NCBI GenBank assembly: GCA_031372065.1
Contig: JANMKN010000054.1
Coordinates: forward strand, 1 to 15,183
DNA length: 15,183 nt
Source of the DNA: Abditibacteriaceae bacterium
Lineage (GTDB): Bacteria > Armatimonadota > Abditibacteriia > Abditibacteriales > Abditibacteriaceae
Direction of reading: 5' to 3'
Below the pieces are notes generated by a model. That model was not told the origin of the DNA. It saw nothing but the letters and a program-made list of their open reading frames with translations, and did not search any database. Positions 1-15,183 of this stretch are shown here, piece after piece. The first letter of the stretch is position 1. Each line of letters starts with the position of its first letter. The translations under genes and the position numbers were made by a program.

Positions 1-705
1 GAAACCACGTCGTCAGGCCCGCCCGTTTGCCGAAGCAAAACAGCAGCGCCACGAAGACCGCATGAGACACGCGCGCCAGTCGCAGCGCGCCGGGAATGCC
101 GAACTTTTGCACCATCGAATGCAGCCCCATCTTCTTGTCGAACTCGTCGTCCATCGTCGCGTAGATGATGTCGAAGCCCGCGACCCAGAACATGGCACCA
201 GTTCAAACTTCCCCCGCACCGCAATCCACGCGCCGACCGGCGCGATGCCGAGGCAAAAGCCCAAAACCAAATGCGCCAGCGACGTGAATCGTTTGCAGTA
301 GGAGTAGAAGCACAGCACGACGAGCGTCGGAATCGAAAGCCAGAACGCCAACATCTGCAAGCGCCACGCCGCGAACATGAACACCACGGCGGAGATGTTG
401 ACCAACGCCGCCGCTTCGGCCACCGAAACTTTCCCGGTGGGAATTTCGCGGTTCTGGGTGCGTGGATTTTGCTTGTCCAACTCACGATCCACGATGCGGT
501 TGAACCCCATCGCCGTCGTGCGCGCGGCCACCATCGCCACGAGAATCCAAATTATTGTCCACTTGTCCGGCAGTCCGTTCGCAGCTAAAAGCATCGCCGC
601 CAGCGCGAAGGGCAACGCGAAAATGGTGTGCGAAAATTTGACGAGTTCTAAATAATCGCCGAACTTCGCCAGATTCAAATACGAGTAATGCGGAACTTTC
701 GCCAT
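1..705 (-). pseudogene. mqnP: UbiA-family polyprenyltransferase (MqnP-like); frameshifted at about 193 and running off the left edge (pseudogene or assembly error)
   Basis: N-terminal motifs VKFSHTIFALPFA, ARTTAMGFNRIVDRELDKQNPRT..REIP and YSYCKRFT..HLVLG. After ...RGKFELVP the ORF track becomes non-homologous. The frame starting at ATG 193-191 continues MFWVAGFDIIYATMDDEFDKKMGLHS..., the second Asp-rich UbiA motif, and is open to base 2. Confidence 0.88.
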
Positions 706-711
706 GAAAAA

Positions 712-1299
712 TTAAGCGTTCCAACGCTGCGTATCGTGTTCGACGCCGAGTTGGTCCAGCACGCGGTCAACCACAGTATCCAAAACCTCTTCGACACTTT
801 GCGGGCGATGATAAAAATGCGGGCTGGCGTGCATAATTAACGCGCCGGCTTGCGTGGCGGTCACCATATTTTGCAAATGAATCAGTGAAAGCGGCATTTC
901 GCGCGTGACCAAAATCAATTTGCGGCGCTCTTTAAGAGTTACATCGGCGGCGCGGCAAATTAAGTCGTCCGAAGTGCCGTGGGCGATGCGTCCCAGTGTG
1001 CCCATCGAGCAGGGAATTATCACCATGCCATCGTGTTTATTGGAGCCGGAGGCAATCGCCGCGCCGACATTGCGCGGATTATAAACCCTCACGCGCGAAA
1101 GCGAATTAGTATCTTGAAAAAGCGGCGCGGCATCGGTCGAATGCGCGTTGAGTTTGAGGCCTGTTTCCACCGCCATCGCCACGCACGCTGGTTCGCTGAG
1201 AACCAGCGAAATTTGCGCCTCGGTTGCTGTCAATTTATGGAGCAAACGCAAAGCGTAAGGATGTCCCGAAGCGCCGGTTAGGGCGATGATGAAGTGCAT
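712..1299 (-). CDS. ubiX: Flavin prenyltransferase UbiX (MqnM)
   Basis: MHFIIALTGASG, IASGS, IIPCSMGTLGRIAHG, LICRAADVTLKERRKLILVTREMP, FYHRP. Start placed at ATG 1299 rather than 1344 because the family N-terminus begins there. Confidence 0.95.
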   Translation of the reverse strand: MHFIIALTGASGHPYALRLLHKLTATEAQISLVLSEPACVAMAVETGLKLNAHSTDAAPLFQDTNSLSRVRVYNPRNVGAAIASGSNKHDGMVIIPCSMGTLGRIAHGTSDDLICRAADVTLKERRKLILVTREMPLSLIHLQNMVTATQAGALIMHASPHFYHRPQSVEEVLDTVVDRVLDQLGVEHDTQRWNA

Positions 1300-1440
1300 T
1301 TTAATGCCGCAAGCCTTTTTCGCGCAATAAAGCATCGGCCCCATTGCCTGCCTTGTAACAATGATCGAAAAGCGCCTGAAAATCTACCAGGAGGTCTTGG
1401 CCTACGAGAAAAGGGCCGGGCATGAAACACATCCACGAAC

Positions 1441-2142
1441 TTATAGTTTAGTGCGCGCCACAAAACACGTCGCCGCGCCGCCGGTTAAATCGCAGGAGCG
1501 CACAGCGCTAAAACCGCATTCGCGCAACAGAGTTTCAAATTCAGAACGCGAATAGAAATCGCCCACCGAAGCCGGAAGATAGGAATAGGCCGAGTTATGT
1601 TTGGAAATCAGCTTGCCCACGCGCGGCAAAATGCCTTTAAAAAACAAACCGAAAATGTGGCGCAGAAAAAACGATTGAGGCCGCATAAATTCCAGAATCA
1701 TCATGCGCCCGCCCGGTTTTAAAACGCGGCGTATTTGGCGCAAACCGGCGGCGGTGTTTTCAAAATTCCGCACGCCAAAGCCAACTGTGACAGCATCGAA
1801 AGTCGCGTCGTCAAATTGCAAATTGAGGGCGTCGGCCTGAGTGAAAGTTGCCGGTTGCGTTTTCGCCTTCTGCCGCGCGATTTCCAGCATGGGCAAGGCG
1901 AAATCGGCGCCGGTGACGTGACAATTCGGTTGGCGGCGCAGAATTTCAAAGGCGAGGTCGCCCGTGCCGCAGCATAAATCGAGAATCGCTTCGCCGCGCC
2001 TTGGATCGAGCCAGCGCACGCCGCGTTTGCGCCAGCGCACATCTTGATTGGCCGAAAGCAAATGGTTCAGCAAGTCATAGCGCCCGGCGATGGCGCCGAA
2101 CATCGCTTGCACTTGCGGCGCAGATTTATCGAGAGTTGGCAT
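1441..2142 (-). CDS. menG: Demethylmenaquinone methyltransferase MenG/UbiE
   Basis: VQAMFGAIAGRYDLLNHLLS, SAM motif ILDLCCGTGD, VGFGVRN, RVLKPGG..ILEF, AYSYLPASV. Confidence 0.95.
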   Translation of the reverse strand: MPTLDKSAPQVQAMFGAIAGRYDLLNHLLSANQDVRWRKRGVRWLDPRRGEAILDLCCGTGDLAFEILRRQPNCHVTGADFALPMLEIARQKAKTQPATFTQADALNLQFDDATFDAVTVGFGVRNFENTAAGLRQIRRVLKPGGRMMILEFMRPQSFFLRHIFGLFFKGILPRVGKLISKHNSAYSYLPASVGDFYSRSEFETLLRECGFSAVRSCDLTGGAATCFVARTKL

Positions 2143-2160
2143 TTAAAGAGTCAAGCAAAA

Positions 2161-2697
2161 TCACAGATTGGCGAACATATTTTGGAACATTTGCTCCAAC
2201 GATTCGGGGCTGGCTACGGCAGGCGCATTGACGTCATGCTTGGCAAGCATATCCACGATCTCGCGGTTCATGGTGCCCAAACGACGCGCTAAAATTTGCG
2301 CCATGTAAAACAAAAACTGATTCGCCCAGCGTTCGTTGGATTTATGGGCCGCTTCAAATTTGGCGCGGCTGATTTTCCATAATTCGGTGTCGCCCAAAGC
2401 CGAAACCGTCGCGGCGCGCGGTTCATCAAGCAATAAACTCATTTCGCCGATGATGCTATTGGGGCCAACCACGCTGACAACGCGATCTTCGTCGCCCGGC
2501 ACGGCAAGGCGCACTTCCAATTGGCCCGACACTACGAAAAACACCGAAGCGCCTGTATCGCCTTGATGAAATAATTCCTCGCCCGCAGTGAGGCGAATTA
2601 CTTCAATGTCGTCGGTTGCGCTTCGTGCGTCTTGTTCTGATAGGCCACTGAACAACGAGGCCGTTTGCACAGCTTTGGCATTCGCCATGTCACTCAT
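2161..2697 (-). CDS. Stand-alone cyclic nucleotide-binding (CAP_ED/cNMP) domain protein
   Basis: LF.GL, GEELFHQGDTG.SVFFVVSGQLEV, phosphate-binding cassette IGEMSLL..EPRAATVSA. GGAGG RBS 6 nt upstream of ATG 2697. No recognisable C-terminal HTH. Confidence 0.9.
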   Translation of the reverse strand: MSDMANAKAVQTASLFSGLSEQDARSATDDIEVIRLTAGEELFHQGDTGASVFFVVSGQLEVRLAVPGDEDRVVSVVGPNSIIGEMSLLLDEPRAATVSALGDTELWKISRAKFEAAHKSNERWANQFLFYMAQILARRLGTMNREIVDMLAKHDVNAPAVASPESLEQMFQNMFANL

Positions 2698-2747
2698 GCT
2701 TTTCCTCCGCGAATTCTTTCAAACAACGGGAAACTGTTGTTTAGATT

Positions 2748-4250
2748 TTACGGCATCGGTGCGACGATGTGTCCATTTACCGAAGGACTTTCCCGAAAAT
2801 CGCCCAGTCCCAGTTTGTGCCAGATTGCATCAATCTTTTCGACGGTGCCTTTATCCATTTTGACCACATCCGGCCATTCGCGTTCGTGACCTTCGCCCGG
2901 CCATTTGCGCGTGGCATCAAGGCCCATTTTCGAGCCGTAGCCGACCAAAGGCGCCGCGTGATTGAGCGAATCCACCGGGCCTTTGACAATTTGCACATCG
3001 CGCGCCGGGTCAATGTTGTTCGTCACGCGCCAGATGACTTCGCTGAGATTATGCACATCCACATCGTCGTCCACCACGATAATCACTTTGGAAAACATCA
3101 GTTGCCCCAAGCCCCACAAGGCGTGCATGACTTTGTAGGCATGATTGGGATAGCGCTTTTTAATGGAGACAATCGCCAGATTATGAAAGCACGCTTCGAC
3201 GGGCAAATGCATATCCACCAGTTCGGGAATTTGCGTTTTGATGAGCGGTTTGAAAATCGTGCCGACAGCGCCACCGAGATAAGCGTCTTCCATCGGCGGA
3301 ATACCGACAATTGTCGCCGGATAAATCGGCTTTTTGCGTTGCGTGATGCAACTCACGCAAAAAACCGGATAGTTTTCAATCGGCGTGTAGTAGCCGGTGT
3401 GGTCGCCAAATGGCCCTTCGGGACGCGTTTCATCGGGATCAATAGTGCCTTCGATGACGTATTCGCAATCGGCGGGCACCAAAACGTCAATGGTTTCGCA
3501 TTTTGTCATTTCGACGGGCTTGCCGCGCAGAAAACCGGCGAACATCATTTCATCAATTTCTTCGGGTAGCGGCGCGATGGCGCAAAACGGCAAACACGGA
3601 TCGCCGCCCAAGCAAATCGCCGCTTGGATTTTTAGTTTCTTTTCTTGTGCCTCGCGATGATGCTGCGCGCCGACTTTGTGAATTTGCCAGTGCATTCCCG
3701 TGGTATTGCGGTCATAAATTTGAACGCGATACATTCCCACATTGCGCCGTCCGGTGTTGGGATTGTGCGTAAACACCATCGGCAACGTGATAAACGGCCC
3801 GCCATCGTCTGGCCAGCAGGTGAGAACCGGCAGTTTGCTTAAATCTACATCGTCGCCACGAAAAATAACTTCTTTGCAAGGGCCGCTTTTGACTTCTTTT
3901 ACGCCCAAACTTTGTAGCGTGGGCAATAATTTGAGGCCAGTTTGCAACTTGGCGAAGATTCCTGCGGGCGGCGTGGTTTTGATGAGACTTTCGATGCGCG
4001 CCGCGATGTTTTTCGGCTCGTCGTGCAAGGCTAACGCAAGACGTTCATGCGAGCCGTAAAGCCCGATAGCGACTGGCACATTCGGCGTTTCTTTGACGTT
4101 CTCAAAAAGTAGTGCTGGCCCGGCGCGTTTGATGACGCGGTCTGCAATTTCAGCGATTTCCAATTTCGTAGAAAGTGGATGCGTGAGGCGTTTTAGCAGT
4201 TTGCGGCGTTCGAGTTCGTGTAAAAAAGACGGTAAATCGTGAGCGGGCAT
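2748..4250 (-). CDS. ubiD: UbiD-family prFMN-dependent decarboxylase (MqnL, menaquinone futalosine pathway)
   Basis: GPALLFENV, LPVLTCWPDDGGPFITLP, RNVGMYR, EGPFGDHTGYY, GIPPMED, HALWGLGQLMFSK, GSKMGLDATRKWPGEG..REWP. Confidence 0.95.
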   Translation of the reverse strand: MPAHDLPSFLHELERRKLLKRLTHPLSTKLEIAEIADRVIKRAGPALLFENVKETPNVPVAIGLYGSHERLALALHDEPKNIAARIESLIKTTPPAGIFAKLQTGLKLLPTLQSLGVKEVKSGPCKEVIFRGDDVDLSKLPVLTCWPDDGGPFITLPMVFTHNPNTGRRNVGMYRVQIYDRNTTGMHWQIHKVGAQHHREAQEKKLKIQAAICLGGDPCLPFCAIAPLPEEIDEMMFAGFLRGKPVEMTKCETIDVLVPADCEYVIEGTIDPDETRPEGPFGDHTGYYTPIENYPVFCVSCITQRKKPIYPATIVGIPPMEDAYLGGAVGTIFKPLIKTQIPELVDMHLPVEACFHNLAIVSIKKRYPNHAYKVMHALWGLGQLMFSKVIIVVDDDVDVHNLSEVIWRVTNNIDPARDVQIVKGPVDSLNHAAPLVGYGSKMGLDATRKWPGEGHEREWPDVVKMDKGTVEKIDAIWHKLGLGDFRESPSVNGHIVAPMP

Positions 4251-4271
4251 GAGACTTAGTTTGACTGCAAA

Positions 4272-4928
4272 TCAAACAATGAATTCGCGTAAGGCGGCTT
4301 CGAGTTCTTGCGGAATCAGCGTGACCAGCACATCGCCTTGCGCAAAAACAGTTTCGGCATTGGGAATCAGAGCCTGACCGTGGCGCAAAACCGAAATAAT
4401 CAGCGTGCCTTTGGGCAGACTTAAATCGCCGAGTTTCGCATCAAGAAGCGGCGAGTTTTCGTCCACCAAAATTTCGATTACTTCGATGTTGCTGCGTTCT
4501 AAGGCGCCCAGCAAAATAACCGGGCCTTTGGACACTTTCTGGCCCAGCAAATTCAACGCGGCAGCCGTGACCGAAACGCGTTCGCGCACGCCAAGTTTGT
4601 CAAACAGTTCTTCGCTTTGCGGATTGTTTATGACCGCGATGATGCGCGTGCGCTTGAAGCAATTTTGCGCCAGTTGGCAAATGACGAGGTTCGCCGGATC
4701 GTCGCCCGTAGCGGCGATAACTAAATCGGCGCGCTCAATGCCGGCGGCTTTAAGCGTCAGCGGGTCGCAGCCGTCGCCTTGCATCATCACGTCGCCTAAA
4801 TCGGAAGCCAACGGACGAAAAACGCCCGCGTCTTTTTCCATCAACAGAACTTCGTAATCGTTGTTAATCAGCGAACGCGTCAGGTGATAGCCGACGCGTC
4901 CACCGCCAATAATAATCGCGTAGGACAT
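4272..4928 (-). CDS. trkA: TrkA-family K+ regulatory subunit (TrkA_N + TrkA_C; CeoC-like)
   Basis: IIIGGGRVG Rossmann motif, GDGCDP..L..AGIERAD..IAATGDD..NL, C-terminal RCK_C (LPKGTLIISVLR.G..LIPNAETVF..GD). Confidence 0.92.
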   Translation of the reverse strand: MSYAIIIGGGRVGYHLTRSLINNDYEVLLMEKDAGVFRPLASDLGDVMMQGDGCDPLTLKAAGIERADLVIAATGDDPANLVICQLAQNCFKRTRIIAVINNPQSEELFDKLGVRERVSVTAAALNLLGQKVSKGPVILLGALERSNIEVIEILVDENSPLLDAKLGDLSLPKGTLIISVLRHGQALIPNAETVFAQGDVLVTLIPQELEAALREFIV

Positions 4929-5392
4929 TACATAGTCTCCAATGAACTGGCGTCACCGTTGATGGAAATTTCGTTGGGCAGGGAGGGAAAGTGCCCTTGA
5001 TTAATGAAATTTTCCAGCAAGCCTTCCACAATGGTCGTGGTGCAAATGGTTTCGATGCCCATATCGTGAAAAATCTCGGCGCGCACCGGATCGTGCAAAC
5101 GCGCCACGGTGCGCTTGACACCGTATTTGTGCTGCAAAAGTTGGGCGATCATCAAATTGCGATTGTCGCCGCTGGTGACGGTGACGCCAATATCAGCGGT
5201 GGCCGAGCCAGCGCTTTCCAGAACATCGTGATCGAGGCCCGAACCTTGATAGGTTTTGCCCGCGAAGTTTGGCCCCAAGCGCAAAAAGGCTTCGCGGGCG
5301 TTGTCCACAATCGAAACTTCATGTGCTTGCGCCGCCAAACGACGCGCCAAGCGCGCTCCGGTGCGGCCACAACCAATAATCAAAACTTTCAT
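4928..5392 (-). CDS. trkA: TrkA-family subunit, TrkA_N domain only (CeoB-like, short)
   Basis: MKVLIIGCGRTG, G.G.D.DVLE.AG, TSGDNRNLMIAQ, ARLHDPVRAEIF..MGI.T. AGGA RBS before ATG 5392. Stop overlaps the next start (TAATG). Confidence 0.9.
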   Translation of the reverse strand: MKVLIIGCGRTGARLARRLAAQAHEVSIVDNAREAFLRLGPNFAGKTYQGSGLDHDVLESAGSATADIGVTVTSGDNRNLMIAQLLQHKYGVKRTVARLHDPVRAEIFHDMGIETICTTTIVEGLLENFINQGHFPSLPNEISINGDASSLETM

Positions 5393-5412
5393 TATTTTCC
5401 CTATGCCCAACA

Positions 5413-7404
5413 TCAATGAGAAGGCGTGGTTTGCGGCTCTGGCGCGAATTCCTGCCCCGGTGCATCCGCCAGCGGTTTCAAGATATACGGCACATTGGTG
5501 ACGACCACGCCTTCACGTTCGTGCAAGCGCAAAGCTAAGAGCAACCCAGCGTGACCGTGCAGCAACTTTGCCCACCATTCGCGCGGCACAAATTCGGGAA
5601 TCACAATGGTAATCAAACTGCGTGGCTCTTCTTTTTGAATTTGAGTGATGTGGTCAACCACCGGGTCAACTAACGAGCGATAAGGCGAGGGCAGCATTTC
5701 CAGCGGCACGCCGCGCGAATATAAAGTCCACTTTTCGCGCAAGCGCTTTTCGCGCGCTTGATCTATCGAAATATGCAGGGCTTGCACGTCCGGCGAAATT
5801 GAGCGGGCATATTGCAAAGCGGCAATCACGCCGCGATGAATGTCGGGCACCAGCACAAAAACAAAGTGACGCCGCCCTTGCATCGGGCGATAATTTTCCA
5901 ACGATAACTGCTGCGCCACGCTGCGATAATGCGCGTTGATTTTGCGTAGTCCCATCACGATGATCGGAATAGCCGCCGCCACCATCCACGCGCCGCCTTT
6001 GAACTTAGTGTAAAGGATGATGCACATCACGATAAACGTTGCCGTCGCGCCGATGGCATTAACAGCGACGTTCAATTTCCAGTTGGGCGGGCGCAATTTG
6101 CGCCAATGCAAAACCATGCCGCTTTGTGACAGCGTGAACGATAAAAACACACCCAACGCGTAAAGCGAAATAATGCGTGTCACCGAACCGCGAAAGATGA
6201 CAATCAAAACCGCCGAGCATAAAGCCAGTGCGATAATGCCGTTGTTGAAGGCTAATCTATCGCCGATATTCGCCATCTGGCGCGGCATATAGCGGTCACG
6301 CGCCAGCACCATGCTCAGGCGCGGAAAATCGGCGTAAGCGGTGTTGGCCGCAAGAACCAAAATCGCTGTCGTGAACATTTGCAACACAAAATAAAACCAC
6401 GCCGCACTGGTGCCATCGAAGGTGCGATGCGCCAAAACCGAAAGCAACGTTTCCGTACTTTCGATGTGGTTATGCTCGACGGCAAATTGCGATGTGCCTT
6501 CGGCCAGTGCAACAATCGGCTGCGAATTCGACATATAAGCCAGCGCTGTAATGCCCAAGAAAAGCGTAACCAGAATGGTCGCCATCCAGCCGAGAGTAAT
6601 GGCCGCGTTGCGCGATTCGGGCGGCTGAAAGGCCGGAACGCCGTCGGAAATTGCTTCGATACCCGTTAAAGCCGTGCAACCCGACGCAAAAGCGCGCAGC
6701 AGCATGAAAAAGCCGAGTTGATGCGTTTGATAAGCCGGGTTGGAAATGGCTTGTTGCTGATGTTGCAGCACGCTATAGTCGCCCAAACCTCCATTTTGCT
6801 GGCGGTAAAAGCCGTAAACCAAAAGCGCGACCATCGAAAGCAAAAAGCCATAAGTCGGAATCGCGAAGACAGTTCCGCTTTCTTTCATGCCGCGCAGATT
6901 GAGCAAGGTAATCAGCGCGATGAACATCAAACACAGGTAAATCACAGACGATGCGTGACCTTGCAAATGCGGAAAGGCCGAAGTGAGCGCCGCCACGCCC
7001 GCCGCCACGGAAACCGCCACGGTCAGAACATAATCAATAAGGAGCGCCGCTGCTGCGACAAGCCCGGTTTGTTGTCCGAAATTTTCCTTTGCCACCAAAT
7101 AGGCGCCGCCGCCTTGCGGATAGGCATAAACCGTTTGGCGATACGACAGCGCCACGATGACCAAAAGCGCGCCGATGCCAAGGCCCACTGGCAACAGCGT
7201 GTGCAGGTTTTGCAGGGTTTCCGGCGCGGTAAAGCTCACCGTCAGCATGAGCGCCAGCAGAATTTCTTCGGTGGCGTAGGCGGTGGACGACAGCGCGTCG
7301 GAAGCGAAAACGGCTAAGGCGATGACTTTGGGCAATCGCTGATGATGTGCCCGGTCCGTGGCGATGGGTTGGCCGACTAACAAGCGTTTCAGTGAAAACG
7401 CCAT
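5413..7404 (-). CDS. kimA: KimA/YdaO-like APC-superfamily (KUP-related) K+ transporter
   Basis: LKRLLVG.P, FASDALSSTAYATEE, SYRQTVYAYPQGGGAY, LLIDYVLTVAVS, ALTGIEAISDG, FPRL...LARD.YMP, cytoplasmic SPYRSL..P and IPEFVP..WW..LLH. AAAGGA RBS before ATG 7404. Confidence 0.9.
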   Translation of the reverse strand: MAFSLKRLLVGQPIATDRAHHQRLPKVIALAVFASDALSSTAYATEEILLALMLTVSFTAPETLQNLHTLLPVGLGIGALLVIVALSYRQTVYAYPQGGGAYLVAKENFGQQTGLVAAAALLIDYVLTVAVSVAAGVAALTSAFPHLQGHASSVIYLCLMFIALITLLNLRGMKESGTVFAIPTYGFLLSMVALLVYGFYRQQNGGLGDYSVLQHQQQAISNPAYQTHQLGFFMLLRAFASGCTALTGIEAISDGVPAFQPPESRNAAITLGWMATILVTLFLGITALAYMSNSQPIVALAEGTSQFAVEHNHIESTETLLSVLAHRTFDGTSAAWFYFVLQMFTTAILVLAANTAYADFPRLSMVLARDRYMPRQMANIGDRLAFNNGIIALALCSAVLIVIFRGSVTRIISLYALGVFLSFTLSQSGMVLHWRKLRPPNWKLNVAVNAIGATATFIVMCIILYTKFKGGAWMVAAAIPIIVMGLRKINAHYRSVAQQLSLENYRPMQGRRHFVFVLVPDIHRGVIAALQYARSISPDVQALHISIDQAREKRLREKWTLYSRGVPLEMLPSPYRSLVDPVVDHITQIQKEEPRSLITIVIPEFVPREWWAKLLHGHAGLLLALRLHEREGVVVTNVPYILKPLADAPGQEFAPEPQTTPSH

Positions 7405-7462
7405 ATTGTTAATTCCTTTGGGGTTGTAGGACAACTCTGCATGATGATTCTCCCACGCGTGA

Positions 7463-7491
7463 ATGTTAGCGCGCCATGATAAAGGCGTCAA
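7463..7491 (-). promoter_or_regulatory. Sigma70-type promoter for the kimA-trkA-trkA-mqn run
   Basis: Minus strand TTGACG (7491-7486), 17-nt spacer, TAACAT (7468-7463), about 58 nt upstream of the kimA ATG. Confidence 0.65.
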
Positions 7492-7499
7492 TAGAGCGA

Positions 7500-7527
7500 T
7501 TACAGGCTTTTTACGGCACGCTATACT
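7500..7527 (+). promoter_or_regulatory. Probable promoter for the DUF433 operon, likely leaderless or near-leaderless transcript
   Basis: TATACT at 7522-7527, 8 nt before ATG 7536. No SD sequence. Weak -35 (TTACAG, 7500-7505). Confidence 0.5.
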
Positions 7528-7535
7528 TTGAAATT

Positions 7536-7796
7536 ATGCAAGAGAGAATTGAATTTTCCGCTATTGTTTGCGACCCGGAAATCTGCCACGGCGCGCCCAC
7601 CTTTCGCGGCACTCGCATTTTCGTGGCCGATGTGCTGGAACAAGTGGCAATGGGCATGGCGTGGGAGTCCATCATTGAACAGTGGCGTGGTGCTATTACG
7701 CGCGATGCCATCGCCGAAGCTGTGCGTCTGGCACGCCGCAGTTTTCTGGATCGCGTCGAAGAAGTTGAACGCGAGCAGGAACAGGCTGTGTCATGA
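7536..7796 (+). CDS. DUF433-family protein (putative antitoxin, VapB45-like)
   Basis: IVCDPEICHGAPTFRGTRIFVADVLEQVA.G...E.I.......IT.DAI.EA matches the DUF433 signature. Start placed at ATG 7536. Confidence 0.9.
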   Translation: MQERIEFSAIVCDPEICHGAPTFRGTRIFVADVLEQVAMGMAWESIIEQWRGAITRDAIAEAVRLARRSFLDRVEEVEREQEQAVS

Positions 7797-8188
7797 TTGT
7801 CCTCGACGAGAATATCGTGGAAGACGAAGCGCAGCTACTGCGTGCGTGGCGTATTTCGTTCCGACAAATAGGGCAGAATATTGGACGCGCCGGTATGAAG
7901 GATGAGGAAATCATACCCTTTTTGCATTCGCTCAAGCGTGTGACTTTTATAACGCGTGATTTGCGATTTTATTCGCGCGAGACGCCACATTCCAATCATT
8001 GCCTGCTTGTTTTAGCCGTTGAGCAGCAGGAAGTGGCCTCTTTTGCGCGCAGATTCCTCAAGCATTCCGATTTCAACACGACGCAAAAACGCATGGGAAC
8101 TATCATTCAAGCGAACCAAAATGGCCTCCGCGTGCGCCGCTTGAATCAACCAAGTGACACGGTTGTGCCTTGGCTCAGATTAGTGTGA
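7793..8188 (+). CDS. DUF5615/VapC45-like PIN-domain protein (putative toxin)
   Basis: MIVLDENI, G..GMKDEEII, FITRD..FY give the acidic PIN-like residues. ATGA overlap with the DUF433 gene. Confidence 0.82.
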   Translation: MIVLDENIVEDEAQLLRAWRISFRQIGQNIGRAGMKDEEIIPFLHSLKRVTFITRDLRFYSRETPHSNHCLLVLAVEQQEVASFARRFLKHSDFNTTQKRMGTIIQANQNGLRVRRLNQPSDTVVPWLRLV

Positions 8189-8198
8189 AAATAGAATA

Positions 8199-9533
8199 AT
8201 GCTTCTCAAACCGGGCGAACATTTACAGGGCAAAAGCACATCTTACGAGATGTCCGAAGTGATCGGGCAGGGCGCTTACGGCACCGTTTTTCGGGCGCGC
8301 GATGCTGAAGGCGCGTTTGTGGTTATCAAGCAGCTTTTCGATACCGGCAGCGGCTCGCCAGAAGATTTCGCGTATCAACGCAAACTATTCTGGCGCGAAG
8401 CCGATATTCTTTCGCAAATCAATCATCCCAAAATCGTGCGCTTTATCGAACGCATCCCCGACGATGTGCCGCACAGTGCGCCGCCCGATGGCGATTTGTT
8501 TTTGGTATTGGAACTGGTGCAAGGCCCCAGTTTGCGCAAGGTTTTCGATGAATACCGCGCCGCCCACAATAATCAGCCGTTTCCCGCCGAAACTGTCGTC
8601 GCTGTTGGCACGGAACTATGCGAAGCCTTAGATTATGTGCATCGAATGCCCGGTCAGATCATTTATCGCGATTTGAAGCCGGAAAATGTGATGTGGGATT
8701 CGCAAAATCAGGTTTGCAAATTAGTGGACTTCGGCACTGCGCGTTTTTCGGCCAAAAGCCGCAAAGTGACGCAGGGACTCGGCACCGAAGGCTACGCGCC
8801 GCCCGAACTGTATTCCACGCGCGCCGATGTGACCTTTAGCGCCGATGTTTTCACCATTGGCGCGCTGCTTTACGAACTTCTCAGCGGCGAAACACCCGAA
8901 CCCAAAATGACGCCGCGCGATTTTCGCGGCTACGATCCGCGCATTCCCGATGGTTTAAAAACCATCGTTTTGACCGCGCTGCAAATGGACGCCGCGCGGC
9001 GCTATCAAACCGCCGCGCAAATGGGCGAGGCACTGAAAAGTCTCGGCATTCAGCGGCCCGCTGCGGCTTTGGAAGAAGTCGGCGGCGGGCGCGCCAAGAA
9101 TCTTCATCCGCTGCTTTCGTGCTTTTGCCCGGCCTGCGGCACCGCGCCACGCACCGAACGCGCCTTGTTTTGTGGCAAATGTCGCGCGCCGATTCATACA
9201 GTCATGCTGCGTGTTCTGTCCAAAAACGCGCCGCCCAGTTTGCTGTATTTGCAAAAAGAAGAATCGCGTTTGGGCCGCACCGATCCCGATTCGGGCGTCT
9301 TTCCCGATATTGATTTATCGCGTTTCGATCAAGGCCGCTTCGTCAGCCGCCACCACGCCAGCATCAAACGCAACGGCACACAATTCTTCATCACGGCGCA
9401 GAAAACCTTAAATCCCACGCGTGTGGACGGCTTTTTAGTCGCTCCCGGCGCGACACTGCCGCTAAATGACGGCTCGCGCGTCGAATTCGCCGATTTGGTT
9501 TGCAATTTCTTGATTCGTCCGGTCACAGGATGA
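8199..9533 (+). CDS. Hanks-type Ser/Thr protein kinase with Zn ribbon and C-terminal FHA domain
   Basis: GQGAYGTV, VVIK, IYRDLKPEN, DFG, GTEGYAPPE, DVFTIG. CPACG...CGKC zinc ribbon. FHA motifs LGR...PDIDL...VSRHHA...NPT. Confidence 0.95.
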   Translation: MLLKPGEHLQGKSTSYEMSEVIGQGAYGTVFRARDAEGAFVVIKQLFDTGSGSPEDFAYQRKLFWREADILSQINHPKIVRFIERIPDDVPHSAPPDGDLFLVLELVQGPSLRKVFDEYRAAHNNQPFPAETVVAVGTELCEALDYVHRMPGQIIYRDLKPENVMWDSQNQVCKLVDFGTARFSAKSRKVTQGLGTEGYAPPELYSTRADVTFSADVFTIGALLYELLSGETPEPKMTPRDFRGYDPRIPDGLKTIVLTALQMDAARRYQTAAQMGEALKSLGIQRPAAALEEVGGGRAKNLHPLLSCFCPACGTAPRTERALFCGKCRAPIHTVMLRVLSKNAPPSLLYLQKEESRLGRTDPDSGVFPDIDLSRFDQGRFVSRHHASIKRNGTQFFITAQKTLNPTRVDGFLVAPGATLPLNDGSRVEFADLVCNFLIRPVTG

Positions 9534-9691
9534 AAATAAGCGGCTTATCCTGCCTTTTTGGGAGGCCAACCGCGTTCTGAGTAGCTTCCTCAATCTTCAA
9601 TACGCACGACCTCCGCTGGACATGGATGATTTGGTCATTCATTGAACAAAAAGAGTTAACTCTTGGGCTTAAAATGATTTCATTCGTTCTG

Positions 9692-9720
9692 TTGAAACCA
9701 TTTTGGGACTGCGTTAAACT
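9692..9720 (+). promoter_or_regulatory. Sigma70-type promoter for the ARM/HEAT-SWIM operon, overlapped by an inverted repeat
   Basis: TTGAAA (9692-9697), 17-nt spacer, TAAACT (9715-9720). RBS TAAGGAG at 9748-9754. Confidence 0.65.
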
Positions 9721-9761
9721 TATACAGTCGTTGCCGAACTGCCCTTTTAAGGAGACCTCTC

Positions 9762-12533
9762 ATGCTTACGCTCGAACAGGTGCGCGCCGTCAACGACGGC
9801 TTGAAAAGCGGCGATTTACACGCTGCCTTGCGCCCTCTCGAAGAAACGATTGACTTGCGGCACGCCGAACTGCCCCGACTTGAAAAAAGTGCCCTCGCGG
9901 CGCTGAAAACCGGCCTGCAAACGCCCGAAAATGCCCAGTTTTGGGCCGAAATGGTGTTTCATCCTAATGTTTCGGTGCGTCGCTTTGTGCGCAAAACAAT
10001 GCTGGGTTTAAAGCGCGAAGCCGCGCCGATTGCCGCGCCGTTACAAAAGCGCCTCGAACAATTTTGGGCGCAGGAAACCGCCTTACCCGATTCCATAAAA
10101 CCACGCGAAGCGGCATTGCGCCGCGAACAACAAGAAATCGTTTCCAGCGCCGTCGAAATCCTCTTGCGCGCCGACCCGGAAATCTTTATGGCGTTTTACG
10201 CCAACGTGCTTGATGCGCAGCCACTTCTCAAAGATCAAACGCAAAAGTGGGAAGGGTGGCAGAAGAAACAAGCGGCGTATTCCAAAGCGGTCAAGGAGAA
10301 AAACGACGCTCTCATTCGCGCCGAGTGGGGCGAGGAATATCTGGATTGGGATAAGCGCAGTCAACTGCCGTGGCGCATTTGGCGCGAACTCGCCGAGCGC
10401 GTGCAAAGCGATGCCGAAGTGCAAAAACTGCTGGCCGATTTGGGTGAAAACCCTTGGCAGCGGGCCTCGCAACAATGGCATCCCGAACTCTTTTTCCAGT
10501 CGGCGATGCATCTGGTTTTTCTGCCTGATGCCACTGGCCCACAAAAGGAAATTGCCGCTGTTTTGCGCCCGTATTTCTGGCGCTGGATTGAGGCCGCGTT
10601 TGATGACAATTCAACCGAAGAGTCGCGAAAACGAGTGGTGCGACGCGCGAATCGGGCGCTTCACAGTTACCAACTATCGGCTCAACTGGGCCGCGACGAA
10701 TTATGGCAACGCGTTCCTGTCCTATTGCAAAAATCGAAGACCTCGCTTCTTTCCGAGATCACAGCAGTCTACAGGGTGAACAATTTCAGCAGCGGTGCGA
10801 CGCACGGCGCGCTGTGGAATCAATTAGCGATGGGATTAAGCCAATCGTGCTACAGACCTTACAATTTAAAAGAAGGCGAATGGTCTGTGCCCGAACAGAT
10901 CACACCGGACTTGTTGCGCGGCCTAAAAATTGACTTTAAAGACAATTATTTGAGTAGCCTGCTCGAAAGCGCGGCCAAACATCTCGAAACAGAGCGCGCC
11001 AAAGAAAACGCGGCGCCCGAAATCATCCGCCCGCCGCTCCCTGTCTTTATGCCCGAAGACGACATCGCACTCCATTTCGACTGGACTGAGTTCGCGCGCG
11101 AAAGAGACGCGCTGGGCATTCAAGATTATCAGGCTTATGTCAAGCAGAAAACAGACGAAATCAGGCGCGAAACCGAAGCGATTGAAAATCCCGACGAGCA
11201 AAGCGCCAAACTCATTGAGCCTTCCAGCCGCAGCGGTCATATTTTGCTCTCACGCCTTCCCTATTGGCGCATTTGGAAAAGGCAAATGGGCGGCACGGCG
11301 CTGAAAAACTTGCTTTGGCCGCGCGTTGGCCCAGCGCTGTGGGCACGCTACGAAGAAAAACTCGAAGCCTATCGCCGCGTGGAAACCGACGATCCCGCGC
11401 CCAAACTCGAAGAAAAACTCACCGCCAGCGAACTGAAAATCTGGAAAACCGAACAGCGTCGCCGCCAGCGCCAATTGATTCAAAATGAGTTAGAAGACAT
11501 CTCGACCTTGTTACGCGAAGTCGAAGGTTTTGAAACCGAAACGCGCCTGCTCAAATTGCTCCATCGTCCCGGCGTCAAAGAAGTCGCCAACGCCAATGCG
11601 ACCACGCTTTTGCAACAATTGGGCAGCATCGGTTTTTACGTTCATCCGGTGGCAAAAGAACAGGGGCGCGACGAAAAATGGCTGCGTGAAAATTTCTTTT
11701 TAGAGCAAAAATGGGCGCCCTTCATTGAGCAATTTGAAGAACAATTGCTGGGTAGCAAACAAACTCATCAATGGCAGCGCGCCAGCCATTTGATGCTCTT
11801 ATCTGTCGCTTATTATCGCCTGAACACGCCCCAAAGCCGCGCGAAATTCCGCGAATTATTGGCGCAAATGGAAAATGTGCCACATGGACTTTCCGGCCCG
11901 GTTGTCGCCCTCGGTGATATCGAAACGTGGCTTTTGCTCGTCGAAAAATTACGTTGGCCTGACCCGAATCTCAAAGAGTTGTGGACGCGCACGCGCCAAA
12001 ATCTCGAAAGTGACGACGCGCGCCGTTTGACCACGCAAGTGTTGCAACTCGCGGCGACAACTTCACGAGAACGCGCCGCGAAATTCATGCTCGAAATGCT
12101 GGACGAAGTGCCCATTGCCGAACTTGAAGCGCACATCGAAACCATTGTTTCGGCACTCGAAAGCCCGCTCATCGCCATCAAACGCTGGGCCTTAAAAACT
12201 TTGCCGCAATTGCTGACAAATTACGATGAAGCCAGCGCCGCGTCACTTGTAGGCGAGATGTTGTGGAACGAAAACGGCGCGCTCGTCAAAGACGCTGCCA
12301 AATTTCTCGGCGCGCAAGGAGGCGAAGCCGACAGTGTCGCGTGGCAGGCGTTACAAGACGCGACTTCGCTGGAAAACCAAGCGATTTTGGAAGCCGTTTT
12401 TCGCGCCCTTGCCAACCTCAAAAAACGCGACAAAGCATTGTCATTGAACGAAAACGCGCAAGAAAAGTTAGCCGCCCTGTGCGAACTTTCGCCAGATCGC
12501 TTTGAGAAATTTCAGAAGAAACTGATCGGTTGA
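9762..12533 (+). CDS. Large alpha-helical hypothetical protein with ARM/HEAT-like repeats
   Basis: 923-aa ORF with strong RBS and codon usage like neighbouring genes. HEAT-like segments HPNVSVRRFVRKTM, ALESPLIAIKRWALKTL, LWNENGALVKDAAKFLG, ENQAILEAVFRALANL. No catalytic motif recognised. Confidence 0.8.
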   Translation: MLTLEQVRAVNDGLKSGDLHAALRPLEETIDLRHAELPRLEKSALAALKTGLQTPENAQFWAEMVFHPNVSVRRFVRKTMLGLKREAAPIAAPLQKRLEQFWAQETALPDSIKPREAALRREQQEIVSSAVEILLRADPEIFMAFYANVLDAQPLLKDQTQKWEGWQKKQAAYSKAVKEKNDALIRAEWGEEYLDWDKRSQLPWRIWRELAERVQSDAEVQKLLADLGENPWQRASQQWHPELFFQSAMHLVFLPDATGPQKEIAAVLRPYFWRWIEAAFDDNSTEESRKRVVRRANRALHSYQLSAQLGRDELWQRVPVLLQKSKTSLLSEITAVYRVNNFSSGATHGALWNQLAMGLSQSCYRPYNLKEGEWSVPEQITPDLLRGLKIDFKDNYLSSLLESAAKHLETERAKENAAPEIIRPPLPVFMPEDDIALHFDWTEFARERDALGIQDYQAYVKQKTDEIRRETEAIENPDEQSAKLIEPSSRSGHILLSRLPYWRIWKRQMGGTALKNLLWPRVGPALWARYEEKLEAYRRVETDDPAPKLEEKLTASELKIWKTEQRRRQRQLIQNELEDISTLLREVEGFETETRLLKLLHRPGVKEVANANATTLLQQLGSIGFYVHPVAKEQGRDEKWLRENFFLEQKWAPFIEQFEEQLLGSKQTHQWQRASHLMLLSVAYYRLNTPQSRAKFRELLAQMENVPHGLSGPVVALGDIETWLLLVEKLRWPDPNLKELWTRTRQNLESDDARRLTTQVLQLAATTSRERAAKFMLEMLDEVPIAELEAHIETIVSALESPLIAIKRWALKTLPQLLTNYDEASAASLVGEMLWNENGALVKDAAKFLGAQGGEADSVAWQALQDATSLENQAILEAVFRALANLKKRDKALSLNENAQEKLAALCELSPDRFEKFQKKLIG

Positions 12534-12618
12534 TAGCACACAAACAAACGCGCATTTACGCGATTTTTTAGAAATAATTCGCGTAAAGTTTCGAATATTT
12601 GCGTAATTTGCGTGCTAT
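12533..12618. repeat. Long imperfect inverted repeat (about 86 nt) filling the intercistronic gap
   Basis: ATAGCAC(a)CAAA (12533-12544) pairs with TTTG(c)GTGCTAT (12607-12618). Inner TTTACGCGA (12555-12563) pairs with TCGCGTAAA (12579-12587). Confidence 0.75.
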
Positions 12619-12632
12619 GAAAGAGGAGATTT

Positions 12633-14114
12633 ATGCAAGTCACACTCGCTTATCGTGCGCCGTCGGTTATCGAAACGGGCACGCAATCGCTGTTCAACTT
12701 CGCGCCGAATGTGAGGCGTGAGCCGGTCTTTTTTCAAGGCGGCTTGCGCGACCCACTGCTTGTGCGCGATGCACTTTTGAATTTGCACGATGTCGTCACA
12801 TCCGATTTCGACACGCGCTTATCTGCCGAAGAGTGGAATCGCATTCTCGATCCAGTTGCCACCGTTGCGCCCGACCAACTGTTCTTCGAGGCCTTTTCGC
12901 AAGACGAAAGTTCGTATGGCCGCGTGGCGCTGCGGCCCGGCGTTTTAGCGGGCGTTGACCGGTGGGAAAGCGGCACGACCAATGTAGATTTCACGCCGCA
13001 ACTCGCCAATGCGATTGGCGCTTTGCGTTCGAGTTCATCGGCGCGTTTTCAAGTTGACCCGGAGGCGTTTTCGGCGCAAGTGGACGGCAAAATGCATCGC
13101 GAAAAGAAAGTAAAATTGCCGCCGTCGTGGTTGCGCGGCTTTTTGAATGTGCAATCGGCGATGACGGGCGAAACCGCCGATTTTGAAATGAATCGCGCCG
13201 ATTTGCGCAATTTGCTGGCGTTTATGAAAACGCACAAAGAAAAATTCGGCCCGCGCGCCTTAGTTTTTAAATTAAAGCCCGGCGAAAAAGTCGAAGTAGT
13301 TTGGGAGCCGTGGAATCACAAACAAACGCTGTCTGGTTCGGTTTATCGCGGCGCCAAAGAGCAGGAAATTCGCTTATTCGGGCGGCGGCGCTTGTTTTTG
13401 CTGAACCGCATTTTGCCGAAAATGCAGCGCCTGCGCGTTTTCTTGTGTGGCAGCGGCTTGCCGTCGTTTTGGATCGCCGATTTGGGGCGCGACGAAGTGA
13501 GTTTTCAGCTTGCCATTTCCGGTTGGACAACGCGGCCTTTTGCGGCTTCCAATTTGTTTTTGAACGAATCGCAAGAAAAATTGGACGCCGAAACTTTGCA
13601 TCGCGCGCGTCTGGCCTTGCGCGCCGATGAAGCGATTTCGAGCGACGATTTGGCACGTAAACTCAACATCGCGCCCGCGCAAAGCAAGCGACTTTTAGCG
13701 CTCTTGTGCGCGCAAGGCCAAGCCATGTTCGACCTCGAAACGCGCCGTTATCGCAAGCGCGAAGTGTTGGATGTGCCGCTTGATGACTTGAAACTGGAAA
13801 TGGATTCGTCGCGTTTAGAAGCGGCGCGGCAATTGGCAAAAAGTGGCGCTGTAAAAATCGAAAGCAACGAAGAGGGCTTGCTGCAAACCACCATGCGCGG
13901 CGAAGTAAAAAGCAACGATAATTCTTATCCGGTTGCTGTGACTTTGGATAGCGACGGCAAAATCGTGGACGGCGACTGCGAATGCACTTGGTTTCACTAT
14001 AACGCCCTGCGCGGCGGCCCCTGCAAGCACATTTTGGCCTTGCGCGAAGCAGTCACGAACGCGGGCAGCAACGTCGAAAGCAAGCAAAGCGAATGGTGGG
14101 ACGTATTGGCGTAG
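12633..14114 (+). CDS. Winged-helix + SWIM zinc-finger protein
   Basis: C-terminal CECx12CKH (13977-14030). wHTH-like ISSDDLARKLNI....KRLLALLCAQGQAMFDL..RRYR.RE. N-terminal motifs LHDVV.SD, LDPVATV.PD.LFFEAFSQDESSYGR, GTTNVDF, LPPSWLRGFL.VQSAM. GAGGAG RBS at 12623-12628. Confidence 0.9.
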   Translation: MQVTLAYRAPSVIETGTQSLFNFAPNVRREPVFFQGGLRDPLLVRDALLNLHDVVTSDFDTRLSAEEWNRILDPVATVAPDQLFFEAFSQDESSYGRVALRPGVLAGVDRWESGTTNVDFTPQLANAIGALRSSSSARFQVDPEAFSAQVDGKMHREKKVKLPPSWLRGFLNVQSAMTGETADFEMNRADLRNLLAFMKTHKEKFGPRALVFKLKPGEKVEVVWEPWNHKQTLSGSVYRGAKEQEIRLFGRRRLFLLNRILPKMQRLRVFLCGSGLPSFWIADLGRDEVSFQLAISGWTTRPFAASNLFLNESQEKLDAETLHRARLALRADEAISSDDLARKLNIAPAQSKRLLALLCAQGQAMFDLETRRYRKREVLDVPLDDLKLEMDSSRLEAARQLAKSGAVKIESNEEGLLQTTMRGEVKSNDNSYPVAVTLDSDGKIVDGDCECTWFHYNALRGGPCKHILALREAVTNAGSNVESKQSEWWDVLA

Positions 14115-14158
14115 TGGGGAACGTGCGCGAAGTAGGAAACAATATCTGAGCCAGCACG

Positions 14159-14194
14159 AAAAAGCGCGCTTCTCGCCTGAGAAACGCGCTTTTT
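14159..14194. terminator. Bidirectional Rho-independent terminator between convergent genes
   Basis: AAAAAGCGCG-c-TTCTC / GCCT loop / GAGAA-a-CGCGCTTTTT, with T-runs on both strands. Confidence 0.8.
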
Positions 14195-14284
14195 GTTGAA
14201 TCAAAACACGAAATGAATCGCTAAAATCAGACCCTTTGCCAACATAGCATAGTCTCTTGTTAGGCGGCTGTTATCACGTTTGAG

Positions 14285-14806
14285 TCACGATGTTCTGCTC
14301 TTAACCAACCATTCCTTATCGTTCCACCAAGCCTTAAACTCGCCCACTGGCTTAATCTGTATGAGCGGGTCGTCTGTTTGAACTAACGCTATGAAACGCA
14401 AACCGAAGAGAAGGTTTTGATGGTAATTATGTGCGATGATGTCCAAAATTCTATGAGCGCAGTAAGGGAATTTGCTATGAAATGTATCGAAATGCTTGAA
14501 GACGATTACAAGGCCGCTCTCGTTTGGCACTTCAACGTCGCTCAAGTAATCGTTAAAACCATCCACGTTGGGATTTAGGTCGTAATCCTGAAGCACACCC
14601 AAACGTGAGGAGAAGTCATTCAAGATGGTCTGCTCATCTTTATAATCCTGACAGTCGAACTCGTGAACCGTGTATCCGTGCTGTTTGAGATACTGAACGG
14701 TCTCTTCCAAAATCTGTAACTTGTGAAACAGCGTGACCGGGCCATAGCGCAGCAGTTGCCAAATTTGCCAATCGTCGCGGAGTGTTAATTTGTTGAATGC
14801 AGCCAT
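14285..14806 (-). CDS. Barstar-family (RNase inhibitor-like) immunity protein
   Basis: L..HGY.VHEFDC..Y......NDFS..LG...Y..NVDGFNDYLSD (cf. barstar G.NLDAL.D.L), GLVIVF.HFD.F, AH.ILDIIA, LLFG.R.IALVQTDDP. Confidence 0.75.
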   Translation of the reverse strand: MAAFNKLTLRDDWQIWQLLRYGPVTLFHKLQILEETVQYLKQHGYTVHEFDCQDYKDEQTILNDFSSRLGVLQDYDLNPNVDGFNDYLSDVEVPNESGLVIVFKHFDTFHSKFPYCAHRILDIIAHNYHQNLLFGLRFIALVQTDDPLIQIKPVGEFKAWWNDKEWLVKSRTS

Positions 14807-14950
14807 GCTTTTATTTTATTGCTTCCAGCCAAGCTGCGCGCAAGCAACACAACAATGTTATTCACCCGCACTTTTGCGGTTTAAACCACGAAATATTCTC
14901 TCAAAAGATAGGAAAAAACCTGTAGGAAACTGCAAATCGTCCTAAGACTT

Positions 14951-15011
14951 ATTTATCCTTCACTCCGCTTGTTCACAGGCATTCGTTGAATAAGCGGAGG
15001 GAGGGCTAAAT
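14951..15011. repeat. Long stem-loop (19-bp core) downstream of the right-edge gene
   Basis: CCTTCACTCCGCTTGTTCA (14957-14975) pairs with TGAATAAGCGGAGGGAGGG (14987-15005), with two G-T wobbles and one mismatch. Confidence 0.7.
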
Positions 15012-15021
15012 TTTCCGCTCC

Positions 15022-15183
15022 TTAAGGCGTGTTTGGTTTGGCCTTGCGCGGCTTGCGTTCGCTGGTGCGAGTGCCTCCGGCCTGCGAGTATTCGGGAGAA
15101 TCGGGGCCAAAAGCGCCGCGAATGCCCGAACGAGCGCGCGTTACCTTGACGTTTAAGAGTTTTTTGCGGTCGCGGCGCGTGCG
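15022..15183 (-). CDS. 3' end of a conserved hypothetical protein (not in the ORF track; start outside the window)
   Basis: Open frame RTRRDRKKLLNVKVTRARSGIRGAFGPDSPEYSQAGGTRTSERKPRKAKPNTP*. The G..FGPDS.EY..AGGTR.SERK tail resembles a widespread uncharacterised small-protein family, as I recall it. Confidence 0.75.
   Translation of the reverse strand, partial: RTRRDRKKLLNVKVTRARSGIRGAFGPDSPEYSQAGGTRTSERKPRKAKPNTP

Follow-up and report, generated by a model that had tools for sequence, protein, structure and literature searches.

The window analysed here, a stretch of 15,183 nucleotides on contig JANMKN010000054.1 of an Abditibacteriaceae bacterium (assembly GCA_031372065.1), carries a two-gene operon that pairs a homologue of the SWIM_XIII protein of type XIII retrons (P0002) with an orphan helical-repeat protein (P0001). 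We give somewhat better than even odds (roughly 0.55) to the reading that the two proteins form the complex predicted below, and that this complex likely works on nucleic acid without any reverse transcriptase (RT) or msDNA.

Both genes of the compact operon lie on the forward strand and start with ATG (Table 1). The first-pass annotation had described a two-gene unit equipped with a promoter-like site, ribosome-binding sites and a terminator, and this description is confirmed by the ORF coordinates, the AAGGAG and GAGGAG motifs and the hairpin. Since sigma-70-like sites occur across positions 9400-14400 at a near-chance level (3 observed versus 2.4 expected), TTGAAA-17-TAAACT is to be read as a consensus match and no proof of a promoter. 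The terminator hairpin is itself a dispersed repeat found elsewhere in the same genome. A hidden ncRNA in the intergenic spacer was considered and rejected: the spacer is unconserved among the loci of the same type (hereafter B-type) and is missing from one of them (L001), the core of its repeat is also found on at least 15 further contigs of the genome, and its RNA fold z-score is only -2.6. The window ends 1069 bases downstream of the pair.

Table 1. Features of the two-gene operon and its surroundings, in window coordinates.
Feature	Position	Strand	Evidence
Inverted repeat TGATTTCA-N10-TGAAACCA, candidate operator	9675..9700	.	overlaps -35 hexamer
Promoter-like site TTGAAA-17-TAAACT (sigma-70-like)	9692..9720	+	9/12 consensus matches
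RBS AAGGAG of the large gene	9749..9754	+	sequence; few bases 5' of ATG
Gene of the 923-aa all-helical solenoid protein P0001, orphan family	9762..12533	+	
C-terminal HEAT/ARM array aa 718-923, predicted docking site of the SWIM protein	11913..12530	+	VIA-align Z 10-12 to HEAT/ARM proteins
Intergenic spacer with short dispersed repeat and RBS	12534..12632	+	
RBS GAGGAG of the small gene	12623..12628	+	sequence; few bases 5' of ATG
Gene of the 493-aa clamp-fold / winged-helix / SWIM protein P0002	12633..14114	+	
PCNA-like two-domain clamp fold aa 31-300 (predicted)	12723..13532	+	VIA-align Z 20.3, rmsd 3.0 to PCNA
Winged-helix domain aa 316-382	13578..13778	+	VIA-align Z about 10 to Z-alpha and IclR-type winged helices
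SWIM zinc finger aa 436-470	13938..14042	+	Pfam PF04434, E 1e-6
Terminator-like hairpin followed by a T run	14159..14194	+	16-nt arms, 94% complementary

The kinship of the small protein with the SWIM proteins of type XIII retrons, claimed earlier together with a set of motifs, is borne out: P0002 matches the PADLOC model SWIM_XIII at an E-value of 2e-144 (480 bits), and the motifs LDPVATVAPDQLFFEAFSQDESSY, GTTNVD, LPPSWLRGF and CxCx12CxH are all present. The alignment covers model positions 1-62 and 100-504, the retron-linked insertion at model positions 62-100 being missing from P0002. A sequence search of the PDB gave no match at E up to 1. The AF2 model of P0002 (pLDDT 84.8, pTM 0.84) suggests that the clamp region folds like one PCNA subunit and is followed by the winged helix and the SWIM finger; in the VIA-align clamp match 233 of 245 residues were aligned to PCNA, the top 29 matches are all clamps or viral processivity factors, and Foldseek returned an E-value of 6e-10 and TMt values of 0.72-0.77 for the same region. 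In the SWIM finger, the columns of C449, C451, C464 and H466 are invariant or nearly so. The winged helix and the finger could together provide the binding to DNA or RNA.

A DEDE (IS256 / Mutator-type) transposase has been proposed for cluster 114_1 by Mestre et al. 2020 (PMC7736814). The corresponding motif, Dx7Dx4Ex30-32Dx37E, is found in P0002 as D73, D81, E86, D119 and E157, of which D73, E86 and D119 are invariant and the other two nearly so. The region bearing these residues is predicted to be PCNA-like, and transposases are absent among the listed structural matches, a listing that by itself excludes no family. With no recognisable enzyme domain in P0001 or P0002, the term "effector" used in the first-pass annotation finds no support. 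The five acidic residues might rather form a metal or ligand site, which the modelled half of P0001 leaves untouched.

The large protein has no family match in Pfam, PADLOC or NCBIfam. Its relatives number 32 in 5.8 billion clusters, the extent of the family being defined by word-indexed searches and by our own family HMM run on the retrieved loci. The AF2 model is all-alpha (pLDDT 87) and its structural matches are generic HEAT/ARM solenoids; likewise, the ESM Atlas returned generic HEAT clusters only, with a DUF7825 lead scoring 0.89, under the threshold of the tool, and the family profile found no PDB sequence at E up to 1. The earlier remark that no WGR domain is evident in the large partner proved correct, as neither WGR nor PADLOC WGR_XIII matches P0001. 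More generally, no PADLOC model matches P0001 or any of three relatives at E up to 1; by contrast, the canonical type XIII partner resident in the same genome matches HEAT-ARM_XIII (E 1.7e-19) and WGR_XIII (E 3.9e-18). Comparing the P0001 family by hhalign with the retron XIII partner family and with DUF6493 proteins gave probabilities of 0.2% and 4.8% (E 0.008 for the latter), no relation was detected in the profile-profile comparison of the three partner families, and none of the 32 members matches DUF6493, DUF7824, DUF7825 or WGR. The suggested relationship of the large protein to the HEAT-ARM/WGR or DUF6493 partners thus finds no support: P0001 has no detectable similarity to them and shares only the general alpha-solenoid (HEAT/ARM) class.

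To model the complex, the half of P0001 spanning aa 435-923 was used with our own alignments. The ipSAE value was 0.75 in three runs versus 0.00 for the best of three controls. Of 157 solved complexes, 116 attain this mark, as do 2 of 215 mismatched pairs. At least 92% of contacts are common to the runs, and the partner pLDDT is 83 or higher. On the P0001 side, the predicted interface comprises residues 701-704, 765-769, 797-802, 832-837 and 866-872, among which E800, E832, L834, W835, L870 and N872 are invariant in the family (6 of 22 interface residues, versus 44 of 923 overall). The model predicts that the C-terminal HEAT array of P0001 sits on four helices of the P0002 clamp fold which, equated by their order in the fold, would be the counterparts of the helices lining the PCNA channel. 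In that arrangement the clamp-fold domain would serve as a module docked on its partner instead of forming a ring around DNA.

The association of the two genes is conserved in all 16 B-type places, where a P0001-family gene lies directly upstream of the SWIM gene on the same strand. In the window, as in nearly all of these places, neither frame is broken (L005 seems frameshifted or fused), and in L001 the P0001-family gene is duplicated and strongly diverged. No RT was found in the flanking DNA examined around any of the 16 places, six of which have at least 5.5 kb upstream and at least 3 kb downstream. As the first-pass annotation had stated, the window itself holds no RT: no ORF contains a Y[AVILMC]DD motif, the RT HMM search gave no match, and the 13 neighbouring ORFs belong to other Pfam families. 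For the ncRNA, a covariance model (R1) trained on 10 ncRNAs from local type XIII retrons of Armatimonadota recovers two controls outside its build set, L021 and L019 (66.6 and 60.5 bits; E 3e-16 and 1e-14). R1 gave a best E-value of 0.2 in the window and the other 15 B-type places, a search that a very different ncRNA would escape, and nothing above 0.39 in eight C-type places; Rfam has no match in the window. In the canonical loci of the same phylum, the RT directly follows the SWIM gene in 23 of 25 cases, and the two exceptions end at contig ends.

The claim of absence holds for the window and not for the genome, which is not RT-free. Contig C384 of the source genome (G000) carries a canonical type XIII retron, with genes for a 1235-aa HEAT-ARM/WGR_XIII protein and a 647-aa SWIM_XIII-BRCT protein; its RT gene runs into the contig end after the first ~88 codons. 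This RT stub is matched in tblastn by the N-termini of the RTs of all 10 relatives (best E 3e-8). Searches of the whole genome with the RVT_1 and RT_XIII profiles gave no match, which reflects the assembly since the RT starts at the end of C384; R1 gave a best E-value of 0.3 against the same genome, the ncRNA of the resident retron being absent from the assembly. Among the seven genomes that could be checked, RT_XIII shares the genome with the pair in six: G000 (stub only), G084 and G125 (two each), G153, G154 and G151 (with stops), G152 having none.

The SWIM proteins of the pair also differ from those linked to an RT by an insertion of ~85 residues. In a tally of 107 places, the insertion is present in 55 with an RT, in one without RT despite enough flank, and in 25 whose flanks are too short to judge; it is absent from one place with an RT, from 12 without RT and with enough flank, and from 13 with flanks too short to judge. 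The insertion thus tracks RT linkage, and the SWIM proteins of the pair are devoid of it. In the phylogeny, these proteins form a separate clade (SH-aLRT 97-100%), which adjoins as sister the whole retron-linked clade of 77 rows (97% support); the tree is rooted at the midpoint, so that it does not give the order of events between the clades. A retron that has lost its RT was therefore rejected as a description of the pair, given this own clade beside the whole retron-linked one. An insertion-free SWIM + DUF6493 lineage is also found in genomes without RVT_1 match, namely G021 (98% complete), G043 (93%) and G098 (69%). Relative to the literature searched, the RT-less lineage is new.

Upstream of the large gene, the motif YGRTTTCA-N10-TGAAAYSR is present in all eight close B-type loci with upstream DNA, while the flanks diverge. 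From its conservation and its position at the -35 hexamer, this palindrome is a candidate operator. The shorter form GRTTTCA-N10-TGAAAY lies 66 bp 5' of the first gene of the retron in the source genome and also precedes retron ncRNAs in G033, and TTTCAY half-sites are enriched 5' of 4 of 11 retron operons. The other good palindrome sites in the source genome adjoin genes without Pfam match, an AAA_24 gene and a DEAD helicase gene. An SOS-type box was considered and discarded, as no repair regulon emerged from these sites.

The pair is patchily distributed. Of 14 genomes sampled from the family, 3 have a full-length P0001, which was not found in a genome of the same genus (G003, 97% complete); broken remnants occur in G033. 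The location of the pair differs in nearly every genome, with different neighbourhoods between loci. One copy, at L004, lies in the complete genome of the cultured strain IAD-21, which also has two retrons. The neighbours are transporters, sugar enzymes and regulators, and the loci are not defence islands. Identities to the window, for the SWIM protein and its partner respectively, are 92/74, 86/63, 68/40 and 50/29%, indicating that the large subunit evolves at about twice the rate of the small one, as it also does in the retron XIII module. Within the clade, SWIM identity falls to 48% with the partner still adjacent. Given this patchy occurrence in close relatives and the roughly doubled rate of change in the large subunit, the pair could serve in surveillance in genetic conflict or DNA damage and not in core metabolism. 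A more elaborate picture, which is possible rather than probable, would see in the heterodimer of solenoid and clamp-fold wH-SWIM protein an autonomous, RT-independent machine for nucleic-acid surveillance and the older core on which type XIII retrons were assembled; the retron lineage would have added the RT, the msr-msd RNA and the helical insertion of ~85 residues, the last of these to read msDNA or hold the RT, and the PCNA fold would be a plug held by the HEAT array without forming a ring on DNA.

Other explanations were weighed against the RT-independent complex. The pair might be a satellite of the type XIII retron on C384, receiving msDNA in trans from the RT encoded there and serving as a second sensor or output arm. 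Such an arrangement would be in agreement with the canonical retron operon of the same genome, with the shared residence in six of seven pair-bearing genomes checked and with the palindrome that the retron operons of G000 and G033 share with it, together with the half-sites at 4 of 11 retron operons. However, a canonical retron (full-length SWIM_XIII beside an RT or a contig end) is present in 11 of 14 sampled family genomes, G000 included, so that shared residence says little; each retron already owns SWIM and solenoid genes, the pair's SWIM protein has no counterpart of the insertion present in all but one of the RT-linked copies, the surroundings of the 16 places yielded no ncRNA copy, and the insertion-free sister lineage inhabits RT-free genomes. 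We consider a service in trans unlikely. Another reading, in which the pair would be a decaying, non-functional leftover of a type XIII retron after loss of RT and ncRNA, could explain why neither is found and why the SWIM protein is both shorter than those linked to retrons and devoid of their BRCT tail, yet intact frames in nearly all places, invariant catalytic-looking and zinc-binding columns, and an old clade that keeps its partner and is not nested in the local retron clade leave it hardly any credence.

The pair could also be a chromosomal factor for housekeeping or regulation, such as a DNA-repair accessory or a transcription regulator acting by its winged helix, with no part in conflicts with phages. 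PCNA-like, winged-helix and SWIM folds, like the BRCT and WGR domains of the retron paralogues, are typical of DNA-damage proteins. The flanking genes belong to ordinary metabolism and transport, no relative of P0002 was found in 50,697 phage records, and plasmid matches fall on large non-mobilizable replicons. Mestre et al. 2020 (PMC7736814) note the vertical inheritance of type XIII and suggest its possible domestication. Nevertheless, a factor of this kind is at odds with a presence in so few sampled family genomes and an absence from the same-genus genome, with the remnants in G033, with a location that varies almost everywhere, with the duplicated and strongly diverged partner of L001 and with the fast evolution of the pair, and it seems to us improbable. 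The RT-independent complex remains the reading that we prefer.

As a natural minimal version of the type XIII module, the RT-less sister lineage would allow the own role of the protein pair to be separated from the contribution of RT and msDNA, and it flags the ~85-residue insertion as a likely retron-specific adaptor. The predicted interface supplies point mutants open to direct testing. Should the pair turn out to defend against phages, it would do so as two proteins without recognisable enzyme; should it not, this would support the view of type XIII modules as domesticated DNA-handling factors. The pair would offer a simpler model for type XIII retrons: in the literature searched, no experiment or mechanism was found for them or for the pair. 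The same searches found nothing on DUF6493, nothing joining SWIM zinc finger, HEAT repeat and anti-phage, nothing joining bacterial SWIM, winged helix and sliding clamp, nothing relevant on retron, SWIM and clamp, and only Mestre et al. 2020 on SWIM, retron, HEAT and WGR.

Among known systems, the closest is the type XIII retron, the family of the first retrons ever found (Mx162 and Mx65), whose module consists, according to the same paper (PMC7736814), of the wH-SWIM protein of cluster 114_1 and a HEAT/ARM or WGR-HEAT/ARM protein. The SWIM protein is homologous over its full length, with the same DEDE columns, winged helix and CxCx12CxH finger, and the gene order, large helical protein then SWIM protein, is the same. 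In contrast, the pair has neither RT nor msr-msd RNA, P0002 lacks the BRCT tail and the insertion that follows the first helix of the clamp fold, P0001 has no WGR and shows no detectable kinship with the retron partners, and the SWIM clade is separate. Of the components of a type XIII retron, only the SWIM_XIII protein was found at the operon; the searches detected no RT, no ncRNA of the modelled type and no HEAT-ARM_XIII/WGR_XIII partner there.

The RT-less SWIM + DUF6493 pairs mentioned in the first-pass annotation do exist; an example with a DUF6493-DUF7824-DUF7825 partner is found in RefSeq on the Streptomyces sp. HUAS 31 plasmid NZ_CP116354.1, and no paper on such pairs was found. They resemble the present pair in joining an insertion-free SWIM_XIII-like protein with a helical protein of ~1000 aa without any RT, whereas their SWIM gene comes first, the partner being upstream here, and both the Pfam families of the partner and the SWIM clade differ. 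Finally, the predicted two-domain fold of P0002 is like that of PCNA, 9-1-1 and beta clamps (Z 20.3 for PCNA and 18.7 for Rad9/Rad1/Hus1). Unlike sliding clamps, with which its identity of 7-14% amounts to no sequence similarity, this fold shares its polypeptide with a winged helix and a SWIM finger, and the prediction places a HEAT array, not DNA, on its helical face.

The G000 assembly of the Abditibacteriaceae bacterium (6.1 Mb in 410 contigs, 93.9% complete) includes the window as the entire contig C356 of 15,183 bases. The genes of the large protein (P0001) and of the SWIM protein (P0002) are each preceded by a Shine-Dalgarno sequence, and no reverse transcriptase (RT) was found among the ORFs of the window. 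The first-pass annotation, which had described an RT-less two-gene operon with its own promoter-like site, ribosome-binding sites and terminator, is therefore confirmed. Upstream are genes of ubiquinone-type biosynthesis and for TrkA, a permease, a DUF433/DUF5615 pair and an FHA-domain Ser/Thr kinase, and downstream is a Barstar-like gene; in other genomes, neither the DUF433/DUF5615 pair nor the kinase nor the Barstar-like gene adjoins the two operon genes again. The DUF433/DUF5615 (PIN-like) pair is toxin-antitoxin-like in appearance, the FHA domain of the kinase is C-terminal and the Barstar-like gene is solitary, with no adjoining barnase. Both the spacer core and the terminator hairpin belong to short dispersed repeats, each present on about 15 or more other G000 contigs. 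At the end of the window, the last 333 bases match the first 332 of contig C55, in reverse orientation, with 90% identity; a repeat probably forms the end of C356. In the related locus L003, a tandem array of TAGATAT-like units lies in the spacer that separates the two genes.

Coordinates of features in the window, elsewhere in G000 and in related loci
Feature	Location	Details
DUF433/DUF5615 pair	window 7476-8188	
Ser/Thr kinase with FHA	window 8199-9533	
Inverted repeat TGATTTCA-N10-TGAAACCA	window 9675-9700	overlaps -35
Promoter-like site TTGAAA-17-TAAACT	window 9692-9720	
P0001 gene	window 9762-12533	+ strand, 923 codons
Spacer core	window 12576-12621	
P0002 gene	window 12633-14114	+ strand, 493 codons
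Terminator-like 16-bp hairpin and T run	window 14159-14194	
Barstar-like gene	window 14285-14806	opposite strand
Contig end similar to C55	window 14851-15183	last 333 bases
Retron large protein gene	C384:68-3775	1235 aa; HEAT-ARM_XIII 1.7e-19, WGR_XIII 3.9e-18
Retron SWIM_XIII-BRCT gene	C384:3887-5830	647 aa; 7.6e-172
Retron RT start	C384:about 5860-6123	~88 codons, last 264 bases, runs off contig
Palindrome copy	G000:C369:12269	5' of 194-aa unknown gene, then AAA_24 gene
Palindrome copy	G000:C168:46969	5' of 299-aa unknown gene adjoining DEAD-box helicase
Palindrome copy	G000:C292:25559	before 430-aa unknown gene
ncRNA, single copies	L017:5268-5468; L018:5054-5254; L023:4423-4623; L025:4415-4613; L026:10095-10295; L027:10581-10780	
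ncRNA, tandem copies	L020:10892-11092 and 11184-11384; L022:10451-10650 and 10758-10957	
Tandem partner genes	L001:4399-7191 and 7188-10001	ahead of SWIM gene
Spacer with tandem array	L003:9790-9980	
ORF matching both proteins	L005:309-4545	1103 aa
Second P0001-family gene	L115:5548-8466	972 aa, HMM E 2e-120
Broken remnants	G033 C1:1024224-1024373; C1:3683725-3684003	one P0001-like, one SWIM_XIII-like

The small protein is a homologue of the type XIII retron SWIM protein, as had been proposed from the sequence, since P0002 matches PADLOC SWIM_XIII with an E of 2e-144; the Pfam SWIM match lies at residues 436-470, and more than 2000 relatives are spread over many phyla. In its AlphaFold model (pLDDT 84.8, pTM 0.84), the segment 31-300 aligns structurally with PCNA (Z 20.3, rmsd 3.0, 233 residues); 9-1-1 subunits, beta clamps and viral processivity factors rank next, and Foldseek agrees on a clamp fold (E 6e-10). 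Residues 316-382 are modelled as a winged helix (Z about 10), and the SWIM finger comes after it. In an alignment of 53 diverse sequences, D73, E86 and D119 never vary and D81 and E157 hardly do. This 'DEDE' motif was taken, in excerpts of Mestre et al. 2020 (PMC7736814), as a hint of transposase origin; given the match of residues 31-300 to PCNA, the model places the motif on a predicted clamp fold.

The large partner, P0001, belongs to no family in Pfam, PADLOC or NCBIfam, and 32 relatives were found among 5.8 billion clusters; every named one is annotated as a hypothetical protein, from Abditibacteriota or from unclassified bacteria. The model of P0001 (pLDDT 87) is helical throughout and matches generic solenoids only (RRP12, SF3b, CAND1, importins; TM at most 0.22), with a clearer HEAT/ARM array over residues 718-923 (Z 10-12). 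DUF6493, DUF7824, DUF7825 and WGR were matched by none of the 32 family members and HEAT_2 weakly by four. The part of the first-pass annotation describing a helical ARM/HEAT-like partner lacking WGR stands. The kinship it supposed with other partners is not supported: in profile-profile comparison the family showed no relation to them, with probabilities of 0.2% for the retron XIII partners and 4.8% for the DUF6493-type ones. In L001, the closest relative, two partner genes precede the SWIM gene, the first 73-74% identical to P0001 and the second, adjoining the SWIM gene, only 26%. Strain IAD-21 (G084) has a second, diverged family member standing alone with no SWIM gene adjoining, and in the metagenome-assembled L005 the large gene runs into the start of the SWIM gene, which is either a frameshift or an assembly error.

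For full-length P0002 with P0001 residues 435-923, three runs predicted a complex with an ipSAE of 0.75, whereas the best of 3 controls scored 0.00. Among solved complexes 116 of 157 attain the former value, and among mismatched pairs 2 of 215 do; as custom alignments were used, these counts are only rough. The runs share at least 92% of contacts, with a partner pLDDT of at least 83, and we know of no solved complex of like kind. On P0001, the predicted contacts are loops and helix ends of the HEAT array (701-704, 765-769, 797-802, 832-837, 866-872) and include six invariant residues; on P0002 they are the clamp-fold helices 41-56, 122-129, 188-200 and 251-257, by fold order presumably those lining the DNA channel of PCNA, and the acidic DEDE residues are outside the predicted interface.

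A total of 151 genomes of the phylum were scanned with SWIM_XIII and RVT_1, then 27 genome stretches and 80 metagenome loci were examined, and three architectures were found. Canonical type XIII retrons have the order ncRNA, HEAT-ARM/WGR_XIII protein (925-1326 aa), SWIM_XIII protein (in Armatimonadota mostly with a BRCT tail) and RT_XIII (E 1.6e-149). RVT_1 lies just 3' of full-length SWIM_XIII in 23 of 25 places of the phylum sample, the remaining two ending at contig ends; the order RT, large gene, SWIM is also found among retrons of other phyla. The window-type architecture is a P0001-family gene, then a SWIM protein of 462-532 aa where complete. This pair recurs at 16 sites, namely the window, L001-L006, L028-L035 and L047; at each of them the partner gene lies directly upstream of the SWIM gene, and none has an RT in the flanks examined. 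In the third architecture, the SWIM gene precedes one for a DUF6493-DUF7824-DUF7825 protein of about 1000 aa, again with no RT. RefSeq has such a unit on a Streptomyces plasmid, in line with the first-pass annotation, which had mentioned pairs of this kind.

In Armatimonadota retrons, the large gene is preceded by a 200-nt ncRNA, present either once or in two tandem copies. Its 5' part is conserved, its long hairpin keeps its length but varies in sequence around a CGCTGAG centre, and its 3' end reads CTACAGTG...GCCGGTC. A covariance model (R1) of 10 copies, from L017, L018, L020, L022, L023, L025, L026 and L027, recovered the ncRNAs of two left-out loci (66.6 and 60.5 bits) and detected none in the window or the other 15 window-type places (best E 0.2), nor in 8 SWIM-DUF6493 places (best E 0.39).

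The absence of an RT does not extend to the genome. Pfam RVT_1 and PADLOC RT_XIII have no match in G000, but the contig C384 (L007, 1-6123) carries a canonical type XIII retron operon ending in an RT stub that matches the N-termini of the RTs of all 10 relatives (best E 3e-8). A type XIII retron is thus resident in the genome but broken by the assembly, from which its ncRNA is absent. In G003, of the same genus, the retron copy is on a 2059-base contig, hence the locus assembles badly in this genus. RT_XIII is present in 6 of 7 genomes with the pair: two copies each in G084 and G125, one with stops in G151, also in G153 and G154, the stub only in G000, and none in the fragmented assembly G152. 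Since most genomes of the family have canonical retrons, this co-residence says little.

Trees of 45 and 99 SWIM proteins, with midpoint rooting only, resolve three groups. The SWIM-DUF6493 group has 100% SH-aLRT and the window-type group 97%, L047 being loosely attached on a long branch, and the retron clade (77 rows, 97%) includes every RT-linked copy, local or from other phyla. This grouping argues that the window-type lineage is not a recent derivative of Abditibacteria retrons. Alignment shows further that retron-linked SWIM proteins have an insertion of ~75-90 residues right behind the first clamp-fold helix, absent from the two RT-less types. It was scored with an HMM of that stretch at 107 places, L008, a duplicate of L006, and a 104-aa fragment of L086 being dropped; flanks of 5.5 kb or more upstream and 3 kb or more downstream counted as enough. 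With the insertion, 55 places have an RT, one has none despite enough flank and 25 have flanks too short; lacking it, the numbers are 1, 12 and 13, respectively. As relatives are not independent, this association is a pattern and not a statistic. The insertion-bearing exception, the SWIM gene of L042, lacks an RT over 8 kb of upstream and 3.8 kb of downstream DNA, and the other exception, the RT-linked, HMM-negative L081, is on a very long branch. The best-supported picture is that of a predicted self-contained heterodimer that shares its protein superfamily with the non-RT half of type XIII retrons, but in a lineage with no RT, no ncRNA and no RT-linked insertion.

All 8 close window-type loci with upstream DNA retain the palindrome of the promoter-like site 5' of the large gene, although the surrounding sequence is unalignable; none was seen in the distant L031-L035. 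A similar element precedes the first gene of the C384 retron by 66 bases and another lies ahead of ncRNAs in G033. In front of 4 out of 11 retron operons, half-sites are enriched, at 5.6 per kb versus 8.3 for window-type loci and 1.2 for background. This suggests a common control of pair and retron, perhaps via the winged-helix proteins themselves. Further TGATTTCA-N10/11-TGAAAYCR copies precede genes on C369, C168 and C292, and no coherent regulon emerged from the other good palindrome sites in G000.

The pair is found in 3 of 14 sampled genomes of the family, not including G003, and its location varies between genomes; the G033 remnants, broken by stop codons, suggest the loss of such pairs there. 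The large subunit has twice the evolutionary rate of the small one, which is also the case in retrons. Patchy presence, remnants, changing locations, the duplicated and diverged partner of L001 and the fast large subunit all fit an accessory function, and a conflict-type function fits better than housekeeping. The neighbourhoods do not qualify as defence islands, however, and no output enzyme is visible in the pair. PADLOC covers the retron-linked form only, our literature search found nothing on RT-less relatives, DUF6493 or a clamp fold in these proteins, and in excerpts of Mestre et al. 2020 (PMC7736814) only RT-neighbouring genes were examined. The main interest of the pair is that it offers a naturally minimal form of a retron type that is still unsolved, and the insertion gives a specific candidate, open to testing, for the element that serves as retron adaptor.
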